A stretch of DNA of 64,000 bases from an uncultured Candidatus Rokubacteria bacterium (GTDB taxonomy: Bacteria; Methylomirabilota; Methylomirabilia; Rokubacteriales; CSP1-6), in contig CAVZOE010000007.1 of NCBI GenBank assembly GCA_963776725.1, positions 127,592 to 191,591 of the forward strand, given 5' to 3'. This document shows positions 1 through 64,000 of the stretch, piece by piece; within the stretch, counting starts at the first letter, position 1; each line of letters begins with the position of its first letter. The notes beneath the pieces are model-generated. The model was given only the letters and a program-made list of their open reading frames with translations. It ran no database searches and was not told where the DNA came from. The position numbers were made by a program, and so were the translations under genes.

Positions 1-4
1 CTGC

Positions 5-463
5 GTGACCCCCGTCGACGTCGAGATCGACCTCAGCTTCGACGCCCAGGGCGTCCTCACGTCCGTCGAGAGCCATGGCGCTGACGCGCCGTCGCCAACG
101 GCCGTGCTGGCCACGCAGATTGCGCTCAGCTTCCTGGGGACGCCCTTCAGGTTTGGGGGCTCGACTCCGGAGACCGGATTCGACTCACCGGGGCTGACGC
201 AATACGCCTATGGCCAGGCCGGTGTCGCGATACCACGGCTGGCCGACGCGCAGTTCCTCATCGGCGCAGCCGTGGACAGGGACGCGCTGCTGCCGGGCGA
301 CCTGGTGTTTTTCCAGGACAGCAGTGGTTTCATCTATCACGTCGGCATGTCACTCGGCGGCGACAAGTTCATCCATGCGCCGAGCACCGGCGACGTCGTG
401 AAGATCTCGAGCCTGAACGAGCCGTTCTACGCGGGACAGTTCGTCGGCGCCCGCCGGGTCTAG
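5..463 (+). CDS. NlpC/P60 (C40) family peptidase, C-terminal part. The 5' end lies outside the window.
   Basis: ORF translation carries NlpC/P60-like motifs (GLTQYAYGQAGVAIPRLADAQ, GDLVFF, YHVGMSLGGDKFIHAP). Stop TAG at 461-463. Confidence 0.6.
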   Translation: MTPVDVEIDLSFDAQGVLTSVESHGADAPSPTAVLATQIALSFLGTPFRFGGSTPETGFDSPGLTQYAYGQAGVAIPRLADAQFLIGAAVDRDALLPGDLVFFQDSSGFIYHVGMSLGGDKFIHAPSTGDVVKISSLNEPFYAGQFVGARRV

Positions 464-466
464 TTT

Positions 467-502
467 CATGGGGGGCCTCGAACGGGCCCCCCAAGCCCCC
501 CA
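467..502. repeat. REP-like GC-palindromic hairpin element, copy 1.
   Basis: CATGGGGGGCCTCGAACGGGCCCCCCAAGCCCCCCA, immediately after a stop codon. Confidence 0.6.
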
Positions 503-584
503 GGGCGGCTCGGGGCGCCCCGGCAAGGCCGTGGCGCCCCTCGATCTCCGACAGACTCCTAACCGAGCCACAACCGCGGCGGGG

Positions 585-1811
585 TCATCGCGAGGTCTCG
601 GGCTCTTCTATACGCCGGCGGGCGTGGGCCTGGCGCTGGCCGTCGGCCCGGCACACCGGAATCACCTGCTTGCCGAACATCTCGATGGAGCGCAGGGCCT
701 GCTCGTGGGGGATGGTCTCCGTCTGCATGATCAGGATGACCTCGTCGACTCCGGCCTCCTCGTACAGACGCACGCCGCGGATGCAGCTCTCCGGGTCGCC
801 GGCAATGATGATGCCGCGCTCGCAGAGCGTGTCGGGATCCATCTGACCGAACGCGGCCCGCGCGGCGCCGGGGCCGGAGTCGAGCGAGATGCCGACCTGC
901 TCGGCCTGAGCCTTGTGGGCGTCGTCGGCCTGCCGCAGCCACCGGCCGAAGTCGGCCTTCAGGTGGTCCGGCACGCCGCCCCATGATTCCAGCAGCTGCT
1001 CGTAGGCGTTGACCCGATCGCGGATGTACGGCTTGTCGGGGCCGAAGAACGTCTTGAGCGACAGCGCCGCCAGCTTGCGGGCCGCGTCATTGTCCTCGCC
1101 GCAGAAGGCGTGGACGTTGTTGCCCCAGTACGAGTTGACGGACGCGCCGACGGGCGTGGCTCGCGCGACGCGCTCCCGGTAGCGCTTCACGTGTCCGGTC
1201 AGGATGGTCGTCGCGAATGTCGCCGACGAGAGCACGCCGATGCCGGTGCCGGCGGCCACGTCGTAGCTGTCGGTCTGCGTGCAGGCCAGGTACATGCGGG
1301 GATGCGGTTTCTGAAAGGGCTTCGGCAGCACACGCCGCGCGGGCACCTTCCAGAACTTCCCGTCCCAGGAGAATTCGTCCGACTGCCAGATCTGCGGCAG
1401 CATCCTGAGCGACTCCTCCCACATCGCGCGCGTCTCGCGGGGATCGATGCCTTGGCCGAGCTGCTCATAGGCATTGGAACGGCCGGTGCCGAGCTCCAGG
1501 CGACCGTCCGTCAGCTGGTCGAGCATGGCCGCGCGCTCGGCGATGTGGATCGGATGGTGCGCGGGCAGGATCGAGACGCCGAAGCCGATCCGGATCCGCT
1601 TGGTGAGCTGACTCAGCGCGCCGAGCAGGACCTCGGGGCAGGGCGAGCCCGAGAACCCGGTGAGGAAGTGGTGCTCGACGAACCAGAGGTTGTCGAACCC
1701 GATCCGGTCCGCGAGCACGCACTGCTCGATCGTTTCCTTGTAGAGCGCGTTCCAGTCGACGCTGGTGCCCTGGAACGGTCGCTGCGCTTCGTAGAGCAGG
1801 CCGAATCGCAT
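585..1811 (-). CDS. LLM-class flavin (possibly F420)-dependent oxidoreductase, luciferase-like monooxygenase.
   Basis: Translation MRFGLLYEAQRP...WFVEHHF... matches luciferase-like monooxygenases. ATG at 1811-1809 is preceded by GGAGAG RBS. The upstream part of the long ORF is not coding. Confidence 0.8.
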   Translation of the reverse strand: MRFGLLYEAQRPFQGTSVDWNALYKETIEQCVLADRIGFDNLWFVEHHFLTGFSGSPCPEVLLGALSQLTKRIRIGFGVSILPAHHPIHIAERAAMLDQLTDGRLELGTGRSNAYEQLGQGIDPRETRAMWEESLRMLPQIWQSDEFSWDGKFWKVPARRVLPKPFQKPHPRMYLACTQTDSYDVAAGTGIGVLSSATFATTILTGHVKRYRERVARATPVGASVNSYWGNNVHAFCGEDNDAARKLAALSLKTFFGPDKPYIRDRVNAYEQLLESWGGVPDHLKADFGRWLRQADDAHKAQAEQVGISLDSGPGAARAAFGQMDPDTLCERGIIIAGDPESCIRGVRLYEEAGVDEVILIMQTETIPHEQALRSIEMFGKQVIPVCRADGQRQAHARRRIEEPETSR

Positions 1812-1837
1812 GGTCGATTGTCCTCTCCGAGAATGAC

Positions 1838-3239
1838 TTACCCGCCCTGCATCGTCCGGACGTCCGACCCGACGGTCACGTCCATCTCCGTCAGGGCCAG
1901 CACTTCCTGGGGCGTGAACCCCGGCGCCACTTCGTCGAGGACGAAGCGGCTGCGATCCCAGCGCAGCAGCGCCAGGTCGGTCACCACGTAGCTGACGCAG
2001 GCCTTGCCGGTGAGCGGGTACGTGCACGCTCGCCGCAGCTTCGGGCGACCTTTGCTGTCCACGTGCTCCATCACGATGATCAGGTCACCCTGGCCGGACA
2101 GCAGGTCCATCGCCCCGCCGATGCCGCCGCGCCTGGCGTCCGCCGTGCTCCAGTTCGCGACGCTGGCGTGCTGATCGACCTCGTAGGCGCCGAGGATCAC
2201 GGTGTCGATCCGGCCGCCGCGCGCCATCTCGAAGGAGGCCACGCTGTCGAAGAACGAGGCGCCGGGATTCAGCGCCACGAACTGGCCGGCGGCGTTGTAG
2301 ATGTCCGGATCGATGTCGCTTCTCGTCCGACACCATCCGGCCGTAGCCCAGCACGCCGTTCTCGGCGTGCAGGATCACGTCGCGACCCTCCAGGTAGTTC
2401 GACACCATCGTGGGGATGCCGACGCCGAGGTTCACATAGGTGCCGTCCCGGACGAGCCGGGCGGCGTTCCGGGCGATCCCCTCGCGCGTCAGCGCCGGCT
2501 TGCCGTGGTAGAGGCGCGCCTCATCCGAGGGCCGCCGGGCGGGCCGGCGCCAGGCCTTGCCATCGACCGCCTGCGTGGTCTTGACGACGCGCGAGACGAA
2601 GATCCCCGGCAGATCGATCAGCTCCGGAGCGATCTCGCCGGGCTCCACGATCTCATCGACCTCGACGATCGCGACCCGCGCGGCCTTGGCGAAGCTGGGA
2701 TTGAAGTTCTGGCTGCCCCCGCGGAACTGTACGTTGCCGAGCCGATCGGCCCGATAGCCGCGGAGCAGGGCGTAGTCCACCCGGATCGCATACTCGAGAA
2801 CGTGGGGCTTGCCGTTGAAGTCGCGGGTCTCCCGCCCCGTCGCGAGGTCGGTGTCGACGCCCGTCGGTGAGTAGAAGGCCGGGATCCCGGCGCCGCCGGC
2901 GCGGCAGCGCTCGACCAGGATGCCCTGGGGGACGAGCTCCACGTCCATCTTGCCCGCCGCGATCTGCGCCTCGCTGGCCGTCGGCGTGCCCGGACGCACG
3001 GAGAACGCGGCGATCAGCTTCTTCACCTGGTTGTTCTCGGCCAGAATCTGGCCGCGAGTCGCGCCGGCGTCACCGAGGGAGTTGCAGACGAGCGTGAGCG
3101 CTTTCGTGCCCTGATCGCGGAGCGCGCAGATCAGGCTGGTCGCGAACCGGTGCGCGACGCCGAACCCGGCGATGGCGACGGTCGCTCCCTCGGGGATGTC
3201 CGCGACGGCCTGCTCCGGCGAGGCGACGATCTTGTTCAT
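1838..3239 (-). pseudogene. Fused 3-oxoacid CoA-transferase, subunits A plus B (ScoA-ScoB, SCOT-like). One apparent frameshift near 2310-2320.
   Basis: The N-terminal part (MNKIVASPEQAVADIPEGATVAIAGFG...) is ScoA/AtoD-like. A linker is followed by ScoB/AtoA-like sequence (ALTREGIARNAARLVRDGTYVNLGVGIPT...ENGVLGYG). The B subunit continues in another frame from about 2310 (DIDPDIYNAAGQFVALNPGASFFDS...GGAMDLLSGQGDLIIVMEHV). ATG 3239-3237 overlaps the stop of the upstream gene. Confidence 0.8.
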
Positions 3240-3288
3240 GCTGGTCCTCCGCGGGCTCCAGAGAGCGCGGCCCGTATGGTAAAGCGGT

Positions 3289-4590
3289 CTAGATCACACC
3301 CTCCTCGGCGAGCGCCTTGATCTCCTGGGAGGACATCCCGAGCAGCTCGCCGTACACGTACTCGTTGTCCTCGCCGTAGCACGGGCGCGCCGCGGTCGAT
3401 GCGCCCGCCGATGTACGCCGGGCTCTCGCTCAGCTTGACCGGCACCTCGGCCAGCGGCCAGCGCCCGATCTTCGTGCCGGTCACCTCGGTCAGCCACGAG
3501 AGCGCGGCCAGCTGCGGATCGTGGTCGCAGCGGTCCTCCGCCGTCTGGCACACGCCGGCCGGCACGCCGGCCTGCTGCAGGGCGAGCATCGTCTCGTAGG
3601 CGTCGCGCGATCTCGTCCACTCGCGCGACGAGCGCGTCGAGCGCATCCTGGTGCGCGAGCCGCGCCGCGAGATCGCTGAAGCGCGGCGTCGCTCGCCCAC
3701 TCCGGATGCCCGGCGACCTCGGTCAGCGCGCGCCACTCGGCGTCCGTGAAGCAGGCGATGGTGAGCCAGCGATCGTCGCCGGCGCACGGATAGACGTTGT
3801 GCGGCGCCGCCGGCTTGTACGGCGAGCGGTTGCCGTAGCGTGACCAGATGCGTCCGTTGGCCGACCAGTCGAGGATGGTGGTGCCGCTGATGAAGAGCCC
3901 GACCTCGGACTGCGAGGCGTCGATCCACTGCCCTTCGCCCGTCCGCGCGCGATGGAAGAGCGCGGTGAGCATCGCCAGCGCGAAGCTGTAGGCGCCCATC
4001 CAGTCGAGGTACGAGTAGCCCCAGCCGGCCGGCATCGCCGGCTCCGGCAGTCCCGACATCTCCGACAGAGCCGGCGAACGAGTTCGCGATCGGACCCACG
4101 GTGCGAAAGCGGCCGTACGTGCCCTGCGCGCCCATGCCCGACTGCTGGACGTAGATGATGTCCGGCTTGATCGCGCGCAGCGCGTCGTAGCCGAGGCCCC
4201 AGCTGTCGAGCACGCCCGGCGAGAAGCCTTCCGCGACGACGTCCGACATCGCCACCAGGCGCCGCGCGATCTCCAGGCCCTTCGGATGCCGCACGTTCAG
4301 CGAGATGCCGCGCTTGCCCGGGTTCTTGTTGTTGAACTGCCCGCCCATGTCGGGATCGGTGACGCCGGGCAGCGGCGCCGTGGCCTGCGTCGCGCGCGGC
4401 GCGACCGCCGACCGGCGCCATCGCGGCCATGCGCGTGTCCGGGTGGCTCTTCAGCTCGACCTTGATGCTCTCGGCGCCGAACGCGCTCAGGAACCGCGTG
4501 CCGCCGGCCGAGGCCAGGAACCACGTGAAGTCCAGGATGCGGATGCCGTGCAGCGGAAACGGCTTGCCGCGGGGCGAGAGCCCCTCGTCG
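3289..4590 (-). pseudogene. CoA-transferase family III (CaiB/BaiF-like) gene, copy B. Multiple apparent frameshifts; boundaries approximate.
   Basis: CaiB-like segments occur in three different frames (KPFPLHGIRILDFTW..., WGYSYLDWMGAYSFALAMLTALFHRARTGEGQWIDASQSEVG, C-terminal ...YVYGELLGMSSQEIKALAEEGVI). Stop at 3289-3291 in the last frame. Confidence 0.6.
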
Positions 4591-4599
4591 TGCGGCGGC

Positions 4600-5894
4600 C
4601 GCGCGGAGGCGTCGATCACCGGCAGGTCGGCGATCGCGGCGGCAGCATCACGGTCTTGGCGTCCTCGTTCAGCAGCGGCGCGCGCCGGCCGACCGACCAC
4701 GACGTGCCGGTCGCCGAGCCACTTGCTCGTGGCGTAGCGGAAGGCGCGGCCCAGCTCGGGATGCTCGACGTCCGTGCAGCTCTCGCGCGCGAGCCAGTGC
4801 GGATCGATGGCGTTCTCGTGCGGCTTGCGCAGCGGCGCCCAGAGCATGCCCGCCTCCTGGGCTTCGCGCCACGGCACGTTGTCGTAGGTGAAGGCGCGCA
4901 CGAAGCGCTGCACGGCCTCCATGCCGTGATCGCGCTTGGCCGTGCTCGGGCCCGGTGCCCGGAACGAACCGTCCGCCCTGCGGCACCGCGGCCTGTCTCC
5001 GCGTCGAGGCCGGCCTCCATGCCGTAGCGCTCGAGCAGCGCGACGAGCCGCTCCGTCTCGCCGGGGCGCGTGCCCAGGTTCGCCATCACCCAGCGGCCGT
5101 CCTTGGTGTGCACGATGGACGGATGCGGCGAGATGGTCTCGCGCGCGTGACGGCAGGTCTGGCGCAGCACCGGCGCGCGCCGCATCACCCACGTCATCAG
5201 ATCGACCTCGGTGGATTTCGCCACCGCCTCGTGGATCGCGCACGACACGATGCTGTCCCTTGCCCGTGCGCCAGCGATAGAGCAGCGCGGCGACGATCGC
5301 CAACGCGAGCTGCTCGCCGGCGATGTGGAAGGCGTGCCACATCTGCGGCGCGATCGGCGGCAGATCGTAGTTGCCGTCGGGCGCGGGATCGTAGCCGCAG
5401 TTCATCATCACGCCGCCGAGCGCCAGGTGCACCAGGTCCGAGCCCTTGAAGTCGGCCCACGGGCCGTCGTCACCGAACGGCGACACCCGCGCGACGATCA
5501 GCGCGGGAGACTGCTGCATCAGCGCGTCCGCGCCCAGCCCGTAGCGCGTCGAGCTCACCTCGCGGCGTCGACTCCAGCAGCACGTCGGCGGTGGCGACGA
5601 GCGCGCGGAAGCGCTCCCGGTCGTCCGCCTGGTCGCAGGTCGAGCACGATCGAGCGCTTGCCGCGGTTGTACTGCCAGAAGAACAGCGAGCGCTCGGGAT
5701 CCTCGCGGTCCTGGTAGAAGGGCCCGATGCGGCGCGTGGGGCTGCCGCCGGGCGGCTCGACCTTGATCGACGTCGGCGCCCAGGCCCGCCAGCGTCAGCC
5801 CGCAGTACTCCGCCTGCTCGTCGGCCAGCTCGATGACGCGGATGCCAGTGAGAGGACCTCGGCGGGGCGCGACGCTGCCGGCACGGGCTTCCAT
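4600..5894 (-). pseudogene. CoA-transferase family III (CaiB/BaiF-like) gene, copy A. Multiple apparent frameshifts; boundaries approximate.
   Basis: N-terminus MEARAGSVAPRRGPLTGIRVIELADEQAEY... carries the CaiB LxGxRVxxL motif. Later segments (PIAPQMWHAFHIAGEQLALAIVAALLYRWRTGKGQ, ...VEHPELGRAFRYATSKW, RAPLLNEDAKTVM) lie in other frames. Confidence 0.55.
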
Positions 5895-6115
5895 GATGAC
5901 TCTCCAGTCTTTCGCCTTGGCGGATCCGACCGCGCGGGCGGACCAGCCCGCGCCGGAGACTATAGCCCGTTCGGAAGATGCAAGCGCGGTCTGCTCGCGG
6001 CGGCCGGCGCGCGGATCACGTCATCGCGTGCGCGGGGTGGAAAATCTTTTCCCTCCCGCGCCTGAGTTCGGTTGTGACGCTGGGGGCGAATTGCTAAAAT
6101 CGCGTCTCGTACTGG

Positions 6116-9100
6116 TTGGCCATGGAGGTCGAGGTGGTCCAGCGAATCTCGCCGCGAGAAACAACACGCGACTGGCTCGTCGGCGGCGGCGAGATGGGCG
6201 AGCTCATCCGCTCGATCGATTGGGCGAAGACGCCGCTGGGCCCGATCGAGTCCTGGCCCCCGACCCTGCGCACGATGGTCGGTCTCCTGCTGGCCAACCG
6301 ATTCCCGCTGCTGCTCTGGTGGGGGCCGGACTACGTCCAGATCTACAACGATGCCTATCGACCGATCCCGGGCGCGAAGCATCCGCGCTCGATGGGGCAG
6401 CCGGCGCGTGAGTGCTGGGCGGAGATCTGGCACATCCTCCAGCCGCTCATCGACTCGCCGTACCGCGGCGGGCCCGCCACCTGGAACGACGACATCCTGC
6501 TGGAGATCAGACCGCCACGGCTTCCTCGAAGAGACCCACTTCACGATCGCCTACAGTCCGGTTCCCGATGCGACGGCCCCGGGCGGCATCGGCGGCGTCC
6601 TGGCGACGGTCCACGAGATCACGGCGCAGGTGATCCAGGCGCGTCGCGTCGCGGCCCTGCGCGATCTCGGCGCGCGCTCGGCGGAGGCCAAGACGGCCGA
6701 GGAAGCGTGCGCGATCGCCGCCGAGGCCTTCGGTCGACACGACCTGGACGTGCCGTTCGCGCTGCTCTACCTCGTCGACGGCGACGGGCGGACGGCCCGG
6801 CTCGCCGGCCGGTGCCCCGGCGGCGGCGACGTCGAGGAGTCCTTCGCCCCCGCGGTCATCTCTCTCGACGGCGGACGACGCCACGGCGTGGCCGCTGGCC
6901 GAGGCGCTGACCGATCGCATCCAGGTCGTCGACGATCTCGATCGACGCTTCACCCGGGTGCCGAAGGGCCCATGGGCCGATCCGCCGCGGCAGGCTCTCG
7001 TCCTGCCGGTGCCGTCGAGCATCCCGCACAAGATCGCCGCGCTGCTCGTGGTCGGCGTCAGTGCCCGCATCGAGCTCGACGATCAGTATCGGGGATTCTT
7101 CGAGCTGGCCACCGCGCAGGTCGCCACCGCGCTGGCCAATGCGCGCGCCTACGAAGAAGAGCGTCGGCGCGCCGAGGCGCTGGCCGAGATCGACCGGGCC
7201 AAGACGGCGTTCTTCAGCAACGTCAGTCACGAGTTCCGGACCCCGCTGGCCCTGATGCTGGCGCCGCTGGAGGACGCCCTGGCCGATCCACAGCGTCCGC
7301 TGCCACTGGAGCAGCGGGGGCGCCTGGAGACGGCTCACCGTAACAGCTTGCGGCTCCTGAAGCTGGTCAACACGCTCCTCGACTTCTCCCGCATCGAGGC
7401 CGGGCCGCGTCGAGGCGCGCTACGAAGCGACCGACCTGGCGCGCCTCACGACGGAGCTCGCCAGCAACTTCCGGTCGGCGATGGACCGCGCCGGCCTCCG
7501 CTTCGTGGTGAACTGTCCGCCGCTGCCGGCCCCCGTCCACGTCGATCGCGACATGTGGGAGAAGATCGTTCTCAATCTCCTCTCGAATGCGTTCAAGTTC
7601 ACGTTCGACGGAGAGATCGCGGTCACGTTGGGACATGCCGGGGAGTGCGTGGAGCTGGCCGTCCGCGATACCGGCACCGGGATCGCGCCCGAGGAGATCT
7701 CGCATCTCTTCGAGCGATTTTATCGGGCCAAGGGCGTGCGGGCGCGGACCCACGAGGGCACGGGCATCGGACTGGCGCTGGTCCAGGAGCTCGTGCGACT
7801 TCACGGCGGCACGGTGCGGGTCGAGAGCGTCCCCGGCGAGGGCAGCACCTTCACCGTGTCGATTCCCGCCGCCGGCCCGCACGCTCCCCAGCTCACGCTC
7901 GGGACCCTGGCCTCGACGTCGCTCGGCGCCAGCCCCTTCGTCGAGGAGGCCCTGCGCTGGCTGCCCAGCGCTGATCTCGCAAGGGACCGCGAGCCAGACA
8001 GTTCGACGGCCTCGGCGTTGCTGCCCCCCGAGGCGGCGCACGCTCACGACGGCGCGGCGCCGGGGGGACGCATTCTATTGGCCGACGACAATGCCGACAT
8101 GCGTGACTACGTCGGTCGTCTCCTGCGCGAGCACTGGACCGTCGAGGCCGTCGCCGACGGCAGGGCCGCCCTGGAGGCCGCCCGGCGCCACGTGCCGGAT
8201 CTCGTGCTGTCGGACGTCATGATGCCCGGGCTCGATGGCTTCGAGCTCCTTCGCGCCTTGCGCGCGGATCCGCGGACCTCCACGGTGCCGGTCATCCTCT
8301 TGTCCGCGCGCGCCGGCGAGGAGGCCCGCGTCGAAGGTTTGCAGGCCGGCGCCGACGACTACGTCATCAAGCCGTTCACGGCGCGCGAGCTGATCGCCCG
8401 GCTCCACACGCATCTCACGCTGGCCCGGATGCGCCACGAGGCCGCTCGACAGGCCGAAGCGGCGCGCACCGAGGCCGAGGCGGCCTCCAGCGCGAAGGAT
8501 GTCTTCCTGGCCACGCTGTCGCACGAGCTCCGGCAACCGCTGGGCTCGATCCTGGGATGGATGCGGCTTCTGCAACGGGACGACGTGGACGCCCCCGGGC
8601 GCGGGCACATCTTCGAGAGGCTCGAGCGCAGCGTCCATAGCCTCACGCGCCTGATCGACGACTTGCTGGATGTCTCGTCCATCGTGACGGGCAAGATGCG
8701 CTTGAACCTCCAGCCCCTGGACCTGCGCCAGCCGATCGAGACGGCGCTGGACAGCGTTCGCGCCGCCGCGACGGCCAAGGGCATCGAGCTTCAGCTGGTG
8801 GTCGACCCCCGGACTCCGCCGATCGTCGGCGACGGGGACCGCCTGCAACAGGTCATCTGGAATCTTCTGTCGAATGCGGTGAAGTTCACGCCGGATGGTG
8901 GACGCGTCGCCGTCCGGCTTGCCCACGACAGCGCGCGGATCGCCATCGAGGTGACCGACTCCGGGCGGGGCATCGCGCCGGAATTCATGCCGCGGCTCTT
9001 CGAGCGCTTCACGCAGGCGGCGCAGGGGCCGAGACGGGCGGTCCCGGGACTGGGCCTCGGCCTGGCCATCGTTCGCCATCTCGTCGAGCTGCACGGCGGA

Positions 9101-9454
9101 ACGATCACGGCCCAGAGCCCCGGGGAAGGTCAGGGCTCGACGTTCACCGTGAGTCTGCCCGTGGCGACGCTCGACCCCGAGGCCTTGACGTCCCGAGAGC
9201 ACGAGCTGGTCTTTCGCGAGTGCGGGAATCATCCGGTCGCGACCTGCTCCAGCTGCGGCAAGTCCTACCGACTCTGGCAGCTGCGCGCGGACTCGATGAC
9301 CGGCAAGCCCCACGCGTGCCCGGGATGTCGCGCCGACCTCACCGCATCGATCCGCGAGCACCTGCTGTCCTGCGAGACCGCGGTCATCCTCCGGTCGGAG
9401 GCCTTGCGGGCCCGAGCCCACGAGGGCTCCGACGCCCCGGGACGAGAGCCGTAG
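6116..9454 (+). pseudogene. Multidomain hybrid sensor histidine kinase: PAS, GAF-like, HisKA/HATPase, REC, then a second HisKA/HATPase and a C-terminal Cys4 tail. About three apparent frameshifts.
   Basis: Segments lie in four frames. PAS-like N-terminus is at 6116. The first HK carries FFSNVSHEFRTPL...LDFSRIEAG. The REC domain is ILLADDNADMRDY...DLVLSDVMMPGLDG...DDYVIKPF. The second HK carries LATLSHELRQPL...GLGLGLAIVRHLVELHGG. The tail is CSSCGK...CPGC. Frame changes fall near 6530, 6900 and 7440. Confidence 0.75.
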
Positions 9455-9604
9455 CGGTCGCGGTGAGATAGGAAGAAGTTTTCCCTATTCTCCCGGGCGG
9501 GCAGCGGCCGGGAGCTGTTTGTGACAGGATAGGGGCCCAAAGCTCAGAAACGTGTTAGATCGAGGGTGGGCAGGCGATGTGCAGTGTCGTCTGCAGGAGG
9601 TGCC

Positions 9605-10010
9605 CATGCTCAACGGGTTCAGCCTGCTGGTGGTCGAGGATGATCGTGACTCGCGGGAGGCCATTCGCGAGACGCTGGAGGCGTCCGGGGCGACCGTACG
9701 GACTGCCAGCAGCGCCAGCGAGGCCCTGGCCGCGCTCGCCGCGCGCGAGTTCGACCTCGTGGTCAGCGACCTCGCCATGCCGGATCAGAGCGGGTTCTGG
9801 CTGATCAACAAGATCCGCCAGGTCTTCCACCGGCGTCACGTGCCGGTCATCGCCGTGACCGGGCATCCGTTCCCGTTCGAGGGTGTGCGGCGCGCCGGGT
9901 TCGACGACGTCATGCAGAAGCCCCCGGACCCGGACCGGCTCTGCGCGGCCATCGCCGCGCTGCTCAAGACGTCGGGAGCGACACCCGCCTCCGGAGCCTC
10001 ACCCGCCTAG
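9605..10010 (+). CDS. Single-domain response regulator (CheY-like REC).
   Basis: Translation MLNGFSLLVVEDDRDSREAI...DLVVSDLAMPDQSG carries the REC acid pocket. AGGAGG RBS lies upstream of ATG 9605. Confidence 0.8.
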
Positions 10011-10703
10011 GTACGCGCGACGGACGTGGTCGTCGGCCATGAGGTCGGCGGCTGCGCCCGCGAGCACGATGCGGCCGGTCTCCAGCACGTAGGCCCGATC
10101 GGCCATGCGGAGCGCCAGGTAGGCGTTCTGCTCCACCATCAGCACCGTCGTCCCCTGCCGCCGGATGTCCGCGATGATCGCGAACGTCGTCTCCACGACG
10201 GTGGGCGCCAGTCCCAGCGAGGGCTCGTCGAACAGGATCAGTCGCGGGCGGGCCATCAGCGCGCGCCCGATGGCCAGCATCTGCTGCTCGCCGCCGGAGA
10301 GCGTGCCGGCCACCTGGCGGCGGCGCTCGCCCAGCACGGGGAAGTGCTCGCACACGCGCTCGAGGTCGGCCGCGATGCCCGCACCGTCGCGGCGCACGTA
10401 GGCGCCCATCAGGAGATTTTCCTCGACGGAGAGGTAGGGAAAGACGCGCCGACCTTCCGGACAGTGGGCGATCCCGGCCTGCAGAATGATGCCCGGCTGA
10501 AGACCGGTGATGGGCCGGCCGTCGAACACGATGCGCCCGGCCGCCGGCCGGAGCAGTCCCGAGATCGCGCGCAGCGTGGTCGACTTGCCCGCGCCGTTGG
10601 CCCCCAGCAGGCACACCAGCTCGCCGGCCCGCACCTCGAGGTCGATGCCGCGCAGCGCCTCGATCGGTCCGTACGCGGCGCGGAGTCCGGCGATCTCAAG
10701 CAC
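9999..10703 (-). CDS. livF: Branched-chain amino-acid ABC transporter ATP-binding protein, LivF.
   Basis: Walker A GANGAGKST, signature LSGGEQQMLAIGRAL and a LivF-like C-terminus. Confidence 0.85.
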   Translation of the reverse strand: MLEIAGLRAAYGPIEALRGIDLEVRAGELVCLLGANGAGKSTTLRAISGLLRPAAGRIVFDGRPITGLQPGIILQAGIAHCPEGRRVFPYLSVEENLLMGAYVRRDGAGIAADLERVCEHFPVLGERRRQVAGTLSGGEQQMLAIGRALMARPRLILFDEPSLGLAPTVVETTFAIIADIRRQGTTVLMVEQNAYLALRMADRAYVLETGRIVLAGAAADLMADDHVRRAYLGG

Positions 10704-11460
10704 CCGACGACCCCAGGTAGGCGCGGATGACCTCGGGATGCGACTGGATGGCCGCCGGCGGGCCCTCGGCGATCACCCGGCCGTTGTTCAGCACGATGAC
10801 GGTGTCCGAGACGCCCATCACCAGGCGCATGTCGTGCTCGACCAGGAACACGGTCACGTCCTGCTCGCGCACCTGCCGCACCAGATCGACCAGACGCTGC
10901 CGCTCGGAGGCGGTCATGCCCGCGGCCGGCTCGTCGAGCAGCAGCACCTTGGGCCGCGCGGCCAGCGCCACCGCCAGCTCCACGAGCCGTTGCTCGCCGT
11001 ACGGCAGCGCGCTGGCGACCTCGTCGCGCCGGTGCGGCAGCCCGACGAAGGCGATGATGGCCTCGGCCTCGCGGGCCAGGCGCGCTTCCTCGTCGGCGAC
11101 CGCGCGGCGGCCGGCCAGGATGCTGAAGATGCCGGCACGGCCGCGCAGGTGCAGGCCGATCATCACGTTGTCGCGCACGCTGAGCGCCGGGAACACGCTC
11201 GTCTTCTGAAACGTCCGGACCACGCCGCGCCGCGCGACGTCGCACGGGCGCCGGCCGGTCAGCGGCTCGCCGTCGAAGGTCACGCGGCCGCGGCGCGGTC
11301 GCAGATAGCCGGTGATGGCGTTGAAGGCGGTGGTCTTGCCCGCGCCGTTCGGCCCGATCAGGCTGGTGATGGTGCCCGGGCGCACCTCGAACGACACGCC
11401 GGCCAGCGCGGCCACACCACCGAACTCGACGGCGAGATCCTCGACGGCTAGCGTCGCCAC
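10696..11460 (-). CDS. livG: Branched-chain amino-acid ABC transporter ATP-binding protein, LivG.
   Basis: GPNGAGKTT, LPYGEQRLVELAVALA and LLLDEPAAGM motifs. GTG start at 11460 overlaps the livM stop. The longer ORF prefix is not coding. Confidence 0.8.
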   Translation of the reverse strand: MATLAVEDLAVEFGGVAALAGVSFEVRPGTITSLIGPNGAGKTTAFNAITGYLRPRRGRVTFDGEPLTGRRPCDVARRGVVRTFQKTSVFPALSVRDNVMIGLHLRGRAGIFSILAGRRAVADEEARLAREAEAIIAFVGLPHRRDEVASALPYGEQRLVELAVALAARPKVLLLDEPAAGMTASERQRLVDLVRQVREQDVTVFLVEHDMRLVMGVSDTVIVLNNGRVIAEGPPAAIQSHPEVIRAYLGSSGA

Positions 11461-12371
11461 GCGCTCACCGCCGGCACGATGCCCCGCGGCAGGAAGTAGA
11501 CGAGGAGCACGAGCAGCACGCCGTAGGCCAGCAGCTGCCACTGCCAGGCCATCGCCTCGCGGAGGGCCTCGGGAAGGACCGTGAAGAGCAGCGCGCCGAC
11601 CACGGGGCCGAGCAGCGTACCTTTCCCGCCGGCGACGACCATGATGACCATCGTCACCGTGTAGGAGAACAGGAAGACCTCGGGGCTGACGAAGCGCGTG
11701 TAGTGCGCGTAGAGGCTGCCCGCCACCCCGGCCATGGCCGCGCTGACGACGGCGGCCAGCACCAGCGTGTGCGTGGGGTCGACGCCGACCGACTCGGCCA
11801 GCGCCTCGTTCTCGCGGAGCGCGAGGAAGGCGCGGCCCAGCCGCGAGCTCACGAGTCGATGGCAGACCAGGTACGCGGCGCCGGCGGCGATCAGCACCAG
11901 GTAGTAGTACGCGGGCTTCGTCCGCAAGCTGAGGCTGGCCAGCGAGGGCGCCGGCACGCCGGGCAGGCCGAGCGGGCCGTTGGTGAGATCCATCCAGTTC
12001 ACGCTCACCAGCGAGATCACGCCGGCGAAGCTGATGGTGACCAGCACGAAGTACGCGCCGCGGACCTTGAGGGCCAGGCGGCCGATCGCCCATCCGGCCA
12101 GGCCGGCGGTCAGCGCGGCCGCCGGCAGACCGAGCCAGAACGACCACTCCAGGCGAAGCGTGAGCAGCGCGGAGGTGTAGGCGCCGATGCCGAAGAAGGC
12201 CGCGTGGCCGAGCGAGAGCTGGCCGGTGTAGCCGAGCAGCAGGTTCAGGCTGAGCGCCAGGATCGTGAAGATCCCGGCCATGATCGCGACGTGCAGGTGA
12301 TAGGGGCTGCCGAGCCAGAAGGGCAGCGTGAGCAGCGCGAGCGCCGCGAGGACCGCGCCGCCGGCTCTCAC
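11448..12371 (-). CDS. livM: Branched-chain amino-acid ABC transporter permease, LivM.
   Basis: Hydrophobic LivM-like sequence (LSLGHAAFFGIGAYTSALL...). GTG start overlaps the livH stop (GTGA). Confidence 0.75.
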   Translation of the reverse strand: MRAGGAVLAALALLTLPFWLGSPYHLHVAIMAGIFTILALSLNLLLGYTGQLSLGHAAFFGIGAYTSALLTLRLEWSFWLGLPAAALTAGLAGWAIGRLALKVRGAYFVLVTISFAGVISLVSVNWMDLTNGPLGLPGVPAPSLASLSLRTKPAYYYLVLIAAGAAYLVCHRLVSSRLGRAFLALRENEALAESVGVDPTHTLVLAAVVSAAMAGVAGSLYAHYTRFVSPEVFLFSYTVTMVIMVVAGGKGTLLGPVVGALLFTVLPEALREAMAWQWQLLAYGVLLVLLVYFLPRGIVPAVSAWRR

Positions 12372-13216
12372 CCGATTCGTTCGGCGCGCGCGAAGAGGCC
12401 GGAGGGCCGCAGCAGCAACACGGCGATGATGATGACGAAGCCCACCGCGTCGCGGTACCCGGAGGAGACGTAGCCGGCGCCCAGCTCCTCGGCCACGCCC
12501 AGGATCAGGCCGCCGAGCGTGGCGCCCGGCAGGTTGCCGAGGCCGCCGAGGATCACGACCGAGAAGGCCTTGAGCGAGGCCAGGTCGCCCATCGACGGAT
12601 AGGCGAGGAACACCGGGCCCAGCAAGGCACCGGCGGCGGCGGCGAGCGCCGAGCCGAACGCGAACGTCACGGTGTGAATGCGCCCGATCGGCACACCCAT
12701 GAGCGCGGCCGTCTCGCGGTCCTGGAAGGTCGCCCGCATCGCCCGCCCCAGCCGCGTGCGCTGGATGAGCAGCCAGGACGCCGCGATCAGCGCCAGCGCG
12801 GTCACCACCACGAACACCCGCAGCGGCGCGATGCTGATCGGCCCCAGGGTGAAGGGCGCGGTGGGGAACGGATGGGGGATGGACTTGGCGACACCGCCCC
12901 ACACCAGCAGCTCGCCGTTCTGCAGCGCGATCCAGAGGCCGATCATGACCAGCATGGTCGTGTCGATCGACTGGCCGCGCAGCGGCGCCAGCAGCACGCG
13001 CTCGCACAGCGCGCCCGCCAGCGCGCCCAGCCCGATCGCCACGGCGAGGGCGGCGAAGAAGTTGAGGCCGCTCACCGCCAGCGCGGCGAAGGTCAGGTAG
13101 GCCCCGAGCGTGTAGAACTCACCGTGGGCGAAGTTGACCAGGTTCATGAGACCGAAGATCAGGGTGAGGCCGATGCCGAGCAGCGCATACGTGCCGCCCA
13201 GCACCAGGCCATTCAC
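12368..13216 (-). CDS. livH: Branched-chain amino-acid ABC transporter permease, LivH.
   Basis: LivH-like translation (NGLVLGGTYALLGIGLTLIFGLMNLVNFAHGEF...). The exact start is slightly uncertain: a non-ATG start lies a few codons upstream. Confidence 0.75.
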   Translation of the reverse strand: MNGLVLGGTYALLGIGLTLIFGLMNLVNFAHGEFYTLGAYLTFAALAVSGLNFFAALAVAIGLGALAGALCERVLLAPLRGQSIDTTMLVMIGLWIALQNGELLVWGGVAKSIPHPFPTAPFTLGPISIAPLRVFVVVTALALIAASWLLIQRTRLGRAMRATFQDRETAALMGVPIGRIHTVTFAFGSALAAAAGALLGPVFLAYPSMGDLASLKAFSVVILGGLGNLPGATLGGLILGVAEELGAGYVSSGYRDAVGFVIIIAVLLLRPSGLFARAERIG

Positions 13217-13247
13217 CAGGTGCTGCAGAAACGCGTCCAGGATTAGC

Positions 13248-14420
13248 TCACTTCTTGGCGAGGAAGTCCGGCAGGGCGACCTTGCCGTCCTTGATCTGGA
13301 CGACGAAGATCGAGGGCTTGCTCTGGCCGCTCTCCTTGCCGGCGGGGCCGTCCTTGTCGAACTTGATGGGGCCGTTCACGCCGGTGAAGGAGACTTTCCA
13401 CAGCGCCTCCTGGATGGCCTTGGGCTCGTCCTTGCCGGCGATCTTCACGGCCTCGACGATGGTGGCGATGCCGTCGTGGCCGCGGAAGCCCTCGGTGAGC
13501 CCCTCGAACGGATTGCCGCGCTTGGCCCACTCGTCGACGAAGGCCTTGGCCAGCTTGCCGTCCGGCATCGCCTCGGGGAACCACGGCATGAAGAACACGA
13601 TGTGATAGCTGCCCTCGGCCGCCGCGCCCGCCTGCTTGATGAGCTGGGTCGGCGACGACGAGCCGCCGGTGGTGACGACCTTGCGCGTGAGGCGCTGCTC
13701 CTGCGCCTGCTTGAGCACGAGCGTGATCTGCTCCACCGCGGTGGTGAGGAACAGCGTGTCACCGCCGGTCGACTTGATCTTGGTGATCTGGGCGTTCATG
13801 TCGGTGGCCGACTGCTCCATCAGCTCGGCGACCCCGACCTCCACGCCCTTCTTCTTGAGCATGTCGCCGAAGGCCTGGATCGAGCCGCGGCCCCAGTCGG
13901 TGTTGACGGCGAGGAAGTCGACCTTCTTGGCGCCGAGCTTGTCGACGTACTGCTCGAGGCCGAGCGCTTCCATCTCGCTGGGCGGGCTGATGCGGAAGAT
14001 CCACGGGTTGCCGCGCTTGGTGACCGAGGCGGCGCTGGACGTCTCCACCACCATCGGCACGCCGTACTCCTCCAGCTTCGGCATGGCGGCCAGCGTCATC
14101 GAGGAGCCCCAGGCGCCCATGATGGCCGGCACCTTGTCGCGCACGATCAGCTTCTCCGCGGCGCTGGCGGCCTCCTTGGGGTCGGACTTGTTGTCCTCGA
14201 TGACCAGCTCGATCTTCCGGCCGTTCACGCCACCCTTGGCGTTGATCCAGTCGCGGGCGATCTCCGCGCCCATGCGGACGTAGTTGCCGGATGCCGCCAC
14301 CGACCCCGAGAGCGGCTCGATGACGCCGATCTTGATCGGGGCCTGGGCGAAGCCGGCCGGCGCCAGGAGCGCGCCGACGACGAGAACGGCGAGAAGCAGT
14401 GACCACTGACGCTTGAACAT
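13248..14420 (-). CDS. livK: Branched-chain amino-acid ABC transporter substrate-binding protein, LivK/LivJ family, with signal peptide.
   Basis: Signal peptide MFKRQWSLLLAVLVVGALLAPAGFA followed by a periplasmic binding protein type I fold. ATG at 14420-14418 with GGAGG RBS. Confidence 0.85.
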   Translation of the reverse strand: MFKRQWSLLLAVLVVGALLAPAGFAQAPIKIGVIEPLSGSVAASGNYVRMGAEIARDWINAKGGVNGRKIELVIEDNKSDPKEAASAAEKLIVRDKVPAIMGAWGSSMTLAAMPKLEEYGVPMVVETSSAASVTKRGNPWIFRISPPSEMEALGLEQYVDKLGAKKVDFLAVNTDWGRGSIQAFGDMLKKKGVEVGVAELMEQSATDMNAQITKIKSTGGDTLFLTTAVEQITLVLKQAQEQRLTRKVVTTGGSSSPTQLIKQAGAAAEGSYHIVFFMPWFPEAMPDGKLAKAFVDEWAKRGNPFEGLTEGFRGHDGIATIVEAVKIAGKDEPKAIQEALWKVSFTGVNGPIKFDKDGPAGKESGQSKPSIFVVQIKDGKVALPDFLAKK

Positions 14421-14547
14421 TCGTGACCTCCATCGGAGCAAGTGTGCCTGTGCCTTGGCGGCAGGGCGGCTCGGCGTCGAGATCATAGCAGGCGGCAAGC
14501 GCTTTGCAGCCTCCAAGCCTGGTGCGCTGTCTTTGAAGGAGGACTGC

Positions 14548-15192
14548 ATGGTGCGTGGGAAAACCAAGGCCTACAAAGAGCAATCGTTCGACAACCTCCG
14601 GGGGCTGGACGGCATCTCGGAAGACCAGATTTCCGAGCACCTGAAGCTCTACGCCGGCTACGTCAAGCAGGTGAATTCGTTGAACCAGGAGCTTGCCGAG
14701 ATGATGGGCAAGGGGAAAGCCTCGGGCAAGGACCCCGCGTTCGCCGAGCTGACCCGGCGCCTGGGCTTCGAGTACAACGGCATGATCCTGCACGAGTACT
14801 ACTTCTCGAATCTCCGGAAGGCGGGGGACCCGACGCCGCCCACCGGCTCGGGAGTGGGGCAGGCGCTGGGCGAGGCGTTCGGCTCGGTCGACACCTGGAA
14901 GACCGACTTCCAGGCGATGGGTGACATGCGCGGTATCGGCTGGGTCATCCTGTTCCAGGATCCGGCCACGGACCGGCTCACCAACCACTGGATCACCTTG
15001 CACCAGGACGGCGTGCCGGCCGGCTTCAAGCCGCTGCTGGTCATGGACGTGTGGGAGCACGCGTTCATGCGCGACTACAAGGCCACCGAGAAGGCCAAGT
15101 ACGTCGAGGCGTTCTTCCGCAACATCGACTGGCAGATCGTGGAGCGCCGGCTCCAGGAGCACTCCGCCGTTCGTCCGGCCGCGGCCGCGTGA
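14548..15192 (+). CDS. Fe/Mn-type superoxide dismutase-like protein with a divergent N-terminus.
   Basis: DVWEHAFMRDY motif (matching the SOD DxWEHAYY signature) and LHEYYF. ATG 14548 with GAAGGAGGA RBS. Confidence 0.7.
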   Translation: MVRGKTKAYKEQSFDNLRGLDGISEDQISEHLKLYAGYVKQVNSLNQELAEMMGKGKASGKDPAFAELTRRLGFEYNGMILHEYYFSNLRKAGDPTPPTGSGVGQALGEAFGSVDTWKTDFQAMGDMRGIGWVILFQDPATDRLTNHWITLHQDGVPAGFKPLLVMDVWEHAFMRDYKATEKAKYVEAFFRNIDWQIVERRLQEHSAVRPAAAA

Positions 15193-15218
15193 GCGTGCGC
15201 ACCTCGGGGAGCGCGGCG

Positions 15219-15839
15219 ATGGCGAGTGTCGTCGCCGCGCTCGTCGTGACAATGCTGGCGGGCTGCTCGCTGGCCGGGCGCACGGTCGGCACCTTCGTCG
15301 ACGACAAGACGCTCACCGCCGCCGTCAAGCTTCACATCGCCGGCCAGCATCCGAGCGCGATCAAGCGCGTGAACGTGGACGTCTTCGAGGGCACTGTCTA
15401 CCTGTCGGGCTTCGTCGAGCGCGCCATCGAGAAGTCGGATGCCGAGATCGCGGCCCGCCGGACAGACGGCGTCAAGCAGGTCGTGAACGATCTCGTGGTC
15501 CGTGGCGACGGAGACACGGCCGCCGCGGCTCCCGCGGCGTCGTCGCCGCGGCGGACTCCGGTCCGGCCGGCGATCCCGGGCGTGACCCGGGTCGCCCCGG
15601 CGTGGCCGGGCGGGCCCGACCACGCCTTCGACAAGGACGGGCGCGTGGTGGCCACCATCTATACCGTCTCGGCCCAGGACCTGGCCGAGTCCGATATCCG
15701 GAACCTGCCCACCGACGGACGTCTGATCGACCACGTGTCCGTGTATGCGCTGGTCAACCGCGGGGTGGTGCCGGGTCCGCGCTACGCCGTGGTGCTGTGG
15801 CACGTGAACGAGGCGGCCGCGGCGGCTTTGTTGCGCTGA
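15219..15839 (+). CDS. BON-domain (OsmY-like) putative lipoprotein.
   Basis: Lipobox signal MASVVAALVVTMLAGC. A BON-like segment follows (DDKTLTAAVKLHIAGQHP...VYLSGFV). A GTG start at 15189 is also possible. Confidence 0.55.
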   Translation: MASVVAALVVTMLAGCSLAGRTVGTFVDDKTLTAAVKLHIAGQHPSAIKRVNVDVFEGTVYLSGFVERAIEKSDAEIAARRTDGVKQVVNDLVVRGDGDTAAAAPAASSPRRTPVRPAIPGVTRVAPAWPGGPDHAFDKDGRVVATIYTVSAQDLAESDIRNLPTDGRLIDHVSVYALVNRGVVPGPRYAVVLWHVNEAAAAALLR

Positions 15840-15869
15840 GCCCTCAGCCGGGCTGGGTATACTGGATCC

Positions 15870-16339
15870 GTGATGCGCTCGCTGATCGTGACGGTGATCC
15901 TGCTCGGCGTGGCCGTGGCGCCTGCGCTCGGGCCGCGAGCCGCATCGGACCGCCGAGGAGGCCCGCGCGCGCATGGAGTATCACCTGCGCGAGGTCAACC
16001 AGCTCGCCCAGCATTTCGAGGGCGTCCTCAAGACCGACTGCCCGCAGTTCGACTCGTCCGGCGCAGTGGACGACCTATCTCGACGGCGAGGTGGAGCGCG
16101 TCGTCACGCTCATGGCGCACCTCGAGCAGGCGTGGGTGGAGGCCAAGGCCACCGGCGACGACGACGTCCGGCGCGATGCGAAGGCGCCTCGCAAGCGGGT
16201 GGACCAGGCCCGCGCGCTGCTCGACAAGCTGCAGGGCTGCGCCAGCGGCAACGGCGCGCCGATCTCGCAGCAGGCGCTCTGGCGGCGGATCGAGCGCGAA
16301 CTCCCGCAGCGTCAGGCCGAGATCGCCCTGCCGCAGTAG
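15870..16339 (+). pseudogene. Small secreted hypothetical protein with two apparent frameshifts.
   Basis: A signal-peptide frame (MMRSLIVTVILLGVAVAPALG) continues in two other frames (MEYHLREVNQLAQHFEG..., ...TYLDGEVERVVTLMAHLEQAWVEAK...). Stop at 16337-16339. Confidence 0.45.
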
Positions 16340-16373
16340 ACGACGCCGGCCCGGCTGGGGTATCGTCCCGGCC

Positions 16374-17168
16374 ATGGCCAAGAACCCCTTCTCGCTCGAA
16401 GGCAAGACCGCCATCGTCACCGGCGGCGGCACCGGCATCGGCAAGTCCATCGCGATCGAGTTCGCGCGCGCCGGCGCCGACGTCGCCATCTGCAGCCGCA
16501 AGCTGGAGCACCTGGAGCCCGTCAGCAAGGCCATCCACGACCTCGGCAAGCGCACGTTCGCCGTGGCGGTCGACGTCCGACAGGAGGATCAGGTCAAGGC
16601 GATGGTCGAGCGCGCCGTCGCCGACTGGGGCCGGCTCGACGTCATGGTCAACAACGCCGGCGCGTCGTTTCGCGCCAAGCCGGAAGACATCTCGGTGAAC
16701 GGCTGGAACACGGTGGTGGGCATCAACCTCACCGGCGCGTTCCTGGGCTGCAAGTGGGCCGGCCGGCAGATGATGGCGCAGAAGACGGGCGGCGTGATCA
16801 TCAACATCTCGTCGGTCGCCGGCGTCTACGGCTCGACGATGATGTCGCACTACGGCGCCTCCAAGTCCGCCGTGATCACGCTCACGCGCGAGCTCGGCTC
16901 GGCGTGGGGCCGCCAGGGCGTGCGCGTCAACTGCATCGCGCCCGGTCCGGTGGAGACCGAAGGCTATCTGGACGTGCTCAAGCAGGCGGGCCCCGACGGC
17001 AAGAAGACCTACGACGCGGTGGCCGCGCGTGTGGGCATGGGCCGCTGGGGCAAGGTCGAGGAGATCGCGTATCCCTGCATCTTCCTGGCTTCGGACGCGT
17101 CGTCGTGGATGACCGGCGAGACGATCGTCATCGACGGAGGTCCTTCGGCGCGCGAAATGGAGGGGTAG
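16374..17168 (+). CDS. SDR-family oxidoreductase, FabG-like short-chain dehydrogenase.
   Basis: TGGGTGIGKSIA Rossmann motif, NNAG, and catalytic S...YxxxK (SHYGASK). Confidence 0.85.
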   Translation: MAKNPFSLEGKTAIVTGGGTGIGKSIAIEFARAGADVAICSRKLEHLEPVSKAIHDLGKRTFAVAVDVRQEDQVKAMVERAVADWGRLDVMVNNAGASFRAKPEDISVNGWNTVVGINLTGAFLGCKWAGRQMMAQKTGGVIINISSVAGVYGSTMMSHYGASKSAVITLTRELGSAWGRQGVRVNCIAPGPVETEGYLDVLKQAGPDGKKTYDAVAARVGMGRWGKVEEIAYPCIFLASDASSWMTGETIVIDGGPSAREMEG

Positions 17169-17409
17169 GCATGCACCTGCCTGAAGGCACGGGGCTGGCA
17201 GCGCGAAAGCGCCAGCACCACCCAGCCTCCGGCCGGGCATTTCCGTGGCCAGGAGAACGAGGGCCCGGTGGCGCTCGGCACCGTCCCCCCGCAGCCCCGG
17301 TAGCCTCATCGGAGCTGGTGCAAGAGCTTCAATCCACCCCGGTGGCACCGCGCTCGCAGCGCTGATCCCGTCTGCGCGCCCGCAGAGGTGTGCGGAAGGA
17401 GGAAAGCCC

Positions 17410-17880
17410 ATGGCGACGCGGAAGACTGCGCGTAAGAGCGACGAGAAGAACCAGGTGAAGGACGTGATGGTCGATGACGTTCTGACAATCGAATCGACGG
17501 CGACGATGCTCGACGCGGCCGAGCGGATGCGTGATGCCAACATCGGCATGCTGCCGGTGATGGAGGACGGCGTCCTCCGCGGTGTCGTGACGGATCGCGA
17601 CCTGGTCGTGCGAGGGATGGGCCGCGACATGCGGCCATCCGAGGTCCAGGTGGTCGACTGCATCACCGAGCCGGCGCGCTATGCCGAGCCGGAGTGGACC
17701 CTTGACGACGCGATGGTGGAGATGGCGCGCCAGCACGTGGGGCGCCTGCCCGTCATCGATGCGGCCGGCAAGATCATCGGGGTCGTGACGCTGAGCTCGC
17801 TGGCTCTCCGATCGAGCCGCCGGGACGACACGCTGGAGACAGCGCGCGAGGTGTCACGCCGATCCTCGCGGATCGCGTGA
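17410..17880 (+). CDS. CBS-domain pair protein.
   Basis: Two CBS-like repeats (VKDVMVDDVLTI...; IGMLPVMEDGVLRGVVTDRDL; GRLPVIDAAGKIIGVVTLSSL). ATG 17410 with GGAAGGAGGAAA RBS. Confidence 0.75.
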   Translation: MATRKTARKSDEKNQVKDVMVDDVLTIESTATMLDAAERMRDANIGMLPVMEDGVLRGVVTDRDLVVRGMGRDMRPSEVQVVDCITEPARYAEPEWTLDDAMVEMARQHVGRLPVIDAAGKIIGVVTLSSLALRSSRRDDTLETAREVSRRSSRIA

Positions 17881-17890
17881 GGTGATCGAG

Positions 17891-18043
17891 ATGATTCGTA
17901 AGCTGTCGTCCGGCGGCTACCGGCTGTACTCACGCAAGGCCAACCCCAAGACCGGCCGCCGGCGCAATCTCGGGACGTTCTCGAGCCGGGCGGCTGCCGA
18001 GCGGCACGAGCGAGCGGTGCAGTACTTCAAGCGGGCGAGCTGA
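17891..18043 (+). CDS. Small basic 50-aa protein (MIRKLSSGGYRLYSRKANPKTGRRRNLGTFSSRAAAERHERAVQYFKRAS), not in the supplied ORF track.
   Basis: ATG 17891 preceded by GAGGTGA. In-frame TGA at 18041-18043. Strongly basic, with clean gene context. Confidence 0.45.
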   Translation: MIRKLSSGGYRLYSRKANPKTGRRRNLGTFSSRAAAERHERAVQYFKRAS

Positions 18044-18077
18044 GAATTCGCGCGGCTGCTGAGTGAGGAATCGGCTC

Positions 18078-18401
18078 ATGAACCGGCGACGGACGACGGC
18101 ATCGAAGAACCGGCGACCGAGCAGGGGCCGACGCTGGGTTCGCAGGGTCCAGCAGACCTCCAACGCCATGGACCTGCCGGCCGGGATCTTCACTCGGCGG
18201 CCGCGCGGCATCGCCCAGGGCCTCAAGCGCGCCGTCGCGCGGAGCGATCGGAAGAAGGCGCGGACCGATTTCCAGTCCGCCATGTCGATGCTGACCTATC
18301 ATGTCAACCGGAGCGGTCGGACGCTGTCCCGCGCCGACCGCGCCCGGTTCGACGCCGCCAAGCGCGAGCTGCGCAAGGCGTTCGGGCGGCCGGCGGCCTA
18401 G
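18078..18401 (+). CDS. DUF3175-like small protein.
   Basis: Translation ...MDLPAGIFT...SAMSMLTYHVNRSGRTL...FDAAKRELRKAFG resembles the DUF3175 family. Start is taken as ATG 18078. Confidence 0.45.
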   Translation: MNRRRTTASKNRRPSRGRRWVRRVQQTSNAMDLPAGIFTRRPRGIAQGLKRAVARSDRKKARTDFQSAMSMLTYHVNRSGRTLSRADRARFDAAKRELRKAFGRPAA

Positions 18402-18462
18402 CCAGAGCAGGTCTGGACGGGCGGCAGGTCCTTGGGTACTATCAACCCTCGCGTCGCCGCGT

Positions 18463-18540
18463 GGTGACCGTAGCTCAATTGGTTAGAGCACTGGCCTGTG
18501 GAGCCGGGGGTTGTGGGTTCGATTCCCATCGGTCACCCCA
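18463..18540 (+). tRNA. tRNA-His (anticodon GTG) with G-1 and an encoded CCA.
   Basis: Manual cloverleaf: acceptor GTGACCG/CGGTCAC, anticodon loop CTGTGGA, T-loop TTCGATT, 3' CCCA. Confidence 0.85.
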
Positions 18541-18563
18541 ACCGAAACGGAGGGTCGTGGCGG

Positions 18564-18640
18564 GCGCCCGTAGCTCAGTTGGATAGAGCGTTGGCCTCCG
18601 AAGCCAAAGGCCAGAGGTTCGATTCCTCTCGGGCGCACCA
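18564..18640 (+). tRNA. tRNA-Arg (anticodon CCG).
   Basis: Near-identical in outline to E. coli tRNA-Arg(CCG): GCGCCCGTAGCTCAGTTGGATAGAGCG...CTCCGAA...GGTTCGATTCC...CGGGCGCACCA. Confidence 0.85.
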
Positions 18641-18658
18641 CTGGATGGAGCAGGTGTT

Positions 18659-18734
<76 letters not shown>

Positions 18735-18884
18735 ACACGATCGGCCACTTCCGGAGCATCGGGAGTGGCCGATTTGCTTTTGGGGCCCGACCGGTCCTTC
18801 GTAAACACCCCACCGGAGTGGTCTGGCCATTCCGGTTGATCGGGAGTCGCACCCGCCACTACGCTCCACTCTCAGGATAGTGAC

Positions 18885-19682
18885 GTGATTGCCCTCGTAC
18901 GTGGCGTTGGTGACGTCGGATCCGCGGTGGCGCATCGCCTGTTTCAAGAAGGCTACGCCGTGGTGATCCACGACGACCCGAGGCCGACCACCAGCCGGCG
19001 CGGCATGGCGTTCACCGATGCCGTGTTCGATGGTCGTGCGACCCTCGATGGCCTATGCGCGCTGCTCGCCGAAGATGTGGAGGCCATGCGCCGACTGGTC
19101 ATCGAGCGTGAGGCCGTTGCCGTGTACGTCCAGGCGATGGCGCCACTTCTTGCCGCGCTCACGCCTGATGTTCTTGTCGATGCTCGCATGAGGAAGCACC
19201 TCGCTCCCGAAGGTCAGCGGGGCCTTGCCCCCCTGACCATCGCCCTCGGTCCCGGCTTCGTGGCGGGGCGCCACGCCGATGTGGTGATCGAGACAAGCTG
19301 GGATGATCTGGGTCGGGTGATCACCGAGGGTGGATCACTGCCCCTGTCCGGTGAACCCCGCGAAATCGACGGTCACGCTCGCGACCGATATGTCTATGCC
19401 CCCATCGCGGGTGTGTTCCGAACACAATCGCGAATCGGGGACACGGTCCGGCAAGGGCAAGAAGTGGCGCGGATCGATTCCACGGCTCTGACCGCGCCTC
19501 TCGACGGCGTCCTCCGGGGCCTGACCCGCGACGCGGTGCCGGTGACGGTGCGGACCAAGGTCATCGAGGTCGATCCTCGCGGGTGCGTGAGCGCGGTGCA
19601 CGGCATCGTGGAGCGACCTCGCCGCATTGCCGACGGTGTTCTGGCGGCGATTCGCGCGTGGCACAAGACGATCAAACAGTAG
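18885..19682 (+). CDS. yqeB: YqeB-family protein (selenium-dependent molybdenum hydroxylase system / XdhC-like Rossmann protein).
   Basis: N-terminus MIALVRGVGDVGSAVAHRLFQEGYAVVIHDDPRP... resembles TIGR03309 YqeB. GTG start at 18885. Confidence 0.55.
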   Translation: MIALVRGVGDVGSAVAHRLFQEGYAVVIHDDPRPTTSRRGMAFTDAVFDGRATLDGLCALLAEDVEAMRRLVIEREAVAVYVQAMAPLLAALTPDVLVDARMRKHLAPEGQRGLAPLTIALGPGFVAGRHADVVIETSWDDLGRVITEGGSLPLSGEPREIDGHARDRYVYAPIAGVFRTQSRIGDTVRQGQEVARIDSTALTAPLDGVLRGLTRDAVPVTVRTKVIEVDPRGCVSAVHGIVERPRRIADGVLAAIRAWHKTIKQ

Positions 19683-19686
19683 CCGA

Positions 19687-19717
19687 CACGTGAACGATCG
19701 TCGCAATCGTTCACGTG
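19687..19717. terminator. Bidirectional rho-independent terminator hairpin between convergent yqeB and AOR.
   Basis: Inverted repeat CACGTGAACGATCG...CAATCGTTCACGTG. Confidence 0.5.
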
Positions 19718-19745
19718 CTGGCGCGACAGGCGTGCGCGACGCCGC

Positions 19746-21461
19746 TCAGGCCGGCAGGCGCTCGTACATGTCGTGGACGTCGGGCCCGTGGAAGCGGGCC
19801 ACGTGGTTGGTCGGGGGCAGCGACTCGGCGTAGAAGAACGCCGGTAGCTCGTCGTCCTTGGCGGTGAAGCCAGCCCGACGGTTGAACTCCCGCTCCAGTC
19901 GGAGCGTTTCCCGACCGAGCGCCGGGAAGAAGTCGGCGGTGAGGCTGGTCCCGTGCGCCGCGTTGATCGCGTCCACGATGAACTGCACGTTGGGCTCGGT
20001 CACGCTGCGGCCGAAGATGCAGAGGCCGAGCGAGTCGGTGGCCGCGATGTTCGTCTGCACGACGAGGCTCTGGGCGATCATCGTGTCGAGATCCATCTCG
20101 CGCGTCTTCAGCCGCGGCAGGTTGCCGGCGGTGTGGTCGGCGCCCTGGGCCGTGGCCATCATGGCGATGCCGGTGGCCTCGACCACGCGTGGGTCGTAGG
20201 CGCTGATCGCCTGCTTCTTGATGACTGGCACGCGCTTGACCTTGTAGTGCTCGCCCACCCGGGCCGTGCCCTGCGCCCACAGGCGCCCCTTCTCGGTGCC
20301 CTTGCCGACCTCGGCCAGGCAGTCGGCCATGAACTTGGCGTCGCCGAACGCGCCGAGGCCGGCTTCCATCAGCACGGCCAGCATGGCGCCCGTCTCGATG
20401 GTGTCCACGCCCAGGTCGTTGGCCACGTAGTTGAGCTGCGCGAGGTCGTCGGGATCGCTCAGGCCGCAGTTGGTGCCGAGCAGGCCGAGCGTCTCGTACT
20501 CCACGGGAGAGACGATCTCCTTGCCGGAGGCGTCGGCGTACAGGTTGCTGCACTGGATGATGCAGCCCGGCATGCAGGCGTGGGTCTGCTCGCCGCCCCG
20601 CGAGTTGTTGAGCTCGGTGATGTAGTCGCCACCCATCTTGAAGCGCTCGCCGGAGGAGGTGTTGGTCAGCTGGCCGGCGCTGAAGTTGCGCACGGGCAGG
20701 CCACCCATCTGGTTCTGCACGTCGGCCATGCCCATCGTGCCGATCTTCTGATAGAAGTTCGTCACGATCCCGTCGGCCTGCAGCATCTTCGCGTAGTCCT
20801 TGATCGCCGCGTTGACCTTCTTGGGCTCGTGGAACGCCGGGATCTTGTCGAGGTCGACGACGATGGCCTTGACCTTCTTGGCGCCCATCACCGCGCCCAC
20901 CCCACCACGGGCGGCCAGCCGCGACGGACGGCCGTCCTTGTCGCTGAAGGCGATGCCGGCCAGCAGGCCCTGGTACTCGCCGACCGGACCACACAGGGCG
21001 ACGGTGACCTTCTTGCCGTACTTCGCGTGCAGCATCTGGTCGGCCGCGAAGTTGCCCTTGCCGAGATACGGGGTGGCGTCGTCGAACGCGACGGAGCCGT
21101 CCTTCTTGAAGTGGATCACGATCCAGCTCGGCGAGGCGCCGTGCAGCGTGAAGCCCGCGATCGACTGCTGACCGAGGCCGTAGGAGAAGGAGCCGCCGCC
21201 GTTGGCTTCCTTGATCCCGCCGGTGAGCGGGCTACGGCAGCCGACGCTCGTCCGGTTGGCATTGGAGAAGCTCGAGCCCGCGAAGGGCCCGGCCGAGAAG
21301 ATGAGCGGATTCTGAGGCGACAGCGGATCGACGGTCGCCGCGCCGAGCTCCAGCAGCGTCCGCGCGATCAGGTTGCGTCCGGCCTTGACGATGTCGTCGC
21401 CGTGCAGCTCCCGCGTGGTGATCGTGTGGTCGGCCAGCTGGATATCGTGGTACTTGCGCAT
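19746..21461 (-). CDS. Aldehyde:ferredoxin oxidoreductase (tungsten-containing AOR family).
   Basis: The 571-aa translation from MRKYHDIQLADHTITTRELHGDD... shows AOR-family similarity across its length. ATG at 21461-21459 with GAGGAG RBS. Confidence 0.8.
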   Translation of the reverse strand: MRKYHDIQLADHTITTRELHGDDIVKAGRNLIARTLLELGAATVDPLSPQNPLIFSAGPFAGSSFSNANRTSVGCRSPLTGGIKEANGGGSFSYGLGQQSIAGFTLHGASPSWIVIHFKKDGSVAFDDATPYLGKGNFAADQMLHAKYGKKVTVALCGPVGEYQGLLAGIAFSDKDGRPSRLAARGGVGAVMGAKKVKAIVVDLDKIPAFHEPKKVNAAIKDYAKMLQADGIVTNFYQKIGTMGMADVQNQMGGLPVRNFSAGQLTNTSSGERFKMGGDYITELNNSRGGEQTHACMPGCIIQCSNLYADASGKEIVSPVEYETLGLLGTNCGLSDPDDLAQLNYVANDLGVDTIETGAMLAVLMEAGLGAFGDAKFMADCLAEVGKGTEKGRLWAQGTARVGEHYKVKRVPVIKKQAISAYDPRVVEATGIAMMATAQGADHTAGNLPRLKTREMDLDTMIAQSLVVQTNIAATDSLGLCIFGRSVTEPNVQFIVDAINAAHGTSLTADFFPALGRETLRLEREFNRRAGFTAKDDELPAFFYAESLPPTNHVARFHGPDVHDMYERLPA

Positions 21462-21675
21462 GAGTCGCTCCTCGTCGATCCAAGTGAAATGGCCCGAAGG
21501 CGACCACAGTTTATCAGCCGCCGTGAGGGGCTGGCTGGATCTTCGGGACCAAGGAGCGATCCTCTCTTTCGGAGGCTGCGTCGAACCCATCGGGCACGGC
21601 GTCATAGGCCGAGCTATCGCCCCGCGCCGGGGGCTCGAAGGCACTTAGTGCCTGCGAGTGCTCCGACGTCGATGT

Positions 21676-21731
21676 CTGATCTGGCCTCTCAATCAGCGGG
21701 TCCAAAGTTCGAGTCCTGACGGCCCACCGAC
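21676..21731 (+). repeat. Degenerate partial copy of the tRNA-Lys 3' half (pseudo-tRNA, att-like direct repeat).
   Basis: AATCAGCGGGTCCAAAGTTCGAGTCC-TGACGGCCCACC closely matches 18696-18734. The T-stem is disrupted and there is an insertion in the anticodon arm. The similarity extends into the downstream hairpin. Confidence 0.6.
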
Positions 21732-21806
21732 ACGATCACGGGCGCTTCCAGAGCACCGGAAGCGCCCGCTGATTTTCGGTCACCGGTACCACGCTCACGT
21801 GCACCG

Positions 21807-22764
21807 CTATCTGCTCGACGCTGATGGGAGCTTCAACAGCCGCACGGCGTTGCCGTGGGCGAGCTTCGCCGCGGTTGCCGGCGACAGCTGCGCGAGGATG
21901 CCGCGCCAGTATCCGATCTCCTCGGCGTAGGCCGCCATGGTCGCCGGGTCCACGTCCGTACCGATGACGAACCGGTCGGGGAAGTCTTCGAGCAACGCTT
22001 TCCACGCGGGCTTCAGGACCCGGTCGTCGTCGATCGGGTCACCACGGTAGATACGCCGGATGCTCTCCCGCCCGGACAGCTCGCAGAAGAGATTCGGATG
22101 GGCCTGCAGCAGCCGCCGCAACAGCGGCGGATGTGCGACGGGCAGCCAGCCCGTGTGCGCCCAGATCCAGGTTCCGGCGCGGTCGGAGGCGAGCAATCGT
22201 TCCATCTGTTCCAGGGAATCGGGCGTCGCGTCGAGATGCACGCTGAGAGGGACGTCGTACTTGGCCGAGAGCGTCCACAGCCGCCGCATCAATGGCGAAT
22301 CGGCCGGATACTTCGCGGCCTTGTCCGAACGGCTGTAGGTGCTGTTCGCCACGAGCTCGCCGATGCCCTGGTATCGCTTGTCGCGCACCGCGGTCTCGAG
22401 CTGGGCGAGATAGTCGGTGGCCGCGGCACTCTGGAGTGTCCAGGCGCGCTCGCCTTCGCGACTGATGAGTTGACGAATCGGCTCATTTCCACCGAACGGA
22501 ATGAAGCGGCTCGGATTCTGCTGCGAGAACTTCAGGGCGAGCGCGTCGGAATCTCGCGCGCCGTTGCCCGCCGCCGCCACCCCGAGCTCATCGAAGAGTT
22601 TCGCGAGAGCGTGGAGGTCCCACGTCGGCGCCGGATGGAAATGGACGTCGATGATCGGAAGCGCTTGCTGCTTCGAGCTGGGCTCGTCCGCCGAGCCCGA
22701 ACCCCGCGATCGAGAGCACACAGGCGAGGACGAAACCGACATCGAACCGACGAAACGCCGTCAT
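21807..22764 (-). pseudogene. Amidohydrolase-2 family metal-dependent hydrolase with signal peptide. One apparent frameshift near 22660-22690.
   Basis: Signal peptide MTAFRRFDVGFVLACVLSIAGFGLGG in one frame (ATG 22764, GAGGAGGAAGG RBS). The catalytic core PIIDVHFHP... follows in another frame. Confidence 0.65.
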
Positions 22765-22923
22765 AGACCTTCCTCCTCGATCGATCAGGGAATCCCTTTA
22801 CACGCCTTTCATACGCTGCCTCCGTGCTGTATCCGTGCATGGCAGCGTGAAAAATCGCGTGAAAACGCCGGCGACACCCGGGAACGGCCGTGCTATGGTC
22901 CTTCGAGAACGTCGGGAGGATCC

Positions 22924-25900
22924 ATGGCGCGCCTCCATTTGGCTCTCCTCGGTCCTTTTCAAGCCCAGGTCGAGGCCGAAACGCGGATCGCGTTACCCAC
23001 GCGGAAGTCGCAGGCGCTTCTCGCCTATCTCGCCCTTCCGCCCGGACGCGCCCACGGGCGTGACAAGCTCGCCTCCTTGCTGTGGGCTGATATGGCCGAC
23101 CGTGAGGCGCGCGGGGGCCTACGCCAGGCGCTGTCGGCGCTTCGGAGACTCAGTACCGGGCCGACCGTGCTCGTGCTCGATGGCGACGGCGTCGCGCTGG
23201 ACCCGGCGTCGGTCGAGGTCGACGTCCTCGAGTTCGAGCGGCAGTGGCTGAGGCCACGCCGGATGCGCTCGCTCGCGCCCTGACTCTCTACCGCGGCGAT
23301 CTGCTCGAAAACCTGGCGCTTCGGGAAGCGCCGTTCGAGGAATGGCTTCTGGCGGAGCGTGAGCGCCTGCGCCAGCTGGCGCTCGACGCGTTCGCGAAAC
23401 TGCTGCGTCATCAGCGGACTGCCGGCGCGCTGGACGACGCGGTGGCGACCGCGCTTCGACTTCTCGCGCTCGATCCGTTGCAAGAGCCGGTGCACCGTGT
23501 GCTCATGCGACTCCACGTCGACGCGTGGCCGACGGGCCGCCGCGCTGCGCCAGTACCAGCTCTGTATCAGCGCCCTCGCGCGCGAGTTGCACGTCGAACC
23601 GGAACGGGCGACGAAGCAGCTCTACCAGGAGATCCTCCGTCAACGGAGACGCACCGCTGACGACGGACGTCGAGACGCCCGAACCGGACGAAAGCGTCTC
23701 TGCATCATCACGCGTCCATGACGACGTGCTGCCGCGGGACGTTCCGTTCGTGGGCCGCGACGCAGAGATGCTGCGCGTGCGGGAGACATTGGACCATGAG
23801 TGGACCGACGGAGTGCGGGTCGTCGCAGTGATCGGTGAGGCCGGGGTCGGCAAGAGCCGACTCGTTGCCGAGATTGCCGCGGAAGCTTCGGCGCGTCACG
23901 GCCGTGTGCTGGTGGGCCGCTGTCACGAAGCCGAGCAAATCTTACCTCTCGGGCCGTGGGTCGACGCACTCCGCGCCGCGAACCTGCATCCAGTGGATGA
24001 TGCCTTCACCAGACTCGCACCGCTCTACCGCTCCGCTCTCCGCCGGCTCCTTCCCGAGCTCAGCAGGTCGGAGCACGAGCTCGAAGTCGGGCCCGTAGAC
24101 GATCGTCAGCTCTTCGAGAGCGTCGCCCAGGTCATCCAGAGCCTCGCCGTGAGTCAGCGGTTGATGCTCGTGCTCGAAGACGTCCACTGGGCGGACGAGA
24201 TGAGTCTGCGGTTGCTGTCCTATGTGGGCCGCCGGCTGCAAGGCGCCACGATCGTCGTTGTGTGCACGGCGCGTGCGGAGGATCTCGCGGACGCGACCGC
24301 GCTTCGTCGGGTGCTCCACGACCTCGGTCAGCGGCTCATTCGGCTGCCTCTCATGCCGCTGTCCAGACCGGACACGCTGAAGCTGGCCCGAATGCTGGTG
24401 CCGGACTCGGCGAAGACGGAAGTCGTTGGCGATCTCTTCGATCGGATCTGGACCGCCAGCGAAGGGAACCCTCTGGTCGTGGTCGAGACACTGCGCACGT
24501 TATCCGAGCAGGCCGTGCTCGCGCCGCTGGCCTCGGTCACGCTGCCACACCGTGTTCGCGAGGCGATTGGCCGCCACCTCGAGTCGTTGAGCGATCGCGC
24601 CCGCGAGATCGCCTCGGTGGCCGCCGTCATCGGCCACGAGTTCGAGTTTTCACTGCTCCCGCGCGCGGCCGGGCTGGACGAGAAGGAGACCGCCGAGGCG
24701 GTCGAGGAGCTCGTGCGCCGTCGCGTTCTCGCAAGCGTCGGCGAGAAATTCGGCTTCACTCATGATCGGATCCGTGAGGTGGCGTACGAAAGTATTCTCC
24801 CCGAGCGGCGGCAGGCGCTGCACGCGCGGATCGCCGCGGCGATCGCCGATCTCTACGCGAACCGGCTGGCTGACTGCATCGAGCGCCTCGCGCATCATGC
24901 CGTGCGCGGAGGGCTTCGCGACCAGGCCATCGCGTACCTGCGCCAGGCCGGCTCGAAGGCCTTGTCGCACTCCGCCCACGTCGAGGCGGTCGCCAACTTC
25001 ACGACGGCGCTCGACCTGATCGGGACGTTGCCGGCCAGCACGGATCGCGACCGCGACGAGCTCGGGGTCCGCCTCGCCCTCGGTCCCGCGCTCCAGGTGA
25101 CGCGAGGCCACGCGGCGCCCGAGGTCGAAGAGAACTATCGGCGGGCCCGGGCGCTGTCGCTGCTGGTGGGCGATCTGGTCCAGCAATTTCAGACGTCGTG
25201 GGGGCAGTGGTTGATGGCGTCGTATCGAGCGAATGCGACGACCGCGCTCGAGCTGGGTGGAGAACTACTGGCGCTAGCCGAACGATCCGGCGACCCGGCG
25301 CTCCTCCTGGAGGGACACCATGCGCTCTGGCCCGTGCTGATCTGGAGCGGCCGGGTGAGTGCAGCGCGTCCACATCTGGAGCAAGGCATTGCCCTGTACG
25401 ACAAGACCAAGCATCGCGCGCATGCCTTCGTGTATGGCGGACACGACCCGGGCGTGTGTGCTTTGAAGTGCGCCAGCTGGGCGTTCTGGCTTCTGGGCTA
25501 TCCGGAGCGAGGTCTGGAGTACAGCGCGGAGTCGTTGAGCCTTGCCGCCGATCTTGTTCACCGCCCGAGCCTCGTGGTGGCGCTCGTCTGGGCCTGCGTC
25601 TTCCGAGATGTTCGACGAGAAGCACGAGCGATGCACGAGCACGCACGGGCCCTGATGCACGTCGCCGGTGAGCAAGGCGCGCAACAGTGGCTCGCGGCCG
25701 GAACGATCTTCGACGCTTGTGTCCGCGCTGAGCGCGGGGAAGGGCAAGCCGCCATCGCGGACATCAAACGCGGGGTCGACGTCTACCGGGCGACCGGCGC
25801 CGCGCTGTTCATGCCCTACTTCCTGTCTTTGTGCGCGCGTGCCGAGCGCAGCAGCGGCCGGTACGACATGGCACTGGAGACCGTCGGGGAGGCCTTGCGA

Positions 25901-26221
25901 ATGGCGCGCGAGACCGGCGAGCTCGTGTGGGAGCCAGAGCTGCTCCGCCTTGAAGGCGAAATCCGCCTGGTCGATGAGCCGCGTGATGTTAGCCGAGCGC
26001 TCGGATGCTTTGATCGAGCGATCGAGATCGCCCGCCGCGAGGAATCGCGGTCCTGGGAACTTCGCGCCGCCGTGAATCTCGCCCGCGTGCTTGCCGCGAA
26101 CGGCGAGCGGGATGACGCACGCCGCAGGCTGGCCGATGCGTATGGTGGATTCACGGAAGGCTTCGACACCGCCGATCTCTGCGAAGCGCAGGGCTTGCTG
26201 ACGGAGCTGGCCACCCGCTGA
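22924..26221 (+). pseudogene. Large STAND-type transcriptional regulator (AfsR/SARP-like): OmpR-type winged helix, BTAD, NB-ARC/AAA ATPase, TPR. About three apparent frameshifts.
   Basis: N-terminus MARLHLALLGPFQAQVEAETRIALPTRKSQALLAYLAL is in one frame. BTAD region (LYRGDLLENLALREAPFEEWLLAERERLRQ) lies in a second. Walker A GEAGVGKSRL and hhhhDD (LVLEDVHWAD) then a long TPR-like tail sit in a third frame, reaching the stop at 26221. Confidence 0.7.
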
Positions 26222-26330
26222 AACCAGGGTCTTGGCCGCTCGTCGTCGCGGCGATCGGCGCAGGAGTGCAATCTGTGGTCGGCGCCGGCGGTCGCTTGAC
26301 CCGAGATCCATACTTCGATAGACTTCGAAA

Positions 26331-26640
26331 TATGAAAGCGATGGCTCCGCTCCCGCTCGCCCGGCTGGCCGCCACGGAGGATCACGTCGAGGCCTTCAAG
26401 GCTCTGGCCCATCTGTCGCGGCTCCAGATCTTCTTCATGCTCGTTCGGGCCAAGACCGAGATGTCGGTGGGCGAGATCCAGGCCGAGGTCGAGATCCCCG
26501 GGCCGACGCTCTCGCACCACCTCGACGCACTCCGGCGGGCCGGGCTGCTCGAGAGTCGCAAGGAAGAGCGGTACATCTACTATTCGGTGAAGCGGGAGAC
26601 GGTGTCGACGCTGACGCGTCTGCTCACTGCCTGCTGCTAG
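26331..26640 (+). CDS. ArsR/SmtB-family metalloregulatory transcription factor.
   Basis: HTH region LAHLSRLQIFFML...MSVGEIQAEVEIPGPTLSHHLDALRRAGLL. Confidence 0.75.
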
Positions 26641-26651
26641 AGGAGGGTTCC

Positions 26652-27107
26652 ATGGGCGCGAAGGTTCATCTGCACATGCACGTATCGGATCTCGCCAAGA
26701 GCCGGGAGTTCTACGAAAAGTTTCTCGGCGGTGATCCGGTCAAGGTGAAGCAGGGGTACGTGAAGTTTCTGCCGGCGTGGGCGCCGGTCAATCTTGCCCT
26801 GTCGACGGGGGGCCCCATCGGCACGGGGACGATCGACCATGTCGGTGTCCAGGTTGACTCGGTGCAGACCGTCATGGCGGAGCTGACCCGGATCAAGGAT
26901 GCCGGCCTGGCGGTGGTCGAAGAGATGGGAGTCAACTGCTGCCACGCCAACCAGGACAAGTTCTGGGTGAAGGATCCCGACGGAGTCGAGTGGGAGGTGT
27001 ACCACCTCAACTACGACCTCGAAGGGGACGAGGCCGAAGCGGAGAGCCGGCCGAGCCTGGCCGTGATCGGGGCAACCGCGTGTTGCGGCGGTTCTAGCTG
27101 CGCCTGA
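26652..27107 (+). CDS. VOC (glyoxalase/bleomycin-resistance) family protein of CadI/ArsI type, with a vicinal Cys pair and a Cys-rich C-terminus.
   Basis: VOC fold with candidate H/H/E metal triad (HLHMHV, IDHVGVQV, GVEWEVYH). NCC motif and C-terminal ATACCGGSSCA. ATG 26652 with GAGGAGGG RBS. Confidence 0.65.
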   Translation: MGAKVHLHMHVSDLAKSREFYEKFLGGDPVKVKQGYVKFLPAWAPVNLALSTGGPIGTGTIDHVGVQVDSVQTVMAELTRIKDAGLAVVEEMGVNCCHANQDKFWVKDPDGVEWEVYHLNYDLEGDEAEAESRPSLAVIGATACCGGSSCA

Positions 27108-27124
27108 CGCATTCGGGACTCTGG

Positions 27125-27153
27125 GCGGCGCAGGTGATGGGCCTGCGCCGCCA
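27125..27153 (+). terminator. Rho-independent terminator-like hairpin downstream of the VOC gene.
   Basis: GGCGGCGCAGG-tgatggg-CCTGCGCCGCC. Confidence 0.45.
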
Positions 27154-27274
27154 CTCCTCCCCTCCGGCCGCGGCCTGCGACGGTGTACCAGAAAACGGCC
27201 TTTACCTGGTTTACCTGCCGAGTTCATGATGGCGGCTGCCTTACCAGGGCGACCTACGGAGAGGGAGAGATAGC

Positions 27275-28372
27275 GTGATGACGAAAAGGCTGGGTGTACT
27301 GGTGGCGGCGTGGTGCTGGCGCTGGCTGTGTATTGCACCAGGCGCCTTCGGCGCCGCGCCCATCGAGGGCCCGTTGAAGGTGGCGTTCGTCTACGTCGGG
27401 CCCATCGGGGACGCCGGCTGGACCTATTCGCACGACGTGGGGCGCAAGGCGCTGATGGAGAAGTACGGAGACAAGGTGCAGACGACGTTCGTGGAAAGCG
27501 TGCCGGAAGGTCCGGAGAGCGAGCGCGTCTTCAGCGATCTGGCCCGGCGTGGCAACCAGCTGATCTTCGGAACCAGCTTCGGCTACATGGATCAGATGGT
27601 GGAGGTCGCCAAGAAGTACCCGAACACCATCTTCATGAACGCCACCGGCTTCAAGACCGGGCCGAATCTGGGCACCTACATGATCATGGCCGACCAGGCC
27701 CGCTACCTCGAAGGCATGGCCGCCGGCGCCGCCAGCAAGAACGGCAAGCTTGGCTTCGTCGCGGCGTTCCCGATTCCGGAAGTCCTGCGCCACATCAACA
27801 GCTACACGCTGGGAGTGCGCTCGATGAATCCCGGCGCCACCGTGCGCGTGGTGTGGACCTCCACGTGGTTCGATCCAAACGTCGAGCGACAGGCGGCGGA
27901 GAGCCTGGTCGCGACCGGTGTCGATGTGCTGAGTCAGTACCAGGACAGTCCGTCCACCGGGCAGGTGGCGGGCAAGGCCGGGATCAAGTGGACGGGCTTC
28001 AACGCCGACATGTCGCGCTTCGCTCCGAAGGCGTGGCTCACGGGGACGACCTGGAACTGGGGCACCATCTACCTGAAGGTGGCGCAGGCGGTGATCGACG
28101 GCACCTGGACGCCGGAGCCCATCTACGGAACCATGGCCGAGAACACCATGGCGCTCGCGCCCTTCGGGGAATCGGTGCCAGCGGACGTGCGTAACAAGAT
28201 CAAGGCGAAGGAGAAGGAGATCACGGCCGGGACGTTCAAGCCGTTCACCGGCCCCATCAAGGACCAGAACGGGAAGACGGTCATCCCGGCGGGGAAGACG
28301 GCGACGCTGAAGGAGCTGCTGGACACCAACTACTTCGTCGAGGGCGTCCTGGGGCAGATTCCCACGAAGTGA
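27275..28372 (+). CDS. BMP-family (PnrA/Med-like) ABC transporter substrate-binding protein, nucleoside-binding type, with signal peptide.
   Basis: Signal peptide plus a BMP/basic membrane lipoprotein fold (KVAFVYVGPIGDAGWTYSHDVG...). Confidence 0.8.
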   Translation: MMTKRLGVLVAAWCWRWLCIAPGAFGAAPIEGPLKVAFVYVGPIGDAGWTYSHDVGRKALMEKYGDKVQTTFVESVPEGPESERVFSDLARRGNQLIFGTSFGYMDQMVEVAKKYPNTIFMNATGFKTGPNLGTYMIMADQARYLEGMAAGAASKNGKLGFVAAFPIPEVLRHINSYTLGVRSMNPGATVRVVWTSTWFDPNVERQAAESLVATGVDVLSQYQDSPSTGQVAGKAGIKWTGFNADMSRFAPKAWLTGTTWNWGTIYLKVAQAVIDGTWTPEPIYGTMAENTMALAPFGESVPADVRNKIKAKEKEITAGTFKPFTGPIKDQNGKTVIPAGKTATLKELLDTNYFVEGVLGQIPTK

Positions 28373-29896
28373 GCGCAACGGACCGCTCCGGTGTCCTCGA
28401 GGGCGGCAACCCCGCCCTCGAGGGGCATCACCTCGGCAAAGCGTTCGCCGGCGTGATCGCCAACGCCGACGTCGACTTCACCCTCCAGCGCGGGGAGATC
28501 CACGCGCTGTTGGGTGAGAACGGTGCGGGCAAGAGCACCCTCGGGGCCATCCTCACCGGTCTCTACCAGCCGGACGAGGGAACCATCCTCGTGGCCGGCC
28601 GCCCGGTCCGGCTCCGAAGTCCGCGGGATGGTCTGGCGCATCGGCTCGGCATGGTCCACCAGCATTTTCATCTGGTCGACAGCTTCACCGTGGCCGAGAA
28701 CGTGGTGCTCGGGGATCCCCGGCAGAGCACGTTCCTCTCCCGTCATCTGCACGGCATGGTGGCGTCACTGGGCGAGCGGTACAAGCTCACGGTCGATCCA
28801 CGGGCTCGCGTCGCCGATCTCTCGCTGGGCGAGCGGCAGCGGGTGGAGATCGTGAAGATGCTCTATCGCAACGTCGACGTCCTGTTTCTCGACGAGCCGA
28901 CCGCGGTGCTGACGCCCCCGGAGGTGGAGTCGCTGTTCGGAATCCTGCGCGCCATCGCGGCGGAGGGACGCTCCGTGGTGCTCATCACGCACAAGCTCGG
29001 CGAGGTCATGGCCGTCGCGGATCGCGTCACCGTCATGCGCGACGCGCGGGTCGTCGCCAGCGTCGACACCAAAGACACCGACCCCACCTCCCTGGCGCGG
29101 CTGATGGTCGGTCGCGACGTGGATCTGGCCCCGCGGCACGGCGCGACCGAGCCGGGTCGGCGGGTGCTCGTGGCTGAAGACCTGTGCCTCGGACGGTCGC
29201 CACGAGCGGCACGTGGAGCACGTCGACCTCGTGGTACGGGCCGGCGAGATCGTCGGCGTTGCCGGGGTGGCCGGCAACGGCCAGCTACAGCTCGCGGAGA
29301 TGCTGGCCGGCATTCGACAGCCCTCGGCCGGTCGCATTCTCGTGAACGGCGTCGACATCACGGGTGCAGGGCCCCGGGCGGCCCGGGCGGCGGGCCTCGG
29401 CTACGTGCCGGAGGATCGGCTCGGGACTGGCCTCGCCCCGGGCCTCTCCATCGCCGACAATCTGCAGCTCACCGCCGAGCGACCGCTGGTGGCAGGCGGC
29501 CGCCGTGCGGAGTCGGAAGCGACCGCGATGATCGCCCGCTTCGGGGTCAAGGCGCGGGGACCGCGTGAGATTGTCCGCCGGCTCTCGGGCGGAAACGTCC
29601 AAAGGGTGCTGCTCGCGCGTGAGCTCAGTGCCGGTGCCCAGGTATTGGTCGTGGCCTCCCCCACGCGCGGCCTCGACGTCTCGGGCATCGAGTTCGTGCG
29701 CCGTCTGCTGGACGAGCACCGCCGCGCCGGCGCCGCCATCGTCCTCATCTCCGAGGATCTCGACGAGATCTTCGGACTCGCCGACCGCATCGTGGTCATG
29801 TACGCGGGGAGGCTCGTGCTGGAGACCTCCGTCGCCAGCTGTGACATGACCGAGCTGGGCCTGGCGATGGCCGGCGCTGTCGACGCGGGCCCGTGA
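28369..29896 (+). pseudogene. Two-NBD ABC transporter ATP-binding protein (nucleoside/sugar type). One apparent frameshift near 29190-29215.
   Basis: First NBD in frame 28369 (GENGAGKST, LSLGERQRVEI). Second NBD in frame 29213 (GVAGNGQ, LSGGNVQRVLLAREL). Confidence 0.75.
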
Positions 29897-30987
29897 GGCT
29901 CGATCTCGAGCGCCGTGCGGCGCAGCCGCCTCATCTGTACGTCTCGGTGCCGCTGGTGGCGGTGGGCGCGGCGCTCGCGTTCGGAGCGCTGTTTCTGTGG
30001 GCGAACGGGTTCGACCCGGTGCTGATCTACGTCGAGATGGCCCGGGCCTCCTTCGCGACCCGCTATGGGATCGAAGATTCGCTGATCTCGGCGACGCCGC
30101 TGATCTTCACGGGCCTCGCGGCGGCGATGGCCTTCCGCTTCAGGCTGTACAACGTGGGAGCCGAAGGCCAGCTCATCGCCGGGGCGATATGCTGCGCCGG
30201 CGTCGCACTGGCGATCGGTGAGGCGCTGCCCGGGGGCCTCGGCGTGGCGGTGATCCTGGCGGCCGGCCTGGTGGGCGGCGCGGTCTGGGCGGCGGTGCCC
30301 GCCGTGGCGCGCGCCCGGTTCGGCACCAGCGAGATCATCACCACGCTGCTGCTCAACTACGTGGCGGTGCTGCTCGCGCGGTATCTGATCTTCGGATCGA
30401 AGAGCCTGTGGCGCGATCCCCTGGCCACCAACTTCCCGCAGGGCCGCGCGCTGCCCAGGATGAGCGGGCTGCCGGAGCTCGGCGGCACCCAGATCCATCT
30501 CGGGCTGTTGATAGGCATCGCGTGTGCGCTGCTGATGTTCGCGCTGGTGCGCTGGACGCGGCCCGGATTCGACGCGCGCGTGTTCGGCGATTCGCCCGCC
30601 GCCGCGCGCTACGCGGGTATCAACGTCGCGGGCGTCGTTCTGTTCCTGTTGCTGCTCTCGGGCGCTATCGCCGGGCTCGCCGGCGCCTCCGAGGTCGCCG
30701 GCCGCGCGCACCGCCTGGATCCGACCGGTCTGGCGGTCGGCTTCGGCTATACCGGCATCATCGTCGCGGCCCTGGCTCGCTACCATCCACTCGGCGTCGT
30801 TCCGATCGCGATCTTCGTCGGCGCACTGTCCAACGCGGGCACCACGCTGCAGAGCCTTCCGGGCGGCGGTGTCCCCAGCGCCATCGGTACCGTGCTGCAG
30901 GGCGCCATCCTGATCTTCGTGCTGGCCAGCGAGATCCACGTGACCTATCGGCTACGCTGGCGCCCGGCCGCGCTGCTCTCACAATGA
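29893..30987 (+). CDS. ABC transporter permease of the BMP nucleoside transporter.
   Basis: Polytopic membrane protein with conserved permease segments, overlapping the upstream ATPase stop. Confidence 0.75.
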   Translation: MRLDLERRAAQPPHLYVSVPLVAVGAALAFGALFLWANGFDPVLIYVEMARASFATRYGIEDSLISATPLIFTGLAAAMAFRFRLYNVGAEGQLIAGAICCAGVALAIGEALPGGLGVAVILAAGLVGGAVWAAVPAVARARFGTSEIITTLLLNYVAVLLARYLIFGSKSLWRDPLATNFPQGRALPRMSGLPELGGTQIHLGLLIGIACALLMFALVRWTRPGFDARVFGDSPAAARYAGINVAGVVLFLLLLSGAIAGLAGASEVAGRAHRLDPTGLAVGFGYTGIIVAALARYHPLGVVPIAIFVGALSNAGTTLQSLPGGGVPSAIGTVLQGAILIFVLASEIHVTYRLRWRPAALLSQ

Positions 30988-31009
30988 CGTCCGCCGCGGC
31001 CAGCCGGCC

Positions 31010-31949
31010 ATGAACGAGGGCGTGCTCGTCGTCACCCTGGCGGCCGCGGTGGCGGCCGGCACCCCGCTGGTGCTGGCCGGGCTGGGTGAGCTGCTGACCG
31101 AGCGCGTCGGGGTGGTCAATCTCGGGGTCGAGGGGATGATGTTGATGGGCGCCGTGTCGGCGTTCCTGGTCGCCCAGGCCACTTCCAGCGTGACCGCGGG
31201 GATGTTCGGCGGAATGGGCGCGGCGGCGCTGCTGGCGTTCGTGCACGCCTTTCTCAGCGTCACCATGCGCGCCAACCAGATCGTCTCGGGCTTGGCGCTG
31301 GTGATCTTCGGCAGCGGCGTCGCCATCTTTCTCGGCCGCCCCATCGAGGGCCAGCCGCTCGCCGTGCACCTGGGACAGCTGCAGATCCCGTTGCTCGCGG
31401 AGATTCCGCTCGCCGGCCGCGTGCTGTTCGGGCAGGACATCGTCGTCTACGCGAGCTGGCTGCTCGTGCTCGCGGCGGTGGTCTACCTGCGCTACACCAA
31501 GGCGGGCCTGTGGGCCCGCGCCGTGGGTGAGAGTCCCGGCCACCGCCGATGTCATGGGCGTGCGGGTGACGGCGATCCAGTACGGGCACACGATCGTCGG
31601 CGGCCTGCTGGCCGGGGCGAGCGGCGCGTACCTGATCCTCGCTCGGGTGCCGAACTGGTCCCAGGCGAGTACCACGAGCGGTCTCGGATGGATCGCCGTG
31701 GCACTGGTGGTCTTCGCGTCGTGGCGCCCCGGGCGGCTACTCCTCGGCGCCTATCTGTTCGGAGCCGCGCTGCGCGCGAACTTCGCGCTGCAGGCCGCCG
31801 GCATGCACGGCGTGCCGGCGGAGGTGCTCGCGATGTTGCCCTACCTGCTGACCATCACGGTCATGATCGTGCTGTCCATGCGGAACACGCGGCAGAGACT
31901 GGGCGCGCCGGCGGCACTGGGGACGGCGTACATCCGCAGCGAGCGGTGA
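31010..31949 (+). pseudogene. Second ABC transporter permease of the BMP system. One apparent frameshift near 31525.
   Basis: Membrane segments in frame 31010 continue in frame 31527 (...TAIQYGHTIVGGLLAGASGAYLIL...). Confidence 0.7.
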
Positions 31950-31986
31950 CGGCGGAGGCCGCAAGCCGCAGTCGCGTGCTCGCGAG

Positions 31987-32832
31987 CTAGCGCTTCACGG
32001 CGAGCAGCTCGCCCTCGAACGTCAGCACCAGCTCGATGACCTCCTTGGGCTGGTGCAGCACTCCGTACAGTCCCGCGTACACGGTCGTCTGATCGTCGCC
32101 GCGGCGCTCCGCCTCCCGCACCGCCTCGTCGAGACGCCGGCACGCCTGCTCGTATCGTGCGGGCGCATCGCCGCGGCAGCGCTTCGTCGAGCGACCCCGC
32201 GTAGAGCGACTGCCAGCGGGCCAGGTGGTGGAGGACGCGGCGCAGCGGCCAGCCGCCGTCGGGCGGTTGCCAGTCGAGCTCGGTTCGGGTGAGCGTCGCC
32301 GCGCGCTGCTGGACGAGACGGGCGGCCTGGTCGATGCGCCAGAGCCAGGCGTCGAGGTCGGGCTGCGTCGAGCGGCAGCCGGTCGTCGGGCAGCGTCACG
32401 GTCGACGGGCACCCAGCCGTCGGTCGGCGTCGGCACGAGGCCGTCGCGGCTGCCATGCCAGCCACTGGTCGATCTGATTGAGGTGATCGAGCGCGTGGTC
32501 GAGCACGCGGCGAAGAATCTTGCGCGGTGTGTAGGTGTAGCGTCCGACGCCGGCCGGCGCGGTGAGCGGCGCCGGCTGCCCGTCGGTGAGCCGGTCGAAC
32601 AGCTCGTTGGTCATGAGGCGGGGCACCTCGCGGCCGAGGATCGTGGACGGTGAGCCGGGCCAGGTGGCGCCGGGCCCGCGCGTAGCCGTCCTCGAGATGG
32701 GCGGACGGGATCTCGCGGCGCCGGCACCAGCGTGTGGGCGCCGATCATGCGCGCCGCGGTCGCGTGCGCCAGCACGGTGTCGCCATCGGCGACCGTCTTC
32801 AGAATGCGCTGCCTGGACGTCACGAGCGTTTC
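31987..32832 (-). pseudogene. DinB/YfiT-like protein (mycothiol-dependent maleylpyruvate isomerase N-terminal-like), multiply frameshifted.
   Basis: Fragments in three frames (VETLVTSRQRILKTVADGDTVLAHATAARMIGAHTLV; MTNELFDRLTDGQPAPLTAPAGVGRYTYTPRKILRRVLDHALDHLNQIDQWL; C-terminal ...TTVYAGLYGVLHQPKEVIELVLTFEGELLAVKR). Confidence 0.45.
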
Positions 32833-33065
32833 CACCAGAGACCTCCTTCTGGCTCGAGGATCTCGCGCCGCGCGACGTCCGTCCAATGCATAAACCTGAC
32901 CCCACCCATCAGCGATGGTGATGCATTGGGGCGTACACACCTCACCTGCGGCATCGGCGCCTCAGCGCTCGCACCCGGCGAGTGATTCAAGCGATTGATT
33001 CTAGATGGGTCCATCCTGGTACGTGCGGTGCACCTGCGGCGCCGGGGATTTCCAAGGAGAGCGCA

Positions 33066-34505
33066 ATGACGCGACTCGTCTGGCTGGTGCTGATTGTGTT
33101 CCTGGCCGCGTGCGATGGGCGCACGCCGAAAGTCTCGGATCCGTACGACCCGGCGAGGATGGACCTCAAGCCGAAGCCAGCGCGCGTGACGAACACGGCG
33201 GGGACGGGACCCTTTGCCGCGGGGAACGCGCTGTCGACGACGGTGGTGCTGAAGCCACTCGATCCGGCGCCGGTCAAGGAGGTCCGGCTCGACACGGTCC
33301 ACAAGGTCATCGAGATCGCGCCCGGGGTGAAGTTCAGCGCGTGGACGTTCGGCGGCCAGGTGCCCGGACCCACGGTCCGCGCGCGCGTCGGGGACCGTAT
33401 CCGGTTCACGATGACGAATCGTACCGCCGAGACCCTGCCCGGCGTCAGCCTGACGGCCGCGCCGATGATGCACTCGATGGACTTTCATGCCGCGATGGTG
33501 TCGCCCCAGGACAAGTACCGGTCGATCGCGCCGGGGCAGACGATCGAGTTCGAGTTCACGCTGAACTACCCGGGCGTGTTCATGTACCACTGCGGAACGC
33601 CAATGATCCTCGAGCACATCGCCTCGGGGATGTATGGCGCGGTCGTGGTCGAGCCGGCGACCGGCTACCCGACGAAGGTCGATCGCGAGTACGTCATCGT
33701 CCAGAGTGAGTTCTACACCAAGCCTGATCCCGAGCGCCGCAAGGCGGACGGCGTACCGCTTCACGTCCTCGATGGCGCCCGTCTGCGGGCGTCGCAGCCG
33801 ACCTACACGCTGTTCAACGGCGTGCACAACGGGATGGTGAAGCAGCCGCTCGCGGCGAAGGCGGGCGAGCGGGTACGACTGTACGTCCTCAACGTGGGAC
33901 CGAGCAAGACGTCGAGCTTCCACGTGGTCGGAACGATCTTCGACCGGGTATGGATGGAGGGCAACCCCGACAACCAGTTCCGCGGGATGCAGACCGTACT
34001 GCTGGGCTCGTCGAACAGCGCGATCGTGGAGTTCATGATCCCCGAGGACGGCGCCTACATCATGGTGGATCACCACTTTGCCAACGCCTCCCAGGGCGCC
34101 ATCGGGCTCATCTCGACGACGGCGAAGCCGGCCGAGGCCGATCTCGAACACCACAACATCCCGGCCACGCCGGTGCCCAGTGATCCTGGCGCCCTGCAGG
34201 GGAAGCTCGACTTCGAGAGCAAGTGCCTGGCGTGTCACTCCGTCGGCCAGGGCCGAAAGCTCGGCCCCGATCTGGCCGGCGTGACCAAGCGGCGGAATGA
34301 CGCGTGGCTGTCGCGCTGGCTGAAGTCGCCCGAGAAGATGCTGGAAACGGATGCCGACGCCAAGGCCATGCTGAAGGAGTACAACAACCTCCCGATGCCG
34401 AACCAGAGCCTCTCGGACGCCGAGGTCCGCCAGTACTTGCAGTACTTCCACTGGATCGATGCCCAGCCTACGGGTACGGTGACCTCCAGTGGCGCCGGGC
34501 ACTGA
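33066..34505 (+). CDS. nirK: Copper-containing nitrite reductase NirK with a C-terminal mono-haem cytochrome c domain; lipoprotein signal.
   Basis: Lipobox LAAC. Type-2 Cu motif HSMDFHAA. Type-1 Cu motif YHCGT...ILEHIASGMYG (C-x7-H-x4-M). C-terminal CLACHS haem site. ATG 33066 with AGGAGA RBS. Confidence 0.85.
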   Translation: MTRLVWLVLIVFLAACDGRTPKVSDPYDPARMDLKPKPARVTNTAGTGPFAAGNALSTTVVLKPLDPAPVKEVRLDTVHKVIEIAPGVKFSAWTFGGQVPGPTVRARVGDRIRFTMTNRTAETLPGVSLTAAPMMHSMDFHAAMVSPQDKYRSIAPGQTIEFEFTLNYPGVFMYHCGTPMILEHIASGMYGAVVVEPATGYPTKVDREYVIVQSEFYTKPDPERRKADGVPLHVLDGARLRASQPTYTLFNGVHNGMVKQPLAAKAGERVRLYVLNVGPSKTSSFHVVGTIFDRVWMEGNPDNQFRGMQTVLLGSSNSAIVEFMIPEDGAYIMVDHHFANASQGAIGLISTTAKPAEADLEHHNIPATPVPSDPGALQGKLDFESKCLACHSVGQGRKLGPDLAGVTKRRNDAWLSRWLKSPEKMLETDADAKAMLKEYNNLPMPNQSLSDAEVRQYLQYFHWIDAQPTGTVTSSGAGH

Positions 34506-34529
34506 TGAGGAGCATCCAAGGAGGCACCA

Positions 34530-34852
34530 TGACCGAGCTCGAGGGGGTCCTTGCCCTGTCCGAGCTTCTCGACTACCAGGCGGGCGCGGTCGTCAGTCGT
34601 ACACTCCTCAAGAAAGAGGCGGGCACCGTTACGGCGTTCGCGTTCGACGTCGGTGAGGGCCTCAGCGAGCACACCGCGCCCTTCGACGCGCTCGTGGTGA
34701 TGGTCGACGGCGCGGCCGAGATCTCGATCGCCGGCATGCCTCATCGCGTCACGGCCGGGCACCTGCTCCACCTGCCTGCCGGCCGACCGCATGCCGTCAA
34801 GGCGGTAACACGGTTCAAGATGCTCCTCATCATGATCCGGGGGGCGGCCTAG
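34530..34852 (+). CDS. Cupin-domain protein, translationally coupled to nirK.
   Basis: 107-aa small-barrel translation (…DALVVMVDGAAEISIAGMPHRVTAGHLLHLPAGRPHAVKA…). GGAGG RBS; start 25 nt after the nirK stop. Confidence 0.6.
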
Positions 34853-34880
34853 ACGGCGCCCGCCCGGACGCGCACTCGGC

Positions 34881-35708
34881 CTAGACCCGGCCCGGCGGCT
34901 CCTCCGGCGCCAGCGGATATCCCCACCGATCTCCGGCGCCGCGCCGGAAGGCGTGGGCCATGAGCTGGGCGCGGCTCGTCACCTTGAAGTGGCGATAGAG
35001 CGCGGTCACGTACTGATGCGCCGTCGCCTGGCTCACGCCGAGCCGGCTCGCCACCTGCTTCTCGCTGTCGCCCTCCAGCAGACACGCCAGCGTCTGCCGC
35101 ACCCGCGGGGCGAGCGTATCCGGCCGCGGCTCGGTGGCGCTGACGAGCGCGTGCCCGATCAGCGAGCCGAGCTCGCCGTGGAAGAAGCTCAGCAGCCGCC
35201 GCGCGCGCGACGAGAACTCGCGCTCGCCCACCGTTCGGTGCAGGCAGATCACGCTGACCGCGCCGCCGTCCGAGACCTGGTAGACCGATACGAGCCGGTC
35301 GTCGATCTTCGCCGGCCGATGATAGTCGCACCAGACGACGGACCGATACCACTCGGTGTCGTGCACGAGCTGGCGCCGCGTGCGGGTCACGAGCTGGCCA
35401 GGGATGTGCTGGAGCGCACGAAAGACCGGGTCGCCTGCCGGCGTGATCTCGCGCATGTACGCCATGTACAGCTCGAACCCGTGGACATCGCAGCCGGTCT
35501 GGAACGCGGAGAGGGGCTGGACGGTGCCATCCGGGCGCGGCCATTGCCCTTCGCCTCCCGTCGCCATCGGGCCGCCGATCAGCCGGCACAAGCCCGCGAG
35601 CATCTGTCGATGCCAGAGGGCGGGGTCGCTCCCGAGATCGCGACACTCTCCGATCAGCCGGTAGGCGTCGCGGGCGTCCTGGAACCGCAGCAGGTCAGAC
35701 TTCTCCAT
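34881..35708 (-). CDS. LuxR-family transcriptional regulator.
   Basis: C-terminal HTH LTPRVRQTLACLLEGDSEKQVASRLGVSQATAHQYVTALYRHF. Confidence 0.75.
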   Translation of the reverse strand: MEKSDLLRFQDARDAYRLIGECRDLGSDPALWHRQMLAGLCRLIGGPMATGGEGQWPRPDGTVQPLSAFQTGCDVHGFELYMAYMREITPAGDPVFRALQHIPGQLVTRTRRQLVHDTEWYRSVVWCDYHRPAKIDDRLVSVYQVSDGGAVSVICLHRTVGEREFSSRARRLLSFFHGELGSLIGHALVSATEPRPDTLAPRVRQTLACLLEGDSEKQVASRLGVSQATAHQYVTALYRHFKVTSRAQLMAHAFRRGAGDRWGYPLAPEEPPGRV

Positions 35709-35896
35709 AGGCCCGTGACTCCTCTGTTTAGAGGAATTGTCGGGCCTCCCTCGCGGGTCTAAGACCTGACAAGCCTCCGGCCTCGTGGTCTCAACGTAGT
35801 GCTGCGGCCACCGGCAGTCAATCGCCGCTGCGCCGCCTCACGGGCGGCGGGCTGGGGCAGGACAACGTCGTCAGCACGACGGCACAGGAGGGATCC

Positions 35897-37357
35897 ATGA
35901 CTCGACATCGGGGTCGATACGTGGGAATCGTGTTGGTTCTTGCCGCGCTGGCTGGCGGCTGGCTCGATACCTCGCCAGCGCGTGGACAGAGCGGTGACCG
36001 GCAGCGCGTGTCGGTCTTCACGGCCGACAACGAGTCGGGCGCGGCCCAGACGATCAGCGTGAACGGCGGACCGGTGGTGGACGAGGCCAACCCGTTCTTT
36101 CTGGACCTCGGCATCAACGGCCGTCGCTGCGTGACCTGCCATCAGCCCGGTGAAAACATGACGGTGAGCGCGGCGGGCCTTCAGGACCGCTTCCGCGCCA
36201 CCCGCGGGACGGACCCGATCTTCCGCACGAACGACGGGTCGAACTCGCCGCTGGCCGACGTCTCGACCACTGACGCGCGCCGTGCGGCGTACAGCATGCT
36301 GCTGCGCAAGGGCGTGATCCGCGTCGGTCTCTCCATCCCGACCACCGCCGAGTTCGAGCTCGTGGCGGTCCGCGACCCGTACGGCTACGCGGGCCACAAC
36401 GCCAACAACAACGAGCTCTCGCTCTTTCGCCGCCCGCTGCCGGCGACCAACCTGGGCTTCCTCAGCACGGTGATGTGGGACGGCCGCGAGACGCTTCAGA
36501 GGGGATCGGCGGCGGCGATTCACTTCGATCTCGACGACCAGGCCAACAGCGCCACGCAGGGCCACGCCCAGGCGCCCAGCCCGATCGACCAGGCCACGCG
36601 GGATGCGATCTTCGAATTCGAGACGGGGTTGTTCACCGCCCAGATCTTCGACAACCGGGCGGGCAAGCTCGATTCCGGCGGCGCCGAGGGTGGTCCGGAC
36701 TCGCTCTCCCTGCAGCCGTTCGTCTTCGGGGCCAACGATCCGCTCGGCTGCGACGTCAACGGGGCCAACTGCAATCCGGCGAACGCGGTATTCGACCCCA
36801 TCGTCTACACCGAGTTCGACGCCTGGGCGGGCCTGAGCGGCACCGACCGCAATCGGGCCCGCGCCTCCGTGGCGCGGGGCCAGGCCCTCTTCAATACGTT
36901 GCCGATCCCGATCAGAAACGTGGGCGGCATCAACGACGATTTCAAGGTTCCGGTCGTCATGGGAACCTGCACGACCTGCCACGACACCCCGCACGCCGGC
37001 GACCACTCGGTGCCGGCGCCGCTCAACATCGGCATCGCCGACCCGCCGGCCCGCGATGGCCTGAACGCCTTTGGGCTTCCAGTCGGTGACATGCCCGTCT
37101 ACAAGCTGCGGAACAAGACGACGGGCGAGATCAAGATCGTGACCGATCCCGGGCGGGCGCTCATCACCGGCTTGTGGAAGGACGTGGGGCGCTTCAAGGG
37201 CCCGATCCTGCGCGGGCTGGTCGGCCGGGCGCCGTACTTCCACAACGGCTCGGCCACCACCCTGGCCGACGCCGTGAACTTCTACGACGTGCGCTTCGCC
37301 CTCAACCTGACCCAGCGTCAGAAGGACGACCTGGTCGCCTTCCTCCACTCGCTCTAG
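35897..37357 (+). CDS. Di-haem cytochrome c peroxidase-like protein (CCP/MauG superfamily), secreted.
   Basis: Signal peptide and two CxxCH motifs (CVTCHQ, CTTCHD). Confidence 0.65.
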   Translation: MTRHRGRYVGIVLVLAALAGGWLDTSPARGQSGDRQRVSVFTADNESGAAQTISVNGGPVVDEANPFFLDLGINGRRCVTCHQPGENMTVSAAGLQDRFRATRGTDPIFRTNDGSNSPLADVSTTDARRAAYSMLLRKGVIRVGLSIPTTAEFELVAVRDPYGYAGHNANNNELSLFRRPLPATNLGFLSTVMWDGRETLQRGSAAAIHFDLDDQANSATQGHAQAPSPIDQATRDAIFEFETGLFTAQIFDNRAGKLDSGGAEGGPDSLSLQPFVFGANDPLGCDVNGANCNPANAVFDPIVYTEFDAWAGLSGTDRNRARASVARGQALFNTLPIPIRNVGGINDDFKVPVVMGTCTTCHDTPHAGDHSVPAPLNIGIADPPARDGLNAFGLPVGDMPVYKLRNKTTGEIKIVTDPGRALITGLWKDVGRFKGPILRGLVGRAPYFHNGSATTLADAVNFYDVRFALNLTQRQKDDLVAFLHSL

Positions 37358-37364
37358 TTCTCGT

Positions 37365-37403
37365 GGCCGCCGGCCGCCTCATCATCCGATGGGGCGGCCG
37401 GCG
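37365..37403. terminator. Bidirectional terminator hairpin between convergent genes.
   Basis: GGCCGCCGGCCGCC...GGGCGGCCGGCG GC-rich inverted repeat. Confidence 0.45.
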
Positions 37404-37408
37404 ACTCT

Positions 37409-39010
37409 TCACGGATTCGCCGCGAGGAACGCGCGCGCCTCCGCCGTCTCCGGCCGCGGGCTCCCCTGACCAGCCAGCTTCACGAGCGCGGTGAAGTACT
37501 GCTTGGCCTTCGCCTTGTCGCCGCTCCGGGCGGCCGCGGTGGCGGCGCCGTAGTAGCCGCGGTAGCGCTCGGGCTCGCGCAGCTGCGAGGTCTCGAACTC
37601 CTTCAGCGCCTCGGCGGGGCGCTTCTGCTCCAGCAGCATCTCGCCCAGCAGCTCGCGCGCGGGCAGCAGGCGGGCGGGGGTGACGATGTGCTTCTCGCTC
37701 TTGTCCTCGATGTCCGCCGCGCGGCGCATGAGGCCGAGCGCCTCGTCGGCCTTGCCCTGTGCGTGCGCCGCCCAGGCCGCGGTGGCCAGCCGGCTCACCT
37801 CGATCTCGGTGGCCCAGTACTCGCTCTTCGCCGTCTTCATGGCGTCGCGCAGCCGCCCCAGCTCCTCGGCCTCCTTGTCCGCCGCCGCGGCGTTCCCGGT
37901 GCGTGCGGCGCCGAGCCCGCGGGCGAAGTACGTCATGGCGACGGTGAAGGGAAACTGGCTCGGCCGGGGCTCGAGGGTCATCGCCTGCTTCCAGTCACCG
38001 CGCTCGACCGCATAGCGCGCCGGTATCGCTGCCTGGGCGTAGGGGCCGGCGAAGCGCATGGAGGCACCGGTGACGGCCGCGGCCGTCTCGACCATCCGGC
38101 TCGCATCGGTGTCACGGGCGAGCTGTAGCTCGGCGTACACCATGTAGTCCATGGCGTGCAGCTGCTCGTCGATGTCCTTTTCCTGCTTGGCCGCTTCCGC
38201 CGAGCGCTCGTTGGTGGCGATCGACTCGCTCCACGAGCCGACGCGCGTGAAGATATGCGAGGGCATGTGCAGTGCGTGGGGCGCCGACGGCGCGATGCCC
38301 GCATAGCGTCGCGCCGCCGGCAGTCCCTTGGAGGCGATGGGCGGGGCGTCGTAGCTGTGGATCAGATAGTGCGCGACGCCGGGATGGTCCGGATACTTGG
38401 CGAACTCCTTCTCGAGGATTTCGGTCGCCTTGAGATAGGTCGCGTAGGTCTGATCGGCGAGCGATTGCGTGGCGGCCAGGTAGAGCGCGTAGAAGATCTG
38501 CGCCTCGTCGTCGTTGGGATAGCGCGCGGCCAGCGCCTCGAACGCCTTGGCCCGGTTGGCCTGACGCGTGCGCTCGGGCCGGTTGGCCCAGTCCTCGTAG
38601 TAGGCGGCCACGGCCTCGATGTAGTCGCGCTCGCGCGGGGTCTTCGCTCCGATCTTTCGCCCCTCGTCGATGGCCGCCTGCGCGCGCTGGGCCCCTTGCG
38701 GTGAAGACCCGACGCCGGCGAGCGGATTGGACATCAGGAGCGCGGCGATGCCCCACGTCGCGATCGCGCAGGACGGATCCTGGGCCAGCACCTCGCGAAA
38801 GGCCTTCTCCCCCTCGCCGTAGCGGAAGGAGTGCAGCATGGCGACGGAGCGCTGGAAGTTGGCCTGCACCGCGGGGCCGCAGGAGTTCTGGAAATTCACC
38901 GTGCCGAGCTGATCGGTGGACTGGCCCTGGGCCGGCCGACCCGGCGTGATGAGCAGAACGGAGAGCACGAAGGCGAGCAACGCCCAAGCAATGGTGCGGT
39001 ATGTGTTCAT
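37409..39010 (-). CDS. Secreted TPR-repeat protein.
   Basis: Signal peptide MNTYRTIAWALLAFVLSVLL, then TPR-like helical repeats. Confidence 0.6.
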   Translation of the reverse strand: MNTYRTIAWALLAFVLSVLLITPGRPAQGQSTDQLGTVNFQNSCGPAVQANFQRSVAMLHSFRYGEGEKAFREVLAQDPSCAIATWGIAALLMSNPLAGVGSSPQGAQRAQAAIDEGRKIGAKTPRERDYIEAVAAYYEDWANRPERTRQANRAKAFEALAARYPNDDEAQIFYALYLAATQSLADQTYATYLKATEILEKEFAKYPDHPGVAHYLIHSYDAPPIASKGLPAARRYAGIAPSAPHALHMPSHIFTRVGSWSESIATNERSAEAAKQEKDIDEQLHAMDYMVYAELQLARDTDASRMVETAAAVTGASMRFAGPYAQAAIPARYAVERGDWKQAMTLEPRPSQFPFTVAMTYFARGLGAARTGNAAAADKEAEELGRLRDAMKTAKSEYWATEIEVSRLATAAWAAHAQGKADEALGLMRRAADIEDKSEKHIVTPARLLPARELLGEMLLEQKRPAEALKEFETSQLREPERYRGYYGAATAAARSGDKAKAKQYFTALVKLAGQGSPRPETAEARAFLAANP

Positions 39011-39231
39011 TCTGACTCCTCGTGTGACGGTGGCGTCCACGGTGCTGGCTGCGGGTGACCCACGTGCCCGCCGCTAGCCCTGAGAGCACTTACCATGGCA
39101 CTGAATCCTGGCCAATTCCACCGCCTCTCCCTTTTTGGCGTGTCGGGGATTCCCCCACTATCCATGAGGGCAGCGGCAGGGTACAAGCGGCACGAGAGCG
39201 TCGTCGCGGGATACCCGGGGCGGAGGAGACC

Positions 39232-40530
39232 ATGGCACGAGCGGCCGGCACGAAACCGAAGCAATGGACCATCATGGTCTACCTCGCCGGTGACAACAAT
39301 CTCGATAGCGCCGGCGTCGCCGATCTCGCCGAGATGAAATCCGTCGGGTCCACCGACCAGGTCACGATCGTCGCGCAGTTCGACCGATCCGGCCGCAACA
39401 GTGTGACCAATCGGTACCTTCTCCGGAAGGGAACGACACTCGCCGAGGACCTCGTCACCGCGCTCGGGGAAACCAACACTGGCGATCCCGCCGTCCTCGC
39501 CGATTTCGTCACGTGGGCCGTCACCACGTATCCGGCCCGGCGCTACATGCTGGTGATCTGGAATCACGGCTCCGGGTGGGACGACTCCAACCTCTACCAG
39601 GACACCTACTTCAGTGGGGCGGCGCCACCCGTGATCCGGAAGGGCCGGGTGATCAGCGCTGCACGTTCGGCCACCCCGATCGAGCCGGTCCGGATGGGCA
39701 CGGCGCGGGCGGCGGTCAAGCGTGCCCGTCGCGCCCTGTTTCAGCCCACGGTCATCTCCATGGTGTCGTCCCGGGCCATCGCGTTCGACGATCAGGCCAA
39801 GGACTTCCTCGACAACATCGAGCTCAAGCGGGTGCTCACCGGCATCCGCCGGCGCCTCGAGCAGAAGATCGACATCCTCGGATTCGACGCGTGTCTGATG
39901 AGCATGGTGGAGGTCGCGTACCAGATCCGCGACTCGGTCAACCTGACATGTGGGTCCGAGGAGGAAGAGCCCGGCGACGGCTGGCCGTACGACACGATCC
40001 TGAAATCACTCACCGCCCGTCCCTCGATGACGCCGCCCGACCTGGCCAAGGTGATCGTGGATCGATACCTGGCGTCGTACAAGCCGCGCGATGGAGTCAC
40101 CCTGGCCGCCGCGAATCTGGCGGGCATCGGACCGCTCGTGGACGCGGTCAATCAGCTCGGCCGCGCGCTCACCCCCCTGCTCACCGATGCCGGCGCCCGC
40201 AGCACGGTCATCGCTCTTCGATCACAGGTCCAGGAGTACACCGCGCCGTACGACCAGTACTGTGACCTCGCGGATCTCTGCGATCTGCTGGTCGAGCGAG
40301 TCGCCAATCCTGGCCTCGGGCGGGCGTGTCAGACGGTCCACGCCGCTCTCGGCAAGGTCATCATCGCCAGCGGGGCCAAGGGCCCCCGCGTCGCGCATTC
40401 GCACGGGATCTCCGTCTATTTCCCCAAGAAGACCGTGTCACCCCTGTACTCGACCCTGGACTTTGCGAAGCGACGCGGATGGGCCGCCTTCATCGATGCC
40501 TACGTCCGGAGCGTGGGACGGCGCCGCTAG
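39232..40530 (+). CDS. Clostripain-family (peptidase C11) cysteine peptidase, cytoplasmic.
   Basis: WTIMVYLAGDNNLD. Catalytic His in VIWNHGSGW and Cys in GFDACLMS. GGAGGAG RBS before ATG 39232. No signal peptide. Confidence 0.8.
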   Translation: MARAAGTKPKQWTIMVYLAGDNNLDSAGVADLAEMKSVGSTDQVTIVAQFDRSGRNSVTNRYLLRKGTTLAEDLVTALGETNTGDPAVLADFVTWAVTTYPARRYMLVIWNHGSGWDDSNLYQDTYFSGAAPPVIRKGRVISAARSATPIEPVRMGTARAAVKRARRALFQPTVISMVSSRAIAFDDQAKDFLDNIELKRVLTGIRRRLEQKIDILGFDACLMSMVEVAYQIRDSVNLTCGSEEEEPGDGWPYDTILKSLTARPSMTPPDLAKVIVDRYLASYKPRDGVTLAAANLAGIGPLVDAVNQLGRALTPLLTDAGARSTVIALRSQVQEYTAPYDQYCDLADLCDLLVERVANPGLGRACQTVHAALGKVIIASGAKGPRVAHSHGISVYFPKKTVSPLYSTLDFAKRRGWAAFIDAYVRSVGRRR

Positions 40531-40567
40531 CGCACATGCCTGTGCCACCCCGAGGAGGAGACGCGCG

Positions 40568-42355
40568 ATGCCTGATCACCTGTCCATCCTGTGCGTGCAT
40601 GGCATCGGCCATGGTGATGTCGATCCAGCGCTGATCCCGTCCTGGCGCGACGCGATCACCGCCGATCTGCAGCGCTGGAAGCCGGGCCTGGCGGTCGACT
40701 TCAGCTTCCTCAGCTACGACGACGAATTCGACCACGCCCCGCTCAATGCCCTCACGTACGCGGAGGCGGTGGCCAAGCTGGCGGCTAGCGGGATCGTCCA
40801 CGGTATCGGTGACCTGCTGCCGGGCGCCCGCGGGATCTTCGATTTCCCGGACGAGGTCCGCTGGACGGCCGGGATGATCGCCCAGTGGGCGACCGAGGAG
40901 CGTCTGCGGGCGCGACTCCGGACCAAGGTGCTCGACGCGCTGGCGACCGCGCGGGCCGACGTGGTCTGTGCGCACAGTCTGGGCTCGCTCGTCTGCTACG
41001 ACGCCTTCCAGCGCAGCCGCGGCGCGCTGGCCGATCGCGCCCTGGTGACGCTCGGGTCCCAGATCGGCAACCCGTTTGTGCGGGACTGCTTCGCCGGCCG
41101 CATCGAGCCGCTCGGCGCGCGCATGTGGTACCACCTCTTCAATCCTGACGATCGCGTGTTCACCGCCGCGCTGCGCGTCGAGGCGACGAACTTCGTTCAG
41201 ATCGAGGCGAAGTTCGACCGGCCCAATGACATCCTGAACCATGATCCGATCTGGTATTTCAATCATGCCAACAGCCAGAACCGGGTGTGGCTGGATCTCT
41301 CGGGGGTCCGGCCGCCACGGGCGCTGACCCGCGACGTCCGGACCACCCGGGTGTTGCAGTCTCGACCGAGCCGCCGCGCGCTCCTCGTCGGCATCAACGC
41401 GTATCCGAATCCGGCCAACCGGCTCGAGGGTTGTGTGAACGACGTGTTCCTGATGAGCGCGGTCCTGCAGGAGTGTGGCTTCGAGCCGGAAGAGATCCGC
41501 GTGGTGCTCGACGAGCGGGCGACGACCACCAACATCCTGGAACGCTTCCACTGGCTCCTCGATGAGGTGAAAGACGGCGACGAGCGCGTGCTGTTCTACT
41601 CCGGCCACGGCGCCCAGATTCCCGCTTACGGCGCCCACGAGGAGATCGACCATCTCAACGAGTGCCTGGTACCCTACGATTTCGACTGGAGTCCCGATCA
41701 CGCGATCACCGACAAGCAGTTCGTGACGTTCTACAGCCAGCTGCCCTACCGGAGCCAGTTCGCGGCCATCTTCGATTGCTGTCACTCCGGCGGGCTCACG
41801 CGGGAGGGCGGGATGCGCCCGCGCGGCATCGACCCGCCCGACGACATCCGCCATCGGGCGCTCCGGTGGAACCTCGCGCTCGAGATGTGGGAAGAACGCC
41901 CGCTGCCGTCGCCGAATCGTTCGCTCGCCCAGTCACGCGTCGGCCCCGAGTATCTCGGCACGAGCGGCGCCACCTTCCGCATCGGTCGCGCCGTCGGGCT
42001 GCGCGGCCTGCCAAACCGGGTCTACGACCGCGAGTGCGCGGCGCTGGGACATCGTGGCCCTTACCTGCCGATCATCGTCGAGGCGTGCCAGGAACAGGAG
42101 CTCTCGTACGAATACCGCGACGGCGCGACGTCGTACGGCGCCTTCACGTACAGCCTGGCCAAGGAGCTCCGGCGCTCCCGGCAGGCCGGACGCAACCCGA
42201 GCTTCCGGACGCTCGTGCGATTGACCACCGATCGACTTCACGCGCTCAACTACGAGCAGACACCGACCCTCGTCGGCCCGGCGGCCCTTCTGGGTCAGCC
42301 CATCCCCTGGATCGCGCAGCGGCCGACGCCCCGGGCCGTGCGCCGGCGGTCCTAG
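40568..42355 (+). CDS. Fusion protein: N-terminal alpha/beta-hydrolase (GxSxG esterase/lipase-like) plus C-terminal caspase/metacaspase (peptidase C14) domain.
   Basis: Esterase motifs ILCVHGIGHGD and CAHSLGS. Caspase His in FYSGHGAQ and Cys in FDCCHSGG. GAGGAGGAG RBS, 37 nt after the C11 gene stop. Confidence 0.8.
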   Translation: MPDHLSILCVHGIGHGDVDPALIPSWRDAITADLQRWKPGLAVDFSFLSYDDEFDHAPLNALTYAEAVAKLAASGIVHGIGDLLPGARGIFDFPDEVRWTAGMIAQWATEERLRARLRTKVLDALATARADVVCAHSLGSLVCYDAFQRSRGALADRALVTLGSQIGNPFVRDCFAGRIEPLGARMWYHLFNPDDRVFTAALRVEATNFVQIEAKFDRPNDILNHDPIWYFNHANSQNRVWLDLSGVRPPRALTRDVRTTRVLQSRPSRRALLVGINAYPNPANRLEGCVNDVFLMSAVLQECGFEPEEIRVVLDERATTTNILERFHWLLDEVKDGDERVLFYSGHGAQIPAYGAHEEIDHLNECLVPYDFDWSPDHAITDKQFVTFYSQLPYRSQFAAIFDCCHSGGLTREGGMRPRGIDPPDDIRHRALRWNLALEMWEERPLPSPNRSLAQSRVGPEYLGTSGATFRIGRAVGLRGLPNRVYDRECAALGHRGPYLPIIVEACQEQELSYEYRDGATSYGAFTYSLAKELRRSRQAGRNPSFRTLVRLTTDRLHALNYEQTPTLVGPAALLGQPIPWIAQRPTPRAVRRRS

Positions 42356-42406
42356 CGAGTTCCCTTCATCCGAGCGCCGACCGCCGTAGTATCGTGGCGA
42401 CGCGAT

Positions 42407-42548
42407 GCGGGTCGGCGTGGATCTCCTCAACCTCGGGACCGGCGTGGGCCGGACTCGCTGGCGGCCTGCATCGCCGGCGAGGGGGGGCTCGGCCAGACAA
42501 CGATCATGAAGATGAAGAAGCTCGACATCGACGTGCTGAAGCGAGCCT
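42407..42548 (+). pseudogene. Small ORF, possibly frameshifted at a G7 homopolymer.
   Basis: MRVGVDLLNLGTGVGRT... in one frame and ...IAGEGGLGQTTIMKMKKLDIDVLKRA* in another, joined across GGGGGGG at about 42456-42462. Confidence 0.25.
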
Positions 42549-42570
42549 GAGAGCGGGATCGCCCGTCTCG

Positions 42571-43675
42571 ATGAACCTGCCCTTCGCTCCACCTCTCGCG
42601 CCGATGTTGTCCAGCGCCGCCGACGCCTTGCCTGGCGGCGAGGGATGGCAGTTCGAGCCCAAGTGGGACGGCTTTCGAACGCTGGTGTTTCGCGACGGCG
42701 ACGAGATCCTACTGCAGAGCCGCGACGAGAAGCCCATGAACCGATACTTCCCGGAGCTCATCGCCCCACTGGCCGCCACGCTATCCGAACGCTGCGTCGT
42801 CGACGGCGAGATCGTGATCGTCGGGGTCGGCGGGCTCGACTTCGAGGCCCTGCTCTTGCGCATCCATCCCGCCGCGTCGCGGGTGAAGCTGCTCTCCGCG
42901 CAGGCGCCGGCCTCGTTCGTGGCCTGGGATCTGCTCGCGCTGGGCGACGATGACCTGCGCAACGCGCCGCTCGCCGTGCGGCGCGAACGGCTCGAGCACG
43001 TGCTGGCCGGCGCGGCGCCGCCGGTGCACCTCTCGCCGGCTACGCGCGATCGAGCGCTTGCGGCGGACTGGTTCCGCCGCTTCGAGGGCGCCGGGCTCGA
43101 TGGTGTCATGGCAAAGCGTCTCGACGCGCCCTATCGCGCCGGCGAGCGCACGATGATCAAGGTGAAGCACGAGCGCACGGCTGACTGCGTGGTCGCCGGC
43201 TTCCGCTGGCACAAGAAGGGCGCCGGCACGATGATCGGCTCGCTGCTGCTCGGCCTGTACGACGACGATCACACGCTCCACCATGTCGGGGTCGCCGCGG
43301 CGTTCACGGCCACGGTGCGCAAGCAGCTCGTCGTCGAGCTGACGCCGCTGCGCGCGCGACGCGCTCGAAGACCATCCATGGCGGGACTGGGCCGTGGCAC
43401 AGGAGGAAGCCAGCGCGAAGGGACAGCGGCTGCCCGGTGCGACCAGCCGGTGGAACCGCGGCAAGGATCTGAGCTGGGAGCCGCTCCGGCCGGAGCGCGT
43501 CTGTGAGGTCGCGTACGACCACATGCAGGGGACTCGGTTCCGACATGCCGCGCAGTTCGTGCGCTGGCGTCCAGACAAGCGCCCGCAGGACTGCCGCTAC
43601 GATCAGCTGGAAGTCACGCCCGCCTACGAGCTGGAGCGCGTTTTCGGCGCGCGCGACGCCGGCCGCCGGCCCTAG
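42571..43675 (+). pseudogene. ATP-dependent DNA ligase (LigC/LigD ligase-domain type). One apparent frameshift near 43340-43400.
   Basis: Adenylation motif FEPKWDGFR (KxDG). The C-terminal OB region ...RFRHAAQFVRWRPDKRPQDC is in a second frame. Confidence 0.75.
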
Positions 43676-43775
43676 AGCCGAACCCTCCCACCGCCGGGCC
43701 GGTTCCACGCCGGCCCTCTGTGGTACCGTCTACGCGCCACACGGAAGCCAGCCTCTTTCGTGAGAGGGATTCGAC

Positions 43776-44611
43776 GTGACGACGTGGAGCTCCGGCGCGA
43801 GCCGGCCCGAGCAGGACGGCCTGCAGTACCACATCCGCTGCCGCCCGGGTGACGTCGCCCGCTACGTGCTCCTGCCCGGCGATCCCGCTCGCGTGCCGCT
43901 GATCGCCGCGCGCTGGGCCGAGGCGACGCGAGATCGCGGTCGAGCGCGAGCACGTCACCTTCACCGGGCGCCTGCGCGGATGGCGGCCCCATCTCCGCCT
44001 GCTCCACCGGCGCCGGCGGACCGTCCACCGCGAGCGCGCTCGAAGAGCTCATCGCCATCGGCGCCGACACGTTCATCCGCGTGGGGACCTGCGGCGCCAT
44101 CCAGCGCGAGATCGAGTGCGGCGACGTGATCATTCACACCGCGGCCGTGCGCCTGGACGGCACCAGCCCGCAGTACGTGCAGATCGAGTACCCGGCGGCC
44201 GCGCACTACCTCGTGGTCCTGGCCCTGATCCAGGCGGCCGAGGAGCTCGGCGTGCGCTACCACCTCGGCGTGTCGGCCTCGACCGCGTCGTTCTACACGG
44301 GGCAGGGACGTCCGGGCTGGCAGGGCTACACCCAGGGCTGGACCGAGCAGATCGTGCCCGATCTGCAGCGCGCCGGCGTGCTGAACTTCGAGATGGAGGC
44401 GGCCACCATCTTCACGATGCTCGGGCTCTACGGCCTGCGCGGAGGCAGCGTCTGCGCGGTGGCCGCCAATCGCGTCACCGACACCTTCAAGAAGGACGGC
44501 GTCGAGACCTCGATCGACGTGGCCAATCGCGCGGTACGGATCCTCCAGACCTGGGACGCCGAGGTCGCCGCCCGCGGCAAGACGACCTGGTATCCCGGGC
44601 TCCACCGTTGA
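43776..44611 (+). pseudogene. Nucleoside phosphorylase (PNP/UDP family 1), about two frameshifts.
   Basis: N-terminus ...[24 protein letters not shown]... and C-terminal body ...VLNFEMEAATIFTMLGLYGLRGGSVCAV... lie in different frames. Confidence 0.65.
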
Positions 44612-44631
44612 CGACAGAAAGGAACTCGATC

Positions 44632-45644
44632 ATGGGCGCTCTCTCGCGTCGCGCATTCCTCGGCCGGGCCAGCGTGGTGACGCTGGCGCTCAGCCGGCCA
44701 CTCTTGCCCTGGACGGCGCAGGCCGCGAAGCCCGAGAACATCAGCATGCGGCTGGGCTGGCTGGCCAACGCCCAGTACGCCGGCGATTTCGTGGCGCTCG
44801 ACAAGGGCTGGTTCAAGGAGCGCGGGGTCGAGCTCAAGATCGAGCCGGGCGGGCCGAGCATCGACCCGATCTCGCTGACCGCGGGCGGCTCGAGCACGAT
44901 CGGCAACGTGGCGTCGATCGCCGCGCTGATCCTGGCCCGATCGAACGGCCTGCCGGTCAAGGCCTTCGGCACCGCGCTGCAGCGCCATCCCTTCGCCTTC
45001 ATCACGCTGGACAAGAGCATCAACTCGCCCAAGGACTTCGTGGGCAAGAAGATCGGGATCCAGGCCACCGCCCGGCCGCTCATCAACGCGGTGATCGCCA
45101 AGTACCAGCTGCCGCGCGACCAGGTCCAGGTGCAGGTGATCGGCTCCGACACGCTGCCGCTCAAGACGGGCCAGGTGGACATCATCACGGGCTGGGTGAT
45201 CGACGCGCCACAGATGGCGGCGGTCGGTCCCGACGCCAGGGCGTTCCTGCTCTGGGACATGGGGATCCGCCTCTACGCCTTCACCTACTTCACGACGGAC
45301 GAGGTGCTGAAGACGCGCGGGCGACATGCTCGCGGATTTCCTCGGCGCCAGCGCGAAGGGGCTGGGAGTGGGCGGCCGATCATCCCGAGGAGGCCGTCGA
45401 CATCGTGCTGAAGTACGCGCGCGATCTCAAGCGCGACCTCGAGATCGCCACCTGGAAGCGCGAGACGCCGTTTCTCTGGTCGGACAAGACCAAGACGAAC
45501 GGGTGGGCCTGGATGGAGCCGCAGGTGTGGGACGACGCCATCAAGATCTACGCCGACCTGGGCTTGCTGAAGGCGCCCGTCACCTCGAAGGACACGATGA
45601 CGCAGGACGTCCTCCAGCGTGTCGACGGCCGGCCCAAGCGCTAG
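44632..45644 (+). pseudogene. NMT1/THI5-like (SsuA/TauA-type) ABC substrate-binding protein with Tat signal, frameshifted near 45320-45400.
   Basis: Tat signal MGALSRRAFLGRASVVTLAL. The C-terminus MLKYARDLKRDLEIATWKRETPFLW... is in another frame. Confidence 0.65.
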
Positions 45645-45678
45645 CGGAGCCGGCGCGGCGGCCCCCGGCCGGGATCCG

Positions 45679-46438
45679 CGTGGAGGGCGTGGGGATGACG
45701 TTCTCCACGCCGGCCGGTCCGGTGCAGGCGCTGGCGAACGCGAGCCTGACGATCGCGCCGCGCGAGTTCGTCTCGCTGCTGGGCCCGTCCGGCTGCGGCA
45801 AGTCCACGCTGCTCCGGCTCGTGGCCGACATCCTCGCGCCCACCGAGGGGCGCATCGAGGTCGGCGGTGAGCCGCCGGTCGTCGCGCGCCGCCGCCGGGT
45901 CTTCGGCTTCGTGTTCCAGGACTCCACGCTCTTGCCCTGGCGGAACACGCTGCAGAACGTGCTGCTGCCGCTCGAGATCGGCGGCGATGCGCGCGCGCGG
46001 GCGCGCCGACGCGCTTGGCGCTGCTCGAGCTGGTCGGGCTGCGCGGCTTCGACGCGGCCTATCCGTGGCAGCTGTCGGGCGGGATGAAGCAGCGCGTCGC
46101 CATCGCGCGGGCGCTCATCACGAAGCCACAGGTGCTCCTGATGGACGAGCCGTTCGGCGCGCTCGACGAGATCACCCGCGAGCACATGAACCAGGAGCTG
46201 CTGCGGATCTGGGAGGCGACGGGGACGACGATCCTCTTCGTCACCCACAGCTCGCCGGAGGCGGTGTTTCTCTCCGATCGCGTGCTGGTCCTCGGCGCGC
46301 GGCCCGGGCGCGTGAAGCTCGATCTGCCGATCGCAGCTGCCCCGACCGCGCGACCCCGCCGTCAAGGAGACCGTGGAGTTCGCCCGGCACACCGCCGCGC
46401 TGCGCCGGGCGCTGGCGGGCGAGGCGCGGCCGGAATAG
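45679..46438 (+). pseudogene. ABC transporter ATP-binding protein (SsuB/TauB type), frameshifted.
   Basis: GPSGCGKSTLLRL and [15 protein letters not shown] lie in different frames. Confidence 0.7.
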
Positions 46439-47240
46439 TGGCGCTGGCGCGGCCGAACGCTCAGCCGGCGCCCTCGCGGCTCTTCGTCCGCCGGTACGTG
46501 CTGCCCGCGGCGGGGATCCTGGCCCTCCTGCTCGCGTGGGAGCTCTACATCCGCCTCTCCCACGTGCCCCACTACCTGATGCCGGCGCCGTCGGTGATCG
46601 GCGTGGACGCTGGTCGACGAATGGCCGACGATCCAGCGCAACGTGGGCCGCACGCTGGTCGAGGCGCGTCGGCGGCTTCGTCGCTCGGCAACGGCTTCGC
46701 CGTCCTGCTCGCCATCGTGTTCGTGCACAGCCCGACGGTCCAGCGCTTCCTGTATCCGGTCGCGGTCGCCATCCGCACCGTGCCCATCATCGCGATCGCG
46801 CCCATCCTCGTCCTGCTGCTCGGCAACGGCTACGCGCCGAAGGTCGTCATCGCCGCGCTTGATCTCGTTCTTTCCCACGCTCGTCAACATGGTGCGCGGC
46901 CTCGAGGCGGTGGAGCCCTCGGCGCTCGAGCTGATGCGCGTGCTCTCGGCGAACCGCCGCCAGGTGTTCTTCAAGCTGCGCCTGCCGTCCTCGCTGCCGT
47001 TCCTGTTCTCCGCGCTCAAGATCGCCACCGCCTCCTGCGTGATCGGCGCCATCGTCGCCGAGTGGGTGGGCGCCGACACGGGCCTCGGCTATCTGATCAT
47101 CGTCGCCACGTTCGAGTTCCGGACCGGCCTGCTCTACGCCACCACCGCGGTGGGCTCGTTCCTGGCGCTCAGCGTTCTTCCTCGTCGTCGTGCTGCTCGA
47201 GAAGGCGGTCGTCCGCTGGAAGCCGGAGACGCCGGCCACG
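46438..47240 (+). pseudogene. ABC transporter permease (SsuC/TauC type), frameshifted.
   Basis: The ABC permease EAA-loop-like segment ([15 protein letters not shown]...) lies in a different frame from the N-terminus. Confidence 0.6.
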
Positions 47241-48556
47241 TGAGCTCCGGCGAGCGCGGCGCGATCATCCGTGCTGGTCGCCGATCAGGTCCTCACGCTC
47301 GACGCCGGCGGCGACGATCCACGCGCCCGGGCGCCGTCACCATCGAGGGGGCGGAGATCCGCGCCGTCGGGCCGCCGCCGTCGACGCCCGGCCGGCGAGG
47401 TCGTCGATCTGCGCGGCTGCGTGCTGCTGCCCGGGCTCGTCAACACCCACACGCACACGCCGATGTGGGTCTTCCGCGGCCTCACCGAGGACGTGCCGCG
47501 CGGCGAGTGGCTCACCGGGCCGCTTGCTGCCGCTGGAGCGGCGGCTCGGCCCGGACGATCTCCGGTGCGGCGCGCTGGCCGGCTGCCTCGAGCTGCTCCA
47601 GAACGGCGTGACGACCATCGCCGATCGCTACGGCCACATGGACGCGGTGGCGACGGCGGTGGAGGCGAGCGGACTCCGCGCGGTGGTTGGCCACTCGCTC
47701 TTCGATCGCTCGGCCGAGGCCGATCTCGCGCGGTCCGAGGCGCTCGTCGAGCGGTTCGGTACCGATCCCGCGCGCTCGCGCGTGTGGGCCGGGCTGGCGC
47801 CCCACGCGACCGACAGCTGCGGTCCCGAGCTGCTGCGCCGCGTGCGGCGCCTCGCCGATCGCACCGGCGCGCGCGTGTTCATCCACTGGCCCAGTCCGAG
47901 GAAGAGGTCGCGACGGTGGCGGCGCGCGGGCCACCGGGTGCGCGAGCTATCTCGATGCGCTCGGGCTCCTGCGCGCCCGAGGTCGTGGTGGCCCACGCCA
48001 CCTACCTGTCAGCGACGCCGAGGCGGATCTGGTCGGGGCGCGGCGCACGGCCGTGGCCCACTGCCCGTCGAGCAACGCCAAGCTCGAGGGCCGCGTGGCC
48101 CCGATCGCCCGCATGCGGCGGGCCGGCGCGGTGGTCGGGCTCGGCACCGACGCCGCGTGCTGCAACAACGGGATGGATCTCTTCGACGAGATGAAGATTG
48201 CCGGGCTCCTCAACAAGGTGGCGGCCGACGATCCCGCCGCGCTGCCGGCGCTCGACATCCTGCGCGCCGCCACCTCCGAGGCGGCCCGCGCGCTCGGGAT
48301 CGATCACCTGGTCGGCACGCTCGAGCCCGGCAAGCGCGCCGACGTCATCGCGGTGCGCACGCGCGGCGCGCATCTGCGCCCGTGGCACGATCCCGTGGCC
48401 AATCTCGTCTACGCCGCGAGGGGATCGGACGTGACGGCCGTCTTCGTGGACGGCCGGCCGCTGCTGCGTGAGCGCCGGCTCGTGGAGCTCGACGCCGAAC
48501 GCATCCTGGCCGACGCGACGCAGGCCGCGCGGGTGCTCGCCGATGCCCGGGCCTGA
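47240..48556 (+). pseudogene. Amidohydrolase of the MtaD/TRZ-ATZ deaminase family (5'-methylthioadenosine/SAH or guanine deaminase-like). At least four frameshifts.
   Basis: HTHTPM metal motif, the VAHATYLS region and a C-terminal ...DAERILADATQAARVLADARA*, spread over several frames. Confidence 0.55.
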
Positions 48557-49515
48557 GCGCTTCCGCCGCCTGCCGAAGGTCGAGCTGCACCTTCACGCCG
48601 CCGGCTCCGTGCGTCCCGCGACGATGCGCGAGCTCGTCGCCGCCGACCGGCTGCCGCCGGCGCTCGGCGAGCGCTATGCCACCGCCGCCCGCGGTGAAGG
48701 GCTTGCCGCCTACCTCGCGCGCTTCGCCGCCTGGGACGCGACCGTGAGCTCGCCGGAGCGTCTGGCCCGCATCGTCGCCGAGCTGATCGAGGACCTGAGC
48801 GCCGACGGCGTCGCCTACGCGGAAGTACGGCTGCGCCCCCCGACGGAGGACGACGGTCTCTGGCACGCCATGATGGAATCCGCGATCGCAGACCGCGCGG
48901 GCGGTGGCGGCACCGGCCGTCGAGTTCATCGCGGTGATGCTCCGCGGCTGGAGCGAGGAGCGCGCGGTGCGCGAGGCGCGCCGGGCGGCGGTGTGGGCCG
49001 GGCGCGGCATCGTCGCGCTCGACATCGCCGGCGACGAGGCGATCGGCGCGTTCGCGACGCTGGCGCCGGCGGTGCGCGTGGCGCGCGAGGCCGGCCTCGC
49101 CATCGATACGCACGCCGGTGAGACGGGCGGGGCGCGCCGCGATGCGCGAGGCACTCGCGCTGCTCGCGCCCGACCGCATCGCCCACGGCGTCGGCGTCGT
49201 CCAGGATGCCCGAGCTCGTCTCCGAGGTGCGTGACGCGCGGGCTGCACCTGGCGATGGCGCTGACGAGCAACACGCAGACGGGCACGGTGCCCGACCCCG
49301 CGCGCCATCCGTTCGCGGCGCTGCTCCGCGGCGGCGTGAGCGTCGGCCTGAACACGGACAACCGCACGATCTCCGGGACGACGCTCTCCGACGAGTACGC
49401 GCTGGCGGCCGACACGCTCGGGCTGACCTGGGCGGAGCTGGCGCGTGCCGCGAAGCTGGCGGCCGAGGCCACCTTCGCCCCCGCCGAGGTCCGACGACGG
49501 CTGGCGCAAGCGTGA
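48543..49515 (+). pseudogene. add: Adenosine deaminase (Add family), frameshifted.
   Basis: LPKVELHLHAAGS signature at the N-terminus. The C-terminal part is in another frame (...GLNTDNRTISGTTLSDEYALAA...). Confidence 0.7.
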
Positions 49516-49558
49516 GCGATGCGTGGGCTCGCTCGGCGCCGGGGAGTAGGCACGTGAC

Positions 49559-50541
49559 ATGCTGATCGAGCGCATCGACTCGAGCGTGGTGTACGACGGG
49601 CCGCGGGCGACGCTGGCCACGGTGACCGGCAGCCCGGTGTGGGGTCTCGGCGACGGCTTCGCCGCGTTCGCCGAGCGCCAGGGGTATCGCGTACTCGGCA
49701 TGCACCGTCCGATGACGCCGTACGGGCTCGGCCCGCAGGTGGAGTCGTACGAAGCGCCCGGCGGCGCGCGCGTGCTGCGCATCCCGAGCTACGGCATGGT
49801 CGCCGGCGAAGACTGGTCGCTGCGCGCGGCGGAGTGGAAGGTGTTCTGGATTCTCTGGAAGGCCGGGCGTCCAGGTCCTGCTCGTCGGCGGCACCAGCGG
49901 CACGTGCGACTGGCGTGACGGCGAGGAGGCCGTGCGCCCCGGCGACCTGGTGCTGCCGTGGACCTATCTGAGCCTCGACGCCGTGCCCTCGGGCCTTCCC
50001 GGCACCGAGCTCGAGAACGTGCTCGCCGAGCGCGTGGCCCTGATGGACGAGCCGTTCTGTCCGTCGCTTTCCCGCGAGATCATCCGCGAGGTCGCCGGGC
50101 TCGAGAAGGCTCGCTTCCGCCGGGTCCACGGTCAGGACGCGCGCGTCGTGCTGCACCGCTGGCAGTACGGCGCGGGCTTCGAGTCGGCCGGCTACTCGCT
50201 CTTCTTGACGGGAGTACGGGCGCAGCGCGGGTCACCCGGTGATCACCGGTGATTGCGTGAGCCCGGTGCTCGCGCGCGTGTGCGGCATGCACCTCGGCTA
50301 CTACCATTTCCCGTCGAACTGGGCCGAGGGGCTCCGGCCGCAGAACCTCACCGGCACGCTCGACGCGCTCTACCTCGAGACGCTGCCCGAGGTCGCCGCC
50401 TCGCTCGAGCTCCGGCTGCTCGCGCGCGTGGCCACGCCGACGGACTGCCGTTGCCGTCAGCTCCTGCGGCCCCGGCCCGCCGAGTACCGGCGGGCGCTGA
50501 GTCCCCCCGCGAATCCTGGGCCGAGCGCGGAGCGAGGATGA
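49559..50541 (+). pseudogene. MTA/purine nucleoside phosphorylase family 2 (MtnP/MTAP-like), frameshifted.
   Basis: Segments resembling MTAP (...VLLVGGTSGTCDW..., MDEPFCPSLSREIIRE, comparable to human MTAP MAEPFCPKTREVLIE) in two to three frames. Confidence 0.5.
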
Positions 50542-52014
50542 GCCGATCTCCGATGTCCGGCCGGAGCGAGCTGAGGGCCATCGCGCGACGGGCGATGATC
50601 GAGCGCGGGCTGTTGCCGGAGTTTTCTCCCGCGGTCCTGACCGAGGCCGACGCAATCGCGAAGCCGGCCACCGAGAAGGACCCCTCGATCCGCGATCTGC
50701 GCGACCTCCTGTGGTGCTCGATCGACAACGACGATTCCCGGGACCTCGACCAGCTGTCGGTCGCCGAGCCGATGGTGGGGGGAGCGGTGAAGATCCGCGT
50801 CGCGGTCGCCGACGTCGATGCGCTCGTGAAGACCGGCTCGGCCATCGACGACCACGCCCGGACCAACACGACGTCCGTGTACACCGCCGCCGAGATCTTT
50901 CCGATGCTGCCCGAGAAGCTCTCGACGGACCTGACGTCCCTTGGTCGAGGATCAGGTCCGCCTGGCGATCGTGATCGAGATGCAGGTCGCGGCCGACGGG
51001 GCGGTCATCGGGTCCGACGTCTACCGCGCCGTCGTGCTGAATCGGGCGAAGCTCGCGTACAACAGCGTGGCCGCCTGGCTCGAGGGCACGGCGCCCGCGC
51101 CGCCTCGCCTCGCGGCGGTGCCGGGGCTCGACCAGCAGCTCCGCACTCAAGACAAGGTCGCCCAGGCGATGAAGGGCCTCCGGCACCAGCACGGCGCCCT
51201 GAGCCTGGACACGCTCGAGGCCCGGGTGGTCTTCGACGGCGACGCACTCGCGGATCTGCGGCCCGACGACAAGAATCGGGCCAAGGAGCTGATCGAGGAT
51301 TTCATGGTCGCGTCCAACGAGGTGACGGCGAAGTATCTCGAGGGCAAGGGGTGTCCGTCGCTGCGGCGGATCCTGAGAGCGCCCGAGCGCTGGGAGCGGA
51401 TCGTCGAGCTCGCCGCCGCCCTCGGCGGCCACCTGCCTCCACAGCCGAGCGCACGCGCTCTCGAAGACTTCCTCGCCGAGCGCCGCCAGGCGGATCCGCT
51501 TCGGTTCCCCGATCTCTCACTGTCGGTGGTCAAGCTCCTGGGCTCGGGCGAGTACGTCGTCGAGCTTCCCGGGCAAGCGGTGGACGGACACTTCGGGCTC
51601 GCCGTGAGGAACTACTCGCACTCGACGGCCCCCAATCGGCGCTTCCCGGATCTCGTCACGCAGCGGTTACTGAAGGCAGCGCTGGCGGGTCGGCCGTTGC
51701 CCTACGCCATCGACGAGCTCGTGGGGCTGGCGCGTCACTGCACCGAGCAAGAGGACAACGCGGACAAGGTGGAGCGCCAGGTACGGAAATCGGCGGCGGC
51801 GCTCCTGCTCGCTCCGCGGATCGGGCAGCGCTTCGACGCGATCGTCACCGGAGCGTCCGGCAAGGGTACGTGGGTGCGCATCCTGAGGCCGGCGGCGGAG
51901 GGGAAAGTCGTGCGGGGCTTCCAGGGGCTCGACGTCGGCGATCGGGTACGCGTGGAGCTCGTCCACACCGACGCCGAGCGCGGCTTCGTCGACTTCTCCC
52001 GCGTTACCGACTGA
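50538..52014 (+). pseudogene. RNB-domain exoribonuclease (RNase II/R family, short form), frameshifted near 50940.
   Basis: RNB motif WCSIDNDDSRDLDQ. The C-terminal S1-like region ...GTWVRILRPAAEGKVVRG... is in a second frame. Confidence 0.7.
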
Positions 52015-52117
52015 GCTGCCGCGTTCCGTGCCCGGAGTCTGGGCCTCTCGCCCGGCGGCCCAACGCCCACGGGCGGCCGCGGCCGGGGGCTCCCCGGCCG
52101 CGGCGCGCCGAAGCGAC

Positions 52118-53587
52118 CTAGTTGGGCCTCGGGCGTACCACCGGGCGCTTCAGCTCTTCGGCCGCGGCGCGGGCCACCGCGGTGCCCTCGAAGAAGCGCG
52201 GATTCTGCGTGCCCCAGAGATGCACGGCGTTGGCGAAGGTGAAGTCGCGGAAGTTGTCCGCGTTGATCACGCCGTCGTCGACCAGCTCGTGGGCCTCGGC
52301 CAGCGGATCGCGCATGTCGATGACGTCGAAGTGGCCGATGTCCGAGCTGTAGAGCGCGTTCAGCTTGGAGCCGAACGGATTGTGCTTGCTGAAGGCCCAG
52401 CCGTTGGCCCGATCGTCGGCCTCGCAGCCGAAGTAGAACGGCGTCACGTAGAGGTCGATCCAGTCCTGCTTGCGCGTGATCTTGCAGGCGGAGAAGTCGT
52501 CGAGATCGGCGACGCCGCCGGTCAGGCCCGGGTCGTGATCCGGCCAGCCGTTGCGCGCGTGGAGCGCGGCCACGACGTCCGAATCGCCGTACTTCTCGGC
52601 CAGGCTCATGAGTAGCTTGGGGTCGAGCTTCCGCGGGTCCATCCGCTCCAGCGCCTTGGCACTGCGGCGCTCCCAGTGCTCGAGCAGGTCGCCGAACATC
52701 TGGCAGGCCCAGCCCACGCCGCCCTCGAGGAAGGCGAATCGCAGATCGGGGAAGCGCCGGGTCACGCCGCCCAGGAAGATCGCCTTGGAGACCGCGTGAC
52801 CGGCCGCCGCGAAATGGCCGATGTGGTTGTAGACGAAGTTGGAGGGCGACAGGCGCAGGCCCTGGGCGCTGCCCGAGCTGTGGAAGGTCGGGGCGATCCC
52901 GAGCTCCTGGCACTTGGCCCACACCGGGTCGTAGTCGTACTCGCTGTCGAGCGCCAGCACGTCGTACCAGACGGCGAGCCGCGTGGCGTCGGGATCGGTT
53001 TGCGTCGCCGTCGTCAGGCGTCGCGACATCCCGCTGCCGAACATCCCGACCTTGGCGCCCAGCTCGCGCGTGACGTACTCGAGCTCGGCGATGGCCTCCT
53101 CGGGCGTGTGCATCGGGATGATCGCGGCCGGCGTCATCCGGTCGCCCAGGTTGTGGAAGGCGTCCGCCGTCACGATGTTGTGCGCGCGGATCACCGCACG
53201 CCGGGTGGCGTCGTCGTGGATCCGGGGCAGGCGCAGCCCCGCCGTCGGGTAGATGATCGCGAAGTCGGTGCCGAACTCCGGCAGACGCTCGTAGAGCAGC
53301 CGCGGCATCATCGCGGTGGCGCGGTCGAGCGTGTTCTCGGCCTGGCGGCTCCAGAAGGCCGGCTGGGCGATGCGCCGGCGGCTCCGCTCGGCGACCGACA
53401 TGCTCAGCGCGTCGGTGGTCGTCTTCAGCGCGGCGAGGAACCCGTCGGCCGCGAGGTCGCCTCCGACCTTCCGCATCCGTTCGGCAAATACGGGATCGAA
53501 CTCGACCCAGTGGCCATCGCCGTCGATGACCGGGTGATCGAGACGCGAGCGGATCTGCGCGGGCGCTGGATGATCGTGACCACTCAT
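52118..53587 (-). CDS. Amidohydrolase-2 family metal-dependent hydrolase.
   Basis: 489-aa intact ORF from MSGHDHPAPAQ. GGAGGG RBS. Confidence 0.65.
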   Translation of the reverse strand: MSGHDHPAPAQIRSRLDHPVIDGDGHWVEFDPVFAERMRKVGGDLAADGFLAALKTTTDALSMSVAERSRRRIAQPAFWSRQAENTLDRATAMMPRLLYERLPEFGTDFAIIYPTAGLRLPRIHDDATRRAVIRAHNIVTADAFHNLGDRMTPAAIIPMHTPEEAIAELEYVTRELGAKVGMFGSGMSRRLTTATQTDPDATRLAVWYDVLALDSEYDYDPVWAKCQELGIAPTFHSSGSAQGLRLSPSNFVYNHIGHFAAAGHAVSKAIFLGGVTRRFPDLRFAFLEGGVGWACQMFGDLLEHWERRSAKALERMDPRKLDPKLLMSLAEKYGDSDVVAALHARNGWPDHDPGLTGGVADLDDFSACKITRKQDWIDLYVTPFYFGCEADDRANGWAFSKHNPFGSKLNALYSSDIGHFDVIDMRDPLAEAHELVDDGVINADNFRDFTFANAVHLWGTQNPRFFEGTAVARAAAEELKRPVVRPRPN

Positions 53588-53834
53588 GTGCGTTCCCTCC
53601 CCACGACCGGCAGGTTGAGGCCTCACGGACGGCGACGTGGCCGTCCGGGTCGTCGCTGCCGGGAGCCTACCATATCGAGCGCGCGCCGTGGATCGGGCCG
53701 CTGCTACGCCCAGGCGTGGAGATCTCCCGTGCGCGGGTATCCAGGACGTGTACCAGAGTGGATAATTCACGGCGGGTGTCGATCCGGGCGCTCCTCGATC
53801 GATGTACGAGGGAGGCCTGAAAAGGAGATCGAAC

Positions 53835-54233
53835 ATGAGCCGTGCGCTGTGGATCGTTCAGGGGCTGCTCGCGGCCCTCTTTCTGTTTGCCGGGGTGATG
53901 AAGCTGGTTCTGCCGCTCGACCAGATGACGGGCACCATCCCGCTGCCGGGCGCGTTTCTCCGGTTCATCGGCGTGGTCGAGGTGCTCGGCGCCGTCGGCC
54001 TGATCCTCCCCAGCCTGCTGCGCATCCGGCCAGGCCTGACCCCGCTCGCCGCCGGCGGGCTGGTGTTCATCATGATCGGTGCGGTCTGGATCACGGTGGC
54101 GGGTGGTGACGTCGCCCCGGCCATGATCCCGCTACTGGTGGGAATCCTGGCGGCGTTCGTGGCCTACGGCCGCTGGCGGCTGGCGCCGCTCAGCGGCTCG
54201 TCGCGCCCCTCCGCGCTGGGAGCCGCGCGCTAG
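53835..54233 (+). CDS. DoxX-family membrane protein.
   Basis: Four predicted TM helices (ALWIVQGLLAALFLFAGVMKL...). AAAGGAG RBS. Confidence 0.65.
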   Translation: MSRALWIVQGLLAALFLFAGVMKLVLPLDQMTGTIPLPGAFLRFIGVVEVLGAVGLILPSLLRIRPGLTPLAAGGLVFIMIGAVWITVAGGDVAPAMIPLLVGILAAFVAYGRWRLAPLSGSSRPSALGAAR

Positions 54234-54385
54234 CGGCCCTCGCCGAACGAGTCCTCGCGCGATCGACAGGTCGCACCCTTGGCAACGCGTATCCTTTGCA
54301 ACATGGGGGCCCGGGATGGCTTCCATGCCAGGAACGCCCCGTGTCGATCCAGGCGTGCGCCGCTCGACCATTGATGGAGGGATGC

Positions 54386-54742
54386 GTGAAATACATGCTC
54401 TTGCTGTGCCGCGACGAGCCGGTGTGGGACAAGATGAGTCCGTCCGAGCGCCAGGAGATCTACGGTCGGATGGTGGAGCTCTCGGAAGAGCTGACGGCGC
54501 GCGGGCAGTACCTGGGCGGCTCGCCACTGCATGGGTCGTCGGCGGCGACCACGATCCGGGTGCGCGACGGCAAGCGTCTGGTGACCGACGGTCCCTTCGC
54601 GGAGACGCGCGAGCAGCTGGGCGGCTACATGCTGATCGACGTCAAGGATCTGGACGAGGCCATCAGCGTGGCGGCGAGAACAGCCATGGCCCACATCGGC
54701 GCCGTCGAGGTCCGGCCGGTGAGGGAAGGTCGTCCGAACTAG
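54386..54742 (+). CDS. YciI-like (YCII-related, DGPF) domain protein.
   Basis: DGPFAETREQLGGYMLIDV motif. Confidence 0.7.
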   Translation: MKYMLLLCRDEPVWDKMSPSERQEIYGRMVELSEELTARGQYLGGSPLHGSSAATTIRVRDGKRLVTDGPFAETREQLGGYMLIDVKDLDEAISVAARTAMAHIGAVEVRPVREGRPN

Positions 54743-54754
54743 AAAGGAGCAGGG

Positions 54755-55874
54755 ATGAGCAGCGTACGAGTCCTGGTCGGCACACGAAAGGGCGCCTTCG
54801 TCCTGACCTCGGACGGCACGCGCCGAGCAGTGGGACGTCAGCGGCCCCCACTTCGGCGGCTGGGAGATGTATCACCTCAAGGGCTCGCCGGCTGACCCGA
54901 ATCGGCTCTACGCGTCGCAGTCGAGCGGCTGGTTCGGGCAGGTGATCCAGCGCTCGAGCGACGGCGGCAAGACCTGGGAGCCGGTGGGCAACAAGTTCGC
55001 CTACGACGGCGTCCCCGGCACCCACCTGTGGTACGACGGCACGCCAGCACCCGTGGGAGTTCGCGCGCGTCTGGCACCTCGAGCCGTCGCTGACCGATCC
55101 CGGACACGGTCTACGCCGGCGTCGAGGACGCCGCGCTGTTCCGCACGACCGACGGCGGCCAGACGTGGCAGGAGCTCCCCGGACTGCGCCGACACACGTC
55201 CGCGCCGGCCTGGCAGCCGGGCGCCGGCGGGATGTGCCTGCACACGATCCTGCTCGATCCGAGCCATCCCGGACGGATCTTCATCGCCATCTCGGCGGCC
55301 GGCGTCTTCCGGAGCGACGACGCCGGCCAGACGTGGCGGCCGATCAACCGCGGTCTGCGGTCCGAGCAGATTCCCGATCCGACCGCCGAGGTCGGCCACT
55401 GCGTGCACCGCATCGCCATGCACCGCTCGCGACCCGACGTGCTGTTCATGCAGAAGCACTGGGACGTCATGCGCAGCGACGACGCCGGCGAGTCCTGGCG
55501 CGAGGTCAGCGGGAACCTGCCGACCGACTTCGGATTTCCGATCGACGTGCACGCGCACGAGCCGGAGACCATCTACGTCGTGCCGATCAAGAGCGACTCC
55601 GAGCACTATCCGCCCGACGGCAAGCTGCGCGTCTACCGCAGCCGCACCGGCGGCACACGAGTGGGAAGCGCTGACGAACGGGCTGCCGCAGCGCGACTGC
55701 TACGTCAACGTGCTGCGCGACGCGATGGCCGTCGACTCGCTCGATCCGTGCGGCGTGTACTTCGGCACCACCGGCGGACAGGTGTACGCCTCGGCCGACG
55801 CCGGCGACAGCTGGGCGCCGATCGTCCGCGATCTGCCGTCGGTGGTGTCCGTCGAGGTCCAGACGCTGCCATGA
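54755..55874 (+). pseudogene. BNR/Asp-box repeat (sialidase-fold) protein, frameshifted at least three times.
   Basis: Repeated SxDxGxTW-type Asp boxes ([40 protein letters not shown]) across three frames. Confidence 0.6.
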
Positions 55875-56172
55875 TCCGGGTGGTGCTCCCGGCTCATCTG
55901 CGGACGCTGGCGCGGGTCGACGGCGAGGTGAAGCTCGACGTCGAGGGCCCGGCGACGCAGCGCTCGGTCCTCGACGCGCTCGAGGCCGCGCTATCCGATG
56001 CTGCGCGGCACGATCCGCGATCAGGTCACGCAGCAGCGCCGGGCGTTCGTCCGCTTCTTCGCCTGCGAGGAGGATCTGTCCCACGAGTCGCCGGACGCGC
56101 CGCTCCCCGAGGCGGTCGCGACCGGCGCCGAGCCCTTGCTGATCGTCGGGGCCATGGCCGGAGGCTGCTGAT
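55871..56172 (+). pseudogene. MoaD/ThiS-like ubiquitin-fold small protein ending in GG. One frameshift near 56000.
   Basis: [40 protein letters not shown]... continues in another frame to ...[10 protein letters not shown]. Confidence 0.5.
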
Positions 56173-56716
56173 GCGACTTCTCCTGGTGCTGGTTCTGATC
56201 GTGGTGGGGCTGATCGTCGTCATCGCCCGGCGGCCGTCGGAGTTCCGGATCGAGCGGACGACCGTCGTGGCGGCGCCGCCGGCGGCCGTCTTTGCCCAGG
56301 TGAACGACTTCCACAAGTGGGACGCCTGGAATCCGTGGGCGAAGATGGATCCGGCATTGAAGCAGGGCTACGAGGGCGCCCCGGCCGGCGCGGGCGCGGT
56401 CTACACGTGGTCCGGCAACCGGCAAGTGGGCGAAGGACGCATGACGATCGTCGAGAGCCGCCCCCACGATCTGATCAGGGTGAGGCTCGAGTTCCTGAAG
56501 CCGTTCGCCAACACCAGCCTTGCGGAGTTCACGTTCAGGCCGCAAGGTACTCAGACGGCCGTGACGTGGAGCATGACCGGCACCAACAACTTCATGGCCA
56601 AGGCGTTCCACCTGGTGATGAACATGGACAGGATGATCGGCGGACAGTTCGACAAGGGGCTGGCGGACATGAAATCAGCCGTGGAGGCTGGACCCCGGCC
56701 GGAGCCGCGCTCATGA
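56171..56716 (+). CDS. SRPBCC-family protein (polyketide cyclase/START-like) with an N-terminal TM helix.
   Basis: Translation ...[13 protein letters not shown]... Confidence 0.55.
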
Positions 56717-57936
56717 AGAGCAAGATCTTCTACGGCTGGGTCATCGTGGGCACCGGCATCGTCGTGAGCTGCGTCGGGTTCGGGGCGATGGTGTCGCTCA
56801 GCATCTTCCTGCAGCCCATGGCCGCCGCGACGGGCTGGTCGCGGACGGGGATCTCGACGGCCGCTACCATCAACTGGCTCAGCATGGGCGTGGGCTCGTT
56901 CATGTGGGGCGCGCTCTCCGATCGGCTGGGCACGCGCGCCGTCGTGCTGCTCGGCGGCGTCCTGCTCGGCCTCGGCATGGTGTCGGCCAGCCAGGCGACC
57001 ACGCTCTTGCAGTTCCAGATCCTGTTCGGCGTGCTGGTCGGCGTGGCGACGGGGAGCTTCTACGCGCCGCTGACGGCCACGACCACCCGGTGGTTCACGA
57101 CGAATCGGAGTCTCGCCGTGGCCCTGGTGTCCGCAGGGGTCAGCCTCGGCTCGACGACGATCGCGCCACTGGCCCGCTGGGTCATCACGCACTACGACTG
57201 GCGCATGGCCATGCTGGTGGTCGGTGACATCGTGTGGGTCATCATCATTCCGGCCGCCCTGCTGGTGCGCGAGCCGGCCAGGATACCGACCGCGCCGGTG
57301 CCGGTGGATGGCGTCGAAGGGCCCGACCTCACGGTGCCGCAGGCGCTGCGCACGCCGCAGTTCATCGCCATCGCGCTGACGTACTTCGCGTGCTGCGCGA
57401 CCCACTCGGGGCCCATCTTCCACATGGTCACCAACGCGATCGACCACGGGATCTCGGCCATGGCCGCCACCACCGTGCTGAGCGTGGCCGGGCTGGCCTC
57501 GCTGGGCGGCAAGATCGTCTGCGGGCTCATCGCCGATCGCGTCGGCGCCAAGCGCACGCTGGTGGTCGGGCTCGCCATACAGGCGGTGGCCGTGAGTCTC
57601 TATGTCTTCGCCGGGCAGCTGCCGAGCTTCTACGCGCTGGCGATCATGTTCGGCTTCGCCTATGGCGGCGTGATGCCGCTCTACGCGATCCTCGTGCGCG
57701 AGTACTTCGGCGCGCGGATCATGGGCAGCATCTTCGGTGCGGTCGCCTCGGTGTCCACGCTCGGCATGTCGCTCGGGCCATGGATCGGCGGTCGGCTCTA
57801 CGACGCCTCCGGCAGCTACTTCTGGCTCTTCATCGGGTCGGCCGCAATCGGCCTCGGCGCAGTGGCCATCGCGCTCACCTTCCGCCCGCCCCGCACGATT
57901 CCGGCGACCTTGCCGAGCCCGGCCGCAGCCGGCTAG
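56713..57936 (+). CDS. MFS transporter (oxalate/formate antiporter-like).
   Basis: 12-TM MFS topology; intact 407-aa ORF. Confidence 0.75.
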
Positions 57937-57946
57937 GAACTAGATA

Positions 57947-57982
57947 CATGGGGGGCCCCGAAATGGCCCCCCATACCCCCCA
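57947..57982. repeat. REP-like GC-palindromic hairpin element, copy 2.
   Basis: CATGGGGGGCCCCGAAATGGCCCCCCATACCCCCCA, immediately after the MFS gene stop. Confidence 0.6.
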
Positions 57983-58053
57983 CGCTGCGCGCCGCGGGGA
58001 ACCCGAGGCGCTCCGCGACCGTGATAGTCAGTGCGGGACCCTCTGTCTCGCAC

Positions 58054-59247
58054 CTAGGCCATACCCGCGGTCAGCGCGCCGCCGATCGCGGCGATGAGCA
58101 CCACGAGCCAGGGGGCGAGGCGCCAGAACATCAGAAGGCCGAAGGCGATGAGGGCCAGGCCGAAATCGGCGTGGCTCTTGATCGCGCTGCTCCACACCGG
58201 GTCGTAGAGGGCCGCCAGCAGCAGGCCCACCACCGCCGCGTTGACGCCGCGGAGCGCGGCCTGAAAACTCGCCCGCCCGCGCAGCATCTCCCAGAACGGC
58301 AGGGCGCCGACGATCAGGAGGAACGAGGGCAGGAACACCGCGATCAGCGCCAACGCGCCGCCCCGCCAGCCATTCGGCGGCTGATGCATGACGGCGCCGA
58401 GGTAGGCCGAGAACGTGAAGAGTGGGCCCGGCACGGCCTGGGCCGCGCCGTACCCCGCGATGAACTCCTCGTTCGACACCCAGCCGGGCGGCACCACTTC
58501 GGCCTGGAGCAGGGGCAACACCACGTGACCGCCGCCGAAGACGAGGGATCCTGCGCGGTAGAAGCTGTCGAAGACCGCCAGCGCCTGGCCGGGAGCGACG
58601 GCGCGCGCGATGGGAAGGCCGACGAGCAGCCCGACAAACAGCACGAGCGCGGTGATCGCCACGCCCTTGCTGACCGCGACCCGGTTCGCGGTCGTCCCCA
58701 TCGATGCCGGGGCCGGCAGCAGCAGCCAGCCGACGATGCCGGCCCCGACGATCACCAGCACCTGCGTGATGGCCGTGCGCGAGGCGAGCACCACGAGCGC
58801 GGCCGCGATGGCGAGCGAGGCCCGCGGTCGGTCCGCGGCGAGGCTCTTGCCCATGCCCCAGACCGCCTGGGCGACGACGGCCACGGCGACGACCTTGAGC
58901 CCGTGGAGCCAGCCGGCGTCGACCACGCCGACGGCCTGCAGACCATAGGCGAATACGACGAGCGCGATGGCCGAGGGCAGCGTGAAGCCCAGCCACGCGG
59001 CGAGTCCACCGGGCAGGCCGGCGCGGATGATCCCGAGCGCCATGCCGACCTGACTGCTGGCCGGGCCAGGAAGGAACTGGCAGAGCGCGACGAGGTCGGC
59101 GTAGTGCGCCTCGTCGATCCACCGGCGCCGCACGACGTACTCGTCGCGGAAGTAGCCGAGATGCGCGATCGGCCCGCCGAAGGATGTGAGACCCAGGCGC
59201 GTGGAGGCGCCGAGGACCTCGAGCAGGGCACGACCGCGGTCGCTCAC
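58054..59247 (-). CDS. chrA: Chromate ion transporter ChrA (two CHR domains).
   Basis: ChrA-like translation (…LGLTSFGGPIAHLGY...VFGGGHVVLPLL...). The start is assigned to an in-frame GTG. The upstream part of the ORF is probably not coding. Confidence 0.75.
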   Translation of the reverse strand: MSDRGRALLEVLGASTRLGLTSFGGPIAHLGYFRDEYVVRRRWIDEAHYADLVALCQFLPGPASSQVGMALGIIRAGLPGGLAAWLGFTLPSAIALVVFAYGLQAVGVVDAGWLHGLKVVAVAVVAQAVWGMGKSLAADRPRASLAIAAALVVLASRTAITQVLVIVGAGIVGWLLLPAPASMGTTANRVAVSKGVAITALVLFVGLLVGLPIARAVAPGQALAVFDSFYRAGSLVFGGGHVVLPLLQAEVVPPGWVSNEEFIAGYGAAQAVPGPLFTFSAYLGAVMHQPPNGWRGGALALIAVFLPSFLLIVGALPFWEMLRGRASFQAALRGVNAAVVGLLLAALYDPVWSSAIKSHADFGLALIAFGLLMFWRLAPWLVVLIAAIGGALTAGMA

Positions 59248-59324
59248 CGATAGCCTCCGTAGTACTCTCGGATCTTGCCGTTGCTGGCGAGCATCATCAA
59301 CATCGATTCCGGAGGTTGCCGATA

Positions 59325-61049
59325 TGGGCTCCCGCACCCTGCATCCCGTGACGACGGCCGAGGCGTACCTCGAGCTCCTGGCCGATCGGGGCATCGACGT
59401 CTTCCTCGGCAATGCCGGCACCGACTTCGCCTCGCTCGTCGAGGCGTTCGCGCGCGCTGAGGCCGAGGGCGGCCGCGCGCCGCGGCCCCTGGTGATCCCG
59501 CACGAGTTCGTCGCCGTGTCGATGGCTCACGGCTACTACGCGGCGGGTGGCCGCCCCGCCGCGGTGATGGTCCACGTCAACGTCGGCACCGGGAATGCCT
59601 CGACGGCGATCATCACCGCCGCGCGGGCCAACGTCCCCATCCTCATGTCCGCCGGGCGCACGCCGGTCACCGAGGAGGGGCTGCCGGGCTCGCGGGACCT
59701 GCACATCCACTGGGCGCAGGAGAGCTTCGATCAGGCCGCCATGCTGCGCGAATACGTCAAGTGGGACTACGAGCTGCGCACGCCAACCCAGATCGAAGCC
59801 GTCGTGGATCGAGCGCTCGAGGTCATGCAGGCCGAGCCGCGCGGGCCGGTCTATCTCACGCTGCCGCGCGAGGTGCTGGCCGCCAGCCCGGGCGAGGTGA
59901 CCATCAGCTCGCCGGCGCGGCGCCAGGTGCGGAGCGAGCGCTTCCCGGATCCGGCCCGCATCGACGAGGCGGCGCAGATCCTGGCGCGCGCGCGAGTATC
60001 CGATCGTCCTCGTCTCGGCGGCCGGCATCGATCCACGCGCCGTCGAGGGACTGGTCACGCTCGCCGAGGCGGGCGGGATCGGCGTGGTGGAGGCGGACCC
60101 GATCTACCTGAACTTCCCGCACCGGCACGATCTGCACCTCGGCTACAACGCCTCCGGCACCACGAACCCCTCGCTGGCCGAGGCCGACGCGGTCATGGTC
60201 GTCGAGGCTGACGTGCCGTGGTATCCGCACCTCAAGAAGCCGGCGGCCGGCGCGCCCATCATCCATCTGGGCGTCGATCCCTTCTTCACGCGCTACCCGA
60301 TGCGCAGCTATCCGTGCGACGTCCCGATCGCCGCCACGCCCGCGGTGGCCCTGCCGCTGCTGGCCGAGGCCGTGCGGCGTCACGCCGATCCCAAGGCCGT
60401 GGCCCGGCGTCGCGAGCGCCTGACGGCCGAGCACCGTGCGCGCCACGCGGCGTGGGAGAAGCTGGCCCTCGAGCAGGCGAGCGCCTCGACCATCGGCTTC
60501 GCGTGGGCAGCGCGCTGCCTCGGTGAGATCCTCGACGACAGCACGGTGGTCGTGAACGAGTATCCGCTGGACCGTCGGTTCGCGGCGTTCACGCGGCCGG
60601 GCAGCTACTTCGGCTCGCCGCACTCGAGTGGCCTGGGCTTCGGCCTCGGCGCCGCCCTCGGTGTGAAGCTCGCCCGGCCGGAGTCCACGGTCATCGCCAC
60701 CGTCGGCGACGGCGCGTACTTCTTCGGCGAGCCGCTCTCCTGCCTGTTCGTCCAGCGCGCCCACCGGGTGCCCATCCTCACCGTGATCTTCAACAACCAG
60801 CAGTGGGAGGCGGTGAAGTCGGGGACGCTGGCCGTGCATCCCGCCGGCGCCGCCCGGACGCGCGGCCGCTTCCCGCTGACCGAGCTCACCCCGTCGCCAC
60901 GCTTCGAGGAGATGGCCAGGACGGTCGACGGCTACGGCGAGCGGGTGGAGCACCCCGGCGAGCTGCCGGCGGCGCTCAAGCGGGGGCTGGCGGCGGTCCG
61001 CGAGGGACGTCCGGCCATTCTCAACGTCCTGTGTCAGCGTGCGGTGTAG
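59325..61049 (+). pseudogene. Thiamine-pyrophosphate-dependent enzyme (acetolactate synthase large-subunit-like). One frameshift near 60000-60090.
   Basis: TPP N-terminal and central domains are in frame 59325. The C-terminal TPP-binding domain with GDGAYFFG is in frame 60084. Confidence 0.7.
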
Positions 61050-61137
61050 CTCGCGTGCTAGACTGCCGCGCAACCCGCGGCCAGGGGAGCGGGTTGTCTC
61101 TGGCAGCAGCATTCACGCCCGCGAGGAGGACATTCTG

Positions 61138-62319
61138 ATGAGCCGTCGCCTCATGTCGTCCGTTCTGATTGCCGCGCTCGTGGCCCTGATCGGCGGCGCC
61201 CCGGTGGGCTACGCGGCCGACCCGATCCCGATCGGCGTGTCGGTGGCCCAGACGGGCCCGGTGGCCCTGGCCGGCCAGGAGCAGGTCCTGGGTGCCCAGA
61301 TCGCCGAGGAGTACTTCAACAAGAAGGGCGGCGTGAACGGGCGTCCGTTCAAGCTGATCTTCCAGGACGCCGGCAGCGACGAGGCCACCGCCATCAACGC
61401 CTACCAGAACCAGATCAACGTGGGCAAGGTCGTGGCCATCATGGGGCCGAGCCTGTCGCAGCAGATGTTCGCGGCCGGGCCCATCGCGGTGCGGGCCAAG
61501 ATTCCGGTGCTCGGCCCGTCGAACACGGCCAAGGGCATCCCGCAGATCGGCGAGTATGTCTCCCGGGTCTCGGCTCCTGTCGCCATCGTGGCGCCCAACG
61601 CCATCAAGGCGGCGATGGACATCAACAAGAACATCAAGCGCGTGGTCGTGCTCTTCGCCCAGAACGACGCCTTCAGCAAGTCGGAGACCGAGACCTTCCA
61701 GCAGGCGGTGAAGGATCTCAACCTCGAGCTGGTCACCGTGCAGACCTTCCAGACCACCGACACGGACTTCACCGCCCAGGTGACGAACACGCTGACCGCC
61801 AAGCCGGACCTCGTGATCATCTCCGGTCTGCAGGTCGACGGCGCCAACCTCGTCAAGCAGCTGCGCGAGCTGTCGTACAAGGGACTGATCGTGGGCGGCA
61901 ACGGGCTGAACACCACCAACATCATCCCGATCTGCAAGATGCTGTGCGACGGCATCCTGGTGGCCCAGGCCTACAGCCCCGAGCTCAAGAGCAAGATCAA
62001 CGACGACTTCAAGGGCATGTACCGGGATCGCCAGAAGAAGGACCCGCCGCAGTTCAGCGCGCAGTCCTTCAGCGGCGTCCAGGTGTTCGTCGAGGCGCTG
62101 GCCGCGCTCGACAAGAAGTCGCCGCTGGCCAAGATGGACCTGGCCACGCTGCGGATGGAGCTCAACAAGCAGCTGATCGCCGGCACCTACGACACGCCGC
62201 TGGGCGAGATCTCCTTCAAGGCTTCGCCGGGCGGCGAGATCATCCAGAAGCAATCGTACGTGGCGCAGATCAAGATGGATCCGGGCGGCACCAGCGGGAA
62301 GTGGGTCTACGTAAGGTAG
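61138..62319 (+). CDS. Branched-chain amino-acid ABC transporter substrate-binding protein (LivK family), second copy.
   Basis: Signal peptide then a PBP type I fold. GAGGAGGA RBS. Confidence 0.8.
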   Translation: MSRRLMSSVLIAALVALIGGAPVGYAADPIPIGVSVAQTGPVALAGQEQVLGAQIAEEYFNKKGGVNGRPFKLIFQDAGSDEATAINAYQNQINVGKVVAIMGPSLSQQMFAAGPIAVRAKIPVLGPSNTAKGIPQIGEYVSRVSAPVAIVAPNAIKAAMDINKNIKRVVVLFAQNDAFSKSETETFQQAVKDLNLELVTVQTFQTTDTDFTAQVTNTLTAKPDLVIISGLQVDGANLVKQLRELSYKGLIVGGNGLNTTNIIPICKMLCDGILVAQAYSPELKSKINDDFKGMYRDRQKKDPPQFSAQSFSGVQVFVEALAALDKKSPLAKMDLATLRMELNKQLIAGTYDTPLGEISFKASPGGEIIQKQSYVAQIKMDPGGTSGKWVYVR

Positions 62320-62367
62320 GACGCGCGCGGCCGTTGAGGGCGTTGGCACACCCCGCGTTAACTTCGA

Positions 62368-62396
62368 GGCGCGCCCCGGCTCAGCCGGGGCGCGTC
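62368..62396 (+). terminator. Terminator-like GC hairpin after livK copy 2.
   Basis: GGCGCGCCCCGGCT-cag-CCGGGGCGCGTC. Confidence 0.45.
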
Positions 62397-62410
62397 CGAG
62401 CGTTGGGGGT

Positions 62411-62435
62411 CTGGGGGCCATGTCGGGGCCCCCAG
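62411..62435. repeat. REP-like GC-palindromic hairpin element, copy 3 (related).
   Basis: CTGGGGGCC-ATGTCG-GGCCCCCAG, a perfect 9-bp inverted repeat. Confidence 0.5.
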
Positions 62436-62440
62436 CAAGA

Positions 62441-63392
62441 ATGACAGCCAGCCTGCTCTTCCAGCAGGTCCTCAACGGCCTCGCCATCGGCAGCGTGTAC
62501 GCCATCTTCGCCCTCGGCTACACGCTGATCTTCTCGATCCTCCGCATCATCAACTTCACCCACGGCGCCATCTTCACGCTCGGCGCCTACGCGACCTACG
62601 CGCTGACCGGCGCCAGCTTCGGCTTCAACGGGCTGCTGGCCAACGCCGCGCTGCCGCTGCACCTGCCCTTCGTCCTGGCCCTCATCGGCGGCTCGCTCTT
62701 CGCCGCGGTGTGCGGGGTCGCCGTCGAGCGGCTGGCCTTCCGTCCGCTGCGGGCGCGCGGCGCCGATCCGCTGCTCACGCTGGTGTCGAGCCTGGGCGTC
62801 GCGGTGGCGCTGGTGAACGTGATCCAGTACCTGTTCGGCGCCGAGACGTATTCGTACCCGGCCGATCCGTTCGGGCACCTGCCGAGCGCGATCAACTTCG
62901 GCTTCGGCGCGCAACCGATCCTGGTGCGCACGGTGCAGGTGATCATCTTCGCCGTGTCGATGGTCGTGCTGGCGGTGCTGACCGTGCTGATCAACGCCAC
63001 CCGCACCGGCAAGGCGCTGCGCGCGGTGGCCGAGGACACGATCACCGCGAGCCTGCTCGGGCATCAATACGGACCGGCTTATCCTCTTGACGTTCTTCCT
63101 GAGCGGATTCCTGGGCGGCGTCTCCGGCACGCTCGTGGGCCTCAGCGTGGGCATCGCCGGCCCGTACTTCGGCATCGCCTTCGGCCTGAAGGGCCTGGCG
63201 GTCATCGTGCTGGGCGGGCTCGGCGACATTCCGGGCGCGGTGGTCGGCGGCCTGGTGATCGGGCCTGGTCGAGTCGTTCGTGCCGTCGCAGTACATCGCC
63301 TATAACGACGCCGTGGCCTTCGCCCTGCTCTTCGTGGTCCTGCTGCTCCGCCCGCAGGGGCTGCTGGGGCGGACCCAGGTGCAGAAGGTCTA
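62441..63392 (+). pseudogene. LivH-type permease, second copy, with about two frameshifts.
   Basis: MTASLLFQQVLNGLAIGSVYAIFALGYTLIF... continues in other frames (...ILLTFFLSGFLGGVSGTLVG..., ...ESFVPSQYIAYNDAVAFALLFVVLLLRPQGLLGRTQVQKV*). Confidence 0.7.
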
Positions 63393-63400
63393 GGCTCGGC

Positions 63401-64000
63401 ATGCCCGCGTTTCTCGCCACCTACGACTTCCTGCTCGTGTCCATGGTGCTCGCCGCCGTGCTGGCGCTGTCGCTCTATGTGCCGCTGATGGCCGGGCCAG
63501 CTGTCGCTGGCCAGCCCCGGCTTCTACGCCCTCGGCGGCTACATCGCCGCCATCACGTCCACCCAGATCTTCCCCACCGCCAGCGGCGCTCTATCCCGTC
63601 TCGCTGGTCGATTCTGGAGATGCTGTCTGGCGGCGCTCGCCTCCGCGGTCCTCGGCCTGATCTGGTCGGGCGTGCCGGCCCTCCGCTTGCGCGGCATCTA
63701 CCTGGCGCTGGCCACCATCGCGTTCGTCGAGATTCTGCGGGTCGTCGTCGCTGAATCTCGACATCACCGGCGGCGCGGTCGGCATCTTCGGCGTGCCCCA
63801 GCCGTTCGCCAGCCAGATCGCAGTACATGTGGCTGGGTCTGCCGCTGCTCGGCCTGTGCATGCTCTTCGTGGCCCGGCTGGAGCGCATCCGCATCGGGCG
63901 CGCGCTTCGTCGCGCTGCGCGAGGACGAGCTGGCCGCCGACGCCATGGGCATCAACCCCACGCGCTACAAGGTGCTGGCCTTCACGGTGGGCGCGATGCT
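63401..64000 (+). pseudogene. LivM-type permease, second copy, frameshifted. The 3' end is outside the window.
   Basis: MPAFLATYDFLLVSMVLAAVLALSLYVPLMAG... with later segments in other frames. Confidence 0.6.

Follow-up and report, generated by a model that had tools for sequence, protein, structure and literature searches.

A clostripain-family peptidase encoded beside an alpha/beta-hydrolase–metacaspase fusion: a candidate two-gene effector module from an uncultured Rokubacteria bacterium

The window analysed here, a stretch of 64,000 nucleotides from contig CAVZOE010000007.1 of an uncultured Candidatus Rokubacteria bacterium, carries two genes lying head to tail on the forward strand. The one at 39232-40530 encodes a cytoplasmic protein of 432 aa belonging to the Peptidase_C11 (clostripain) family, hereafter C11, and the one at 40568-42355 encodes a protein of 595 aa, hereafter the fusion, in which an alpha/beta-hydrolase is joined to a metacaspase. 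Exactly 37 nt separate the C11 stop codon from the fusion start, and both genes are preceded by ribosome binding sites (GGAGGAG for C11 and GAGGAGGAG for the fusion), which confirms the open reading frames, coordinates and arrangement proposed in an earlier, sequence-only reading of this DNA. An identical database protein of 432 aa (P0121) backs the C11 start codon, as do the N-terminal ends of homologues. As that reading had also claimed, neither protein has a signal peptide: both N-termini are devoid of a hydrophobic stretch, and the first beta-strand starts within about 12 residues of the start. Upstream, a gene for a TPR protein with a plausible signal peptide (MNTYRTIAWALLAFVLSVLLITPGRPAQGQ) lies on the reverse strand at 37409-39010, divergent from C11. 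The intergenic region between them (39011..39231) is presumed, by its position only, to hold the promoter of a two-gene operon; a promoter/terminator scan of it gave nothing, including no sigma-70-like site, and its DNA is not conserved in related loci.

The flanking genes that were scanned encode a nirK-cytochrome c protein, a cupin, a LuxR protein, a di-haem cytochrome c and the TPR protein, while DNA-ligase-like and ABC-transporter ORFs, identified from their translations only, lie downstream of the fusion. None of the flanking genes travels with the C11-fusion pair in related loci. The TPR protein had been proposed as a secreted member of the module; the signal peptide remains plausible, but the membership does not stand, as the protein belongs to a family of its own, whose more than 8,000 close homologues lie in different surroundings, and is absent alongside the pair from all 165 related loci. 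The same loci also lack the tiny downstream ORF once counted with the module, which is a mechanical ORF with no conservation. Recent insertion of the module is not supported either: the search for repeats turned up neither direct nor inverted copies at the flanks, the GC and GC3 values resemble those of the neighbouring genes, and no empty site came to light, the nearest TPR contig (L176) stopping 34 nt short of the expected C11 position.

The locus had been described as not matching a known defence system, and the PADLOC check, which gave no system, agrees with this. In PADLOC-DB v2 only the generic 'caspase' model PDLC02987 matches the fusion, and no model matches C11 or the TPR protein. Genes for vWA, MoxR AAA+ or VMAP proteins were found neither among the genes that flank the pair in the window nor as recurrent neighbours in 80 fusion loci; these flanking genes include no TIR, SAVED-CHAT or cas genes, and no gasdermin gene is present among the flanking genes covered by general gene identification or recurs in related loci.

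C11 matches the Pfam profile PF03415 (Peptidase_C11) with an E-value of 8e-51 and 174 bits against a cut-off of 25.8, and its profile matches among solved structures are clostripain (9cip) and PmC11-type enzymes. The family had thus been called correctly from the sequence, as was also the case for the C14 domain of the fusion. The motifs NHGSGW and FDACLM contain the catalytic His112 (39565-39567) and Cys221 (39892-39894), and the presumed S1 residue Asp219 (39886-39888) stands two residues before the Cys; all three are invariant in 93 C11 homologues and align to clostripain. Between His and Cys lies an Arg/Lys-rich loop of about 100 residues, including R136-K137 at 39637-39642. C11 therefore shares with clostripain and PmC11 (MEROPS C11) the PF03415 domain, the His-Cys dyad, the Asp two residues before the Cys and an activation loop between the dyad residues, which is where PmC11 and clostripain are auto-processed. 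It differs from them in that its His-Cys insertion is much longer, in its genetic linkage to caspase-fold proteins and in its cytoplasmic location without a signal peptide, the characterised C11 enzymes (clostripain, PmC11) being secreted or surface enzymes. Furthermore, C11 scores only 60.3 bits on the clostripain equivalog NCBIfam TIGR02806, far below the cut-off of 550, and is not a clostripain orthologue.

The N-terminal domain of the fusion (residues 1-262, 40568..41353, forward strand) came out of a fold test as an alpha/beta-hydrolase of lipase/esterase-like type. Its nucleophile elbow, AHS137LGS, is placed between a strand (132-136) and a helix (138-149), and the candidate triad consists of Ser137 (40976-40978), Asp195 (41150-41152), which follows strand 186-191, and His225 (41240-41242), which follows strand 209-213, an order as in alpha/beta-hydrolases. 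The putative oxyanion HG is at residues 11-12 (40598-40603). All 84 fusion homologues share S137, D195, H225 and G12, and 82 of them keep H11, so that the GxSxG domain probably has, as had been claimed, an intact Ser-Asp-His triad. No family in Pfam, NCBIfam or PADLOC matches this domain at threshold; only a few of 17 members match the curated Pfam alpha/beta-hydrolase families (Hydrolase_4, Abhydrolase_1/6/8, DUF676, PGAP1, Lipase_3, DDHD), and these below threshold (E 0.006-0.09), and a PDB sequence-profile search returned only a spurious ATP-synthase delta match. By structural comparison the best match is lipase-like, with acyl-protein thioesterases and carboxylesterases among the neighbours; thioesterases and deacylases also figure among the small esterases closest to it. 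With the DDHD domain of Nir2 (DDHD/intracellular phospholipase A1-type, PDB 9jyx) the identity is only 13%, no Pfam DDHD match was reported for the fusion, and the Nir2 domain is catalytically dead whereas the fusion keeps Ser-Asp-His. Homology with the hydrolases of other C11 partners (L127/L160 and the L088 giant) was considered and rejected, as hhalign, hmmsearch and blastp match the nucleophile elbow only. Elsewhere the N-domain family is fused to a PLC-type phosphoesterase (PF04185), to PLDc_2 and to FAD/ALO oxidase domains. The PLC-like and PLD-like partners favour a phospholipid substrate, and this divergent domain most likely attacks a membrane lipid, as a phospholipase or an esterase, judging only from its fold and fusion partners.

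The two domains are connected by an Arg-rich linker (residues ~245-268, with its end at 41354..41371 on the forward strand) of low pLDDT, which is the least conserved stretch of the fusion and nevertheless keeps basic residues at position 251 (R251 here; R/K in 78 of 84 homologues) and at R255. The metacaspase domain (residues 269-595, 41372..42355, forward strand) matches PF00656 (Peptidase_C14) over residues 269-569 with an E-value of 7e-27 and 95 bits against a cut-off of 21.4, and its closest solved structures are AtMC9, TbMCA2, AtMC4 and Yca1 (E 2e-22 to 1e-14). The expected motifs SGHG and DCCHSGG are present and hold His347 (41606-41608), Cys405 (41780-41782) and the S1 residue Asp403 (41774-41776). 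H347, D403, C404, C405, R412, R419, D425, D426 and H429 are invariant in the 84 homologues, and the dyad is thus conserved as proposed. The basic loop after Cys405, with R412, R419, R428 and R430 at 41801-41857, is conserved, and residues 406-500 as a whole have low pLDDT yet are highly conserved. With the type II/I metacaspases (AtMC9, AtMC4, TbMCA2, Yca1; MEROPS C14B) the fusion has in common the His-Cys dyad and the D-x-C-H-S-G motif, aligned with AtMC9 and TbMCA2, whose Asp gives Arg/Lys specificity; from its acidic, invariant S1 Asp403 the caspase domain of the fusion is predicted to be an Arg/Lys-type metacaspase. A long p20-p10 linker is found both in the type II enzymes and in the fusion, with unrelated sequence. 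The fusion differs in being bacterial and in having, in place of a proline-rich or LSD1 zinc-finger prodomain, a catalytic alpha/beta-hydrolase as its N-terminal extension. It scores 38.9 bits on the EACC1-associated caspase model NF047832, where 140 are required. P418 was examined as a residue specific to C11-linked fusions; it is the top column (68% vs 0%), confounded by phylogeny, and was discarded.

The fusion occurs in at least 276 of 185,579 species genomes at 47-85% identity, and the family counts more than 1,800 database homologues, including proteins of culturable Bradyrhizobium, Cupriavidus, Geomonas and Pseudomonas, the last with P. mandelii and P. mucoides, at present annotated only as 'caspase family protein'. 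Members from different phyla are 60-85% identical and have no flanks in common; the distribution is patchy and HGT-like. On plasmids there is no full-length fusion and the C11 matches are distant, and viral contigs yielded no fusion and a single C11 at 26% identity. Of 80 fusion loci, 10 have C11 next to the fusion in the same orientation; among the 57 with flanks on both sides the number is 5. The co-location noted earlier is thus seen elsewhere as well, with either gene leading, across Methylomirabilota-like, Acidobacteriota, Burkholderiales and Verrucomicrobiota genomes that have no further gene in common, and no third gene recurs in related loci. The pairing is nevertheless not obligate: some 90% of fusion genes lack a C11 neighbour, which means that C11 cannot be required as an activator. 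The core unit is the fusion, which suffices by itself in most of the genomes where it occurs.

Viewed from C11, the linkage is tighter. Where C11 is at least 65% identical, the fusion lies downstream in 9 of 9 metagenome loci, and in the C11 clade a partner combining an alpha/beta-hydrolase and a caspase fold is present in 15 of the 28 loci with at least 2 kb on both sides. These partners fall into three unrelated, non-homologous architectures, interleaved on the C11 tree: more distant C11 relatives adjoin CHAT giants in 18-19 loci, and others adjoin a second hydrolase-C14 family. C11 homologues also lie beside genes for ThsA-like SIR2, nSTAND1, CBASS-type patatin and TIR-patatin proteins (the TIR-patatin and SIR2 genes next to distant homologues only), some of them within islands that contain SIR2, nSTAND1 and patatin genes, which supports the conflict-type context suggested from the sequence.

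Coupling of a caspase-superfamily peptidase to an alpha/beta-hydrolase is known from the VMAP (vWA-MoxR) ternary conflict systems, in which caspase domains always have a neighbouring alpha/beta-hydrolase and the two were read as operating together in conflict (Kaur, Burroughs, Iyer and Aravind, 2020, eLife, PMC7159879). The likeness is one of domain types paired. Here, in contrast, both domains reside in one compact 595-aa protein with no vWA, MoxR, VMAP or NTPase gene near, and the partner is a C11 enzyme, which is not mentioned in that paper. The C11-fusion module is a further form of this alpha/beta-hydrolase–caspase theme, and we found no description of its C11 link; our literature search returned no paper on C11–caspase or C11–CHAT pairing or on a lipase-metacaspase fusion. 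Intracellular clan-CD proteases serve as Arg-specific, promiscuous executioners in type III-B CRISPR (SAVED-CHAT to PCaspase) and in type IV Thoeris (TIR-caspase). Among bacterial caspase-like proteases, those characterised so far act in cell death or immunity; such effectors cleave promiscuously after Arg, and in type III-B CRISPR a cascade leads from CHAT to PCaspase, one clan-CD protease activating another (bioRxiv 10.1101/2024.10.24.620036; see also bioRxiv 10.1101/2023.06.23.546230). The present locus differs from these systems by having no CRISPR, SAVED or TIR signalling component, by an upstream protease that would be C11 and not CHAT, and by an executioner that bears a lipase-like domain.

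The reading that we favour, and to which we give somewhat less than an even chance, is that the fusion may be a zymogen-like cell-death or conflict effector for which C11 would be an optional initiator or amplifier protease. The two-gene operon would supply a lipase-like hydrolase along with a pair of clan-CD cysteine proteases, both cytoplasmic and latent. The fusion would be produced as an inactive zymogen and become active on limited cleavage at conserved arginines, the candidate cleavage sites being R412/R419/R428/R430 in the post-Cys loop and/or the interdomain linker. C11, predicted to be Arg/Lys-specific and having an Arg/Lys-rich activation loop of its own, would cleave the fusion or be cleaved by it. 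Once active, the fusion might harm the producing cell through promiscuous cleavage after Arg together with lipid hydrolysis, and the outcome could be abortive infection, programmed death or another conflict response. A broader proposal, which we advance only tentatively and think rather doubtful, is that cytoplasmic C11 enzymes are initiator proteases of a widespread, undescribed class of bacterial death modules, in which an Arg-specific C11 would activate a caspase-fold protein (C14 or CHAT) with a membrane-attacking alpha/beta-hydrolase as executioner; the set would have been assembled independently at least three times, and the 595-aa fusion would be its minimal, sensor-less form.

The alternative to be weighed most seriously, though on balance an unlikely one, makes the fusion a physiological enzyme outside immunity, serving membrane-lipid remodelling or turnover, autolysis under stress or in stationary phase, or protein deacylation coupled to proteolysis, with C11 as an occasional maturation or accessory protease. 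It would account for a mean column identity of 72% among 26 fusion homologues, unusually high for an immune gene and very high across phyla, and for the lack of any recognisable sensor domain or hypervariable region in the fusion. Here and where it stands alone, the fusion is surrounded by ordinary genes for metabolism or motility and not by defence islands. The thioesterases and carboxylesterases among the structural neighbours of the N-domain point the same way, as do its fusions to oxidase domains and to PLC-type phosphoesterases, enzymes that in some bacteria serve lipid remodelling under phosphate starvation. A housekeeping function, however, predicts something other than a patchy and rare gene, and no metabolic neighbour is conserved across the 80 fusion loci. 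The repeated presence of the C11 clade among SIR2, nSTAND1, patatin, TIR and CHAT genes, and the death or immune roles of the bacterial caspase-like proteases characterised so far, also argue against it.

C11 could instead act like an antitoxin, steadily degrading or trimming the fusion or its activating fragment, with loss or inhibition of C11 (for example by an invader) unleashing the fusion. Tight gene coupling with C11 first in the lineage of the window, and two loci (L090 and L100) with a frameshifted fusion next to an intact C11, are in line with this, and as both enzymes are predicted to be Arg/Lys-specific, the Arg-rich loops of the fusion would be possible targets of C11. We nevertheless judge it improbable, given that the majority of fusions do without a C11 neighbour and hence tolerate its absence, that the gene order is reversed in several lineages, and that clan-CD proteases are better known for activating by limited proteolysis. 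Those solitary fusions, and the distant C11 homologues that lie beside unrelated genes such as PFK and an M1 peptidase, would also suit two functionally unrelated neighbours, brought together by chance or by joint horizontal transfer only. This is very improbable and already disfavoured by a same-strand adjacency that recurs in both orders in four groups with no other shared gene, and by the three non-homologous hydrolase plus caspase-fold architectures found with the C11 clade. Least credible of all is a set of secreted, digestive proteases and a lipase for nutrition or virulence, as with clostripain: characterised C11 enzymes, clostripain and PmC11 among them, are secreted or surface proteins and a secreted TPR protein is encoded next door, but no signal peptide is present in C11, the fusion or any homologue examined, the TPR gene never accompanies the pair, and the equivalog score excludes clostripain orthology.

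Gasdermin systems, type III CRISPR and type IV Thoeris have recently brought caspase-like proteases to light as executioners of bacterial immunity. The locus described here defines a compact and very widespread family in which a metacaspase is joined to a lipase-like hydrolase without a curated domain model, and with only two genes and five catalytic residues to mutate, the cell-death hypothesis is open to direct test. Together, C11 and the fusion suggest a cascade of clan-CD proteases in two tiers, comparable to that of initiator and executioner caspases, and their recurrent pairing points to a possible role in intracellular signalling for C11 enzymes, so far known as secreted proteins.

Within the window, where GC is high (~69%), mechanical ORF calls and start-site inspection placed the C11 gene at 39232-40530 (+; 432 aa; RBS GGAGGAG) and the fusion gene at 40568-42355 (+; 595 aa; RBS GAGGAGGAG), with exactly 37 nt between the C11 stop and the fusion start. 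Pfam assigned the first product to Peptidase_C11 (E 8e-51) and residues 269-569 of the second to Peptidase_C14 (E 7e-27), and matched no family to fusion residues 1-268. The pair of C11 and hydrolase-caspase genes described in the sequence-only reading is confirmed. The NCBIfam clostripain equivalog on the C11 protein (60 bits, cut-off 550) and the EACC1-type caspase model on the fusion (39 bits, cut-off 140) agree at the family level only, and a PADLOC scan of the locus returned nothing except a generic caspase model. A 258,890-base contig in public data encodes an identical 432-aa C11 protein, both genes were also called on a short Logan contig, and the MAGs most closely related carry the label Methylomirabilota or 'uncultured delta proteobacterium'.

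The N-terminal domain of the fusion carries HG at residues 11-12 and the nucleophile elbow AHS137LGS, which lies where strand 132-136 passes into helix 138-149; D195 and H225 follow strands 186-191 and 209-213, respectively. Ser137, Asp195, His225 and Gly12 do not vary among 84 homologues, and the Ser-Asp-His triad of this lipase-like domain is intact. For the metacaspase domain, the closest solved structures are AtMC9, TbMCA2, AtMC4 and Yca1; H347, D403, C404 and C405 are invariant in the same homologues, and C405 is identified as the nucleophile, since in AtMC9 and TbMCA2 the catalytic position that was mutated aligns with it. Metacaspases owe their Arg/Lys specificity to the Asp of the D-x-C-H-S-G motif, here D403. 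Loop 406-500 (window 41783-42067), between the p20-like and p10-like parts, has low or very low pLDDT and ranks with the best conserved stretches of the fusion: the invariant motif R-x(6)-R-G-x(2)-P-P-D-D-x-R-H-R lies within it, with R412, R419, D425, D426 and H429 invariant and R428 and R430 nearly so across the 84 homologues. The stretch may serve for autoinhibition or as a cleavage loop; alternatively, it may bind a partner and fold only in its presence.

The C11 homologues are ~429-432 aa long and lack signal peptides, and profile searches matched the C11 protein to clostripain and other C11 structures. H112, D219 and C221 are invariant in 93 homologues, so that the catalytic His/Cys dyads read from the sequence are conserved in both proteins (H112/C221 and H347/C405). 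The ~100-residue insertion between His and Cys is rich in conserved Arg/Lys (PPV-RK, RA..R.RRALF); in PmC11 and clostripain, processing occurs in the region between these two residues.

Co-location of the two genes in related genomes was borne out, unequally from the two sides. Starting from C11, in a survey of 80 metagenome loci, the fusion lies immediately downstream in all nine loci whose C11 is at least 65% identical to that of the window, whereas starting from the fusion, C11 adjoins it on the same strand in only 10 of 80 genome loci, upstream in L001, L002, L003, L013 and L061 and downstream in L032, L035, L036, L037 and L040 (5 of the 57 loci whose flanks reach at least 1.5 kb on each side). 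Stand-alone fusion copies are surrounded by unrelated genes, and no recurrent gene family other than C11 was found beside the fusion among the 80 genome loci. In L090 (8053-10115) and L100 (1598-3354) the fusion gene is split over two reading frames, hydrolase in one and caspase in the other, adjoining an intact C11, by either pseudogenisation or an assembly frameshift.

The rest of the C11 clade includes 18-19 loci with large proteins that combine alpha/beta-hydrolase domains (LCAT, PGAP1 or DUF7379) with a CHAT protease, directly downstream of C11 in 12 of them, and L127 and L160 have a different hydrolase-C14 fusion near C11, one with Amidase_2. Counting only loci that extend at least 2 kb to each side of C11, a hydrolase plus caspase-fold partner accompanies C11 in 15 of 28. 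The alpha/beta-hydrolase domains of these partner families have no detectable similarity beyond the nucleophile elbow, and partner types are interleaved in a neighbour-joining tree of C11; the association is therefore one of three activities, C11, alpha/beta-hydrolase and caspase fold. Their recurrence in unrelated architectures strongly argues against an adjacency by chance, which we disfavour.

In Geobacter-like genomes the same C11 clade occurs within islands that contain several immune-type genes. Thoeris ThsA models hit a SIR2 gene there (E 2e-22), a patatin resembles CBASS phospholipase effectors (E 5e-47), and an nSTAND1 NTPase and a TIR-patatin gene also occur. These islands (L081 3072-7290, L085 6148-15233, L088 6445-15290, L104, L107 and L112; C11 identity 56-59%) carry, in variable order, the ThsA-like SIR2, the nSTAND1 NTPase, a small unknown protein with the CBASS-type patatin, the TIR-patatin and giant alpha/beta-hydrolase-CHAT-TPR-S proteins. 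More distant C11 genes stand in mixed contexts, either conflict-like (KAP NTPase-Macro, AAA+/eCIS_core) or housekeeping. In L141 (5661-10673) a distant homologue (46-47% identity) lies between AAA+/winged-helix and eCIS_core (DUF4157) proteins, typical companions of contractile-injection-system toxins.

The fusion has more than 1,800 full-length homologues, and 276 loci matched in a pattern scan that took one genome from each of 185,579 species. Whole-length identities of 47-85% extend across groups that include Methylomirabilota, Nitrospirota, Acidobacteriota, Chloroflexota, Burkholderiales, Bradyrhizobium, Pseudomonas, Geomonas, Planctomycetota and Verrucomicrobiota. Profile searching with the N-terminal domain against 1.84 billion representatives gave 918 cluster representatives; in nine that were among the longer, Pfam placed a PF04185 phosphoesterase (phospholipase C/AcpA family) ahead of the hydrolase-C14 core, PLDc_2 after it, or FAD-binding/ALO (oxidase) domains joined to it. 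The proteins concerned (P0272, P0319, P0328, P0287, P0276 and P0378) have 1,050-1,380 aa. Because of such partners, phospholipase C-type and PLD-like ones included, we favour a phospholipid as the probable substrate of the hydrolase domain. In L004, L006, L039, L042, L044 and L046, Bradyrhizobium included, tblastn matches over a region that exceeds the 595 aa of the fusion by 200-290 residues, which suggests extra N- or C-terminal domains.

It is clear that the two genes travel together between lineages, as a unit, and the pair was not found on the plasmids and viral contigs searched. A recent insertion here is not supported: no flanking repeats were found, and the GC3 of the pair (0.85-0.87) is close to that of the neighbours (0.87-0.91). 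Nor do the TPR protein and the tiny downstream ORF belong to the module as had been thought: none of the related loci has homologues of the TPR, di-haem cytochrome c and LuxR genes, of any other ORF in window 30000-52000 or of the intergenic DNA to either side of the pair. The TPR gene (37409-39010, -) is divergent and its product, 533 aa with a signal-peptide-like N-terminus, was rejected as a member also for having its own very abundant family in unrelated contexts (more than 8,000 database matches, the best 120 at 73-92% identity), labelled 'predicted Zn-dependent protease' in some sources. Between it and the convergent cytochrome c gene, a GC-rich inverted repeat (37368-37403; 16 bp, 4-nt loop) probably acts as a bidirectional terminator, one that lacks a T-tract. 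Positions 35897-37357 encode a MauG/MbnH-like di-haem cytochrome c peroxidase-family protein and positions 32982-34505 a copper nitrite-reductase-like multicopper oxidase fused to a C-terminal cytochrome c domain; genes for a cupin and a LuxR-type regulator lie between them. A tRNA cluster (His-GTG, Arg-CCG, Lys-CTT; 18464-18734, +) accounts for all Rfam families found in the window.

The pair has three intact catalytic centres, a cytoplasmic location, genetic linkage and homologues in immune-type company; a role as secreted enzymes is disfavoured. The fusion could be a zymogen-like effector, activated when the fusion itself or C11 cuts after conserved Arg residues of the post-Cys loop, the linker or both, and would then act by promiscuous Arg-directed proteolysis, as known for other bacterial caspase-like effectors (bioRxiv 10.1101/2024.10.24.620036), together with phospholipid hydrolysis. 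C11 would be an optional initiator or amplifier, optional because most fusions have no adjacent C11. We propose this model as a whole tentatively, giving it slightly less than an even chance. A non-immune physiological role of the fusion, to which its unusually strong conservation, lack of a sensor region and ordinary neighbours point, seems rather unlikely, and it is improbable that C11 is a negative regulator of its partner.

In VMAP/vWA-MoxR systems, caspase domains always have a neighbouring alpha/beta-hydrolase (Kaur et al., 2020, PMC7159879); the protein of the window is a fused, stand-alone form of this theme, without any NTPase, vWA or VMAP component. Amidase_2-metacaspases have been catalogued, with no hydrolase domain among them (Asplund-Samuelsson et al., 2012), and protease-to-protease activation is known from SAVED-CHAT and PCaspase (bioRxiv 10.1101/2024.10.24.620036; bioRxiv 10.1101/2023.06.23.546230). 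The literature searched makes no mention of a C11 partner for caspase-type proteins. Part of the logic was anticipated by earlier work, and the C11-fusion system is real, widespread and readily testable.

Follow-up and report, generated by a model that had tools for sequence, protein, structure and literature searches.

Among the clan-CD protease cascades of bacterial immunity is that leading from SAVED-CHAT to PCaspase in type III CRISPR. A caspase activated by TIR operates in type IV Thoeris (10.1101/2024.10.24.620036), and in Lysobacter capsici LcCaspase activates a separate zymogen, LcHydrolase, by cleaving it at two R|G sites close to the lid, the cleaved form being toxic (Evans et al., bioRxiv 2025, PMC12642450). 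The "alpha/beta hydrolase-CASPASE pairing" has been noted computationally also in the vWA-MoxR/VMAP conflict systems (Kaur et al., eLife 2020, PMC7159879). By analogy with these systems, the locus that we have analyzed here resembles a single-piece counterpart of the "death hydrolase" pairs, activated by proteases, that are known from bacterial immunity. It lies in a stretch of 64,000 nucleotides, hereafter called the window, from an uncultured Candidatus Rokubacteria bacterium (contig CAVZOE010000007.1), and encodes in one chain an α/β-hydrolase followed by a metacaspase.

The coordinates and the single-chain architecture given in the initial annotation match exactly one open reading frame of 595 residues, which is preceded by a strong ribosome-binding site (table 1). 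The four motifs quoted in that annotation are all found, namely VHGIGHGD (with H11-G12), CAHSLGS (S137), FYSGHGAQ (H347), and AIFDCCHSGG (C404/C405). They are not fortuitous, because residues S137, D195, H225, N192, H347, C404, C405, and D292 are invariant across 76-77 fused homologs, the N-terminal domains of which are 43-81% identical to that of the window protein. An identical protein is encoded by an independently assembled Logan contig. Since the first β-strand begins at residue 4, no signal peptide is apparent in the protein, nor is any transmembrane segment; a foreign composition of the gene was rejected, its GC3 being equal to the window median. Judging from their sequences, both domains look catalytically competent. 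The full-length AF2 model is poor (pLDDT 68, pTM 0.48), and neither the domain interface and interdomain arrangement nor the p20-p10 insert can be interpreted from it.

Table 1. Features of the fusion locus (positions in the window; aa, residues of the fusion protein).
Feature	Position	Strand	Remarks
Peptidase_C11 (clostripain-like) protease gene	39229..40530	+	Upstream of the fusion gene, co-oriented, 37-nt gap
Shine-Dalgarno-like GAGGAGGAGA	40552..40561	+	Read from the sequence; ATG 6 nt further downstream
α/β-hydrolase + metacaspase fusion gene	40568..42355	+	One intact ORF, 595 aa, ATG start
Minimal α/β-hydrolase domain	40568..41317	+	aa 1-250; six strands; helical insert aa 61-128
H11-G12, oxyanion-hole "HG" motif	40598..40603	+	End of first strand (model)
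R88-G89, candidate proteolytic licensing site	40829..40834	+	Flexible loop of the hydrolase helical insert
Nucleophile elbow A135-H-S137-L-G139	40970..40984	+	After strand 132-136, before helix 138-149
D195, candidate catalytic acid	41150..41152	+	After strand 186-191; invariant 77/77
H225, candidate catalytic histidine	41240..41242	+	After strand 209-213; invariant 77/77
Interdomain linker, Arg-rich	41318..41371	+	aa 251-268 (18 aa); pLDDT <50 at aa 251-265, full-length model
Peptidase_C14 metacaspase domain	41372..42274	+	aa 269-569; p20, conserved ~90-aa insert, p10
S345-G-H347-G, catalytic His and S1-pocket Ser	41600..41611	+	Invariant
D403-C-C405-H-S-G, catalytic Cys405 and S1-pocket Asp403	41774..41791	+	Invariant; roles by analogy with TbMCA2
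Insert between p20 and p10	41795..42067	+	aa ~410-500; sequence conserved, pLDDT 30-58
R419-G420, candidate autoprocessing site	41822..41827	+	Loop after catalytic Cys

The N-terminal region had been annotated as an α/β-hydrolase of roughly 290 residues with a GxSxG-type elbow; the assignment holds, with a domain size of about 250 residues instead. The region shows a three-layer α/β/α fold with a mostly parallel sheet and a small-x-Nu-x-small elbow between strand and helix, so that the possibility of its not being an α/β-hydrolase, which the annotation had left room for, did not materialize. In the predicted model the helical insert, of about 70 residues, separates the second strand from that leading to the nucleophile, and the candidate catalytic residues follow in the order nucleophile-acid-histidine (S137, D195, and H225), the last two each placed after a late strand. 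S137, which aligns with Ser77 of LipA, is invariant in 77 of 77 homologs and H11-G12 is invariant or nearly so; the homolog P0061 is devoid of both S137 and H225. The six-stranded minimal core, the VHGIG oxyanion motif, the AHS-x-G elbow, and the presumed Ser-Asp-His order are shared with minimal lipases and esterases such as Bacillus subtilis LipA (PDB 1i6w), rumen Lip_vut1 (6nkc), and the YdeN-type Ser_hydrolase (1uxo). Unlike these enzymes, the domain has the long helical insert before the nucleophile strand and matches neither a Pfam model above threshold nor a PDB sequence (E≤10). Indeed, the window protein retrieves no Pfam or NCBIfam model for this domain even at E≤10, the PDB sequence and profile search being equally empty at this limit, and members of its family give only sub-threshold matches, to Abhydrolase_6 (5 of 15) and Ser_hydrolase (4 of 15) as well as to Abhydrolase_8, Hydrolase_4, and DUF676. 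The domain thus defines an α/β-hydrolase family that has no curated model. Foldseek matches in the PDB (E ~1e-3, TM 0.25-0.4) mix flavodoxin-like azoreductases with minimal lipases and were too weak to be relied upon. A relationship with DDHD or intracellular PLA1 enzymes (Nir2, PDB 9jyx) was also discarded, there being no Pfam DDHD or sequence match and a resemblance that is structural only. Remote homology suggests that the domain is lipase-like, at a level that does not distinguish lipase from esterase or thioesterase.

The C-terminal region was correctly recognized as a metacaspase with a His/Cys dyad. Pfam PF00656 covers residues 269-569 (E 6.6e-27, 95.1 bits vs. a cut-off of 21.4), and PDB metacaspases match the domain with E values from 1e-13 to 9e-22, the latter for Arabidopsis metacaspase-9, which aligns end to end over residues 268-568. 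The alignment runs on through the p10-like region (ACQEQELSYE...GAFTYSL) to residue 568. H347 of the SGHG motif and C405 of the DCCHSG motif are invariant in 76 of 77 homologs, with one gap, and all the residues of the S1 pocket (C289, D292, S345, and D403) are invariant, too; D361, D371, and D373 are conserved. From motif spacing, we take the pocket residues to correspond to C92, D95, S156, and D211 of TbMCA2, and Cys405 to C213. By this analogy, the invariant acidic S1 pocket predicts cutting after Arg or Lys. The domain therefore shares with metacaspases of MEROPS family C14B (Arabidopsis metacaspase-9 and -4, PDB 8a53 and 6w8s; TbMCA2, 4afr) the Pfam C14 signature with its dyad, the acidic pocket motif C-x-x-D, S-G-H, D-x-C, the p10-like C-terminal region, and a long p20-p10 segment having a conserved Arg just past the catalytic Cys. 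It differs from them in being preceded by an enzymatic domain where they have a prodomain of Pro-rich or zinc-finger type, and from plant metacaspases in that its p20-p10 insert is strongly conserved, with many invariant residues (among them PPDD, RH, W434, and MW), and unrelated to the plant linker. The PADLOC "caspase" model also matches the domain (1.8e-20), covering 5-160 of its 453 positions. Membership in gasdermin or EACC1 systems was rejected, as no such neighbor is present and the EACC1-associated caspase model NF047832 scores 38.9 bits, far under its cut-off of 140.

How could the two enzymes influence each other? It had been proposed that the protease could control the hydrolase, for example by releasing a lipase. 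The general idea has gained weight from the precedent of caspase and zymogen (PMC12642450) and from a conserved R88-G89 in a flexible loop, cleavage itself being predicted. Release by a cut in the linker is not favored: across 77 homologs the linker contains no conserved R-G or other cleavage-like motif, R251 alone being conserved (basic in 94% of homologs), and the conserved R-G lies inside the hydrolase. Among the conserved basic residues that we surveyed, only R88 and R419 precede a conserved Gly. Position 88 is Arg in 96% of the 77 homologs and position 89 is Gly in 83%, otherwise Ala or Ser, with variable flanks; in the model of the hydrolase domain, pLDDT falls below 50 at residues 84-89, around this site. 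R419 and G420 are conserved at 99% each, within a low-pLDDT stretch (residues 406-443) of the full-length model. The loop following the catalytic Cys is the position of processing in caspases and type II metacaspases. The hydrolase domain has this single conserved R-G, its next conserved basic residue being R/K98 before Trp. R/K98 directly precedes RWTAGM, the most conserved motif of the hydrolase family, which would be an odd segment to excise.

Comparison with LcHydrolase and LcCaspase, drawn from their published description and from motifs and not from sequence homology of the hydrolases, brings out likenesses as well as differences. In both systems an α/β-hydrolase of unknown substrate, lipase-like through remote homology only, is obligatorily linked to a protease of the caspase superfamily that cuts after Arg (as predicted here), and a conserved R|G lies in a loop beside a helical element resembling a lid, ahead of the nucleophile strand. 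However, the known modules are formed by neighboring genes, whereas here the two enzymes share one polypeptide, with the hydrolase first, so that the obligatory linkage is realized by the fusion itself, at 78 of 80 loci. Moreover, the fusion has one conserved R-G in its hydrolase where LcHydrolase has two, is often adjoined by a second, variable peptidase gene, has surroundings that do not point to a defense island, and has no attached or adjacent sensor (STAND, WD40, or VMAP), which every described protease-effector module possesses.

The explanation that we tentatively prefer, with a confidence that stays below even, is that the fusion constitutes a cytoplasmic, self-contained two-enzyme protein in which a minimal Ser-Asp-His α/β-hydrolase, lipase- or esterase-like, is joined to a predicted Arg/Lys-specific cysteine protease, the whole acting by analogy as a sensor-less, cis-fused, proteolysis-gated hydrolase effector. 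The events that we infer, from latency and cleavage to substrate and physiological role, would unfold as follows. The protein would be produced in latent form. Upon a trigger, perhaps an effect of Ca2+ or stress on the metacaspase, perhaps the neighboring clan-CD protease of C11 type, the metacaspase would mature by cutting itself at R419|G420. A cut at R88|G89, within the loop of the lid-like insert, could follow, made by the protease either in cis or from one subunit to another, and would free the hydrolase to attack its substrate, an ester and probably a lipid. The outcome may be growth arrest or cell death, as with proteolysis-gated effectors of defense and stress. The adjacent second peptidase (C11 in the window; C14, C70, astacin, or CHAP elsewhere) would either activate the metacaspase from upstream or be one more zymogen that the metacaspase licenses. 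Established are the identity, intactness, and conservation of the two catalytic domains, their conserved fusion, and the conserved R-G loops; in favor of the scheme we also count the S1 pocket, the precedent of LcCaspase and LcHydrolase, the peptidase neighbors, and the joint loss of S137 and H225 in P0061. Among the observations that weigh against this gated-effector scheme are the existence of stand-alone homologs of the hydrolase without a protease, the housekeeping surroundings and unremarkable GC3, the presence of one R-G and not two, the absence of a sensor, and the absence of the fusion from plasmids, phages, and viral contigs.

As to its distribution, the fusion had been thought to be rare, which proved wrong: no fewer than 78 species genomes, belonging to about a dozen phyla, and hundreds of clusters from metagenomes contain it, and soil bacteria carry it widely. 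We confirmed 270 loci among 185,579 species genomes, encompassing many phyla, and among the best 80 of these that were examined, 78 independent genome loci have the same uninterrupted frame of about 590 residues with the same domain order. More than 120 metagenome clusters contain the full-length protein at 60-85% identity, and 253 clusters were counted at 50% identity with E≤1e-30; carriers include the culturable Pseudomonas (P. mandelii 6A1), Bradyrhizobium (B. liaoningense, B. stylosanthis), Cupriavidus (sp. 2TAF22), and Sulfuriferula (S. multivorans). These data, together with the identical protein on an independent contig, refute the notion that separate hydrolase and caspase genes were joined artificially by a sequencing frameshift, an eventuality to which we attach practically no probability even if the window does contain frame-split genes. 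Just downstream of the fusion gene, a DNA ligase and a PNP_UDP phosphorylase are each split across two frames, hence indel errors or pseudogenes occur in the assembly. Two inspected loci that seemed "caspase-less" yielded no real second architecture: in L060 the long frame is spurious and encodes the stand-alone homolog P0020, whereas L058 has no more than a sub-threshold α/β-hydrolase match.

In addition, longer proteins exist in which the pair of domains is the invariable core and is extended by PLC-like Phosphoesterase, PLDc_2, or FAD-oxidase domains, and from this property and the retention of the pair at nearly all loci examined it follows that the two domains work as a unit. Conversely, P0040 and P0020 are true stand-alone homologs of the hydrolase domain and neither adjoins a protease gene, so that the hydrolase can also work without a protease. 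We therefore rejected a split form of the system, in which a stand-alone hydrolase would adjoin a separate caspase, since no caspase is present in the neighborhood of either. These stand-alone homologs speak for another explanation, rather unlikely in our judgement, namely that the fusion is a constitutive bifunctional enzyme for housekeeping or stress, both domains being independently active without proteolytic gating. Its roles would be, for example, the turnover of acylated or lipid-modified proteins, membrane remodeling, or nutrient and stress responses, instead of regulated death or defense. The same explanation would account for the strong purifying selection (60-85% identity over many soil lineages), the typical codon composition, and the location of the gene, which is exclusively chromosomal and set in the window among housekeeping genes (oxidases, transporters, DNA ligase). 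Yet it fits poorly with the patchy spread over many phyla and the variable gene context, as well as with the effector-like appearance of the PLC- and PLD-like fusions and the recurrent association with a second, variable peptidase; it also leaves the conserved R-G motifs in flexible loops unexplained. Concerning defense, PADLOC-DB v2 detected no system-specific component in the fusion, which matched the generic "caspase" model only, and gave no match at all for the C11 protein. In combination with the absence of the fusion from plasmids, phages, and viral contigs, where it was not found, this result does not support a setting in defense islands.

The gene upstream of the fusion encodes a cytoplasmic C11 protease (Pfam E 8e-51) with intact His and Cys; its alignment with a clostripain-related protein of the PDB spans the motifs WNHGSGW and FDACLMS. 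The same gene pair is present on an independent contig, and nine further loci have an adjacent C11 gene on the same strand, which precedes the fusion in some clades and follows it in others. The four commonest Pfam families among adjacent genes on the same strand are all peptidases, C11 (nine times), C14 (seven), C70 and astacin (three each), and PG_binding+CHAP adjoins the fusion twice, tied with many unrelated families. A peptidase neighbor is found in about one third of lineages, 18 of 49 when these are collapsed at 80% identity and 10 of 26 at 70%. With an assumed background of 10% the binomial p of this enrichment is ~1e-4 to 1e-7, the outcome varying with the background assumed (6-10%) and the collapsing of lineages. 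The recurrent link with a second peptidase is therefore suggestive. All-versus-all clustering of the reading frames at 80 loci revealed no conserved partner beyond peptidases, generic ABC ATPases forming the only other recurrent cluster. As in the immunity cascades, two clan-CD proteases stand side by side, C11 and C14 here and C14 and C14 at other loci, suggesting that one may process the other, though the window locus lacks any CRISPR, SAVED, or TIR component nearby.

Could the fusion be destined for export? It is very improbable, in our view, that the protein is a toxin or virulence factor delivered to competitors or hosts, for instance via a secretion system, with the neighbor in an accessory role or conferring immunity. 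Toxins classically combine a lipase with a protease, and the Foldseek matches include the T6SS lipase effector 9cys and Legionella lpg2422, but these matches are weak (E ~1e-3, TM 0.3-0.4), no signal peptide is apparent in the fusion, and Pfam finds neither PAAR, VgrG, or Rhs nor any other domain for trafficking in the protein or its immediate neighbors. Furthermore, no conserved small gene resembling an immunity factor adjoins it, and the neighbor peptidases appear to lack signal peptides according to the N-termini inspected (the window C11 protein and those at L004, L064, and L053).

The matter of the sensor needs to be considered separately. No STAND, WD40, or vWA-MoxR sensor is present in the 595-residue protein or in the window, and sensor families are absent among the 25 most frequent neighbor families of 76 loci. 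Type I metacaspases have a regulatory prodomain at their N-terminus. The hydrolase takes precisely this place, and might be a sensor instead of an effector: as in the plant receptor-hydrolases D14 and KAI2, a small ester ligand, whether a signal, a molecule coming from a phage, or a lipid arising from damage, would be bound or hydrolyzed and, through a change of conformation, switch on the metacaspase, which would be the executioner, possibly with the neighbor peptidase. We regard this as unlikely. It would fit the lack of any other sensor domain, which described metacaspase effectors normally have (PMC12642450, PMC7159879), the stronger conservation of the metacaspase domain (54-86% identity to the window protein vs. 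43-81% for the hydrolase), and the phage defense conferred by a stand-alone caspase without effector (PMC12642450). However, the strictly invariant full candidate triad and oxyanion motif fit a turnover enzyme at least equally well, nothing points to any ligand, the fusions to further lipid-directed domains suggest an effector, and the α/β-hydrolase partners of caspases described so far are effectors.

Returning to the proteolysis-gated effector, what would the recurrent second peptidase imply? A bolder proposal, which we put forward as a long shot, is that the fusion forms with its variable neighbor (C11, C14, C70, astacin, or endolysin-like CHAP) an unrecognized, sensor-less proteolytic cascade module of soil bacteria. 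Here either the hydrolase would sense danger in the form of a lipid or ester, or Ca2+ or membrane damage would act on the metacaspase, which in both cases would go on to license its own hydrolase along with the neighboring pro-peptidase. If true, bacteria would have in this module a death pathway of the "initiator plus executioner" kind in minimal form, working without an NTPase sensor.

The gating of effectors by proteolysis is increasingly recognized as a principal logic of immunity and regulated death in bacteria, in parallel with the caspase pathways of eukaryotes. The claim that the fusion was functionally uncharacterized stands insofar as it is annotated merely as "caspase family protein", but has to be qualified because the pairing of separate genes has been published (PMC7159879, PMC12642450). 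The 2012 survey of prokaryotic metacaspases does not mention a hydrolase-metacaspase fusion (PMC3501461), and since the hydrolase family has no curated model, surveys of this kind, when based on domains, could not register the architecture. The described modules of α/β-hydrolase and caspase consist of two genes wired to elaborate sensors, of which the fusion is a simpler form in one chain. It offers a tractable single-protein system for studying how a metacaspase may license a hydrolase, what this hydrolase targets, and what triggers a module without sensor, and its recurrent pairing with a second peptidase suggests that protease cascades extend beyond the examples linked to CRISPR.

The open reading frame of the fusion (see the table) contains every motif quoted in the initial annotation, and its observation of a hydrolase and a metacaspase within one chain is confirmed; we regard the identities of both domains as practically certain. 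The gene is preceded by GAGGAGGAGA, read from the sequence 6 nt before the ATG, and its GC3 of 0.872 is the same as the window median. The N-terminal domain (aa 1-268) has no sequence match in Pfam, NCBIfam or PDB, permissive thresholds included, while its use as a query retrieved 87 relatives, many of them with PF00656 fused. An alignment of 37 of these relatives was the input for AlphaFold2, which returned a confident model (pLDDT 85, pTM 0.84) of helices alternating with six strands. Members of the family give sub-threshold Pfam matches only, every one from the AB_hydrolase clan, and hhalign places AHS137LGS on AHS77MGG of Bacillus subtilis LipA (E 4e-4, probability 34%). S137, N192, D195 and H225 are invariant in 77 fused homologs, and H11-G12 is present in all those sequences that span that stretch; one homolog, P0061, has lost both S137 and H225. 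The domain is an alpha/beta-hydrolase from a family without a curated model, and we conclude that it is predicted, from sequence and model, to be a minimal Ser-Asp-His hydrolase that would be catalytically competent, with lipids, esters and thioesters as candidate substrate classes.

Features of the fusion protein, its surroundings and related loci (positions in the window, in the fusion protein where marked aa or given as residues, or in the named locus of a relative)
Feature	Position	Strand	Remarks
Multicopper oxidase	32982-34505	+	cytochrome c domain fused
RoxA-like di-haem cytochrome c peroxidase homolog	35897-37357	+	Pfam matches sub-threshold
TPR protein	37409-39040	-	543 aa, N-terminus signal-peptide-like
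Peptidase_C11 (clostripain-like) gene	39229-40530	+	37 nt upstream of fusion gene, same strand
Hydrolase-metacaspase fusion gene	40568-42355	+	single ORF, 595 aa
First-strand motif	H11-G12		end of first strand (AlphaFold2 model)
Helical insert	aa 61-128		low-confidence loop aa 77-92 (AlphaFold2 model)
Nucleophile motif	A-H-S137-L-G		strand 132-136 before it, helix 138-149 after it (AlphaFold2 model)
Asp	D195		after strand 186-191 (AlphaFold2 model)
His	H225		after strand 209-213 (AlphaFold2 model)
Peptidase_C14 domain	aa 269-569	+	sole Pfam domain found; E 6.6e-27, 95 bits, cut-off 21.4
ATP-dependent DNA ligase	42502-43506 and 43394-43675	+	just downstream of fusion gene; two overlapping frames
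PNP_UDP-family phosphorylase	43776-44129 and 44081-44611	+	apparently split
Stand-alone caspase, ~270 aa	L004 5090-5902		beside fusion
AvrRpt2-like C70 protease	L021/L027/L028, e.g. L028 7843-9012		Sulfuriferula and relatives, beside fusion
Stand-alone second hydrolase	L026 8016-8819		Gallionella MAG, 222 nt downstream of fusion
Endolysin-like PG_binding_1+CHAP protein	L052/L053 7791-8495		Pseudomonas, neighbour of fusion
Astacin-like metalloprotease	L056/L061/L064, e.g. L064 4860-5660		Burkholderiales, Lysobacterales, beside fusion
404-aa gene product, weak metallo-beta-lactamase-fold hits	L083 3790-5004		Usitatibacter, upstream of stand-alone hydrolase P0020, 4-nt overlap

The C-terminal domain is also matched by the generic 'caspase' model of PADLOC, which picks out the fusion protein, and a PDB search aligned aa 268-568 with Arabidopsis metacaspase-9 (E 9e-22), the alignment of type I metacaspases being restricted to the p20 part. 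A p10-like region follows p20 in the PDB alignment, and the segment of about 90 aa separating the two is highly conserved in sequence, yet poorly modelled. An identity as an EACC1-type caspase was rejected, the NCBIfam model scoring 38.9, far under its cut-off of 140. Besides H347 and C405, the residues C289, D292, S345 and D403 are invariant in the 76-77 fused homologs, and we equate the latter four with the S1-pocket residues of TbMCA2; because their spacing matches that pocket, the domain is predicted to cleave after Arg/Lys.

The domain combination had initially been called rare, which is wrong: the architecture is common, for more than 120 clusters of about 590 aa at 60-85% identity came back when the full-length protein was the query, and screening a single genome for each species gave 270 loci. 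Among the best 80 of these loci, 78 have the hydrolase fused directly to the metacaspase. When 1.84 billion representatives were searched exhaustively with a profile, 253 clusters passed E<=1e-30 and 2122 passed E<=1e-3, most of them 580-640 aa long. Carriers include Proteobacteria (among them cultured Pseudomonas, Bradyrhizobium, Cupriavidus, Sulfuriferula and Uliginosibacterium) as well as Methylomirabilota, Acidobacteriota, Nitrospirota, Chloroflexota, Gemmatimonadota, Planctomycetota, Verrucomicrobiota, Myxococcota and others; the fusion was not found in PLSDB plasmids, nor the hydrolase domain in INPHARED phages or IMG/VR contigs. NCBI labels the full-length clusters 'caspase family protein' and JGI 'metacaspase-1' or 'hypothetical protein', two clusters being labelled esterase. 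Since the N-terminal domain has no Pfam model, Pfam-based surveys of prokaryotic metacaspases could not register the architecture; in a term search of the 2012 survey (PMC3501461), a single GDSL-lipase case came up and no alpha/beta-hydrolase fusion. Longer relatives retain the hydrolase-C14 core and add PLC-like Phosphoesterase (N-terminal), PLD-like PLDc_2 (C-terminal) or FAD_binding_4/ALO oxidase domains, the core being extended to 1050-1350 aa in P0252, P0302, P0255, P0236, P0318 and P0336. Two further homologs, P0216 and P0229, bear unassigned N-terminal extensions of 100-140 aa.

A second peptidase frequently accompanies the fusion. The C11 protein of the window has both His and Cys intact, with about 100 Arg/Lys-rich residues between them, and appears cytoplasmic, its inspected N-terminus having no signal peptide. 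This pairing is also present on an independent contig and in 9 other genomes, with C11 upstream or downstream according to clade and the order reversed in Burkholderiales-type loci. When all same-strand ORFs within 300 nt of 76 fused loci were scanned with Pfam, the top four neighbour families were all peptidases, namely C11 (9), C14 (7), C70 (3) and astacin (3), and tblastn added three slightly more distant C14 neighbours; PG_binding_1 (n=2) is level with many unrelated families, none of which exceeds 2. Peptidase neighbours occur in 18/49 lineages collapsed at 80% identity and 10/26 at 70% (p ~5e-7 and ~1e-4 versus a 10% background), an enrichment that we treat as suggestive because the background rate is an assumption. 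The PG_binding_1+CHAP domain of the Pseudomonas neighbour begins at residue 3, which leaves no room for a signal peptide. The second hydrolase of the Gallionella MAG, with VIHGV and AHSLGS motifs and no Pfam match, is a possible paralogous partner of the fusion.

The rest of the window context is housekeeping (multicopper oxidase, LuxR regulator, TPR protein, DNA ligase, phosphorylase, ABC transporters), no STAND, vWA-MoxR, TIR or CRISPR components were seen among the neighbours' Pfam families inspected, and the surroundings do not resemble a defence island. The genes listed upstream of C11 in the table are redox and periplasmic ones, and RoxA-like neighbours recur in two related loci. The DNA ligase has its adenylation domain in one frame and its C-terminal OB domain in the other, so that it is a pseudogene or carries a frameshift error; in the phosphorylase, the Pfam match of the second ORF begins at profile position 77, and the N-terminal part seems to lie in the preceding ORF, which is in a different frame. 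Such splitting of two genes side by side suggests indel errors in the assembly.

How, then, could the two domains be functionally connected? The conserved sequence offers a possible answer. When all basic positions at least 85% conserved in 77 homologs were screened, just two preceded a conserved Gly: R88 (96%; G89 83%, otherwise Ala/Ser), which has variable neighbours and sits in the helical insert's low-pLDDT loop, and R419 (99%; G420 99%), in a low-pLDDT loop directly after the catalytic Cys. The loop in this latter location is the processing position in caspases and type II metacaspases. The two positions fit a model in which an Arg-specific metacaspase would mature first, at R419|G420, and would then license the hydrolase domain at R88|G89, while the adjacent clan-CD protease might act upstream or downstream of the metacaspase. 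We advance such proteolytic gating, drawn from the conserved R-G sites, as a tentative proposal. Precedents are known: in vWA-MoxR conflict systems a caspase domain always has an alpha/beta-hydrolase gene beside it (Kaur et al. 2020, PMC7159879), and the Lysobacter protease LcCaspase cleaves a separate protein, LcHydrolase, close to the lid at Arg73|Gly and Arg117|Gly, the cleaved form, of unknown substrate, being lethal to E. coli (Evans et al. 2025, PMC12642450). In the latter study the proteases carry diverse fused sensors, and the effectors that proteases activate include MBL-fold proteins as well as alpha/beta-hydrolases (PMC12642450). The Usitatibacter locus that pairs a weakly MBL-like gene with a stand-alone hydrolase has no protease.

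Against gating stand the single R-G of our hydrolase domain, where LcHydrolase has two cut sites, the interdomain linker devoid of a conserved site in the 77 homologs, the lack of any protease neighbour for true stand-alone hydrolase homologs and a genomic setting unlike a defence island. The initial interpretation is partly supported: the domains and the suggestion that the protease regulates the hydrolase are plausible, but the pairing itself was already known in split form, whereas here it forms one chain without a sensor. No description of this cis-fused, sensor-less form was found in the literature, and what is new is the fused alpha/beta-hydrolase and metacaspase module lacking a sensor, often with a second peptidase adjacent. 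The fusion offers a simple experimental system.
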